Source: Camelus ferus (lineage: Eukaryota). Taken from it: 64,000 bases of DNA. This document shows positions 1 to 64,000 of this stretch, in pieces. Numbering within the stretch: position 1 is the stretch's first letter; the number at the start of each line of letters is the position of its first letter. A program made the position numbers and the translations under genes. The stretch spans positions 19,408,001 to 19,472,000 of the forward strand of contig NC_045696.1 of assembly GCF_009834535.1 (NCBI RefSeq). Reading direction: 5' to 3'. Under the pieces are notes generated by a model. That model had not been told where the DNA came from. It made no database searches and was given only the letters and a program-made list of their open reading frames with translations.

Positions 1-265
1 GCCCAAAGGTCTGCTTCCTCCCATACATAGAAAAGCACTAAATTCTTTAACTTGAGATGCCTGGTTTTCTTTAGATAACAAGTAATCTTTTATTGTTCCA
101 ACTACCTGGTCTCTGTTGTAAAGCTCCTGTATATCCTAGCTCCTCCCCTACCTCTTCAGAGCAGTCTCTCAGAGCCATCTGAGAGGCTGTCATCCCGGCT
201 CGAGTCCTCCAGCCAAATAAAACATAACTCTCAACTTTTAAGCTGCACATTTATTTCAGTCGACA
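1..265 (+). mobile_element. 3' part of an ERV-type LTR (cut by the window edge)
   Basis: GC-richer LTR-like sequence, AATAAA at 216-221, terminal ...ttcagtcgaCA. Confidence 0.6.
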
Positions 266-269
266 CCTT

Positions 270-480
270 CACTCATTCAGTCCTATAGCATATGATAACT
301 AGTTTACCAAGAAGACAGTGAGCTCTGGTTGGGTGCTAGGCTCTGAGTTAGACACTGTGTCTATGGCAGGGAATAAACTGAACAGTTTGCTTACAGTCTA
401 GTAGATGAGATAAACATATGGATAAATAAATTTAAATACAGCATTAACTTTAATCACTATAAAAGAAAACAGAAAAACAG
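270..480 (-). mobile_element. Degenerate L2 3' end
   Basis: cattcattc-like tail and 'gtgctaggctctg...gcttacagtctagtag...agataaaca' motif typical of antisense L2. Confidence 0.45.
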
Positions 481-574
481 GGTACCTACTCTTGGAAATC
501 TTGCTCACTCAATATATATGTACACCATCAGGTAAGAAAAGAATGTTTACCAAACTATGCCTTTAAGCTTCTTC

Positions 575-804
575 TGTAACTGAAGGGAGCAGAACCCTGC
601 ACCCCCACCCCTGCTTCTTGTTTACAGAAAATCCCTGAGTCACAGAAGAGCAGGCTCAAGCAGTTGATTAAGACAAGCCCGCAGGCACTGGGGGATGACT
701 CTGACCTCCCATCTCAATGAGTGGCTGAGATTATTTCTTCATTTCCCTTTAAAACTTTCATGGCTGAACAGAATCCTTGGAATTTTTTGTGTTTTGTTTT
801 GTTT

Positions 805-835
<31 letters not shown>

Positions 836-1498
836 GGTGGGAGGGCGGTGCTGGGCCCGCCACATTTTAGGCATTCTGATTAAAGGCAACTTTCCTTTTT
901 GTTGCCAAGGCTGTTGTCCCCAGTTCATACCCCTGCCCCTCCCTCAGCTAGAAACCAATTACTCTTATCTAATCTCAGGAGGCAGCTGCAGAGAAGAAAT
1001 AAGAACTGGTTAGAACAGAGTCCAAGATGGTGGAGGATTTGACTTCCGGTGGACCTTGAGCCTTATCATATTCTCATTGTAATGTATCAGCATGCTCAAC
1101 GACACACCCGCCAGTTGACAAATGTCATTACAGCCACGGAAAAGCCCATACAAGGACTGAAAAGCTTGGACAAGGAATGATAGGTTCATCACATCAGGAA
1201 GGAGGGCATGATGGCAGAAGCCGCTCATAAAAGTCCACGCGGCCTGACATGGGCCGGAACTGTCTCTACTGGCCCTCTTGGCTGACGGCTCCCTGCTCGA
1301 GTGCCTTTTCCTCAGTTAAGTGCTTTTTTCCCTTCCCTTCTCCCTGCTGGAACACATTCCCTCCATTCCCCCTTCTGAGCAATAAAGGATTTGTTCACTT
1401 CGTCCCTCTGCTTCTGCTGTGAGAATTTTTTCACTGATGGTGGAAGAACCCACACTTTGGTGGGCTTCCTAATTTAGGGGTCCCTTCATCCACTAACA
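575..1498 (+). mobile_element. ERV LTR sequence (solo LTR, or two adjacent/nested LTRs)
   Basis: Starts TGTAAC and ends ...actaaCA. TATA-like cataaaag near 1226, AATAAA 1381-1386. A second TG start may lie at ~900. No clean TSD found. Confidence 0.6.
786..836 (+). repeat. (TTTTG)n simple repeat inside the LTR
   Basis: Directly visible. Confidence 0.9.
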
Positions 1499-3699
1499 TA
1501 ACCACACAAGTATAGCAGTTTATTATTTTCTATACTTTTTTTTTTTTAGTTTGTTTTCAGTGTGGGGCAGAAACTGATGCATTAATGATTTAATTGGGGA
1601 TGAGATGTATTTCACATGCTGATTTGCCTTTGCAATTTCCTTTATCTCATTCAAATTGCAATACAGAGAATACAGAGCCTTATACAAAGAGCATAGGATG
1701 GCTGGTCTTATTTTAAATATCCAAGCTTATAGTTGAACTACAATTTTATTTTTTTCTTTAAGAATGCCGATTCATGACAACATTTCTGAAAATCATATTT
1801 ACAGTTAGTAACAATATAATTTTTATGGTCACTTTGTTAGCAAATTAAATAAAGCATTATAATCTAGTTTGATCTCTGTGGAAATGTTATAATAAAAAAT
1901 TTAAGATACACAGGAATGTGAATGTATTTAATGCCAAAGATCCACTCACTTTCAATGGCTAAAATGGTAAATTTATGTATATTTTACCACAAGATAAAAA
2001 AGAAAAAAAAAATTCTAAGAAACGTGAAAATGTAACAGAGAGGATTTCCCTACTGTTCCTTGATTTCAGCTTTCTTTCCTAATCCCTCAGAGCTGCGGTC
2101 CCCAACCTCTTTTGTGTGTGGGAAGTATTTGAGAATCTCTCTGTTCAAAGGATGTTCTCTTTGTGCGCATGAGCAAACATACACAATGTTTTTAATAGTT
2201 TCATAGGTTTCATAGACATCTTTTAGTCTATCTTTGAGCCTTAGAAAGGGTTTAGCCCCTAGAACGATCTCAGAACCATTTTCAATTCATTAACTCATTA
2301 AAGAAAGAGTTCTTGTGAAAACAAAACAAAACAAATCATGTAACAAAAACTATGCCATTAAGTGAACAACTCCTTTTCTTACCCAGTTCAGTTTGTTGAG
2401 GAATTAGAACCAAATAAATAAAAGAAAGGCATAGATGGGTTACCTGTGAGAGAAGAGGGGAGTGACTGAATCAGGACAGGGCGTGACAGAAGCTAAAACA
2501 GAGCCGAACCATCCAGAATGTAAAAGAGCTTTATAGATAGAAAAGAGAGGAAGACCATTTTGATGACAGGCAAGGTTATGAGGGCATCTGTGGTGTGGGC
2601 AATGAGAGCAGGGATTCCCTCATGAATGGAACATATTGAGGTTAGGACAGTGGACAGAAGAGAGGCTGGGAGGGTAGGATTTAAAGCTCTGTATGTATCA
2701 GCCTGTGGTATATGGAACCAATCATGGAGGTCACCAGAGAAAGGGACAGAAATGGGCAGGCTGAATAATGAAGATTACTGTCCTTGGCATGGAGCTGAAT
2801 CTCTTCCAAGTGAGGTCACTGCTGACAATAGAAATCATGTACTTGGTTTGCTGCTCAGCACATCTGTAGGATAACCACTATGGGAAATGTGAGCGTGCTC
2901 ATTTAGTTCCTCCATGGAATAAAAGCCTGTCACAGGGTTCGACGCTGCTCTGGCTGTGTGACAGTATAAAGGCACGTAAAGTCTGAGAACGCATCAGGTA
3001 TTTGGTTTTATTGGTGACCTATCTAATAATAAGCAATATCCATTCAAAAGCATAGTAACTGGAGCCAGAAAACAGCTACATGATAGGTTTTAAAACGTCT
3101 TTTAGTTATTTTAGAATTGCAAATCTGGAAAGGCTAAGAATTTAAACAGCCTAATTGTCCTTTGAATGCTTCAATTTTGGCATAATGTATGTTGAGGCAA
3201 AATTTGTGTGGTTCGTAATACAAGTATATGCTCCCTCAGCCCCATTCCCATCTTGGATGTCCTTTGCTTAGAGTAAAACTTTAAACAGCAAAACCTTAAT
3301 GACTCATTCATGTTCACTATCATTTATGGCCATTATAGCATAGGTCACTCACAGCACCTGTTATTATCAGAAAGTTAAAGACCCTGTCAGGGTTTCTCAT
3401 TGTTATTTGCTTGACATCCACTTATCACTTACCATTGGGAACATCACAGATGGCCCAGTTTCCTTCTGATCCTCTTAATGAAGAATGATCATTATTTTTA
3501 TGGGTCCTCCTGGGGTATCTATCTGTAAGTAAATAGCCACCGGAAGGAGAAATTATATTCAGAGAGTTATTAGCAATTGACCACACCTCACAAAGAAACC
3601 TGTGCTGTTAAACTGAACCCAGACTCTTTAAACTTCACCAGAGGAGATGTGGATAAAGATAATGAGTTAAATAGTTGTGAAAGCATACTGTAATTGTCA

Positions 3700-4170
3700 C
3701 GTTACTTGGGAATATTTAGGATACAGAGGATAAAAAAGACCTTAAACTGACTTATACTAAGGAATGTGTCAACTTCTATAGTTGAAAATTCTAGAGAAAG
3801 GGATGGCTTTTGGAGATTCAAATGTCATTAAGTTTGTTTTCTCTCCATCACTTGACTCTCTTACTCTGGGTTACTTCTTTTTCAGATAGGAAATTCCATG
3901 TGGTTGCAAGATGGCTGCCCAACTTTTGGGATTATAGCCACATGTAATAGGAAAGAGTGGATGTAATTCTCCTGACATTCCCCACCAGCATCTAAGTACA
4001 TCTCTTTGTACTTAGGATTGTATCTCATGTCCAGCCTTGAAGATAGAGCAGGGTTCTTGGTATTGTGAAAACTGATTGTTCTACTCCCAGCTCACTCAGT
4101 GCATATGTGCTAAAAGAAGAGAAAACGGAAAAGAGACCAGAGTTAGCTAAAGCAACAAATTACCACAATA
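3700..4170 (-). mobile_element. Ancient MaLR (MLT1-type) LTR remnant
   Basis: 'ccatgtggttgcaagatggctgcc' and flanking motifs resemble old MLT1 LTRs. Highly diverged. Confidence 0.4.
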
Positions 4171-4744
4171 ATATAGTTAGAACATAACCTTGATGTGATT
4201 GACATCAGTAGTGGATAGTTTAATCATTAAAGTTAATTCAAGCTAATGCCTTTAAAAATCATAAAACCATATCCTTTTAAAAAGTAAACCTTATAAAAGA
4301 ATATATTTTCGCTAATATTTTGATCTAGGCCCACAGCAGCTCTTAAAGTGTGGTGTTCTCCAGAGCACCATTCTTTCCTAAAACACACTCACAATACATA
4401 TTTTAATTTCCACTTGTACTTTTTTTTTTTAAAGTAAAGTACATATTTAAAGAAACTTGCAAAATAATATGATGGCACATTTCTTGGTTTTAGACAATTT
4501 TCCCTTCAATATTACAGTTGTCTCCAATACTTGTGTCAATATTCACTTTTTTTAAGACACTCATAGAGCATGGTTGTTTTCTTTTCCTAAAGCACACCAA
4601 AGCACCATGCTTAAATTTCCAATTTTGCTTTCTTTCAAGTACAGTAAGAGACTTCCAATCCAGACAATGTGATGTAGACTTGTTTATCCATGGTCTTTCC
4701 TATTCCTCTTGACTAAGTACAAACATAAACTCAGATATTAAAGA

Positions 4745-5640
4745 TACTCTACAAATATAATAGGTAAAATGTCCAGGATTCAATTGAAAATCTCCCCACC
4801 ATTTAAAAAATAAGAAAATTAAGGCTTAAATGGGAAAAGATGATCAACTGATCCTAACACTAACATGAAGCAGATGTTAACATAATCTTACAAGGATCTT
4901 GAAGCAGCTATCATTTAAAATGCTTTAGTGATTAATTACAGATTCCTTGAAATAATTTTTTTAAAAAGAAAATCTCAGCAAAGAATTAAGTTATAAAAAT
5001 AATCAAATGGATATTATAGAACTAGAAGTTAGCATCGAATTGATACTATGCAACTAAAAATAGAGTAAGACAAAATTTTATAAACTTACTAGATGTGCAC
5101 AATAGTAGAAATGAGATGACAAAGGATAGAATTAATAAACTTGAAGACAGAGCAATAAAATTCACCTAGTGTTAACAATAAAAGAAAAAGTAGCTGAAAA
5201 AGATTGAACAGAGCCACAGGGACTTGTAGAACAATCATAAAAGATCCCACAGGTGTTTCTTCAGAGTCCCAGAAGGAGAGAAAGAGAATGGGGCTAAAAG
5301 AAAATGTGAATAAATAATGGCTGAACACTTTCTAAAACTAGCAAAATATACAAGCCAACAGACTTGAGAGGCTGAGTGAGTGAATCTTTAACAGTATAAA
5401 CCCCAAAACAATCTAGAACAGAGTATAATTAAATTTTGGAAAACTAAAGGTAAAGAAGCTAAATGAAAATGAAGTTTTCATACTTCACACCAAGCGGAAA
5501 GAGGTTGATAACAGTAGATACATATGTGATATATATCGCATACATATTTTGTAATACCCACAGCAACAACTAGAAAATTATAAAAAGAGATACATCTCAA
5601 AACACTAAATAAAGTGAGAACTTAAAGGTGCTTTCAAAGC
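4745..5640 (+). mobile_element. Old L1M fragment (ORF1 region), decayed
   Basis: A-rich strand with L1 ORF1-like motifs (gaacagagcc...gggacttgtag, gagtcccagaaggagagaaagag, aaataatggctgaa). Confidence 0.7.
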
Positions 5641-5732
5641 AATCTGATTCAAATATTTTTTTCTTAATTTTGATATTCCTTTCCCCCATTTTTATCCTTG
5701 TCTCTTCCACACATGTTTTGACATCAATTTTT

Positions 5733-6567
5733 AAATTTTTTAAATTTTTTAAAAAGTATTTTTATTTTTAATTGAACTATCATCTGTTACAATGTGACAG
5801 TTTCTGGTTTACAGTGTATTATATCAGTCATACATATATATACATATATTCATTTTCATATTTTTTTATTAAACATTACTGTAAGATTGAATTTAGTCCC
5901 AGCGCTATACAGAAGAAATTTGTTTTATATATTTTTATATATAGTAGGTAATATTTGCAAATCATGAACTCTCAATTTATCCCTTCCTACTCTCTTTCCC
6001 CCTAGTAATCATAAGATTGTTTACTATGTCTGTGAGTCTGTTTCTGTTTTATAGATGAGTTCATTAGTGTCTTCTTTTTTCTTTTTTTAGATTCCACATA
6101 TGAGTGGTATATGCTATTTTTCTTTCTCTTTCTGGATTACTTCACTTAGAATGATGATCTCCAGGTCCATCCATGTTGCTTCAAATGGCATTATTTTATT
6201 CTTTTTTATGGCTGAGTAGCATTCCATTGTATAAATATACCACAGCTTCTTTATCCAGTCATCTGTCAATTGATGTTTAAATTGTTTCCAGAAACTACAA
6301 TGAGGTATCACCTCACACTAGTCAGAATGGCCATCATTAAAAAGTCCACAAATGATAAATGCTGGAGAGGGTGTGGAGAAAAGGAAACCATCCTACACTG
6401 TCGGTGGGAATGCAGTTTACTGCAGCCATTATGGAAACCAGTATGGAGAGTCCTCAAAAAACTAAAAACTTACTATATGATCCAGCAATCCCACTCCTGG
6501 GCATATATCCAGAAAGAACTCTAATTCAAAAAGATACATGCACCCCAATGTTCATAGCAGCACTATC
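5733..6567 (-). mobile_element. 5'-truncated, 5'-inverted L1 (twin priming) with TSD
   Basis: 5733-6290 is an antisense L1 3' end and 6291-6566 is a sense ORF2 C-terminal piece ([14 protein letters not shown]..., [14 protein letters not shown]). TSD gacat(ca/tg)attttt at 5720 and 6568. Confidence 0.88.
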
Positions 6568-7389
6568 GACATTGATTTTTTAAACCCATAGGCCCCACAG
6601 GGAGCCTTAGAATTCATTGCTGAAAACCTAGCTAACTCACGGATAAGGTATTTGAAGCTCTAATGGTTTCTTTTCCTAACATACACTACAGCTCTCAGTT
6701 CCATTATCTCCAAATCTTACTGTTTATCATCATGACTTAAAGAACTTTTAACTGTATGAGGCCATACCCCACAATAAGTAAGTCAGATAGTTAGGTGAAA
6801 CTTGGACATTACAACTATTAAATTTTTCCAGGAGATTCTAATGTGCAGCCAAGTTTGACAACCAGTGATCTAAGTGGCTACTTACAACCTTCATTAACTT
6901 TTTGGTAAAGAAATTCTACATACTGATTTAGCATGTGGATGCTTGGAATTGGAGGAGGGTATATACATAAACACACAAGAAAAAAATGACTGAAATGTTC
7001 AACAAGGCAAGTCATCACTTACTTCAAGAACAGGCTTTTCTAAATTTTGGAGATTTAAGTTTTTTGTTCTGTTCATTTCTCAAGCAACTGTTACCTCTCA
7101 GCCATCAGTGGTTTAACCTGAAACATTGTCAAGTTAGTCTATAGCATCAAAGTAAACCTTAAAAATAAAATTACCTAGACAGTCTTAGTGAATCAGAAAC
7201 ATATGTAATACTTTGGGGTGGTAACTGCCATAATCATTCAGTTTTTTGCTTTGTGCTGCCATTTCTACTTATGTTCAACAGTAATTGAACATTTAAAGAG
7301 AACCTGTTAAATTTTGCTGTTGATAATATTTTTCTGTGGTTGCATTGTTCCCTTCTTTTATTTTTATTCAAAAATTCTATATATTTATC

Positions 7390-8030
7390 ACTTTTATTGA
7401 GGTAAAAATTTTATACAGATCAAGGAATGCATAGCTATTAACTGTAAAATTGGGTGAGTATTAAGTGTAGCATTACCCAAATAAAACAGTTGCATCACCT
7501 TAGAAAGTTTCCTGACTGCTCCTTTCAGTCAATTTAGTAAGTAACCTCTGTATTCATTTCTGCCACAATGTATTTGTTTTGCCTGTTCTTGAACTTCACA
7601 AACATTATAAACTTGACTGTGTCTATCTTTTTGGCTCAGCAAAACCACTGTGAGATTCATCTATTTTGCTGTGTATGTTAGCAGGTCATTCTTTTGTACT
7701 GCTGAGTAGTATTCCATTATTTGAATATAACCTAATTATTTTAGTCACTTCTATGTTCATTTGATTTATTTTTAGGTTTTGGCTGTTACAAAGACTCTTG
7801 TAAGAGTCTTTTTGTGGACATAAGTTTTCATTTCTCTCGGGTGCATTTTCTCCCAGGAGGGCAATTGCTATGTCACACCTTAAGTGTGTAACATTAAAAA
7901 TGACTTTTTTAGAAGTTAACTGTACCATTTTTAAATCTCAAGAAGCAGCGTATGAAAGCTCTAGTAGCTGTACATCTTCACCAACACTTGGTCTGGTTAG
8001 TTTTTTCCTTGTAACCATTCTTGTGGGTTG
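7390..8030 (-). mobile_element. Old L1M (MC/ME-type) 3' fragment
   Basis: ttttattgaggtaaaa start and 'gctgagtagtattccatt', 'tttgtggacataagttttcatttctct' motifs. Confidence 0.75.
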
Positions 8031-8391
8031 GGAGTTGTAAGGTTTACTATTTTTGCAAATCACTTTTACATGTATGGTGACATGAAATTGTCTATACTTG
8101 AGACAAGTAATTTAATTTCGAGGTTTATATATGTAACTTTTTGGAAAGAAATTTAAATTTCTCAAATATAGGTATCTCATTGTTAAAAAAGCTATTTTTT
8201 GAGTTTATGAAGATGTAATAAACTCAATATAATTATGCTTTGCTTTCTCTGTTTCTTGTGTTGAGATTTTATTTATTTTATTTTTTTAATAAATGGTGTC
8301 ACAGAATTTGGCCTTTTGTTTCTGGCTTTTTCTTTTCCCAGAGGAATAATTTTGAGAATGACCTCTATTGTTTGTGTCTAAAGTTCATTCT

Positions 8392-8896
8392 TTCATTTAT
8401 TCAGATATGATTGATATATAACATTGTGTAAGTATAAAGTATACAGGATGCTGAATAGACACACTTATATATTGCAGTGTGATTACTTCTATAGCATTAG
8501 CTAACACCTCTTTCAGGTGGTGTAATTATTATTTCATTTCATGCTGAGAACATATATGATCTAGTTTCTCAGCAACTTTGCAGTATATAATACAGTACTG
8601 CTGACTATAACCACAATGCTCTGAATTAGATCCCCAGAACTTACTCATCTTCCAACTGCAAGTTTGTATGCTTTGACCAACATAGTCCCAATTTCCCCAC
8701 TCCCTAGTCCCTGGTAACACAATTCTACTCTCTGTTTCTAAAAGTTCCAATCTTATAAATTCTACATATAAGTGATATCATATAGTATTTGTCTTTCTCT
8801 GTCTGACTTATTTCACTTAGCATAATACTCTAAAGGTTTATCCATGTTGTTGCAAATGGCAGAATATCCTTCTTTCATATAGCTGGATAATATTCT

Positions 8897-8940
<44 letters not shown>

Positions 8941-9442
8941 TGCATGTACACCCATATTTGTAATCCAATCATTCATTGACAGACTTTTAAGTAATTTCCA
9001 TATCTTGGTTCACATAACTCAATTATAAAAGATGAACAATCTGATTAAAAAACAGCCCTGGAATTGAATAGATATTTCTCCAAAGAAGGCATACAAATGG
9101 CCAACACATACATAAAAAGATGCTCAGCATCACTGATAATCAGGGAAGGCAACTCCAAATCCAAATGAGCTATCACCGCATACCTGATAAAATGACCGTC
9201 ATCAAAAAGAGAAGAGATGGTAAGTATTAGCAAGAACGTGGAGAACAAGGAACCTTGTGCACTCACAGTTGGTGGAAATGTAAATTGGTGCAGCCACTGT
9301 GGAAAACAACATCAAGGTTCCTCAAAAAGTTGAAAATAAAACTACCATTTGATCTAGCAATTCCACTTCTGGGTATATATCCAAAGGAAATGAAAACAGG
9401 TTATTGAAAAAATATCTGCACTCCCATGTTTACTGCAGCATT
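8392..9442 (-). mobile_element. L1MA-type 3' end with inverted upstream segment
   Basis: 8392-~9010 antisense L1 3'UTR/ORF2 end, ~9010-9442 sense ORF2 piece ending at gcagcatt. Confidence 0.8.
8899..8938 (+). repeat. (TG)20 perfect microsatellite
   Basis: Directly visible inside the L1. Confidence 0.97.
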
Positions 9443-9449
9443 GGTAGCT

Positions 9450-9910
9450 GATACAATGGCTGTCTTAATATCAGACAAAGCAGACTTCAGAGCAGAGATT
9501 TCCAAGGGATAAGTAGGGCCTTTTCATAATGATAAAGGGCCCAATTCATCTAGAGGACACAGCGATCTTAAACATTTCTATATCTAATAATGAGCTTCAA
9601 AACAAAAGAAGCAAAAAACTGATAGGAGTGCAAGAGAAAATAGATAAATTCACAACTATAGTTACAGATTTTACACTACTCTCTGAATAATTGATAGAAC
9701 CAGGAGACAGAAAATCAGTGAAGATATAGAATACTTAAATAGCATTATCAACCAAATTGACATAATTCACATTCACAGAACATTCCATAAAACTGCCAGC
9801 AAACATACTCTTCTCCACTTTAGACTGAGCATTTGCCAAGATACTCTGGGTCGTAAAACAAGACTAAATAAATTTAAAAGTATTCAAGTTATACAAAGTG
9901 TATCCTTTGA
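9450..9910 (+). mobile_element. Old L1 ORF2 endonuclease-domain fragment, decayed
   Basis: 'taatatcagacaaagcagacttcaga', 'ataatgataaagggcccaattcatctagaggac', 'agacagaaaatcagtgaagatataga' are L1 EN motifs. Confidence 0.8.
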
Positions 9911-10347
9911 ATATAATTTGTTAAGTCATTCATCTATTGATGTACAACTGAAAATCACAAATATTTCTCAATTCATGAGATGTAGGATATATAAAATCTG
10001 CATAAGTGATAAAATGACTAGTTTGAAATCCCTCAGAAACAGGGATTATTATAAATTTGTGTCTTTGAATCAGTGACTTACTAATAATCTCTTTTAAATA
10101 GGAGGAGATAGAAGAGAGATAGCAAAAAAGAAAAAAGTAGACAATTGCTTTCTTTTAAAAGTTATTGATTTTCTACTTAAAAGTAATCAGTTTTTCACAC
10201 ATTCTTATACTGAGGAATTAGACTTCAAATGTTCCTTGTGAAAACAAGGTAGGTGATTATCCGAATTAATTTTACTTGAAGCTGATACGTTTTTCTCTGA
10301 TTTTAAATAGCAATAATTTAATACATGTTCTATAATATTGTTCCTCA

Positions 10348-10907
10348 TGTTAAGTAGTTAGATAAGTGAGGCGACGGACAGATAGGTGGAGGGAGGATGG
10401 TCCAGAGGATGGTCCAGAGGATGGCGGTATGCCTGCCTTCAGCGTAAAGGGGCTTTACTTTCTCTAAACGAGTGCCATCAAGAAACCAGTTAGAACTTGA
10501 CAGCCTCAACTGTGAGGTAGTGACAATGACCTAATAGGGCATAACCCAGTGCTCAATTTAATAAAATTAGCATTGAGGTTTAGGCCCCACCCATGGGTTT
10601 TTCCATGTGCATCATGGGTAAGGACAAGCGCAAAAGGGGATGACCATGACTAAACACTCCAGGGGCAAGAGCTGTCAATCAATCAAGAGACTGCCTCTAA
10701 GCGAAGGTACAATAGAAAGGGGCAAACAAAGACCATTGCTATCTGCCCTTGGATCAGCCTGCCTCCCAAGCTTAAAGGTGTACTTTCCCTTTGCTAATAA
10801 ATCCTTTAAAATCTTTCATTACACAATGCTCCATCTCCAGTCTGAATTCTTAATTTTCAGGTATGACAAGAACTGAGGTTTTTTTTCCCTTCCCCTTTGG
10901 GGTAATA
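10348..10907 (+). mobile_element. Solo ERV LTR (ERV1-like, ~560 bp)
   Basis: TGTTA...taaTA(CA) ends, 4-bp TSD ctca/ctta, AATAAA 10796-10801, internal gaggatggtcca tandem. Confidence 0.75.
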
Positions 10908-11823
10908 CTTATATTTACTATATATTAATACACATTTTATTTCTTATACCTACATGTATCATAATTAAGTATATTTTTAAATCATGTAGCTGATTCTAAT
11001 AATACTGCTTTATTACCAAATCTAATGTATATATGGAGAGTATATTAAACCAGTATATTCTGAGATTAATTTGAAATACATTATTCATCTATATTGTCTG
11101 TCTATATGTGATGCTTAATGGAAAAAAAAAAAACTTGAATAAAAGTTGCTTGACCTGAATTTGAATCTTGTTTCTGCCACTTTCAAAATACATAAACCAA
11201 GAAAAATTATTTCTGCTTATCAGAATTTTAGTTATAAAAATAATGGAAATAAATGATGAGGTACATAGTATTATGTAAGCCCTGTTATTTATTCTTTTCT
11301 ATTTCATGATTTCTTGATTACAGTACCTCTATCTATTGCAGTTTTGATATTTTGAGCCATTCCACTGCTTGTGTAAAATATGTTCTTTTTGCTGCTGCTA
11401 GTAAATCATGCCTCTTAAGTGAAATTCTTTCTCACAGTAACTAAGTGGTCACCAAATCTGTAAGTTGTCATATAACAAGAGTGAGGTAAGCAAAGACTTG
11501 GTAAGTAATTGCATATTGGAACCTTGTGCTTCTAAAAATCTCTTTTTTAAAAGCCATTCACCACATTCTAAAGACCTTTGTATTTTGCTACAGAATGGCT
11601 TGAGGCCATGTGAAGAAACCTAGAGGGTGAGGGGCCATCTTCCACATTCTATTTTCTTCTGGGCTTCCAGCTGACTGCAACTGTATAACTGACCTCCAGA
11701 CATTAACGAGCCAAAAGCAAAACAAAGCAAAACCACATCACATTGGGCAAGGTCAACACACAAAATCATGATATCATAAAGTGTGGCATTGTAGTTTTAT
11801 ATTTTGCAATGGTTTGTTAAGGC

Positions 11824-12660
11824 TGGTGGGCAGAACAGAATTGTGGTCCCCAAAGAATGCCCAGGTCTTAATCCCTAAAACCTTCAAATAAATTGCCTTA
11901 CATGAAAGAAAAAAAAAAAAAAAAAAGACTGCAGACTTAATTAAGAACCATGAGAAAGGGAGATTATGTTTGATTATCCAAACAGACCCAATGAGGCAAG
12001 GAGTATGAGTCAGAAAAGAAGGTATGTTGATAGAAGCAGAGGTCCGAGGAATGCAATTGTTGGCTTTGCAAATGGCAAGAGACTGAGTCAGGGAATGTGG
12101 GCAACCCTTATGCTGTGGACTGAATATTTGTATCCCCTAAAAATTCATGTTTTGAAACCTAATCCCCAACGTGATTGTATTTGGAGGTAGAGCCTTTGGG
12201 AGGTAATTAGATTTAGATTAGATAATAAGGGTGGGGTCTTCATAATGAAATTAATGCCCTCTTAAAAAGAGGATGAGAAATAAGAACTAGCTCTCTCTCT
12301 CTCTGTCTCTCTGAATACACACACCAAAGAAAGATCATGTGAGAACATTACCAGGAGGAGGGCCTCACCAAGAACTCAGCCATGCTGACATCCTGATTCA
12401 CAGACTTCCAGCCTGCAGAGCCATGAGAAATAAATGTTTGTTGTTTAAGCAGTCCATACTGTGGTGACTTCTTATAACAGCCCAAACTAAGACATTCTAG
12501 AAGCCTTCAAACTAACATAATCCTGCTGACTTCTTGATTTTAGCCCAGTGAAGCCTACATATCTGAGTTTGACCCCAAGAAGCTGTAAAATAATAAATTT
12601 GTGTGTTTTTAAGCCACTTACCTCTTGTACTTTCTTACAGCAGCAATAGGGCATTAATAC
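11824..12660 (+). mobile_element. MLT1D-like MaLR LTR, split by a nested MLT1A-like LTR
   Basis: Start 'tggtgggcagaa...ccccaaaga...cttaatccct', end 'tttaagccact...ttacagcagcaatagg...taatac'. Confidence 0.75.
12111..12494 (+). mobile_element. MLT1A-like MaLR solo LTR
   Basis: TGctgtggactgaat...aaattcatgttttgaaacctaatcccc...cagcccaaactaagaCA with a degenerate 5-bp TSD. Confidence 0.85.
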
Positions 12661-14414
12661 TGATAAGACACAGACAAGTGAAACAGAAACTGATAAACTG
12701 CAAGTGAACTACCATCGTACGTAACAAAAACCTAAAACTTCTGTCCTGGGCCTTCTAACCAAGTAGGAGATGGAGTTCTGAATGTAGGTAAGGAGACTGC
12801 TGGTGAAGTCTGCTGGAACAAGGAGGAAATTGCTACTAGAGACCTGAAATAAAGAAAACCATGTTTCGTACAGGCAGAATAATTCAGAAATTTAAAATTT
12901 GTTGCCTGTGATCAATTGGAAAACAGAAAATCTAACAAACGAGTTTGTGAACCAGTCAGATCCACAGGTAGCATGTTGAAAGTGGTAACTGTCTTTTTTT
13001 TTTTTTTCTCTCTCAGATATAAGTAGGTGTTGCAAGAGAGAAATGTGCTACAGAGATTTTCAAGTATATTTTAGAGGGATATTTTTTCTTTCAGATTTTT
13101 TTTCTCTCATTCCCACAAATTCCAGCTGTCAAAAGTTTCTCAAAGCAATACATGACATAAGGACAAAAATCAAAGTCAGAGTATTACTAGTAAGACAGAG
13201 TTCTGAGATGAAAAATCAAATCAAAGGTGTCTTTTGTCCAGGTAACAGAAATTTAAGAAAGTGTTTTATAGAGTTTCTTAACTAGATAAATGAGCTTTTA
13301 AGAATCTTAAAGGAATTATGCAATTCAGATCATTTTGCTTCCATATAGAGAGTGGACTAACAAAGAGATTTGGAAGTGTGGATTTTGTCTGATGTAGTGG
13401 ATTACAATTTAATACATACAAAACTCACACATTTTTAAAGGACTTGTATCAGTTTGAACCTAATGGGCTTAGACAATGTAAATGAAAATAGATTTCTAGG
13501 TACTAAATAGATCCCCATTTCTTTCCTCCTTACTTTTTGAATGGCAGCATCTATTTGTCTATTGGTATTTTCCTGCTTCTGTCTCACAATTGTCTGTAGG
13601 GTCTTCTGGGATTAGTTTAACTGTGGGTTTTTTTGGTTTTGTTTTGTTTTGTTTTTTTCGTGCCCGGGTCTCTGCTCTAAAGAAGTGCACCCAAGGTAAA
13701 CTACCTGAGGAGGCTTATGGGCACCTGGAATTCATTTAGTTGAATAAACTCTGAAATTTAAACTTGATCCTGACAACATAATGAGATAAGACTTTGAACA
13801 TTTTGGGAAAGAGATGAGTGAATTTTGCATGTGGAAAAGATGGGAAGCATTAGGAGACAAAAGGAGGCTGGTGCCATGCTATCACATGGGTAATATTCAA
13901 TAAATCATACTCGTGTTTACAACCCTTCTGCTCACACTTTAACTATGTGTTTATTCACATGACTTTATTTAACCAGTTGGACATTACGAATGTGATGAAA
14001 AAAGTCGTGGTAAGTGTGTACACACTGGGGCTTCCATTTTTTAGGATTTCCTCTTAAAAACCAGTAGACACATAGAGTTCAACTACACTATATGGAGCAA
14101 AATAATTGCCAAGTTAAGTCAAGGTAACATATAGGCATGAAAAATATTGTATCATTGATGTTTTAAGCTGCTACATTTTGGTTTGATTTGTTATTCAGCA
14201 ATAAATAAGCAAAACAGGAATAGAAGTAATAAAAAAGAAAGCCATTCTTTCTACTTTTTCAGACTCAAATTTAACCTATTAAATATTTTATGAAATTATG
14301 TATTATGAAACCACTGATTTTATTTATGGTTTGTCTCTAAAGGATATGAAATAGCTGCCAAACACAACTTATTAGAATCAGTGTTGAAATATGGCAGGTT
14401 AGGGATAGAGATAA

Positions 14415-14660
14415 TCATGGCTACCATTTTTGGCATTTCACGTGGCAGGTATTGCCTAAAGAACTTTGTAAACATTTTCTCAATAAATCCTTACATCGAC
14501 TCCTGGAGATAAATATTATTCACTTTAGAATCACCATTTTATTGATAAGAAAGTCAAGTTTTAAATAAATTTATAAATTGCCCAAGTTCAGAACTAGCAG
14601 TAAGTCATAGGAATTGGGTAGTGAACCTGATTCTATTCTAATTCCAATACCTGGGTTCTT
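14415..14660 (-). mobile_element. MIR SINE
   Basis: Core 'ccattttattgataagaaa...aaattgcccaagttcagaactagcagtaagt'. Confidence 0.7.
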
Positions 14661-15828
14661 ATCTATTTACTAATATTACTTCAATAATCCTATTTCTATT
14701 CCCACTGTGACTTTATGGGAAATTCTTCCCTCATTTTTTTTAAGGTGAGTAAAGATGTGAATTTCTTGGTTTCTGAGTTAGTGAAAATTTCATTTACGCT
14801 TTTCAGAGGGTGTTTCCATTAGAATTGGTAGGGGAGCATCACATAATCAAACTTGATGATAAAGCTTCTGCAACTCCCATTGAGTGAGCTTGAGTATATA
14901 TTTCATCCCATTTACAAAGTTTGTGTCCTTGCTTATGAATAAAATGACTATTTTCTGCTCCCAGGTAATGCCTCCAAGTATAAAGAAAAATTCAACTTCC
15001 TTCTCTAAAACTCTCCATTTATAAATGACTCTTACAAGAGAATCTGGAACTGCTTGATCGCCAAATGCTGATAGTATACACATGTTTTGGATTGGTCTTG
15101 ATAATCATTCTTTTTTCTATATGTTCTTTATTCAATCTTGTCAGTCAGTACCAGATATTGATACAGTAGTCCGATAAGGAGCGTGGAAATTGGAGGTTGA
15201 AGAGGAGACATCAATTTGAACTGAATCATCATGTTAATTTTTTTCCAAATACTAAGATATCTTAATGTTAGAAATATCTGCCTTTATAGCCTGTTGGATT
15301 AAGAAAAAATTCTCAGCAAATTAAATTTTGATTAAGTTGCATGTTATTATAGTACAGTAGTATGGTTGTCTCTCCCATATAAAAAAAATGCTATGTATGG
15401 AAAATGAGTTAAGTTATTCAGGAAAGTTGAAATACTAAAGTGTATACACTTTGTTTTGGAGAGCTAAGTTCTGCCAAGGATAAATACATATACAAGATAC
15501 TTTTTTTCACCCTTCAAACCCTACTTAATATTATTTTTATTCTATACATGTATGCACTCTGTGTAAAGTTTATATGGAAAATTGCCCTCTTGTGAAAACC
15601 TGGCATATACTTTTTTTTTTTTAATTTTAAGAATGAGTTAAATGTTACACTGGTTATAAAAATAAAAAGAAAGAAAACATTTTGTAAAGGCTTGTGAGGA
15701 ATGATTAGCGGCTTCTTTTAATTAACTCACGAAATCCTGAAAGTAGATAATCTACATAAAAATGAGAAAGAAAATTCTAACATGAACTAGAAGTTAATAC
15801 CAGCTTACTGTGAAAGTGTGTCTCCACC

Positions 15829-16009
15829 CAGTGCCCATCAAATTTCTGTGTGCATCAGAATTCCCAGAAAGGCGTGTTGAAAGACAGGCTCCTCTCCCTG
15901 GTTATTCTGGCTGGCTAGGTCTGTGCTGGAGTCCAGAAGTTTATATTTCTAACAAGTTCCCAGGTGGTGCCCGTGCTGCTGGGCTGGGACCACGTTTTGA
16001 GAACTGCTG
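15829..16009 (+). mobile_element. MER5A (hAT-Charlie MITE)
   Basis: cagtg...gtgcatcagaat...tttctaacaagttcccaggtg...gctgctgg...ggaccac..tttgagaactgctg follows the MER5A consensus end to end. Confidence 0.85.
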
Positions 16010-16224
16010 CTCTTACTGACTGTTTACTCATTAACCTCTCTGATGGGGCATCAAGTGGAAGCCCAGCGATTATGACTCAGGGTGAGGCCAGAGGACAGAA
16101 GGCATTCTCTCCTTTTGAATATTTAGAGATAGGTTTGAAAAAAATTTTTAAGTGAAAAATGTTTCTCAAGTCATAAGTTCACTCAGTGCAGAGATAGTAT
16201 TCAAAATAAACATAAATGCAACAC

Positions 16225-16230
16225 TTTATT
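16225..16230 (-). terminator. Distal polyadenylation signal AATAAA
   Basis: Minus strand reads ...cttttacttt AATAAA gtgttgcatttatgtttattttg, with upstream UGUA motifs and U-rich context. Confidence 0.7.
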
Positions 16231-19200
16231 AAAGTAAAAGTATCTTTACTATTAATATACAAATGGTGAAGAGTGACAATTTTGATATACTGTAAGCCAT
16301 ACTTTCAATGTCTCTCATAAATACAAAACTTCAACATTTGCAGTATATTTTGTACAGTTTAGACATATATATACACAGTATTTCATAGGGACGTACTATA
16401 TTGAAACAATAAGAAAACTTTGTGGTAGCCAACTTAAGAATATAGAATTTGAATGGCATATATAAGTTAAAGAAAATAAAAGACAGCATATTTTAATGCA
16501 TACTGAACACAGCATAGAATTCACGTACCAAAAAAATATGTTTTTTTAACCTTTATTTCTAAGTTCACATATTTCTAACAGAGTTTAGAGGCAAATGCTA
16601 AACCATGAACATTCCTTTAAGAATTGGAACAAATATGTTTCCTCTTAACAGTACCATTTACTTTATACAATGCTTGTTGTTCTCTAAAAACATCCTATTT
16701 GCAAAATGGAATCATAGGTTCTATCCAGGTTAACTTTCTCCTCTGGATTTCACTAAGTTTTCTCCTTCGCATCAATGTAATTGGTCTCAATTTTTATCTA
16801 TGCAATCTTCCTTGTCCCTGCTCCAGAACTTCTCACACCAAGGTCACCTATTTCCAACATCAGAGTTTAGTCTGCCTTTCTGGATTCTTTCAGATCTTTG
16901 TTCCTCTATTATCCTGTACCTGGTTGTGATTTGAAATGCTCCAACAGTCACTGCTTTGCTTATGTTGTTCCAAGGAAGACTAAAACCAGATGCTAAAAGA
17001 TATACATTTTAATTTTAGGAAAACAATTAAAATAAGTGGCAACATTAAATTTATATGGGTGATTTTTATATTAATTATAATGAACATCATGTAACCAAAA
17101 TCCTGAAAATTTTATTAAAAAATTAAAGTGGTGGTACCAACTAAGGTAGCTAAGTTATTGATAAAATCCTATAGTGAATAATAAACTATTTTTCTAGGAA
17201 TTTTTAATATGTTATCAAATAAATATAAAGCATTGTGTATAAGAGTCTATGAGGGGAAATCATTAATCTATTAGCATTCTGTATAATGTTAAATAGATAC
17301 ATCTACATGAGAAAATGCTATTTTTAAAAAGGAGAGGACAGAGTTGGAAGGAAATTACATTTGTCCAGTAACTACTACATCTAGGCTCTTTTATAACTTT
17401 CTCATTTATGCATCTAGTCATTTCATCTCAGAACATTAGTAAGCCTGTGAGTAGAATACTTTTTGGAGAGATTTTCATTTTAGGATTGAAGTACTTCACT
17501 TCTGGGATCTTCCACAGTGAAATTCTGGCATATGCTAATACATCCATATGTGATTTCAGTGTGAAAGACAATGTAATAATGCTTTAAAGGGTTAATAAGA
17601 AGGTGCAAATCTTTTCTCTCTAAAGATAAATAATGCAAACAATCTCATTTAAAAGTGTATTCTCATCTATGCATAAACTCTATTGAATAAGCACTCTATT
17701 TATGATTATGAAAAATAACTCCATGAGGGGTTGAAATTGAGCATTTACATTATTCTCTGTGAAAAAGAACATTGCAAATTTCACAAGTAATCGTAAGAAG
17801 TCATTCCAACATTTCTTAAATTAAGAAATGGAGATTATTTTATCACTTTAGTTGTAGATATTTTCATGAGTGATTATTTTATCATCAACAGTAGAGGATG
17901 ATTTATAATCCCAAATCAAATACATAGCAGGAGTGATGTAGACCCAAGTGACACCGTATTAATTTACCCTATTTTAAAAAGTCATCTGTTGTCTTTGTCT
18001 TACAACTAGTAAAACTCAATGTCAATAATATCTGGAATATACTTATTGTCTAGAACAACAATACAGAACAAATTAAGTACTATTTTGTGTGTGCATCAAA
18101 AGAATTGCTTTGTCATGAGTGGAAATAAGTTACACAGTATAATTTGTTTTATTGAGATTTTGTTTTCAAGGTGAAATCCTTTGAACTGAGCTTATTCACT
18201 AAATGTAAGTAAGACAGTATCATTCAAGTTTCACAGTTACAAGCAAAATATATCAATAAAGATTGCAGCTGTGTTTTTTTCTTTTAATAAAGCAGAATGT
18301 CATGCTACTCCAAAGGCACAAATACATCTTAATTATTTAAAATAAGATGCATAAAATTAAGGTATAATTATAAAATTACACTTAATGGTTGGCACTCAAA
18401 TAAATAATTTGATTAATAAAAACTTTCTATTCATATAAATTAATTCAAAGACTAAGATTCATGTAAACTTTGCAGGATCAAATAGTCTTCGAAAAATGCT
18501 TTTATAGGTACTAATAGTGAAAAAATAAAGGAAAGCTTGAGAAACATTACATTAACGTTAGAGGTTAGAATGGCCATAGATCAACCCACAAAAAAATAAT
18601 AAATAAATCTCTAGAAATCAAAATTTTTAAATTGCTTTGCAGATCATTGTAAAATATGTTGACACATTAATTTGTGCCAGTTTTAAAAACCAAATGGGTC
18701 TTAAAATGCTAATATTACTGTTCCCTCGTATTTGTTATTGAATATAGATTGTCATTGCCTAATTGCACAAAACCTATCAAGAAATACCAATATTTTCAAT
18801 GATATCTTTGCTTCTCTGTTTAAAGTAGCATAGGGCTCTGGTTATTTAACAGTACCTATATTCAGTCAACTCTTTGACATTTTATACTAACATTTAAGAG
18901 TACTCTTAGACAGTAAAAATAACATTTATACAGTCATATGGATATGTTTAGTCTAGAATAAAAAAAGAAAAATAAGAAACAGATTATTTCAATTCTACTC
19001 AGTATTTTACAATTTACTACAAGCCATCTCTTCTGGAAACTTTTACAAGGAGCATTCCATTGGAAAGAAAAAAGAAAGAAAAAGAAAAGTTTATCACAGA
19101 TGACAGTATTGCCTTGCTCCCACAGGGCATAGATTTCAAGGACAAGAGATAAGGACCACTGGACAATTGAAGCAATGTATTGAAACAGTCTGTTTACAAT

Positions 19201-19390
19201 TAGTTTCAGATTATCTGTTAACTTCAGATCATTATTCCACATTAGTGGCAAGAAATTTAACAACATATTGTGTGTATATATATATATATGTATATAGAAA
19301 AGAAATATTTAATTAAATTGCTTTACATGAAAAGTCCAAAGAAATGAGAGAAACAGAACTTTCAAACTGAGGAAACAAAAATCTTTGTTC

Positions 19391-19396
19391 TTTATT
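19391..19396 (-). terminator. Candidate proximal polyadenylation signal AATAAA
   Basis: AATAAA followed by a U/GU-rich downstream element (gatttttgtttcctcagtttgaaagttctgtttctctc). Confidence 0.55.
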
Positions 19397-21353
19397 ATGA
19401 TTTCTCTGCTCTTGAAATATAGCATGGATAGAACAATAGTAAACATGCTAAATCACTTTCTCAGTTTTCCTAATTCTTTCACCATAATTACTTAAAACCA
19501 CGTAGCCCTAGCCAGGAAAAATTAGCATCCACGGCTATTGCTTCACAGGACACTTACCTAAGCCCATTTAGTCTGCACAAAATAATTCAAGTATTCTGAC
19601 TAGTTGTAGCACATTGGAACAAAAGGGCAGAAACAGTAAAATAAAGCAAACGGATGATCAGACAAACGTAAACTCAACAGCAACAGTCAAAGTCATCAAA
19701 AGACCAGTTGTATAATTTCTATTCAAATTCCTACGTAGGCACAAGAATGCTTTTCTTCAGAATATGCCTGAAAGGAGAACAAGGAGAGATTCCTGCATCA
19801 TATAACCTGTACATTTTGGCAACGACACTGTGGCGATTTAGTGCCTGAACATGTAAATAGGCACATTCTGTCCTATAATAATCAAAGTTTTGGAGAATTA
19901 GTTAGCTGTCTTTCCTTGGCTGACAGTTCCAAGCACTTTGTAAATGAAAGTGTTTATGAGTGTCGTTAGTGTTATATTTAATATTCATCAAATGATCTCT
20001 GTAGAGAGACATCCTAAAACAGGTCGCTCTGCACTGTTAAGACTTTCCTCCAATGTTCTATTGGTATGCATTCCCCAACCAGTCAATATTTGAGAGATGA
20101 TACCACCTGAAACACGAAAGCTTATGAACATGATGGGGCCTAAAGAAACCTTTGGCTCTCTAGGGTAAGGGATAATCTAAAACCTGCTCCCAATTGGTAC
20201 GTATATTTATAATCATAAATACATTTTTTTTTTACCTTACATGTAAGTGGAAATCATGTTTCATCCTTTTACCTCTGGGAGCTTGCATAGCTTGGAAGTT
20301 AATAAGTATTTTATTCTGGTATATATTACTAACAGGTACTATTAGAAAGTTTGTGTTGAATAGTTAAGGAATTTCTTCAACCAGAATTGTTTATCAAAAT
20401 TTTAAAATGACTTCTAGCTACAACATCCAGAATAAAAACAGTTAGTGGTAATTCAATCATTTATCATTTACACTTTCATTACAATGTTTAAATGTTAATT
20501 TCTCCATTATTTAACCACTAAGGATTTGAATTCCTATTAGCCAATTACGTATAATGATTGACCAATAACACTGGGAAAATTAATTTTTAAACAAAGATTA
20601 TTTAAAACAATGGGCAAAAATGTGTCTGAAGATATGATCAAGTGTTTGAACATGACTTTTTTTGATAAACTTATTTAAAAAGTAAAAAAAATCACATATT
20701 TATAAATATATCAAGACAACATTGATATTGTTCCCATTTCAATTTATTTTATTTGAAGCTGAGGGCAGAAATCAATATTATTTTCACTTGCAATACATTT
20801 TTTGTGTGTGTAATCCACTGTGAGTGAATATGGCATATATAAAGAGATCGAGATTTACGGAATCTTTCTAATCTAATTTTACACACAACTAATATTTGCT
20901 CAAATGGGTAACAATTTTGATCTGGCACTTCAGTCTGTCAAAAATCCATGTTGTAATTATAACTTAAAAAGAGTTTTCCAAAGTTTCTCTCAGTATTTAA
21001 CGTCTACTAAAGATAACTGGCTCCTTCAAGCCTAAATTCCCTGAAATTCTCCGAATGAAAAGTGTAAGCTTTATTAAGTGGTTTCATCTTAAACTGAAAT
21101 TCACCTTAATAATCTTTTTGCCCACGACTGGATTAAAAAACATGCAGGGCTTTCTTATGCATTTAGCTCACAAAAACTTTGTTTTGGTTTTTCTTAAACC
21201 CCTATTTGTGTAGAGGTTGTGGTATGAAGTATAGTTCTTAAGAAATAGAGCACTTTAGCCATATAATAAATTGCAGGACTTGAATCATAAGGTCAAATTG
21301 ATACAAAGAGTTGGTGCCAGTCAGGTCTCTATACTGAAATTCATAAGAAAGTA

Positions 21354-21383
21354 AACAACAACAGTAACAACAACAACAACAAC
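21354..21383 (+). repeat. Imperfect (CAA)n / (GTT)n repeat in the NCAM2 3'UTR
   Basis: Directly visible. Confidence 0.85.
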
Positions 21384-21554
21384 CAAAGGAAACAGACCAT
21401 GGGCAGGAGTATTTGATCATATGTATATGTATACAAGCTATTCCAAGCTAGAAGTTTCCCGAGAAATTAAGGTCAGTGGAATAGTTTTGGTCATGGGGTT
21501 CACGGCAATGCAAATGCTCTTTGTTGCGTTGATCATGACTCTGTAATCTTGCTG

Positions 21555-21666
21555 TTACGCTTTGCTGTCGTCTTCTTTTGATTGAATGATGTCATTAGAA
21601 ACCTTAATTTCTATAGTTTCTGGATTTAGGACTTCTTTCCCATTTTCTTCTTTTAAGGGCAATTTT
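21555..21666 (-). CDS. NCAM2: NCAM2 last coding exon of the transmembrane isoform ([36 protein letters not shown])
   Basis: Acceptor tctcttccag|A, 112 coding bp ending in TAA at 21555-21557. Matches the NCAM2 C-terminus. Confidence 0.96.
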
Positions 21667-24159
21667 CTGGAAGAGAATACAAAAATAATCAACTTAATTT
21701 GCTAAGGCACTTTGAAGTGGCAGATTTAGATGTACCAAATCATTCATTATGGGGTGGCTTAGATTTGATAACCCACTGATGTATTAAAAATATAATGAAA
21801 GTGTTTTGGAATGTGAAAGTCAAAACAATTTTATATGTTTAATAGAAGATTTACTAGTACTTAAGTTTTTCAAGTAAAAATAATCAATAGTTGCTGACAT
21901 ATTATTACATAAACTATAAATGCTGAGTGAATTAGTAATAATCTTTGGAACTTAATGCAAATAAATGTATTTCAGGACTTTCTCATTTTTTTATATTTAC
22001 TCTATTTCTTTTCTTTACCTAGTCTTTTTTCACTTTTTTTTCTTATTACTTTTATATAATTTATGAGCACTTGCTTGGGAGTTGTTTCCAATTTTAAACT
22101 CTGAAACAACCTTTATTTCTTAATATTAAGACAGTTTTACAAATCATACTATGATGACAACAAATCAAGATTTTGAGTTTTTTCTACCAGTCTTAGATTC
22201 AGTGTTTTACTACTATTTCTGTGCACATGGCTTCAAGGATAAAATTTCTTCTTCTGACAAAATATTTTTTCACATCAAAAAAAATTAAGTTACACACAGA
22301 ATTCCAATTCACCTCTGTGACTTTAATCTCAACATTTTATGAAGCAGTGAATGCTACTATGGTATTTCCTCTGAAATTCATTTGCAATTTCTTTTATATT
22401 TCTGAATGAGAAGAGTAAGAAATATTCTGCAAGTCAAAGCTATTGTGTGAAAACTAACCAATCAAAAGTAAGTCATGGGCAGAAACTATGATTCATTTCT
22501 GAGAACAAAGAAACATGTACTTTGTAACTACTAGGGCAAGCTACATTTATGTATATTATAAATGGTGCATTCACACTTCTTTTCTCCCATTACCAAGTAC
22601 TGAAAATATTGATAATAAAAGATTATAGAAACAACGGGTTATTTCTAGCATCAAAATGTACAGAGATTTAAAGCTTGAATGGGAGCTTAGCATAATGCTT
22701 AACACCGCTTTTAATCACAGAACTATGTACTGAATTTGTAATTAACCAGTGTTTATAACTAATTCGTGGATAGTGTACTTTCGCATATATATTTTTTCAC
22801 TAGTTATATTTATGTTAAATTATATTTTTAAAGAGTACTATTAATTTGATTATTTTTATGTTGAGTATTCCTTTTCTTTAACTGAGAACCAGAATAGTTA
22901 TTAAACCACCTAGTTTTGTCTTGTTTCAAAATATAGTCCTGCTTTATGTAAGGGCATTTTCTTAACTAGTTTTCATACACACCAATATATTAGAGTAAGT
23001 GTTAATTAATAGTTAGGAATTTGTTTTGTTGAAAAGGCTTTTTTGCTTCATTGAAAAGGCTTCTGATTTCTGAAAGGGAGTACACAGAACCCACCTTGTG
23101 AAAGCTGCCTCTACAAGAGTTAACGTCAAGCTAGAACATAATAATCTCTAAATGCAGTCACTAAAAAGGGCCTAAAGATTTAAGCCAAAATTTAAGCTAC
23201 AGAGTAGAGCTTTGTATTTGTCTAAATATTAATCATTTCATTCCCCTGAGAGCTGAAAAAGGACATTTCTGAAACAAGTTACTTTCTTCACCTGTGACAA
23301 CACTCAGCCTTTGATTTAGTACGAGGAGCCTAAATCAAATTTCTCTGCAAGAGAATGCTAGCTGGCCGAGGAAGAGATATTTGTTTTGAAAAACAATAAA
23401 ATTTCAAAGTCATTTTGGTGAGCAGGGTTTAAAGAATAATATGATAGCCATGGTTTTGTTAGTATCAAATATACTCAGTAGAACACTGGTATTACTACTT
23501 AATATAATGCCTATGGTTTTAATCATTTTAACTTTCCTAGTCATGAACATCATCTTTGCAGGTTTAGTTGAAATATTTATTATGGTTTTAATGGGGTTCT
23601 GATGGGTGCAGAAAGAAGTAGACGACACAATCTTGCATGGAGACCAAACATCATGTACTATAGAGACATTAAAATGATAGACTATTTACCAGTTCTTTGT
23701 CTTCTTGACCAATATATATACATATTTTTTTAAATAGATTTGTATATATTTCACACTATTTATTTCTATTTTAGGCCATTCTATGCATATCCAAAGCAAT
23801 GACTAATATCCTGACACATCTTTATCTCAGCAAAAATCAATTGTATTTTGAAAGTATCACTTTCTTAAACAGTAAGATTAATGTAGGAAAACCCAACTCT
23901 GTAACATGCTTCTATCATCTTGATATTTTTACATAAAATTACGAATATATATTTGAATAGTAGATTTTCTCTGACATTGATCCAAAATCTTCATATGAAA
24001 TATCTCAATTTTTGATACTCACATGTACTTTCACTGAAGAAGAAACAACATGGTTTTAATAATGGTGTTATTTGTCAATGCAAGCTACAAATAATGATAA
24101 TGTGTTAACCACTTTACAAGCACTTATCCAAAAATAATTAAACATTTCACGCTACATAC

Positions 24160-24279
24160 TCAGGTTCTGTTAGTGGCGTGGTTTCATTTGGCTCATTTAC
24201 TGGGCTCCCATCTTCATGATTAGTAATTCTTTCATCCTCTGTTCTCATCTCCACTATAGGTTCTTTTGATCCATCTTTC
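24160..24279 (-). CDS. NCAM2: NCAM2 cytoplasmic exon ([39 protein letters not shown](E))
   Basis: Acceptor ttctttctag|G, donor GA|gtatgt. 120 bp, phase 2 to 2. The peptide is visible in ORF 24147..24389. Confidence 0.97.
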
Positions 24280-25119
24280 CTAGAAAGAATAAATTTAAAA
24301 ATATTATGTATGAAATGTAAAAATGGATGCATTATGGAACATAGTTTAAAATATCCACAAAAATCCCACCACCCCTTAAATAAATCCAATACGGTCAGAA
24401 TAGGAATATCATTAAGAATTTTTTAACATTTAAATTCATCTAGCCATATATTATTCCCTCAGAAAAAATAGAAGAAATTCCATTTTGTCTAGAATTCTTT
24501 TTCTTATCAAAATTGTGTTAAATATTTTGAAAAGTAGTTCAAATTTTAAATTTGATAGTGCAGTTTCTTTTTGGAAATAAAGGAAAATATTTTGTTAAAT
24601 ACAGTTTATGAAATGAAGTAGCTTTTCCCCACTAACTAGCCATGCACTTTAAAAAAAATTTTATTTGAAAAATAACATCAGAAACTTTGGTTCTATTTAA
24701 AAATTTTGAAGATAAAATTTATATATAAGATACATTTTATTGATTTAAATGTACGTGTGAATTTATATGAATTATTTTGACTATAATGCAATAATTGACT
24801 TTTAATATATTTATGTTTTCACCAAATAGTTCAAATAAAAACAATATTGTAACATATATGCATGATTATTTTCATTTATGATTTATTATCCATGTTATCT
24901 TTACTGGATTTCTAAAATCTGAAATTAAGTATAATTTATCATAATTATAAATAGAAATTTTACTGCAGAGTTTCATAGCACAAAAAAATTAAAAGAAGGG
25001 AAAATAAGAAAGGCATTTGCTAATGATAAAGAGTGAAGTAAGATATAAGGGCTGAGAATGATGTACTCTTCATACAGATTACTGGTACAAATGAAAATTA
25101 GGAAGGGATGGGGTTTTCA

Positions 25120-25600
25120 AACACCCAGGAATATAACCTTACCATACAGTCCCATAATTGCACTCTTACGTATTTACCCAAATGACTTGAAAACTTATAT
25201 CCATTCAAAAATCTGTATATGAATCTGTAAAGAAGTTCTATTCATAATTGCCAAAAATTTGATCCAACTGAGATGTCATTCAACAGGTGAATGGATAAAC
25301 TGTGATACATCCATACAATTGAATGTTATTTGGTAATAAAGAGAAATGAGTTATCAAGCCACAAAAAGACACAGAAGAACCCTAAATGCAAATTTCTAGG
25401 GAAAATAAGCCAGTTTGAAAATGTTCCATACTGTGTATTCCACCTAAATGATGTTTTGGAAAAGACAAAACTGTGTAGACAGTAAAAAGATCAGTGGTTG
25501 CCAGGCATGAGGGAAAGAGGGCAGGAAGTAATGGTGGAGCTCTGGTCATATTAGGGCAGTGAAAGTTTTCTATTTGATACTGTAATGGTAGATATATGAC
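25120..25600 (+). mobile_element. L1MC-type 3' fragment
   Basis: 'tatttacccaaatgacttgaaaacttat', 'ggtgaatggataaactgtgatacatccatacaat', 'aaaagatcagtggttgccagg'. Confidence 0.8.
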
Positions 25601-26777
25601 AGTGAAATTAGGTCTTTAAAATCAAGTTAACTAGGATTACATTTAAAAGAAGGCAAACAACAGAAACCCAACAATGGCTCAAATATTTAACAGACCTCAC
25701 AAATGCTGAAACCTAAAAAGAAAAATACTGAGGAAGATAAAACACTTTTGATCAGGTGGCAGGTGTGGTATTGTTGCTCTTATTTGAGTATGTAGGTACC
25801 TCACATAGACACAGATAAAACTTTGAAGAAAATCTAGAAGTCACTAGTGAAGAACTTTTTACATCTCTCATATTCAATTGTCCGTGGGACCTGGTGATTC
25901 AAACATTTTTAACAACATTCTCTGTTCTGAGGCTCCAGGTCAGCAAGATGTATGTAATAATAAAGAGAATTAAGAAGTTGGTCACCATTAGATTTTAGTT
26001 TTATGTTGTTTTCTTTTAAATTTGTTTGTTTGCTGTTGTTGATATTCTTCAACTGATTCCTTTAAAAAAAGTCTTCATGACAGAGGTTAATACTGTTTGA
26101 AAAAACATAGATATTGGTTATTCTGAGCAGAAAAGTGATTTTTAAAATTGGATTTTATTTTTAATTATTTTAATGATAGGTAGAGATCAAGATGAAATAA
26201 ACAGAATGCAAAGAAAAGGTAGAACAGATAGTGATCTTGGATTTTAATTGTATCCTTTCTTACCAAAAATAAACAGGTAAGTGGACAACTTTAAACTAGA
26301 AAGGATAAAAATAAACATTTTTGAAAGGAAATAGAGTAACAAGAGAAAATGGTGAGTTGTCCTAAAATACTTATTTTTGCTTTTAATGATTTTTTAAAAA
26401 TTTTTAACTAGCTAGCATATTCATATTGTAGCATAGAATACCACAAAATGGTGTAGAGGGAAACATGAATTTCCCTACCATTTTCTGTTTGTAGGATATT
26501 TAGGATATTTAGTTATTTATCAGACAGAAAATTGCCTTGTTTTCGAAAGATTCTTTAGGCATATGCCAGCATATATGTGTGAAAATGCATTATTTTTACA
26601 CAAATGGTAGTACACTAACTACATTAATTTTGCCTTCTCAATTAACACTAGGTATTAGTTGGAGCCCATAAAAAACCATTAGAGCAGCCTCAATCTTTTC
26701 CATGGTGCAAACTATCCCATTACATATTCCATTATGGATATTCACCACCATGTATTGAAGTCACCAACTGACAAACA

Positions 26778-26951
26778 TTGAGATTGTTTCTGATCTTTTC
26801 TATTACAATAAATACTGCAGGGAATGCCAAGTGCATAGTTTACTTACCCTTAGGTGAATATATCCAAATCACACATATAATCTACATGAGTCTAATTCCT
26901 GCCTGGTATAAATTACATTTAATTATACTTTAAGTGACATCAGAATCATGA
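26778..26951 (+). repeat. 174-bp direct repeat, copy 1
   Basis: Ungapped match to 27965-28138, 11 mismatches by manual count (~94%). Confidence 0.95.
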
Positions 26952-27964
26952 TCAATATTGCCTACGGAATTCTAAAGAGTGACAAGGCAATATTTTGTTT
27001 AAATTGGCATAAAATTTATGCCAACATTTATAGAAAATTTTACAACTGACAGACTTCTAAACATTATATAAATTCCAGCACGATTTCTAGAACTGATTAT
27101 TAAGCAGAAAATGATGACAAGTATAGCAGAGCAGTTAAGAGGTTGTGTCTTAGAACCCAACTGGCTGACTCTCCCAATAGCTCACTGCATAAGCATTTTT
27201 TACAATTCATCAATTCTTAAATAAAAATGTAAAGTTCATATAAATAATGGCATCATTAGCAAAATCCAAACTTTGGGATAGATTGGGAAAAATATTTGCA
27301 ACAAATGCAACATCCAATGATTAAGGGTCATGTTATGTAATCAACAAGTGAAAGAAAAGTTAAATAACTCTATGAAAGTGTGTAAAGAATATGAAGAGGA
27401 AACAAAATCATAAAACAAATAGACTCAACACAGATCAGAAAAAACAAAATTTAAACGATATTTTTCATTTATTGGATAAAAAAATTGATAATATTCAATG
27501 TTTGAAAAGCTACAGGAAAATTTATAATCTGTGATTATTTGGAAGTGTGAACTGGTGTTGTCTTTCATGGGCAATTTGCCAGCATTTTTCAGTTTTGATC
27601 TTCCATCCCACATGTAGGAGTTTCATGTATATTTACAATAGGATTTAGGTAAAAATGAAGTTCAAAACATCATATTTACTTCAATATTATAAAGATACTG
27701 AAAATTTCATCTAAATTATAACAATTATAACAATATAACAGTAATTTATAAAGATATTGAAAGTTTCATCTAAATTAAAACAATAGATAAATGGATAAAT
27801 ACATTATGGTATACATGGTATACAATCTATAGAATACTACTTATACAGAAAGAGTGAGAAATTCATGAACTGAAACGAGACATTACTGTCGTGCATTGTT
27901 ATGTGAGACAAATTGCAATAAAATATATACATGCATATATATGAATAAATATATATAGATCAGT

Positions 27965-28138
27965 TTGAGATTGTTTCCAATCTTTTCTATTATAATAAAT
28001 GCTGCAAGGAATACCAAGTGCATAGTTTACTTACCCTTAGGTGAATATATCCAAAGCACACATATAATCTCCATGAGTCTAATTCCTACCCTGTATAAAT
28101 TACATTTAATTATACTTTAAGTGACATCAGAATCATGA
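27965..28138 (+). repeat. 174-bp direct repeat, copy 2
   Basis: Ungapped match to 26778-26951. Confidence 0.95.
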
Positions 28139-28629
28139 AGCCATCTTGTATGCCATTGACTTTAATCTTCTTTTTCTGCAATATACTGTTCTTTAAACGT
28201 GAATGCTCTAAGTGTGTGATTAATGTGTTTTGTAATAAACCTACATGATCTTATAACTTGTGATAATAAGAAAGGACTAGTCTCAGAATGCTTGAGATCA
28301 TGTTTAGAAGCTAGTGTAAATCCAATTATTCAAATCAATTATATCCTTTTTCTGACTGATATTTTATATAATTTTTTTCCAATTTGAACAATGAATTTTC
28401 AAAAAAGAGTTGAAAACTCTTTTCCAAAGGCAGAGGAAATTGTGACTTAAAAAGCTATGATGGATAACAAGATGGAATGAACCATGTGTTTTCATCTTCC
28501 CAAGTCTTTAAGGTTAATTAAACTCAGGCAGGAATTACAAACAGAAGTGTTTGTGGATAAATTACTAATTAATATTCAAATAAAAATAAACAGCATAACT
28601 TGGGTATATCTTGTTGTTTTGCACATAGT

Positions 28630-29450
28630 CACCACCATCCCTCTGGTTAATTAAAACAAAAACATGAAGGTCTTCTTTGATTTCTCTTTCTCTCCAAGGC
28701 AGATCAGTCAGCAGTAGCTGATGCTACCTTGATTCTATCTAATGCTATGCACTTTTCTATGCCTATAGTACCACTAGCTTGGTACAAAAGACCATAATTT
28801 TTCATGTGGTGTATCTCAAGATTCTTCTACCCAGTCTCCTTGATTTTAAACCTTCCCTCTACATATACCAACCTTCCAGTAATCCATTCTTCACTAGTAG
28901 CTAAAGAAATCTTAGGGGAAAAAAAAATTTAGTAGCTTTCTATTTAAAAAATACTTTTCCTTACTTTGACCCAAAGAAGATTAAATACTTTCGTATTAAG
29001 ATAATTCTCCTGCCTGATATTTATACCTGTTTCTGTCTCTGCTTCACTCCATTCAGATCCATCTGGCCTTTAACAGAGTAAGCTTCCCCCTGTCTTAACA
29101 ATCTGTGTATATATTGTTACAAAAATACTTGCTTAGAATTGCCTCCCCTCATGGTTATATTTCTGGGTCTTTATCACTCACTCTTCAGCTTAAGTTTCAC
29201 CTCCCTTGAGAGGTCTTAAATGATCCACCTCTAGTAATGGTTTATCACTCTATTTTTTGTTTTTCCTAGTGCTTATCATTACCAGACATTTTTACTTTTA
29301 ATGTTTATTATCTGTCTTCATGCATTAAAATATGAATTCCATGTGAACAACGTTCTTGTTTGTTTTGTTCACCACTTGATCCCTAGATTATATAACAATG
29401 CTTATTACCTACAATTTATTCCATTTAGTGAATAGTTGAGCAAGAATGAA
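28630..29450 (+). mobile_element. L2 3' fragment
   Basis: Pyrimidine-rich L2 motifs ending 'ttgttttgttcacc...ccctag...acaatgctt...tgaatagttgagcaagaatgaa'. Confidence 0.7.
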
Positions 29451-30104
29451 GATATATAAAATTCAGTTTTGAGTTATGTGTGTGTATATTTATATGTATC
29501 ATATATATATAAATGTGTAACTATGGTATATAGTACATAGTTTTCTCACTATGTGAAAAAGAAACTAAACTAAATTTGATGACATGTTTGTTTAGTTAAT
29601 AAGACAATTTAAAAATACAGCAAGTTATTAGGAAGTAAAACACGTTCCTATGAGCAAAATAAAATATACCGGATAGTGAATTGTTTCCACCATATTTGCT
29701 ATGTGATTAATATCTCTTTCAAGCATGAAGTAGAGTCTAATTTTGGTTTTTTCTTTGCTATGTGTTGTGTCCAACAAGTAAGAAGGTGACATTTTGATTG
29801 TGAATTTAACCTGCTTTTTTAAGATTGAAAATGTAGGCTATCTAATTTATCATCCCATGAAGTGAAACTATTCCTTACAGAATATCCATAAGAAATATAG
29901 ACAAATTGCCTAGTAGGAATGAAATAGGCTTGGAGATTTAAAAAAAATGCAGCCATGCAAAATGGATTCTCCTATATCTAGAGTCTAGAAAATAATTTAT
30001 GAGACCATACGCTCCTAAATGTATACAGGAAAATGCATAGAAGTGACTCAACAATAAAAAGATGTACGAAATGGCTACCATTGGTGCAGATGTGTGATAC
30101 TCAC

Positions 30105-30309
30105 AGGTATGCAGCTTTTCCCTCTTCAAGTTCTTTACTTTTGCCACTGGAGCCACTTTTCTTCCCACACATTCTCCTGGTGATGCACATCAATAACCCA
30201 CATTGTCGGATAAAGAAGCAGCTGACATCTGTTACCACAAGGATTAGCAAGAGGGCGGCAACTCCCAGACCAATGACCGCTCCAAGCCCAAGACCATTAA
30301 AAAGTGTGT
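30105..30309 (-). CDS. NCAM2: NCAM2 transmembrane/juxtamembrane exon ((D)[67 protein letters not shown](L))
   Basis: Acceptor ttttttaag|AC (AG at 30310-30311), donor CT|gtgagt. 205 bp, phase 1 to phase 2. TM helix plus four juxtamembrane Cys (palmitoylation-type cluster of NCAMs). Not called in this frame by the ORF track. Confidence 0.97.
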
Positions 30310-31600
30310 CTTAAAAAATAAAAGAGAACAATTTTATTAAACCCCAAATTAGAAAAGATTATACAATTATTTAAAAAAGAAATCATCTAATCCTAGAAAC
30401 ACTTATCTCAAGAGACAGGAAAAATAAATTCACTGGCAGACTTCGATTTCATAATTGTTGAGAGCTATTGTCTGGTTTTCAAATACCATTTTAAGCAACT
30501 GACATGTTAAGGATTTGAAATATTTTTTACAAATTTTCCTTAGAATAAAAAACTCTAAGTGACTCTTCTTACTAATATACTTCTTGATTCCCTTTGGGAA
30601 AGATAATGAATATTATCATAACCCTAACTATACTCTGTCAAAAAGTCACAGCCATTAATAGATCATCACTTTGTTAAAAGAAAAATACAGTCAAAATTCC
30701 TCAAAAGAAGTGTTAAATGTTCCATACAGAATTATTTTAATTTTAAGGCTTAAGCTTGCAAATGATGGCCTTACCAGTTTGCTTTGACAGATAATACACT
30801 TTACAAGTATCTGCTTAGAAATATTTTTAAAATTATCATTTTTAGAATAAATGGTTTACTTGTATTTTCCAGTTAATATTTTAAGAAATCATATTAAACT
30901 AGGGGCAAACTTTAAAAGAACTATGGTACTTATGACCTTTCTGATGTCGTATCATGAAGAGGTCAGGGGAAGTTGGGAGACAATTTTTCTTGGCATGTAG
31001 TTGCAGGAAAATCATATGCAAAGTACCCAGGAAAGAGATGATTGAGACTAGGGTGGAATATGCTGACTGAGAAAGTAGACATGGCAGAGGGGCTGGTATG
31101 GAGAAAACGGATCAAATGTTAAATGCCTGTAATTGAATATGAGGGCAGACTACTGAGCTATAACAATGTAGTTAGGAGAATGAGGGCAATGGAAAAACAC
31201 AGGATTAAACTGGCGATATTGTGTTATCTAGAGGGAAAAAAAAAGACACTTTTATAGAATTATTCAAAGATGACTCAACATGATTAGGTAAAAATTTGCT
31301 TACATAACATTATAAAATTATAATGATCTTTTCTTAAAGATGAAATACACTTATCACTCAGCATCATAACAGCATGCTCAGTATGTGAGTGATGTGTATT
31401 ACAAGTGACAGATACAGGGACAGATGCAAATTTTGGTTTTGAGAAAACCATTTCTGAAAAAATGTATATGTAAAACAAAGATTTGGTAAGTCATGTGTTT
31501 TAAATTAGGTTTAATATATTTTAATAATGACTTGAAGAATTGTGATCCAAAGGAATCGATATAACTATTTTTTTTAAACATCTTGATGAGTTTGGGCTAC

Positions 31601-31935
31601 TTATTTTTTTTTAAATTTTTTTTATTGAGTTATAGTCATTTTACAATGTTGTGTCAACTTCAGTGTAGAGCACAATTTTTCAGTTATACATGAACATACA
31701 TATATTGATAGTCACATTTCTTTTTCACTGTGAGCTACCACAAGATCCTGTATATATTTCTCTGTGCTATACAGTATAATCTTGTTTATCTATTCTACAT
31801 ATATCTGTCAATATCTACAAATTTTGAACTCCCAGTCTATCCCTTTTCACCCTCCTCCCCCTTGGCAACCACAACTTTATATTATATGTCTATGAGTCTG
31901 TTTCTGTTTTGTATTTAGGTTCTTTTTTTTTTTTA
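31601..31935 (-). mobile_element. Short, young 5'-truncated L1 3' end with TSD
   Basis: Poly(T) plus tttattgagttatagtc..., 'ctatgagtctgtttctgttttgta'. TSD gatataactattttttt at 31558 and 31936. Confidence 0.85.
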
Positions 31936-33149
31936 GATATAACTATTTTTTTAGACATAATTATTCTTATTTTGAATCTTCCACTAACAGGCTAGTCTTG
32001 AATATATCACATCTGTCTGAATCCTAGTTTATTTTTATGAACCTCATGTCTCAATTTATTTTATTTTTTTCCAGGAAATACATGTTATTTATATTTCTTA
32101 ACACTCTCAGAGCTTGAAAATAGATTAATAAAAACCATTCTATTTGTGACATTGGTGCCTGACACTCACCAGGCAACTCTTGTTCACCTGTGCTGAAATA
32201 CAGCTGTACTTCTCCAGCGTCCCATGATGTTGCAAATAAGAATTCTTTAAGTACTGAATCAACAAACTGGGAACTCACATGCCCAAGAAAAGTGTAATTT
32301 TGATTATAATTATTTTATTTCTGATAATGAGAAACAGGTAATAAACACAAAACAATGTTGGAGGAAAAAAAAATATTTTCATGCCAATTTCAGAATCTCC
32401 TTCCACATCAAAGTTTAACACCCTATTTAGATGGTTTTAGTGTAGCAAAATTTCCTAGCTCATATCCAAAGAAATCATTAGCTTCCACAGAACTATTCTC
32501 TTATCACATGAACCCACTTTAAGGAAAGACTAGAGAAACAAAAGGATTTTTCAGCCATGGAAATTTAGTGGGGTTTTTTTTGGCCAAGTTCCAATATACA
32601 GATAGGCAATGAGATTCCAAATATGATTTATCATTCTCAAAGGTGTATTTATTTGCAAGATTAAAACAATGCTATAAAACAATGTATCAAGAAAATGATT
32701 TCTTTTAGCAATTTAAAAAATCATTTTATACATTTGCTTCCATTATCTATTTTAAAATATAAATGATTCTCATTGAATCTAGGATTGCAATATAATGAAG
32801 ACAACTCGCCTGTGAAATACTTTTGATTGTATATAAGGCAAAAATACACTTTTTTCAAAATTCATAAGAAATCATTTTGGGTGTTCTGTGCATGATTCAA
32901 TAATCAAAGCTGAGACAAGCGTAGTAGAAAAATACATATCCGATTGGGCTTTAGCCGCTGTAGATATACTGACTCAATGACATTCAAGCTTTAAACTAAT
33001 CACTTCTTACCTACTTCGTTTAGGCTCCTCTCACATGCGGACGTAGTTCTAGGCAATAAATCTCATAGCTCAGTGATGATATATCTGGTCCAGTATATAA
33101 ATCTCCATTTATCTTTTTAAAATGTGAAGACTCTTGCTTTGTACTAAAA

Positions 33150-33390
33150 TACACTAGAGCTGGTGTCAGAAAATTCGGGTTCCATCACTTACTCCTGTGT
33201 ATCCTTGGCTGTGTCAGCTAACTTTTCTCTAAGCCTAAGATGCCTCTTCATTGAAATGGGGACAATTAGGAAACAACCACCACAAACTGGGTTATGAGGT
33301 TGTTGGAAAAATTGTTGTGAGTATAATAACGTATTTAACATTTCAAACACTTACTGCCCAGCACTAAGCAAAAATTTAACAATTTTATTT
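33150..33390 (+). mobile_element. MIR SINE
   Basis: 'ccatcacttact..tgtgtatccttgg...taacttttctctaagcct..tcttcattgaaatggggacaat'. Confidence 0.7.
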
Positions 33391-36300
33391 TTTAAACCAT
33401 TATTATACTCCTACTATGCAAATTTTTATTTTATTATTATTGTACTATGCAAAATTCTGGGAAAATCATATTTTGGTGAAAAAATAGACCATTTAAAGTT
33501 AGTCCATTAAATATATTTCTTCATCAGCAAACTTCAGTATCTCTTATTAAGCATTGATTATTCTCCTGAGAATACAGGAGACTTAGGGTTTTTTTTTTTT
33601 TTAATGACTTAGGTTTAGCTAGTTAGCTTTTAGATGATAAATATTTTATTTGTGACCTTTTAACATTAAACCAGTATATCGATCTCTTTCATTCCCAAGT
33701 TAGAAAAAGCTCTTAGAAACATTATATTTCTAAAGCACCTTATGGTGAGGGAATATTGATGCTAAAGTAGCTATTACTTTTTTTCTAGAGAAACAAAATT
33801 ATACCTTTTAAGCTTATGATTACAATATTGGAATATTACTTGAAATTATTTTTATGAAAAACCAAATATAATTTTGTCACTATGGAGGATAGGCATGGAC
33901 ATCAAATAGGTTTATGCTATAAATATATAAGTATGTTGTCTTTTGAAAGTTATGTTTTTTTTTTAAATTTCAGCTTGAGAATGTATATAAATGCTTACAC
34001 TTTCTCTTATCCCATGAAGTTAGGCTACAATAACTATACAAGCTAAATATTCTAATGTTTTCTCTTTTTTCTGCCACCATCTTCCTCCACTGTGAAAGTT
34101 CATTTACTTGTTTTTGGACTTTTCACAAACAAAGCTGTAACTCTATGTAACATTACATCACTAGGATTTGTGCTCTAGCAGTAATTTATTTTCTCAGTAA
34201 TATACAAAAAAAAAATTTCTTGATAAGTTAATTATGATTTTAATTGTATAACAAATAGAAACTGAGCATAGCAACCATTTACAGGATTTTTAAATGCATC
34301 TTTTCTTTTATAGCTTCCCAAATACTTACATGTGTGTTTTATGATATAATTTTTATTACAACTCTATAAATATGTATTTTCAGGTCTACCTTCTACATAA
34401 TGAAAATGAGGAACAGAAACTACAGTGACCTAAGTCACAAGAGAACCCTTACTTAATATTAGATCTGTACAAATGAAGACTAGCTTCAGGTTTTATTTTT
34501 TTATACCTGTATTCAAGTCATTATTTTGTATTTGATATTCAGCATCAAATAATCAAAAGACAGCAATAAAATATAGAATAAATTAAAATGTATAATTTGC
34601 TTACATAAAAATATCAATATCCATTTCTCCTATACTACTAGTGGATAAACAGCTATTTAAATAAAGTATAATAATACAAACAATTATTTCTTGCTTTTAT
34701 ATATTTTTGATTCTTGCTTTCAGCTCCTTTATTAGTGATCTTTTCTATGCTCTTTTGAAAAGAGATTTCATATTAGAATTGTATAAGAATAAATAATTTA
34801 GAAATCAAAAAGTTCAAACATCTATTTTTGGTAGACATTTTATTGTCAAAAAAAAATGAGAGTCAATCTAAACGAATTTGTATAACCTCCCTCAACACTG
34901 CGCCTCCCACACCATGAAATTTGTTTAGCTAGGCAATTTCTAACTTTTTCTAACAATTTAGATATTGGCTAATTAAACCAAACCAACCAAACTAAATTTC
35001 TAAATTGGCTAACTAAACCAATACATATCCCCAAACCTTTATGTAATTGCATTCTAATTGTCATCAAAATATAAAATCAAAGCACTAAAATAAGAAAAAA
35101 AAATTTATTCCAAATATGCCACCTGCATGTCTTTTCATGTTTCTGTTGCATAAATTAACTCACTGCCAAAACACTGAGTTAATTTTCCAAGAAAATTATA
35201 CTTGATATTAAAAAATCAGTATCCTTTATTCATAAAACTAACATTGCTTTTTGACTCCTTAAATAGTTCAGGATTTTATTTAACTCTTTTTCTATAGATT
35301 GAGAACTACTTTTAGATGTGGAAAGCTGTGATAAAGATATGGAGAAAAAAAATGCTTTTTTAATTTGTAGGGTCCTAATGGAGATTTGTTTGTTGCTCCC
35401 AGGATAGTGGTTCTTATTTTCATAAGAGGTACTGCTAAATACAGTAAATTTAAGTGTATAAAAGACAACAAGAAAAACTCTTTTGATGTTTATCATAACA
35501 TGACTAGATATGATACCTGTCCACAATAGAAGTAGGTCTATTCGTCTCCTGTTTACCTGTTCTTCCTTCATCCTGCCTAGTGTGACACACCTTCAAATAT
35601 CAAATGATCTATGGAAAATCGAGACACAAATCTATACACACGTATGTTTCACCCTATGTGGAAAGAGATGGAGTGGGCAACTCTGCATTTGAAATCCATC
35701 TAAGCCACAATGGTCAGCTACTTTAAAATCAGACATCTAGATTACCCAAAGATGTTTGTGTCCACATAGTTTCATTATTTTCTTAAAGGATCATTAATCC
35801 ACTTATGTTTCACAAACCTTCATTGAGTGTTACAGAATTATTACAGAATTAGAAAGGTTTCCTGTTATGTACTAAGATGGAATAAAATTAACAGAAGTCT
35901 TTATTTAGGCTTATTCTATACATCTATTTAAAATTTGAAACAACACGACTTTCAGATCATCTAAGTTCATTTTTACTTATGAAGCATCAGTTTCCCAAAT
36001 TTAACTTCACTTACTGGATTCCAAAAAACACAACAAAGGAACAAAGGGATGAGATTTTTAGATTAAGAAGGACATACAGTTAATACCTAGAGCTTTTGCT
36101 AGGATTATGGTAATCGCCTCGCATTGCAGAAGTTTCATTCTAGGGTAATACATGCTTTTAAGAGAAAACATATTGCACTAATTTAAAAGCCAACTACCAT
36201 CCTTAAAGATTTCACATAGTTTCTTTTGTTATGTTAGACAGCTGTTTTCTAAAATCACCTGCCATTTATATATTTGAAAATTATTTTAAACTAATAATGT

Positions 36301-39300
36301 TCTGTGATTTTTTTTTTAGGATCCCCCAAATCAACTAAGAATAAGGAAGTATAATAGAAAAAGCCAAAATACAAAAATAAGGCTAAAGTCTAGACTATGC
36401 CAACAGAAAAATATATTTTTAAAATATTTTAAAATTTTAATGTTTTACAGCTTTTAAAACAGTGGGGATATTGAAAATCAATTACAATCCCAAGATTCCC
36501 CCAGCAAAGACAAAGCTGCAGGCTTTGCATTTCTTGGCATAATCCACTTGTCAAGACAGAAAATAATGTTTTCCAACCCTGAGGAGATGTGTAGGGAAAT
36601 GCTGCATTTATAAGACTTTCTGTTTCCTACAGAGAATCTCTGACCTGCTAAACACAACCTACATTAGTTATGATTTGTCTTTAGACTACATAGTCTTCTC
36701 ACTTATACTAAATGAGGAATCAGGCATAATGACATATTTAAATATTTTAGGTATTTAGAAAAATGATTCCAAATATCTACTTTTACATATTTGAAACAAC
36801 ATGAATTTCAGATCATCTTTTGCAGGTATAATCACAAACAGAGGAAAAAAACTGATTTGTGTACGTTGTAAAATTCACCGTTATAGAGGGAAATGTTGAA
36901 ACTGCTGATATTAACAATCTAAGCACGATGCCACACTATTTCCATTTCTCCAAATACCACATTACTTTTGTTATGTCATGACTTGGGTATCCTGCATTTA
37001 TGGTGACTGCTGTTCATCCCTGAATTGATGGATCTATTGAGTTTTGATTCATGTTTGAACTTCTGAGGTTTCCAATGTCTTGTCAATATCCCTTTAATTG
37101 TATTAAATAGAAAGAAGCAAATCATTGCAAACTGTATCATCAAGGATGATTGAAAATATCATTTTCCATTAATTCAAATATTTTAAATATTCAAACAACA
37201 AACTCAAGAGCAACTATGATTGGAGTTTATATTCTTCTTCTAATCCAAGCCACTTTTTAAATTGCTTCCCCGTACAACCCCAAAGGAAAATTATTTCATT
37301 CTATGATAATGTGATTTTCTTTTAAGTTTTAAACAAGTAACATTTCATAATATATTGATCCTTTGAGGAAATTGCAATGTACAATTATAAGACATAAAAA
37401 TAATTATAAAGATGATAAAAATAAATGTTGATGGAAACTCTAATTTTTTTTATGTCCACTGTGGTATTGTTCACTCATTTTGTGGCCCACTTACTATAAT
37501 TCGACATCTCTAAATCATAATTGTAATTTTATTCTCTTTCCTTACTGATGAAATGTGGATAATAATTCCCATGTGTCCTAGCTAAATATTATTTGAGAAT
37601 CATAGGAAGCTACATTGAAAATTCCAAAACACTAAACAAATACTTTGTTATTGCATTTACTACACCTGTTACTCACAACTTTGTTTCTAGCAACTTATTA
37701 TTCTTTGTTTATAGCATCTTCTTTTTAAAAATGAAAACTTCTCTACTTTTACCCAAAACTCCTAGATTTTAGCTCAAATATTTGAGCATTCATGAACTAT
37801 GATTCATAAAAATAATTGTAAAATGCATGTTTATATTTTACAAGTGTTTTTTCATGATTGTTTTTGATAAACACTCTATATTAAGGCCTAAGTTTTAAGT
37901 ATATTTTCATTCTTCTAGCTTTCAATGTGCATTTCATTGTGATCAGAACTCAAGTTTTTTTGTGTAATATTTCTTTTTTATTTATTCATTATTCATATAG
38001 TAAGTTATTTTTTTGGTTAGTCCCTTATTTCCATATGTCAGATTAAAAGCCTTTTTGATCATGGAAAGATGTTGAAATGAATGATAATGCTCTTACTGTT
38101 TCTGACGGGTGACACTGACTTTTGCTCAGTTTGGGGACAAGAATATATATATAGTTATCATTTTTGTTAGTTTTATTGTTCTGATTATTTTGCACAGTAT
38201 TTTAGACACATTTATCTTTATTTAAATAAAAATAAGATGAAGACTCTCAAAAGATGATTAAAAAGTGGATCCAAGTCTCCTTCCTAAATTAAGACTTATA
38301 CTCCCTTTGTGTTTTAATCTTTTACTTTGTCATCTGTCTGTTCCCTTTTGGACAAATCATAGCATTTATGAGATAAAGCATTTATATCATCCAGCTTCCT
38401 GACAAAATGAACTTATTAGCAATTTTTTAAGTGCAATCAAGTTCATTTTATTCAGATATTTAATTGCTTACTGAACTAGTTGTAAGAAAACCATGGATAT
38501 AACATAATCTCACACATTTTTCAGTGAATTATTTAAAGGAAAAAAAGTACATAATGCTGGTAAATCTGTGATGGTGTGAAAAGAGTACTGTCATCAGTGA
38601 AGAGAAAACTGCAAAGAGTCTTTTATGAAAAATTGCATTTTGGAAAAAGAATACTGGAATTTTGAAATTGAAAACCTTAAAAATATATTAAAAATCAAAA
38701 CTATTAGAATCTTGAGGAAATAGTTATATGAAATTATACCAATTTCTAAGTGCTTTGTGATCTGTCTGAGGGATTTTTAGTTTTTAGAATCACATAAAAG
38801 TAGCTAGCTGTGTTTTAAATGAACATGTATTGAGTTCATCTGAGCTCCTTATGTACCTAGAAACAAATCATGAAAGTCATGTTGGAGGTTAATCCTTACG
38901 TGAAATTTCACTGTGTATGATTTTTCACCTTTCTTGTTCTTCGATGATACTATTTGTAGTATTCACACATTAATTTAGGCATTTGAAATGATCAGATTTT
39001 AAAAATTATAAGGAAAATTCACCAACATTTTCAACATTACTCAAATATATCAATAAAGCCTTATGTTGTTATTCATACATGTTTAAACCTTCAGGCTACT
39101 TTCAGTACATGTTAAAAAGATGATCATGTCTTTTCTGTGTGTACTCTGTTAAACAGTATTGATGTAGACAGTCAATTGCTTAATACTAAATTTCTTTTCA
39201 TACAACCCTACTATTTTGGGGAGCGGGGTAAAGATTGTATTTTATATCACCTGTTCCTTATTAACATGTCTCTATTCTCCAGTCATTTTGATTTTTCTCT

Positions 39301-41724
39301 CAAAATCATGTTACACGTATAATTATTTTTTAAAAAATATAAACTCAGTGTTAATCCAAAATTTCTCTTCAAGTCACTTTTTCCTTCTCAGAGGTATTAC
39401 ATGGAAGATGGTGGGGTCAGGAGGCAGCACTAATAAACCAGACTCTTTTTTTAAACTAAATATTTGATTTGGGGCAAGAAAAAGTGGCTAATTGAGGATA
39501 ATTGGTTTAGTAATGGGAGGGGAATTATAAACATGTATATTATATAAATGACATTTATAATTGTAAAACACTATACTCTTTTCTGAGTGTCTTTTTCTGT
39601 ATGTTTCTCTAGGTTTGTTTAACAAAGCTGGAATTATAACTTAAATATCTTTTCAAAATATCATCTTGTCCTTTATATTACAATAGTGGTGTTTTTGTTC
39701 AGGGATAAATTGGTCAAAGACATGTGATCACACTTTCATTTATCACAATGTTATTAAACTAGTTTGTTAAGCAGTTGTAAGAAAAAAATAAGACAAAGGC
39801 AAAGGACTCTTGGTGAGTAAGACATGTACCTTAGAAACTGAAATTCAGTGCAATCGATTGCTTTCCCAGCTGTGAAAAATAATGCGACCCCAGCAGATGG
39901 GTGGAAGAAGCATGTAAGTTAATGGTTAGTGGTCAAGGAAGGCTTGCTAGAGAGGGTAACTTTCAAGATAATGTTAAAAAATAAACTTTCTACATGCCAA
40001 GAGGAGTCCATTTCAGTCAGAATGTCATGTGAGCAAAGATGGAGATGGTAAATATACAATGTATTCTGAAATTAGCAGTTATATAAATGGATATTAGAGG
40101 TGTGCTATTGGGGGTAACTGGTGATAAATGATGAGATTAAAGAGAATAGACCTTGGAATAGAATAGATAAACAAATGAATCAATCAACCAAAACAAAATA
40201 AATGAACATCACCAACAACAAAACCTGTGACCTTTTTCTAAAAGATGGTAGGGAGTTGGCAGAGGTTCACAGACAGGGAACAGAGCCTGCCGCGATGGCT
40301 AGGAGGGAGCTGGTAGAGGCCTGGGCTACAGCTGTGGAATGTCTGTCCAGTCTCCCCTCTCTCCCATTCCACACCTGTTTCCATAATGCACACAGGCATG
40401 TCAACCTCTGCTTGATGTCTGCATTCAAGAATCTAGTAAATAGACTCGTCTCTTAGATGTGATTAGTGATTACATTAACATTAGATAATTAATGCCTATT
40501 AATATATTTTAAAAAAGACACTGTATAATACAAAACAATACTATAAATTTGTGTAACTATGTATAATTATTCTGTATACTTTTAAATGGAAAGACAGTTC
40601 ATGTAGTTCACTAACTTTCACCCTTTTTTTTTTTTAACTATCCACCCAATCCACCTTAAGGTTTTAGTATCTATCTTTTTAAAACAATTCCCAATAAAAA
40701 GTAAACAACCTAAAATATAAAGATATTATTCTTCTATGGGAATGTTGATGGAAACTTGTTAAATTCTCAGTATGATTTCTGGCATAATTATAAAGCATGA
40801 AAAATTGTGAAATATCTCAAAGTCCTGGCGGAAACAGAATATCTATGCTCTTATCTTCACTGACATTTCAAATTTTAAATATGTCAGAATGTAGACCACT
40901 TGCCACAAAACTGTCAAATAAATGGGACAAAGAGATACAATATATTTTTATATGTCGTAATTATCTACTCAAATTGCTACATTTGAAGTTCATTAACTGT
41001 ATACTTTCTTCATTTGCAGTTTAAATCTTATGGTAAATGTTTAGTTTGCTTTGGGGTGGAGTTGATTTAGCTTTTGCCCATAAGATAATGAAATTTTTAT
41101 TGGCTAGTAGGAAAGGGAGCTTCTCAGATTGAAGTAAATATGATCAAAACAAGACAGTGTTAAAAAAGGAATAAATTAAATGTCAGTTCCCTTAATTCAG
41201 TCATTAACTGGTCAAGTTCATTTTTTTCTGTTAATATTAAAAGGCTTTTCCATACATAAATTGGAAATTAAAATTTTTTGCACAAGCAGAAAATGCTTTT
41301 TTTCTTAAAGATTATATGATAAAATTGAATCTCACCCACATAAGATTAAGCTACAATTGATATTTTATAAACTGCTTATTGAAATTCCAAACTGTTTAAC
41401 ATGTTTATTATAAAATTCTTTAATATGCAAATTTTTGAATTTTCTAAATGTATAAGACAGTAAATGGAAAATATGAACAAATATATGGCTGGTATTATTA
41501 TTTTCCAAGGAATTTATAACATATTAGGTTTGAAAATTTTCAATTTTTATACACTCTATTGTGTCTTAGAGACTCCAATTTCTGCATTAGGGTTATATAA
41601 AAATCAGTATTAAAACTAGCCATTCAAAACATGTAGATCCACTTATATATTATTATATAGTGCTTCTGAGTGAATACATTGTCTACTATCGGCTCTAAAA
41701 TAGAAGTGTAGATATTCACTTAAA

Positions 41725-42315
41725 AAAATAGAACCCAAATATTCTTCATTTGGTGAATGGATAAACCATAGAACATCTAGGCAATGGAATATTATTCAAT
41801 GCTAAAAAGAAATGAACCATCACATCATGAAAAGACATGGAAGAACCTTAAATGCATATTACTAAGTGAAAGAAGCCAATCTGAAAGGGTGCTAACTGTA
41901 TGATTCCAACTCTATGACATTATGGAAAGGACAGAACTATGAAGACAGTAATAAAGATTAGCGGTTGCCAGAGATGAGGCGAGAGGGAGGGATGAATAGG
42001 CAGGCAGAACATACAGCATTTTTAGGGCTTTGGAACTATCTTGTATGATAGTATCATGGTAATCCATGTCATTATACATTCATCGAAACTCATAGAATGT
42101 GCAATATCAAGAGTGAACCCTGATGCAAACTATGAACTTTGGGTAAAAAATGATGTGTCAGTGTAGATTCACTGATTGTAACAAACAGATCACTCCACAC
42201 GTTAATAATGGGGGAGGCTACACATATGCCGGGTTAGGAGGTATGTAAGAACTCTATACACTCCTCTCAATATTGGTATAACCTAAAACTCCTCTATCAA
42301 ATATAGTATATTTAA
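41725..42315 (+). mobile_element. L1MC-type 3' end
   Basis: 'aaccttaaatgcatattactaagtgaaagaagccaatctgaaa', 'caagagtgaaccctgatgcaaactatgaactttgggt', terminal 'aacctaaaactcctcta'. Confidence 0.85.
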
Positions 42316-45300
42316 GAGCAGGCAAAATAAAATGTTAGTATCTTTAAAATCTTCATGGGACTGGCTAACATACCTGGATTGGCTGAGAATGTCTATAAAT
42401 TAAATATTCAACCTTTTATGTCCTTTAACAAGTAAAAAAAAAAAAAGATGACATGTTATGTTATGAGTAACACACAGGCAAGTCAAATATTTTCAGCTTC
42501 CTGTTTTTGTATGAGAAAACTCAGTATGAACTATACTAGACTCTACGGTAGAGAAATATTTCCATTTCCTTAAATAAACTTTCCTTCATATCTGAGCCAT
42601 TTGGTGGTACGGTAAGTCTCAGGATAGTATATGAAAGCCTCATAATTTTTGTTTTCCACCTATAGCACCAAGAAACAGAGCATTTTTCTTGTCATTTTTA
42701 AAGTCCATCAGAGAGTTTTACATTTAATCGTCCATGAAACATACATATCTAATTCAGCCTTTGAGAAATTATATAGAAACAATAGCAATTTGAAGTTTGT
42801 CCTTCAGAGATTCTTTAAAACAGAAATGCTAGTTTGAAGAGAGAAGTTTTATTTTTGTTTCAACCATATTTAAACAGAAACAGGCTAAATTTTTAAACAA
42901 TTCAGTATTTCTTTTTGTAATAATTAATGAGGAATCAGCAGAGAAGTATACAGCCACTGTATAAATTGTGTATTGAAGCTGTTTGTTTTGATTTCTTAAA
43001 ATGTTAAGAAGAGATGCTGAAATGGAAATATCTATTTTAGTTTTTACTAGACAGTAATCATTTTATATTAATAGAATATGACCTATTTCTAACAAAAATG
43101 TAAATAGGTTATTTTATAAAATATTTTTAGAAAATACGTAAAAATCAGAGTGATAAAATTTAACTTGATAGTCTTTTAAGACTATAAACTCAATGTGATT
43201 TTATTACACTGACTGTGGAAGCGCAGCTATATGTACAAGTTGAAATGAGAAAGATAACAGCTGCCTAAGAGAAGTACCACGATTACTGAAAGGAATGGTA
43301 GTTGGTAAATGAACAGACTTTCCTTTGCCACAAAGTTTTTCCTATAGTCCAGAGAAGAGGAAATCAAAGGAACTAGGTCAAAGATAGAAGACTGTGTAAG
43401 TTACAGACTAGAAATTTAGTTATGCCATCTTTGTAAACTGATAAAACAAACATGAAGAAAACTGAGAGTGTACGATGCTCAACTTTGTCAATGACTAGTC
43501 ATACTTCTCTGAGCCTCAATTTGTTGATATAATAAAATAATGGCATTTAATTAGAACATTAGGGTAAATTTCCTCAAATCTCTTTAGTTTCTTAACAGTA
43601 GCCTCTCAAAATAAGTTAATATAAAGTTAAAAATGTAATATAAATTTACTGCGATAGTCACTATGAAAGTGTCCAAAAATACCACATATTTCCCACTGAT
43701 ATCATCTCATTCTTAAGGGGTTTCAGGAAAAATAAAAACAAGGACAATAACAAAGAAAAACAGCTGAATTTTCTCTCTCTCAATATATAAAACTTCTATA
43801 ACTACTGTATCGATTGAAAGAAGTTCAAATATTATAACAGTGTATAGATATCATTAAAATTTTACTTTGAAATGTATTCAAACATGTTTTAATGGGTACT
43901 ATATATATAAAGATATGCATTTGGGAGTGAGCTGTTCTGGAGTAAGAAAGATTAAGTGTGCCTTAAAATAATGCAAATTTTGAAAATGAGTATATTTTCT
44001 CTGTTGTAGTTTCTACACTATTTCATTTTTATCTGGCAATGCAACACTTGGCTGTGTTTGTAGAAGAGAAATATATATTGATGTCTAAACCAGAGTTGTT
44101 TTTTTCACTTTATAAAAACTAATTGAATAATTTACATGTTAAAGAATTATCATTTAAACTCACGTTCAGTGCTAAAACAAACAAAAAGTGATATAAAGTT
44201 TTATGAAAAGTCTGCGACGTTTTACTACGTAAATTACTCAACCTCTTTAGGTCTCACTGTTCTCATCCAGAATTTGGGAGAAATGATATTTACTTCAGAA
44301 TAAATAAAATATTGCACTCAAGGCCTTCCATACAGTGTGTAACACAGTGGTATGTCAAAAAAATAGAAGTTGCTCTGTTTCTGCATTATTGTTACTATCT
44401 GTAAACTTCCAAAGCCATTGTTGTTTCATGCTTTGGCTGTGCATGAACCAAGAACCTTAATGATTTTCTACAACTTTATTCCATGATGTTCATACTTAAT
44501 TATAGTAATATATTAATCAAAGGAACTGGAGAAAAATCATTTTAAGCATTTATGTCTGTTTTTATAAACTTTTGCTGGCAATACAGACTTTTCTTCTATC
44601 ATTACATTACTTAAATTATTAACTATATTAATGTGCTTTATTAATATGATATCATTGGACTATTTTTGCTTCTCACTGGTAGTAGAAGCTTCTAAGAAGA
44701 CCCTAGAACTAGTTTATTATGAAAGTAACAGTATTTGGTGTTGTTTCTAAATTCTTTTTACAATATGAGTCTGCTGATGATGTGTCATTGACAGCAAAAG
44801 AGAAATCACTCAGTGATCATATGTTTATTATACAGAGATATTGAATTTGATCGAGTTAGAAATGAAAACACACAACAAAGACAAAAGGTTTGTACCAGTA
44901 ATAAAGAAAACACGTATAACAAAGCTTTTCCTCAGTTTTCTTTATTACAACAATGGAGACACAGAGATACAGAAAATAAAATGACATTTAATATACTATG
45001 AAACTCATGCATCGGATTACACACAGTGCTGGATATTATGTCAGGGGTTTTAAATAAGAGATGATACCAAGGACAATACATTTATAACGTACATTTTATT
45101 TCAAGAAAATAAGCTATGATGAAAACAGATGCAATTAAAATGATCAGAAATAGTCACTTTAAAACAGAACTGTTATACATAAAATCAACGTAAGAATGAG
45201 ATAAAAATATTCTTGAAAGAAGTTCATGAATTGTGGATGTTATTTAAAAGAGTAGTTTTTAGTTGCTTGCTCTTAGAAAAAAAGGATTTGCTAGAGATTT

Positions 45301-48300
45301 ATTTCATAGTGCCCATTTAGTACATATACTAAATAAAATAAATATGGTGTAATTTTAAAAAAATTATGCTACCTCAATATAATGCAATGTTTGCAATATG
45401 TAACTATATTTCTATTAAAATGGAATGAGAAAGAATAACTGAATTTAACTTGAACATAAAAAATTAAATTTTGCAACATACTAGGCTATACAACCAGTAT
45501 TAGATTAGTTCACACTTAAAATAAAATTTAATTCCACTTGAATGAACGTTATCTTTAAAAAGTTGATCAAATAATAGTCTACCAACAAAGACATGGGGCC
45601 ATCAGTTGCAGTTCAGATCACCACAGATAAACTAATAGGACTCCTGAACATATTTGCTTTCCTTGGCTATTTTTTTTCAATTTCACTAAATAGTAGCTAA
45701 AAATTGATGTTACAGAATAATCCACTCTTTCTGTAACATTTAGATACAGACATTTTAGGCTTCCACTTAGTTAAAAGCCATGAGGGAGGGTCCGGATTAC
45801 TACCAGAGATCTTGATCTGGCTGATAATCTTAGGTAAGATAAGGAAACCAAGGGTATTTGAAAAATACAGCATTGATGTAAATTCCCATTCTGTGTTATT
45901 TCAGAATGATTAAAGTAAATTTAAACTTACTGAATCTTTGCATAAATATTGAGATGCTGCTTACTTTAATAATCTTTATGTAGTATATCACTTTTAAGTA
46001 CCATTAAAGTAAAAAAGACACAACTTTATATTTAAAAGTTAAAAGTGTTAACTTTAGAAAAAATACTCTAGTTTAGATAATAACTTGGAAGTGAATATAT
46101 TAATTAGATGTTAAAAAGTTTTTTTTTTTCATTTACTTAAGACCTAAAATTTACTCTGCTAGTATATTCTGAATTCTAAGGTTTACTATCAAGCAATAAT
46201 AATGATTAAATAATACTCTTTTTTAATGACATAATCAGCTGATTTAGATATAGGCTTTTTACTAATTTCAATTTACATTAAAATTACTTCAGTGGCTACT
46301 TGTTGAATATTTGTATCTCCAATCATTTTAAATACATAAATTAAGCTCCCCATTCAATGCATTAGCCTTAGTTGAAAGTTTCATGACACATATCTATACT
46401 ACAAATTCTGAGATTTTAAACCTTAACAGTGATTAACATAAAAAGAAGAGATACTTCCAGAAATTGAGAGGGAGGAAGGAAGGGAGAGATAGTGGGAAGG
46501 GGGAAACGAGGAGGGTGGGAGGGCGGGAGGGAGAGACAGAATATTAGAAAGAATTAGAAGGAAGAATGGAAGGAAAGAAAGCAACTAAGAAAAAGCCTAA
46601 TTAATCTGCACTTACTCAAAGGTGGCTTCAAGGATATTACATTATGCCTCACAGATCTGAACCATAATAAAATACACAAAATGACACATTCCTATATGAA
46701 ATTTGTGATACTGTATCTTTATTCACTGAGTGGAATCATAATATATAAGGGCAAAAAACTTATACGTGATAATATTCAATTTAGGGAGTATCATAACAGA
46801 TTACTTATTTAAAGCTCTTAATACTGCTAATATCATAACCAAAAAACAAACAGGCAAAAATCTTCAGATAACTGCACATATCTAGATGTATTTCTTAATT
46901 AACTACTACAAACTAAAAATATTATACATAATATTAGCTATTCTTGAAAGCTAGACCCAAACATACTTAACTATTGTATTGATAAATATCCATCTGGAAT
47001 TACTAAAATAATTTGTAATTAAATTTTTTTATTTCTTTATTCTTAGTGTAGATACACCATATTAATGAATAATATATCTGAAAGTACTTATCCAGATCCA
47101 AAAGCACATGGCCTAATTTTCTCTTGCACCTATATTTTGTTGCTTACAAATGAATAATCAGACCAACTAATCAGACTTAAAAATATTGCGGAATTTTCCT
47201 TATTTTAGTTTTGTATAATTAATATAATTAATCAATAAGAACTCTTAATATAGAAAATATTTGAATTGTATAATTATTTCCAAGTTGACCCGAACTGTCC
47301 ATGAACTACTATGCGTACTTGTAATTTTAACTATTTATTTTAAAAGAACTGCTGAATACTTAAAAGTCAAAATTATCTGCAATAAAATTATCTGTTGGAA
47401 CAAATACTTGTTTTATATATAACTGACTTATACATACAAAATGTTAATCCAATGCCTGGAATTTATTTATTTGCTTATTTAAAATGGTTAAACACTTGAG
47501 ATACTTGAGGCTAACAAAAAACAGGAAAAAAATTAAGAAAAATGAAATAAGTCATTAAACATTTCAGTCTTGCTCATGTCTACCAGCAATGAATGCATGT
47601 GCACATAAATAATGCTTTTGGAAAGAATATGGGTATAGATTTTATAAAATATACATATTCCCAATGAATAAGAGTATTAGGACAGAAAGGATCAAAAATG
47701 GCAATTTACTGAAGGTTCTTGCCTGTAAGAAAAAATTTCATAGGAAAAAAGAATTTATTGCTACCTCCTCGGCATACTCTGTTAGCATATCTGAAATGTA
47801 GTCTGGTGGGCCTTATAGCTATCTGATAAATAAGTATTGAGCTTGTATTGGGGTAGGGAGACCAGTAAGACCTAACGATAAATGGAAAATAGAAGACAGA
47901 CTTAGAAAAGGTTAGGAGAAGAAAAAACGAGATACACAGCTGTATATAAAAAATTAATCCTGATACTCCACATACAGATAATGGCCATTATGCATAAGCA
48001 AATCAATTTAGCTTTATAACTGGTATAATACGGTCAAAACAAACTTTTTAAATGATTTAACATTTGATGATAAGACATACACGTCGATAAACATAGAAAC
48101 ATACTTCTGATTATTTATAATGAATAAAATAAGACTCACCTTACACAAATTTACATTTATACATTTTAGACACTGATTTTTATTTAAAAGTCCACTGAAT
48201 GAAAAAAAAGCACTGGATGATAATAGGAAGAATTTTTATGTATGGCTTACCAATAATCTCAGTTACTTAGACCTATAGACAGACACTAATTATACAAAAA

Positions 48301-49086
48301 TGTACTGCCAGTTAGACTTCATGATTACATATAACAAGAGTAAAGTTCAAGTAATAAAAATGATAATTCAGCAACAATTACATATTATTAAGATGTTAAA
48401 AATATCTGAGAAAGTAATTTACAATCTCTAGGATCTCATTTTTCAAAATGCAGTAGTTGCATTGTTTACAGTTTGTGCTTTCCCATTTCTTACGGAAGTA
48501 AGGCAAAGCACAGAGTCTATCATTTTAAGATGTATCAGAATATTTTTTAAATGTATGCGTATCTTAGAACTGTATAATAACTGCTCATCTAAGAATGAAC
48601 ATGGGGCCAAATGATAGACTGCTCATTAATTTTAGGATTAATAACTTGATCGGTACTTAGATGCTTATAAAATCTAAATGAACAACTCATTAAATGTAAA
48701 CACTTCTGCTAAGATATCAGAATTTTAATTTTAGGTTATTTTCTGAACTGTTCAAATGTCAGTCTCGGTATCATATAAACCAGACTGAGTGTCCTTCATA
48801 TCATTGTTGGTGACCTGGTAGTTATAGAATGTAAAATTAAAAAAAAAAAATCTCTTATCTTACTAAAGACATATTCCATGTTTTCCAAGAAAGCATTTGT
48901 AGTCATGTCCTGAATCAAGATAATTTCAATATGATTTCTCATGGAAATATTTACAACTTACTGGAGAGATCTAGTCAGGTTATAATGAATGAGAAAAATT
49001 GTTCATGAACGTGTTATTTAAACTCCTTTCTTTCTCAGCACTTGCTACATATTAGTATTCAACATATCTACAAGTCTTATCCAAAC

Positions 49087-49126
49087 TCATGGAATGTAAT
49101 ATGCAATCATGGAATGTAATATGCAA
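49087..49126 (+). repeat. Perfect 20-bp tandem duplication (tcatggaatgtaatatgcaa)x2
   Basis: Directly visible. Confidence 0.95.
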
Positions 49127-50604
49127 TTATAATCAGTTCTTTATAATAAACATAACATTAGCTATTATAATTTTAAAACAGAACATTTCCAATAAATAGG
49201 TTAAATTCCTATACTGCGAGAATTGCAATTAGGAAATCCCCTTTGTCTCTGCAAGGGAGAAAGAAAAGCAGAAGTGTGTTTACTTTGTGGGTGAGTCCCT
49301 TCTGCACTCTACAGGTCTGATGCTAGCTCAGAAGAAAGACGTACAGCAGTGAACAGCAGAGTTTGGAAAAGACAAATTTTAAAGAATAGACTACCAAAGG
49401 CAAGTCTACTTTTAGACCTTACATGATAGAATCCTGTAGGTATTTCTTTAAAATAAAGTCAGAGAATACTTTCATGCAACAAAACAAATTGTTTTTGATG
49501 AATGAATCTCGAAGCCCAGAACTCAGTAATTTGATTTACCATGTAAGTTATGGTCACTCATGGGAATATATGTAAATCTGACAGCTTTCTAATTGTCCTG
49601 ACTGAGTAGTAAGAGTCACCTTCTAGAGTGCAGCTGGGAGTGAAAAATGCAAAACACCCTTTTCTCATTTTGTAATAAATGAAAATGTGAAAACAAAAGG
49701 CATTAATCATGCTACTCCTTCAAATCCAGCTTGCTCTGAAAGCTGGAATCTAGTAATACCTTCTCCTCTCAATTTCATCTTCTTGAAAATGGCAGCTAAA
49801 ATATTTACTTCTATCTCTGATCCTTGCAAAGAAATTGACTCAGGAAAAAGTAATAAATAAATAAATATACATGTTGCTAGAACATCAATACTTGATACCA
49901 TCTCAAAATAGTATCCAAATCTAGTACACAGGTGCAACTTAATAAACGTACTCAAATTTAATTTATCATTTACTTTGGTACAATTGCATTAAGATATTTT
50001 CACTTCATTAAAAAAATGTCTGGACTTTCAAAAATTGGTGGTCAAACTGAAGAAAATTAACTCTGCTTCACTTTTACTCCTTATGACATTTTAGGTCAAT
50101 AAAAGGAAAATAAGGCAGCAAAACAGGAATCACATCTAACATAATAAAAATTATCAGGTTTATGTCTCATGTAAATGGTAAACACCATGAAATATGATAA
50201 ATATTTATAAAGTTGAAACTTATATTTAAAAGAGTAACAATTAAAACCAATATAAAAGATCCACAATTCAACATAATAAAATTTCTATTTATGCAACGTA
50301 TGTCCATGAACATTGAGTTGTATTTGCAAAATAATCAAAGAAAAGATTAGATGTAGCAAATAGTTAAGTTCCAAGTAAAAGTGACATGATATTTAAGGTT
50401 AACTTTAAGAAACTGAAGAAAACTTTAGAATGAAGCAAGTTATGCTGTGAACTGGTACCTGAAAGAAACAATCCTGGTTCAGTTTTCTTCAGTGTTTTTC
50501 TGACAAATTATCTACTTTAAAGGTTAACAATTTGGGGAAGGGAAAAGAGGCTAACTGTTGACGGGTGAGGATACATGCATAATTAGTTGAACCTTAAAAA
50601 ATAT

Positions 50605-50610
50605 TTTATT
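50605..50610 (-). terminator. Candidate poly(A) signal for the GPI isoform
   Basis: First AATAAA after the GPI-exon stop codon (~70 nt downstream). The AT-rich context makes a chance hit possible. Confidence 0.4.
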
Positions 50611-50678
50611 ATAATTTTAGATTAGCCTTGTAAACTTGCAGATGATAAAAGGGAATACCATAAGATATAGCAACGACA

Positions 50679-50785
50679 TTAAAACATGCAAGACACACTT
50701 ATGGCTAGAATGAAAGAAAACCCAGCAGCATTCAGCTGCCATGACTGGCTTCCATTTTCGCCTTTATTTGCTTCACAGCATTTAT
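50679..50785 (-). CDS. NCAM2: NCAM2 alternative terminal exon of the GPI-anchored short isoform: (D)KCCEANKGENGSQSWQLNAAGFSFILAISVSCMF*
   Basis: Acceptor catacag|AT completes the phase-1 G from the upstream exon (GAT=Asp), giving 34 codons then TAA (50679-50681). Closely matches the mouse GPI-form tail as I recall it (NCCEANKGENGGQSWHLNAVGFTFVITMSLSCLF). Polar spacer plus hydrophobic C-terminus. Confidence 0.93.
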
Positions 50786-53429
50786 CTGTATGATGAAAAT
50801 TGTTTTTGAAAGTAGAATAAGAACAAAACAATTAAGAAAAAAAGCAGAGTTATAAACATGAAAATAAAGGAAAAGAGAATAGTGACAGTAGGAAAGAAAA
50901 AAAAAGAGAAAATAATTAATACAAGATTTACACAAAGCCATTACCTACAAAAAATTACTTTAATACAGGACAAAGAATAAAAAAATCTAGTATAAAGCAT
51001 TTCTAAATAGCTGTCACATGTTAAAAACATAACTGAGGCTCAATATAATAATGTTTATTTCAATAACTCAGACATTTAGTTCTATCACTGATTCCTTTAA
51101 TGTGAACATCTTAAATATTTTTTATTGAAGATAAAACTTATTAGAGAAAGGTCATCAACCATTCTACCGGGCTACTGGTAAATTCACACTGCTACTTAAA
51201 TATGAGTTCATCATATTCTGCAATGTTTACTGATAGCCTTTTTTTTTTCCACCATATTTTCTTAGAACGTATTTAATAAAAGTAGTTTTACTTTTAATAA
51301 TGAATGAGGTACCAAGACATATAAGTGAAAATTTTAAGTTCACACGATAAAAATTTGCAATAAGAAGAAAAGAACATTAATTCAACTGGCTGTGGGCACA
51401 CTCTAGACATATGTTATTGTTACTCATTTAAAATAATTTTGAGAACCAAAGATCATGAAAATAAATTTATTGAATTACTTTGGCATTATGTGCTAAGCCA
51501 AATACATATTGTTCTGCATGTATTATTGATATTTAGATTTGACTGAGATTTCCAGATGGTTAAACTGAAGTTCTTCCCAATTAATTGAACTTCAGTTTCA
51601 CCATTGTTTTGAAATTTCTTTAATTTATATTCCAAAAACAATCATAAATTTAAATTTAAGAAAACATTTTAGTACTTGCCATGTACTTGAATGTTTTGTT
51701 TTCTGTTCATGTTGAGTTACTCAGAGATGAAAGGGTATACTAGTTTTGTTGAAACTAAAAATGAATGTCATCAAAATAATTTTACTATAAAGTTCACTTT
51801 AAGTATAATAAAAAGTCCATGAAAATACAAATTAATTAAAAAATTTTTAGCAATATGTTTATTAGTGGCAACTCATGTCATTTCTTTGTTAGCCTGTTAA
51901 ACTTGAAGAACTCTCATGGATGTAGTACATGCTCGATTTCAGCTGGTAGAATTATTTTACCATTGGATCTTTAGAATATATGAATGGAATTATTTGTCAC
52001 CAAATTATATTGAGAGTAAATGTTAAAATTAGACATATCTTCAATTCATAGTAACAAAAGAAGAAAAAGGAGCAATTACTTTAAGATAATAAGTGTTATT
52101 TCTTTTTTTTTTGGTTAAAACAATCAATACTAAATACATTGTAAGCCAAAAGAAATGGTGAAAAAATTTTTTCAAAATAAGTTTATCTCCAAAAAATTTT
52201 AAAGCATTAGATTATATTCATTCCACCATGTTAATAATATTTTAGTTATTAAAATTACAAAGTAAGTCAGTAAATATAATTTTATCAGCCTCTAGTTCTA
52301 TAGGTGATTTTGTAATCATTTTTATAAGACTTAGTCATCACTAGTCAATATTTTCATTGTTTATAAAATAAAGTGAGGTGGAATTATGCTGTATGAATAT
52401 TACAAAAGGGATCATGATTGTGATTTTGCACACTCTATTTCTATGCGAATCAAGAAACACATCTTTCAAAATAAACATGTCTCTAAATAAGTGAAAATGA
52501 GAAAACATTATTCATCACAAAATACTTTTTAAACCAGAATCATAACCTATGGAGAAATGTGGTATCCACTATGATGTATACATAGAAAAGCCATTATTAT
52601 CAATAGAATATATTATATATGAATTTAAGGTGAGTCTATTGTTAAAAATAGCTCCCTTGTCCAACAAATAAATGTATTCTAGATTTAGTCTGTTGCTTAC
52701 AAAGGTTAAATATATCTTAATGCACACAATTAATGGAATTTTTAATTCAAAGTCTGTAAACTTTATTTGGACAGTCTACAATGAATGCTATTTAAAAAAA
52801 TACAAACTAAATTAACTTTTAAACTCCTTATCTTCTCCAAAGACTTAAGGTTTGCTCATTTGTTACATATAACTAATCTGAAGCCTAAGTTTGAATTTAT
52901 AATATTTATTTTAAAATGGAGTGAGAAATTATATAATTACATGAGTAAGTATAATGAAAGCATGTGAAAAATATCATTTTTTCTTATTTTGCTGATTCAT
53001 AATTTTAACTCCTTAGGAAATTGTGAGTTTAAAGGCTCACAAATTCACCATCAACCATCACAGCCTTTAAAATTGCCCCCAGGAAATTTTCTAGAGCTAA
53101 ATCAAGTAATTCTTGATCTATAATGGTGTGTCTTTGATCTGGCTTTCCATGAGACTTTACCAGTCTGTGGATTTAGTCACAGTAAATTGGACATTATTTT
53201 GTGACTTTTTATAGATAAAATGAATATTTTATTTTTTCCCCCTTTCCCAGTGAGCTGCTCTGGTTTTGTATTAGCATAGTTCAGAGGGGATGAATTCTAT
53301 CTCCTATCTTCTCAGATAGCTTCATTTGTACATCTGTGTGTCTGACTTTTCCTTGACTGCTTGATCCATTTCATCAGCTGTGAAACACGCTCTAGCCCTT
53401 TTCATCATAAAAGTCCTTCTAAAACTGAC

Positions 53430-54932
53430 TTTTTTTTTCCTGTGCTAACCTTCATAGCAAAGTTTCTTGAAAGCACTAAATTAACATGGAGTCTAAACCT
53501 GCTAACCTCCCATACAATTCTCAGCCCACTCCTAACTAATTTCTCGTTCATCCACTTCAGCAAAGCTGTATGTAATTAGTACACTTCACGTCTCTTTCAA
53601 TTGAGTTTTGTTGACCTCTCAGCAGCATCAGAAGGGTCAAACATGATTTACGCCTTGGCTTCTGGAAATATGACTGTCTCTTAACTCCCAAGATACTGCA
53701 GTCTTGTATTTTTCCAGGAATTGAAAAATATCTTAGTCTCACCAAGGGTAGTGGTATGGTTTCATCTTTCTCTATACAATTACATTTCCTTGGGATGCAG
53801 TTCTTAACCCTCTACTCTTCAGTAAATCAAGAACCGCCTACCCCTTGAACATTGATGCTGCACCAGTTGCCCTTCTAGGTACTGGGGAACATCTGTGAGT
53901 ATCACAGACATCAACTTCCTTTCATAGAGCTTAGGTGTTACTCATTGCGTGGTTTTATTCTCACCCAGGCTTTAAATACCAGTCACTTGTTAAGGCTGAC
54001 AACATCATAATATATGTTTCCAAGCCATGGTTGTCTTAGCTACATACACACATATCTAACATCTATTTGACATTTCAAACTTAACAAATACCAAACTGAT
54101 CTTACATTTAATCCTTATTCTTCAAACTCTGCTTTGTTTATAAGATTCTGTAGAATCCTGAGAAATGATATCAATAGTTTTCCAGTTGCCCAAGCAAGAA
54201 ACTCAAAAGTCATCAATATCTACTGAATCCCATCTGTTACATGGGCAGGTTACTCTACATCTACAATGTGCCTAGGATTTATTCATTTCCTTTTTCAACT
54301 GTTAACACATTTTTTCAAGCATTCATGTTCATCCATCTCTTGCTTGTACTCAGGTGAGCAAAATTAGTCTATCTATAATGTCTATCTTTTCATATAACTT
54401 CCCTGCTTCAAATGATTTCTTACTACTTTTAAAATCTGTTTTAAAATTATTTACATGGTTTTGAGAAGACCTTGGATTGTATGGGTCACAGGTCCCTCTC
54501 TATCCTTACTTTTGTTGACTTACCTACAGGTTCTCTGCCAACCATAATTTTTCTAGTTCCTAAAACAGTTAAATTCCTTCTTCTCTCAGAGACTTCTTCC
54601 ATATAAGACACTTTCCCTGGAAGTTTCATTCCCTACAAGCTTCTTTTAGAAAGCAACTTTCCAAGGGAATCTTTTCGTTACCCCCAAATACCCCCATTAG
54701 TTAGGTACACTTGCCAGAGGCGGCACACTGCACCAGCACAACTCTTCGTTTTAATTACTTGGTGGTTATTCTAACTCTTGTTTAATATCTATCTTCCCTA
54801 CTAGATTGTACAATCTTGGAGTGCTGGAACCAGCTCTGCATTTTTCACAGATAATTCCTCTGTACTCATCACAGTGCTTGTCACAAAGCCAGATCCCAAT
54901 AAATAACTGGAATGAATGAATAAATCAATAAA
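53430..54932 (+). mobile_element. L2 fragment (~1.5 kb) with 3' tail
   Basis: L2 motifs ('tttcaaacttaacaaataccaaactga', 'ccagttgcccaagcaagaaact') ending in 'caataaata...gaatgaatgaataaat'. Confidence 0.75.
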
Positions 54933-56988
54933 TCTTAACATTGCAAAACCAGAAGAAACTAGCTTAGAGCTAAGGAAATACATATCAAAAGAAGTTAAAC
55001 ACAAGAGCAAAGCTGAAGCTATAAACCATTTTCCTTCTGGGTACTGCTCACAAGCTGACTTTCCAAAATTGATATGAAAAGTGTTTTTCATGGGAAATGT
55101 ATCATGACATATTTTAGTTATTTTTGTTCCACATATATATATATTTATTTATATATTCTGTTTTTATTTATTTACCTTTTGGTCTATACTTATTATTGGC
55201 TTTATTAACAACAATTTCTTATAAAATAGCAAAGATTCTGGGAGTATAATATAAAGCAGTCTGCCTAAAATCTTTTATTTTTTTTTTTACAGTTTGGGTT
55301 TTATCTATAAAATATAACTAAAATGTTGCCTTCAGCTTTATAAAGTATTAATTTTCCTTTTGATAAACATAATTATTTCCTCCAGGTATATGAGCTAAAT
55401 TAAAGATTTAAGTAGATGGAATTCTTTCTTGCAACCCTCCTTTGAAGATTCTGGCTCATATTAACAATCATTTATCATATTCCTGTTATCTGCATAGGGG
55501 ATAATTACTACAGACATAATGCATTAGAATTGTAGAAGCAGTTATTGATATTTTAAGCTCACAGAAACAATGAACTTGATTGTTCATTCAACTATTCTTA
55601 TTTAGGTGTATCATCTTGTAAGGGCATGGGATTTGTCATCTGATTTAAAGTAGCTCTGACCTTGAACAGATCCTTTAACCTCTCAAAACTGTGAGATGAG
55701 GATAACTCTCCCTTGTTCAACTCCGATTCAAGAATAAAATGACATAATAAGTGCAGAGGTACTTTGTAAATTTTTAAAAATTGACAGTACAAAGCAAGAT
55801 ATCCATATTATTTCTAGATAGTTCCAACTTCCTAATTTCAAATTATAATTGGAAGAAGTTATTAATACTAGGAATACAAAGCCATGATATCAATTACTTT
55901 CAAACCACATAACTAACAGTAATTACTTTTTAATAGAAAGATGAATTATATAAAGTTACTTTCAATTAAAAAAATGATGTATGATATAACAAAGCAGTAA
56001 TAATGAGATTAATTTCAATTTGAAATTACAAGAGGGTTAAATAGCAAGACTGAGCTGACAGATTTTATTTTTCCAGTCTCAAAAATACTATGGAACAACA
56101 CTGATACTCTATTATAGTATGACTTAAATCAGCCATGTTTATGAATATGCAGTTCACTTATCTAAATAGAGAGTATATGTGTATATATATTTATGCATGT
56201 ACATACAAAACTTTACCATTAAATGTTAAATATGATATGTAAAGAGCAATAAATGTTAAAATATGACCAATATGACAACTCACTAACAGAGTTAACTGAC
56301 TTTGAATCAGAATACATTCTTGAATGTTCACCTTTATAGCACATATCTGAAAACAGTTTTCGAATCCCTCCTGTGGACTTTGATAGTATCACTAGCATGT
56401 AATGATGTAAGCACTATTACCTAACCAAGGTAGAAGCTCCCAGTGCGCTGTGACTAACGATGAATGTCCTGCGACACTATGAGCTTCTTTGGAACTCTAG
56501 TCATAGTTCTTTCTGGGGCTATGTCTGTGGCTGCTTCTGCCTCATTATGTGATAGACTGAATCTTTCCAAGCAGCTTGTTTGGTCAAGCATAATGGGCTC
56601 ACCATTATCTTTGGCCATGTCTTCCCAAAAGTGAAGGACTAGACTTGGTGTGTTTGGCAGAGAAGTTGTCTTCTTTGCTAAGGGTTTTTTCTGGTCTCAA
56701 CAAAACTTTTCTATGTTGGTTTTCACTCTTACCCCTCAATCCCCTCTCTGCTCATCCTCTCCCCACCATTTCCACCACTAAAGCTGTCAAAGTGCACTTA
56801 CAAATGAACCAATCTTCCATGGCAAGACAGACTGAGAAATTTTGATACATAAATAATCATGAGCAGACCCTAGAATTTATGCTTGCTTCTGTAAAATTAT
56901 GTTTTCAATATTAAGAAAAAATTCAGAGAGGCTATAAAAGATAACACGATATTTATTTTCGGCTTGATAAGGCATACGGTTGGCTTAC

Positions 56989-57169
56989 CTTTAATAATGT
57001 TGGGCTTTGGTGGCATGCTGAACTCATAGACAGTTGGTTCTGAATATCCCAATCTATTGGCAGCTGTAATTTGAACTTCATACCCCATTGTCCACTGTAG
57101 ATGCTCCAAAATAATGTGGTCTTTATTTCCCTGAACTTTTTTCTCTAGCCACTGGTCTTCTTTATCTTT
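56989..57169 (-). CDS. NCAM2: NCAM2 internal exon encoding the end of the second FnIII domain ([60 protein letters not shown] + G of the next codon)
   Basis: Peptide recognised as NCAM2. Acceptor ttcctttatag|AAA (AG at 57170-57171), donor AAAG|gtaagc. 181 bp, phase 0 in, phase 1 out. Confidence 0.97.
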
Positions 57170-58969
57170 CTATAAAGGAAATACAAATATATTTTGTAAA
57201 TACACAGGCACTAAAGTTGTGATCTTTTAAAAAAATATTTCATCTACCTTGAAATGGAACAGGTGGTTTTATTAAATCAAAGAAAGATATTTTCTCATCC
57301 ACAGGGATAAGTGAAGTTATATATAGATGAAGTCCTTTCTAAGATTTTTCACATAAAAATTACAATGGTTTTTAAATTAGCTAAAGAGTGGTAATTTCAT
57401 AATTAATCCTTGATGAGTCAGCAATTGATAATTCTCTATCAGGATTTTTTTTTTATTTCACAAACATCACTTTGCTGTTTAGCCACTTTGTTGATTATTA
57501 ATAATCATGTGAACAGGAAAAAATTAAAATATTATATAGGAAAACCTAACATATCCATTAAAATAATTGCCAGAGACTATTGTTTAAGGTTTGGGGTAGG
57601 TGAGGGTAAAGTGTCTTGCAAACAAAATCTGGATTATTTTTATAGATTCAAATTACCACTATTCTTTTTATTATTATTATGTTTTAGACATACTGAAACA
57701 CCATGGAAGAAAAAAATTATTACCTGTTAAATAGGTTATAAGCCTAAGAAATTTTAAAATGTTATCTTATCCTTGAACATTCTACACTCAAATCCTGATT
57801 CTTCTTCTAAAATAAATGTTTTAGACCACATGACATTTTAAATTACCTTTTGTTTGAAAAAAAGTAGTAAGACTGCAATTAACAGAAAAATAAATTGATA
57901 TAACTTTATGGATTAAACTATCCTAAACAATGTGAACATTCAGCTGCACCATATGTTAACCATTTAAACATTTTCCTATGTTTAAATGGTAACCTCTCTG
58001 CCTTGTGTCCCTCGTCTCTACTACAGCTAGCAGCTGCCTCCATTAGCTTTCATGAGGGATGAGTGAGGAAAATTGAGTACACTGTATATTCCAGGGCATT
58101 AAGAATCATAACCACTTAGCAAAGACAGCTATTACTAAGGAGAAACTATTTCTACAATAACTATACAGAAATGAAATGATATTTTCTCTGAAATCACATA
58201 TCAAATAATAATCCATCACCGCAATTGCAAATCTCAATTTCCCAGAGGTGTAATTCTAAGTAAATTGTAACCAGGCCATAATGATAGATAGACAGATCAA
58301 TAGATAGATGGATCAATCTTTTTAACCTCAGAACTCAGCCCAGTAATACTTTATGTTGAGCCAGTATTTGACAATGTTTCTCTGACTACAAAGAATAACA
58401 ATGTTTTCTCCATTTATAGTGAAATTTGAAGACTTATTATTTAAAATTAAAGTGTGGAAGTTAAATTCATGACTGCTTTAAATTGATGTATTATAAGCAC
58501 AAAGTGTTCTTCAAAAGAAGACAACAATATGGTTTTGATACTATACTGTGTTTCTCTTTTCTTAATTATTTTTGGTTACATAGAACTTTTATTTCAAAGG
58601 ATATCAGTTGGCCTGTTTTATTATTTCTTCTAAAACTGAAGATATTAACAGCTTAAGAAAGCCATGGGTTTTGGACAAGCACAGAAAGTTATAAACAAGA
58701 AGTATTTCCCTTGCTTTTTGAAACTTATAAGTATACTAAATTATTAGACTGGATTTGTGTCCAGTATTAGTAAAGGTGTTATGAAGTGTACTGGAAAAGC
58801 CACTGGAAAACAGGACAATCCGGACCAGAATCCTTGTAAGTTGTCTAAGTCACTAACTGACTAGTAAAGTTAAGAAAGGAACCAAGGTTTGCCTTTGAAA
58901 TGCTTAGGACAGCTGTACTAACAGACACAATTGTCCCAATGTCCCCTTATGTCATGGATGTATCCATCA

Positions 58970-59200
58970 ATTATTTATTCAGTCTTTATTGGGTAGTAGG
59001 TTGTTCTAGAACTATGAACACAATGGTGAACAAGTAATGTGCCTTGTTTTGGAGTTTACAAATCAGTACAGAAGAAAGACATAAGTTCTTTGAAAAAGCA
59101 GAAGGTGCTTTGGGAGCATGTAACAGGGAGAAAAATATATCCAGAATCTAGGAAGGTTTCCTCTGGGGAAGAAATGTCACCAGCACTGAAAATAAGAAAC
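58970..59200 (-). mobile_element. L2 3' fragment
   Basis: tttattc tail, 'gttctagaact...acaatggtgaacaag...ggagtttaca' motif. Confidence 0.55.
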
Positions 59201-61483
59201 TCCATTTCTATTTTTCTTTGCATTTGTCCTCACCTAGTTAATGAAAAGAAGGTGTGATTCCTTCACAGAAGTTTAGAACCAGAAATAAGCACAATGATTG
59301 AAAACCTTGGAAAGATGTCAAAACAAACACTGTAGGTTTATTGTTTTAAACAAATGTGAAAAAATACTTCATAGGAGTTGACCAAAAATATAAAGCTTAC
59401 AAAAATCTCCATTCAAAAATAATTTTAGATGATATGATATATGACATATATATGCAAACATGCATTTATAGACAACAAAATACACATATACAAATACTTG
59501 TTATGCAGTATATTGCATATTCACACACATACAGGAAGTGGGGTGAGGAGTAAGAGGACTGAAGGGTTAGATAAGGGCGAAGTGACACAAAGCAGTTGCG
59601 AGGTGCCTCTGTAGCCATCCCCTAACCCAGTAAATCAGAAACTTCTATTTAACTATCAAGTGCTTTGTGAGAGTGAGTATCTATTCAGAGCTGAGTTTTG
59701 TTTTGGCTCTGAGTAGAGATATGGGTGAAAAAGCCAGAAAATAAGACAAGAGCTGATAACTAGATTACCCCAGGATACAATTTATTATTCAGAAAGACAA
59801 AAGGACTTCATGTCCTTCAGCTAATCCTCCAAAAATATTATTTCTGGGAATTGAGCATTTGGGGTGAAACTTCCTGATGAGCCCAAGATGTGCAGATAGT
59901 TTGTATAAATTGACAATCACTTAACTCTTAATTGTTAAAGTTCTTAGCATGGCAAATTAAAAGCCCCTCCACCATATTAGATAGTTGGACTGATGTGATA
60001 TAAGGGTCTAAAGGGAGTTCTATTATTTTCCTCAATTTAAATCAATTTCATTTCCCATTCACCATTAGACAGGAAGCTTTTTAATCCCTTAATTGCTATA
60101 GTTAAAAAATAGGAAAAAATTAAAGTGGGTGTTACCAAATACTCCCCTAGGCATCAAAATCTCAACTATTCATTTGTAGAGTGCCTAATTTGCAGAACTT
60201 AAATGCCAAGGGAACAATTTAAGATAATCTAGTTGCTAAATGTTCCCTTAGGTACTTAATGAGATGATTTGCTGAATAGGGCCATTATTAATAAGCCAAT
60301 TAAATGTTGAAGGGCAGCTACTGAAAAAAAATGGTCATTTTGTTTCGATATAGCTTTTATTAAGCATTCCTTTTTGTCAAAACATAGATAGCAGGGCCAT
60401 GTGACAATTAAGGGGATATCTTAAAAGTTATTCTAAAATCATGATCTCAGTCCATAGGGAAATATTTACTATCATCTGTATGGAGGAAGAGTGGAGGAGA
60501 GATGGAGAAGGTCTTGCTTTTCTTATCTATGGAGGGCTTCTTGACTGTTTTTATTCATTCAAAGGAGAAATCCACTAACTTTCTTTTCAAAGTCTCAGGG
60601 TAGGTATGTATAGTCAGTATCATCTTACTTGAAAACTGAGTAATTATAAAAAGAGAGGACAATGGAGGTGGTGAGCTCCTACTAATTTGATTAATTTTAA
60701 GGTTCTTATGATTCCAGAGTGTTATGATTTAAGACTTCACATTTCCATGTAAGGCAGTTCCTGGCTCCTGGACTTCCTGGTAGCCTGATTCAGCTATTTA
60801 TTACTTATGTGACCTTAAGCTCCATGTGCTACTCTAAATATGAGAGAGGGGATTTAGCACTCTGGATAATTTATACACACAAACACACACACATTCCACT
60901 GTGATTGAGAAAGATGTGAGGTTTGGAAGTTTTTAGGAGAGTTTCAAATTCTATTATCTTTTCTTTTTTTTTTTTGGTATTATTATAGCTGACTCAAATC
61001 ATTTTGTTTCAGGTCCTGAAGCTTGGTAAAATTTTGTAAACTGGACACTACTTTACCTACTTCCTAGTCTCCATCACCCACGTACTACTTTAGGGAAAAA
61101 AATGATCTAATTTTTCCTATTCATCATCTTCTGTGTTCTCACAACTCACAAAATTAACACAGTGCATGTTATTTCTTGTATTAATTAATTCTCGTATTTA
61201 TTAGTCTAGTTAGGATCATTTATAATTGCACAGCATAGATTAACTTATTCACTGAATCACTGATGCATTTATTCATTCAGACAACAGTTTATTTGATGCT
61301 ATTAATACACAGATAAATAAAAATCACTTTTTTCCCTAGCAGCAGAGAAAATTACCAAAAATCATAGGTCTATTTATGTCCATAACTATTCATTGTTGGA
61401 AAATATTTCAAAAGTAAACTGATGGCACTTAAAAAAATGTGAGTGTACACATCTAGATATAATTAACTTAAGTTTAATAAATT

Positions 61484-63812
61484 ATCAATCAATGTGACAC
61501 ATCAACGAAAGAAAAGACAAAAACTACATGATCAATTCAATAGCTGCAGAAAAAAGCATTTGATAAAATTCAACATTCATGTTAAAAACTCTTTAACTAA
61601 AGTGGGTATAGAGGGAACATATCTCAACATAGTAAAAGCTATATATGACAAACCCATAGCCAACATAATACTCAGTGGTGAAAAGTTGAGAGCCTTCCCA
61701 CTAAAATCTAGAGTAAGTAGGCATATTCTCACCACATCTATTCAACATTAGAAGTCCTAGCCATAGCAACTGGACAAGAAAGGAACAAAATTGGAAGAGA
61801 AGATGTAAAATTGTCACTATATACAGATGATACGATACTATATATAGAAACTTTAAAGACTCCACAAAAAAAAAAAAACTACTAGCTCTGATAAACACAT
61901 TCAGTAAGGTAGCAGGGTACAAGATTCACATACAGAAGTCTGCTGCAGTTTCTTTATACCAACAGTGAAAGGTCAGAAAAAGAAAGAAAAAAAATCCTGT
62001 TTAAAATTGCATCAAAAAAATGAAATACTTAGAAATAAACCTGGCCAAGGAGGTGAAAGACTTATATGCGAAGAACTACAAAACACTGATTAAGGAAATT
62101 AAAGAAATGGAAAGATCCCATGTGCTTGGATTGGAAGAATTAATATTGTAAATGGTCATACTACCCAAAGCAATCTACAGATTTAATGGGATACCTATCA
62201 AATTATCCAGGACATTTTTCACAGAAATAGAAGAAATAATCCTGAAATTTATATGGAATCACAAAAGACAAAGAATTGCCAATACAATACTGAAGAAAAA
62301 GAATAAAGCTGGAAGAGTAACTCTCCCAGACTTCAGACAATACTACAGAGCTACAGCAATCAAAACAGCATGATACTGGCACAAGAGCAGACATGCGGAT
62401 CAATGAATCAGAATAGAGAGCCCAGAAATAAGTCCACACACCTATGGTCAATTAATCTTCAACAAAGGAGACAAGAATACACAATGGAGAAAAGACAGCC
62501 TCTTCAGAAAGTGGCATTGGGAAAGCTGGACAGCTGTATGTAAACCCCATGTACAAAGATAAACTCAAAATGGCTTAAAGACTTAAACATAAGACATGAT
62601 AAACCTCCTAGAAAAACATAGGCAAAACATTCTCTGACGTAAATCTTAGCAGTATTCTTCTAGGGCAGTCTATCAAAGCAATAGAAATAAAAACAAAAAA
62701 TAAACAAATGGGACCTAATTAAACTTAAAAGCTTTTGCACAGCAAATGAAACTATAAATAAAACAAAAAGACTATCTATGGAATGGGAGAAAATATCTGC
62801 AAACAATGCAACTAACAAGGGCTTAATTTCCAGAATATACAAACATCTCATATATATAGCTCAATAACAAAAAAATACACAACCCAATCAAAAATGGGTA
62901 GAAGATCTAAACAAACTTTTCTACAATAAAGACATACAAATAGCCAATAGGCACATGAAAAATGTTCAATATCACTAACTAAAGTAATGCAAATCAAAAC
63001 TACAGTGAGGTATCATACTAGTCAGAATGATCATCATTGAAGAGTCTACAAACAATATGTACTGGAGAGGGTGTGGAGTAAAGGAAACCCTCCTACACGG
63101 TTGGTGGGAATGTAGTTTGGTGCAGCCATTGTGGAAAACAGTATGCATATTCCTTAAAAATCTAAAAATAAACTTACCGTATGATCCAGCAATCCCACTC
63201 CTGGGCATATATCTGGAGGGAACTCTAATTTGAAAAGATACATGCACACCAATGTTCATAGCAGCACTATTTACAATAGGCAAGACATGGAAACAATCTA
63301 GATGTCTATGGACAGAAGACTGGATAAGGAAGTTGTGGTATACAGACAATGGAATACTACTCAGCCATAAAAAAGAATAAAATAATGCCATTTGCAGCAA
63401 CTTGGACAAACCTAGAGATTGTCATACTAGGTGAAGTAAGCCAGAAATAGAAAGAAAAATACTATACAATATCACTTATATTTGGAATCTAAAAAAATGA
63501 GACAAATGAATTTCCTTACAAAACAGAAACAGACTCACAGACGGAAAACAAACTTGTGGTTACTAGCGGAGAAGGGGGGAGGGTAAATTAGGAGTTAGGG
63601 ATTTGCAGATAGTAACTACTATATATAAAATAGATAAACAGCAAGTTTCTTCTGTATAACAAAGGAAACTATATTCAATATCTAATAACAGCCTATAATG
63701 AAAAAGAAAATGAAAAGGAATATGTAAGTGTATATACATACAACTGAATCACTATGCTGTACCCCAGAAATTAACACATTGTAAACTGACTATACTTCAA
63801 TTAAAAAAAAAA
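61484..63812 (+). mobile_element. 5'-truncated L1 (~2.3 kb; RT and C-terminal part of ORF2, 3'UTR, poly(A)), frameshifted, antisense to NCAM2
   Basis: ORF fragments [64 protein letters not shown]. Poly(A) at 63803-63812. Confidence 0.95.
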
Positions 63813-64000
63813 TGACCTAAATTTCCCAGGTTTGCCCAATGTTGAGAAAAACAGGAAACATTTCTCAATTTCTTTTGTAAGGCCACCATTACATAGACAC
63901 AATTAAAACAACAAACAAACAAAAAGTCATCACGCTAACTGGAAACCAGAAAAAGTTTTAAATTTGGCTGCATTTCAAAAATTGCAAGAAATGAGTAGGT

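What the first reader, a model, noticed from the sequence alone, without database searches (positions are those of the whole stretch)
50679..50785. Hidden alternative last exon switching NCAM2 from transmembrane to GPI-anchored
Seen: a 107-bp in-phase exon 6.2 kb into the 26.7-kb intron, missed by the ORF track. It encodes DKCCEANKGENGSQSWQLNAAGFSFILAISVSCMF*, with small residues (N-G-S, candidate omega sites), a polar spacer and a hydrophobic tail. Known: rodent NCAM2/OCAM has TM and GPI isoforms. Inference: the exon is intact and functional in this non-model species and may be missing from automated annotation.
Basis: partly seen in the sequence, partly recalled or inferred. Interest (0 to 1): 0.7.

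Follow-up and report, generated by a model that had tools for sequence, protein, structure and literature searches.

The report
Known GPI-anchor exon of mammalian NCAM2
This is the alternative last exon that gives the nerve-cell adhesion protein NCAM2 a lipid (GPI) anchor in place of its membrane-spanning segment; it is real and intact here, but the isoform is long known and already annotated in many animals, so it is ordinary.

Summary
50785-50679 (minus strand) is an AG-preceded, in-phase coding segment 6,203 nt into the 26,679-nt intron between the last fibronectin-III exon and the transmembrane exon of NCAM2. Its 34 whole codons match the C-terminus of 26 of 139 NCAM2 proteins fetched, from 22 species labels (eutherians 27-31 of 34 identical; also birds, turtle, crocodilians, lizard, axolotl). 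None of the 26 also carries the transmembrane segment. The tail fits the published GPI-signal layout, with an invariant Asn as best omega candidate. NCAM2-GPI (NCAM2.2) is a described isoform (PMC8471948, PMC7949136). NCBI models it as a 727-aa 'isoform X2' in deer, whale, seal and bats, so 'hidden' overstates it. Junction reads and a trained GPI predictor were not obtained, so use of the exon in this species is inferred. Two side features may be new: a 157-nt AG-free zone before the acceptor (longest of 3,816 on this strand) and a conserved Cys pair retained beside the anchor. The scan reported the same exon before in another genome (e1-603517). Verdict: already known; interest low.

The parts
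56989..57169 (-). NCAM2 exon for the end of the second fibronectin-III domain; its phase-1 GT donor is shared by both isoforms
   Evidence: 60 of 60 residues identical to PDB 2kbg NCAM2; GT donor and phase
50788..50944 (-). 157-nt AG-free, U-rich zone before the acceptor of the GPI exon; several branch-point-like words, the farthest at -131
   Evidence: Longest of 1,606 AG gaps in the intron and of 3,816 on the minus strand; the plus-strand control has one longer (168) among 3,894
50679..50785 (-). Coding part of the alternative last exon: junction Asp, Cys pair, polar linker, omega candidate Asn (N-G-S), 7-residue spacer, 15-residue uncharged hydrophobic tail, TAA
   Evidence: layout as in PMC2571997
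50643..50660 (-). Start of the 3' UTR; weak likeness to the binding site of the published mouse Ncam2.2 cDNA reverse primer
   Evidence: 14 matches in an 18-column gapped alignment; 18 of 2,000 random 120-nt segments score as well; the Ncam2.1 primer control found no match at the TM stop (primer)
50605..50610 (-). First AATAAA after the stop (69 nt downstream): candidate poly(A) signal, unverified
   Evidence: downstream U fraction only 0.33; such hexamers are frequent in this AT-rich intron
49957..49962 (-). Next candidate poly(A) signal (ATTAAA, 717 nt after the stop), unverified
30105..30309 (-). Transmembrane exon of NCAM2.1, the competing acceptor
   Evidence: 69 of 69 residues identical to deer NCAM2 isoform X1; AG/GT ends
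24160..24279 (-). Cytoplasmic exon of NCAM2.1
   Evidence: 40 of 40 identical; AG/GT ends
21555..21666 (-). Last coding exon of NCAM2.1, to its TAA
   Evidence: 36 of 36 identical; ends

Best explanation
This is the ortholog of the known NCAM2.2 (NCAM2-GPI, OCAM-GPI) alternative terminal exon. SHOWN in the sequence: one phase-1 donor (56989) has two in-frame acceptors, at 50785 and 30309. SHOWN by comparison: related proteins end either in this tail or in the transmembrane plus cytoplasmic tail, never both. INFERRED for this species: when the nearer acceptor is used and the transcript is cleaved and polyadenylated inside the intron, the mRNA encodes the full ectodomain plus 35 residues. The ER transamidase cuts off the last ~24 residues after the invariant Asn and attaches a GPI anchor, giving a surface adhesion molecule with no cytoplasmic tail. 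When the exon is skipped it is removed with the 26.7-kb intron and the transmembrane form is made. The long AG-free, U-rich zone probably holds the signals that regulate the choice (inference).
For: Splice signals and phase. Flanking exons are NCAM2, 100% identical to PDB and deer proteins. tblastn of a 727-aa deer isoform lands on exactly these two exons, 29 of 35 identical on the second. 26 of 139 held proteins carry the tail, 19-31 of 34 identical, with Cys3, Glu4, Asn10, Ser14 and Ala20 invariant; 0 of 26 also have the TM motif. The window's two private changes are hydrophobic for hydrophobic. Last 17 residues: mean Kyte-Doolittle 1.70, no charge; upstream part -1.26. With omega at Asn10 the spacer and tail fall at omega+3..+9 and omega+10..end, as PMC2571997 describes (passages). 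A GPI isoform of NCAM2 made by alternative splicing is stated in PMC8471948 and seen as a band in mouse olfactory bulb in PMC7949136 (passages).
Against: No junction or 3'-end reads were seen for this species. No trained GPI predictor was run. The mouse GPI isoform sequence itself was not among the proteins fetched; rodent support is guinea pig and ground squirrel. The link to mouse Ncam2.2 through a published primer is weak and its control failed. Most matching proteins are automated models (XP_, KA-type accessions), not cloned cDNAs. The tail is only moderately hydrophobic (best 19-residue mean 1.54 against 2.76 for the TM exon).
Confidence: 0.93

Rival explanations
1. The exon is used, but the product is secreted, or held by the uncleaved hydrophobic tail, rather than GPI-anchored; N-G-S is then a glycosylation sequon.
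For: Tail hydrophobicity is moderate. N-G-S fits the N-x-S sequon (established rule, recalled). No predictor or assay was run here.
Against: The Asn is invariant in 26 of 26, but omega+2 is Gly in 6 of 26, which breaks the sequon while keeping a small residue; that favours omega over glycan. Papers call the short isoform GPI-anchored and find it in the membrane fraction.
Confidence: 0.04
2. The exon is intact but vestigial or hardly used in this lineage.
For: No expression evidence at the junction. The review says the NCAM2.2 mRNA is less abundant and more restricted. Two residues differ from all 26 relatives.
Against: Frame, length, acceptor and stop position match relatives. Both private changes are conservative. 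The AG-free zone is intact over 157 nt.
Confidence: 0.025
3. A chance open frame with a hydrophobic end in AT-rich intron DNA.
For: AT-rich DNA readily gives Phe/Ile/Leu runs; 195 of 1,606 intron AGs open a frame of similar length.
Against: E 3.3e-12 to guinea pig NCAM2; conserved to axolotl at the same junction; the only frame in the intron that passes the GPI-like filter.
Confidence: 0.005

Closest known systems
NCAM2.2 / NCAM2-GPI (OCAM-GPI, RNCAM short form) of mouse and human; PMC8471948, PMC7949136, PMC10629901 (passages read); Yoshihara 1997 and Alenius & Bohm 1997 seen only as reference entries
   Same: Same gene, same ectodomain, TM and cytoplasmic part replaced by a GPI signal through alternative splicing.
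   Different: Species only. The mouse and human tails were not fetched, so identity to them was not measured; the passages read give no exon sequence or omega site.
NCAM2 'isoform X2', 727 aa, in NCBI annotation of fallow deer (XP_060990038.1), orca (XP_033273957.1), grey seal (XP_077912958.1), bats (XP_028360958.1, XP_070263091.1, XP_066115195.1); guinea pig 728 aa (XP_063080786.1)
   Same: Same junction and tail, 28-31 of 34 residues identical.
   Different: The window has Leu at tail position 26 and Val at 30, seen in none of the 26 relatives.
NCAM1-120, the GPI isoform of the paralog NCAM1 (PMC7949136, passages)
   Same: Same design: one ectodomain, TM or GPI ending chosen by splicing.
   Different: Different gene; no NCAM1 protein appeared among hits to the tail region, so homology of the two GPI exons is not shown.
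Exons with long AG exclusion zones and distant branch points (Gooding et al. 2006, PMC1431707; passages and supplement rows read)
   Same: 157 nt passes their 150-nt class (165 of 67,334 human introns).
   Different: Branch point not mapped; branch-like words also lie at -33 and -47, so a distant branch point is not required. Their stored file (cut when stored) lists 9 human NCAM2 acceptors, zones 22-68 nt, none of them this exon.

Membership tests
NCAM2 GPI isoform (NCAM2.2) terminal exon | Lies in NCAM2 between the last FN3 exon and the TM exon | tested here: met
NCAM2 GPI isoform (NCAM2.2) terminal exon | AG acceptor, in phase with the FN3 donor, open to a stop | tested here: met
NCAM2 GPI isoform (NCAM2.2) terminal exon | Orthology to the C-terminus of annotated short NCAM2 isoforms | tested here: met
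   26 of 139 held proteins, 19-31 of 34 identical
NCAM2 GPI isoform (NCAM2.2) terminal exon | Mutually exclusive with the TM segment | tested here: met
   0 of 26 tail-bearing proteins hold the TM motif
NCAM2 GPI isoform (NCAM2.2) terminal exon | Direct match to the experimentally studied mouse Ncam2.2 cDNA | tested here: inconclusive
   Primer likeness 19 nt after the stop, 18 of 2,000 random segments as good; control primer failed; mouse tail not fetched
NCAM2 GPI isoform (NCAM2.2) terminal exon | Spliced and polyadenylated in RNA of this species | tested here: inconclusive
   RNA runs hold much of 49800-51000, but no reads or contigs were seen on the junction
GPI attachment signal | Omega residue C/D/G/N/S with small residues around it | tested here: met
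   Asn-Gly-Ser, 24 residues from the end; Asn invariant in 26 of 26. Omega-1 is Glu, not small.
GPI attachment signal | Spacer omega+3..+9, then hydrophobic tail to the C-terminus with no cytoplasmic domain | tested here: met
   7-residue spacer, 15-residue uncharged tail, KD 1.70 over the last 17
GPI attachment signal | N-terminal signal peptide on the protein | not testable with these tools
   The 5' exons lie outside the window and no genome is held
GPI attachment signal | Positive call by PredGPI/NetGPI; PI-PLC release | not testable with these tools
   No such predictor or assay available
Distant-branch-point exon | AG exclusion zone of 150 nt or more | tested here: met
   157 nt
Distant-branch-point exon | Branch point mapped more than 100 nt upstream | not testable with these tools
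   Candidates from -131 to -9; needs lariat mapping

The most novel reading that the evidence does not exclude
The GPI isoform is more than a lipid-anchored copy. With omega at the invariant Asn, the exon leaves a Cys pair in the mature protein 7-8 residues from the anchor (second Cys 26 of 26, first 25 of 26, axolotl to mammals), which the TM isoform lacks at that place. These cysteines may link NCAM2-GPI by disulfide into dimers or to a partner, giving the isoform its own adhesion behaviour. The choice of exon may be governed by a distant branch point in the 157-nt AG-free zone. Neither idea turned up in the listings or in the NCAM2 rows; most subscription papers, including the 1997 originals, were not searchable.
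Probability: 0.15. Interest if true: 0.4.

Novelty: already known. Interest (0 to 1): 0.1.

Why it matters
Little as a discovery: it is a correct rediscovery of a known isoform. The practical use is to check that this species' gene model has both endings. The comparison adds that the exon dates back at least to the common ancestor of amphibians and mammals, names the likely anchor residue, and points to two cheap tests (Cys pair, AG-free zone) on how the two NCAM2 forms differ and are chosen.

Tried and rejected
No genome is held for the window, so the species' own annotation and 5' exons were not checked. Sequencing runs (24 rows listed for 49800-51000): 3 on record as RNA (one study) hold 0.66-0.72 of 125 sampled words, 11 guessed as RNA hold 0.28-0.79, 6 of unknown kind hold 1.00, 4 are unindexed. 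None was seen aligned, so this says nothing about splicing and could be pre-mRNA or DNA. Pfam found nothing on the tail, TM or cytoplasmic exons and only sub-cutoff FN3 matches on the FN3 exon. A search from the axolotl tail region (24 hits of 26 candidates) found no frog or fish tail; the word index is insensitive, so this is not evidence of absence. Mouse Ncam2.1 primer control: no match at the TM stop, which weakens the Ncam2.2 primer match. My first pattern count (23 of 135) missed three tails; the phmmer recount gave 26 of 139 and showed that the first Cys is not invariant (Phe in a low-quality dugong model). Poly(A) site: many hexamers, none singled out. Yoshihara 1997 is not held. PMC13664354 passages gave nothing on the isoform. 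Paper searches were seen as listings only, apart from the papers named as read. No structure or complex job was run: a 34-residue signal gains nothing from it.

Full report
1. Observation. On the minus strand, 50785-50679 is a 107-nt stretch preceded by CAG and ending in TAA. The exon upstream, 57169-56989, is 181 nt and ends one base into a codon before a GT donor. The donor lies 6,203 nt from this acceptor and 26,679 nt from the acceptor at 30309. The 107 nt are only the coding part of what must be a longer terminal exon.

2. The gene. The upstream exon is identical over 60 residues to the second fibronectin-III domain of NCAM2 in PDB 2kbg; NCAM1 chains match only at E 4e-4 to 1e-3. tblastn of an 837-aa deer NCAM2 onto the window gave four exons, each 100% identical: FN3 (57169-56990), transmembrane (30310-30104), cytoplasmic (24278-24159) and last (21665-21558). 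A 727-aa deer isoform gave the FN3 exon and the candidate exon, 29 of 35 identical. The window is thus the 3' end of a eutherian NCAM2 gene. The species was not identified and no genome is held.

3. More than chance. Of 1,606 AG sites in the intron, 195 open a 25-45 residue frame in this phase. Three pass a simple filter (hydrophobic uncharged end, omega-like motif; thresholds my own, set after seeing the peptide), and all three are this one frame. A 40-residue query found guinea pig NCAM2, 719 aa, at E 3.3e-12, one hit among two candidates. Its last 60 residues found 46 proteins among 48 candidates, ten of them covered over 98-100% of the query. Cluster members added more (only up to 15 members per cluster are listed). 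In all, 26 of 139 proteins held carry the tail, from 22 species labels: 10 eutherian (11 proteins, 27-31 of 34 identical), 7 birds, a turtle, 2 crocodilians, a lizard and axolotl (19 of 34). None of the 26 also has the transmembrane motif. Cys3, Glu4, Asn10, Ser14 and Ala20 of the 34 are invariant; Cys2 is kept in 25 of 26. The window differs from all relatives at two places, both hydrophobic for hydrophobic.

4. Anatomy of the tail. PMC2571997 (passages) describes a GPI signal as a linker, small residues around an omega site of C/D/G/N/S, a spacer from omega+3 to +9, and a hydrophobic tail from omega+10. With omega at Asn10, 24 residues from the end, omega+1 and +2 are Gly and Ser, the spacer has seven mostly polar residues, and 15 uncharged residues follow. 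Mean hydropathy is 1.70 over the last 17 residues and -1.26 before them. Omega-1 is Glu, which is not small. The tail is weaker than the true TM segment (best 19-residue mean 1.54 against 2.76). Omega+2 is Ser in 20 and Gly in 6 of 26 relatives, which breaks the glycosylation sequon but keeps a small residue; this favours omega over a glycan. Other candidates (Ser12, Gly8) were not excluded, and no trained predictor was run.

5. Splice and 3' signals. No AG occurs in the 157 nt before the acceptor. This is the longest gap among 1,606 in the intron (median 9) and among 3,816 on the minus strand; the plus strand, as control, has one longer gap (168) among 3,894. The four constitutive acceptors have gaps of 24-93. 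In PMC1431707, 165 of 67,334 human introns reach 150, and such exons are more often alternatively spliced; the authors also estimate that half or more of long zones are not due to distant branch points (passages). Branch-like words lie from -131 to -9, so the branch point is open. The first AATAAA is 69 nt after the stop and an ATTAAA 717 nt after it; neither is singled out. The published mouse Ncam2.2 reverse primer resembles the sequence 19 nt after the stop, a score reached by 18 of 2,000 random segments, but the Ncam2.1 primer found no match at the TM stop, so this is weak.

6. Expression. Public runs hold much of 49800-51000, three of them on record as RNA from one study. No reads or contigs were seen on the junction, so splicing in this species remains inferred.

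7. Mechanism. Shown: one donor, two in-frame acceptors, and a conserved tail that excludes the TM segment. Inferred: use of the near acceptor with polyadenylation inside the intron gives a 727-aa-type precursor; the transamidase removes about 24 residues and attaches GPI to the Asn; skipping gives the TM form. Confidence 0.93. Rivals are a secreted or tail-held product (0.04), a vestigial exon (0.025) and chance (0.005).

8. What is known. PMC8471948 (passages) states that human and mouse make NCAM2.1 (TM) and NCAM2.2 (GPI) by alternative splicing, citing two 1997 papers that I saw only as reference entries (one was asked for and is not held). PMC7949136 (passages) sees both bands in mouse olfactory bulb and only the TM band in hippocampus. 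PMC10629901 (passages) overexpresses each isoform. NCBI's automated annotation lists the short form as 'isoform X2' in deer, orca, seal, bats and guinea pig. The mouse and human tails were not among the proteins fetched, so the tie to the tested isoform rests on gene position, design and other rodents.

9. Novelty. Already known. What may not be in print is the conserved Cys pair left beside the anchor and the long AG-free zone. The search NCAM2 + GPI + disulfide + dimer + cysteine listed 4 papers, none on this by title or abstract start. NCAM2 + 'alternative last exon' listed none. The AG-zone paper's stored file (cut when stored) lists 9 human NCAM2 acceptors, none of them this exon. Subscription papers and their supplements were not searchable and may bear on this. 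I give the disulfide-link reading a probability of 0.15 and interest 0.4 if true. Overall interest 0.1.

Noticed in passing
P0021-P0023, P0029-P0031, P0122-P0135: None of the 20 marsupial NCAM2 proteins fetched carries the GPI tail, though reptiles and eutherians do. Only part of the clusters was listed, so this may be sampling or annotation rather than loss.
   Followed up: no
P0006 vs P0118; P0001/P0047: Lizard isoforms X2/X3 differ by one residue at the start of the GPI exon, and guinea pig has an extra Asp there, which suggests tandem acceptors in those species.
   Followed up: no
window 50690 and 50579 (minus strand): Two TGCATG words (RBFOX-type motif, recalled), one inside the exon and one 100 nt after the stop; four in all between 44000 and 57200. 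Could be chance.
   Followed up: no
window 26778-26951 and 27965-28138: A 174-nt direct duplication, 94% identical, in the intron after the TM exon.
   Followed up: no
window 5760-6566, 8753-9440, 31616-31913, 62918-63812: Related repeat fragments, 68-84% alike, that look like LINE-1 3' ends (label recalled; ORF pieces). The self-comparison showed no high-copy short repeat family in the 64 kb.
   Followed up: no
window 49087-49127: Perfect two-copy 20-nt tandem repeat about 1.5 kb downstream of the GPI stop.
   Followed up: no
P0002, P0117: Manatee and dugong have a changed omega region (Glu at omega+1), and the dugong model has Phe for the first Cys; the dugong record is flagged low quality.
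   Followed up: no
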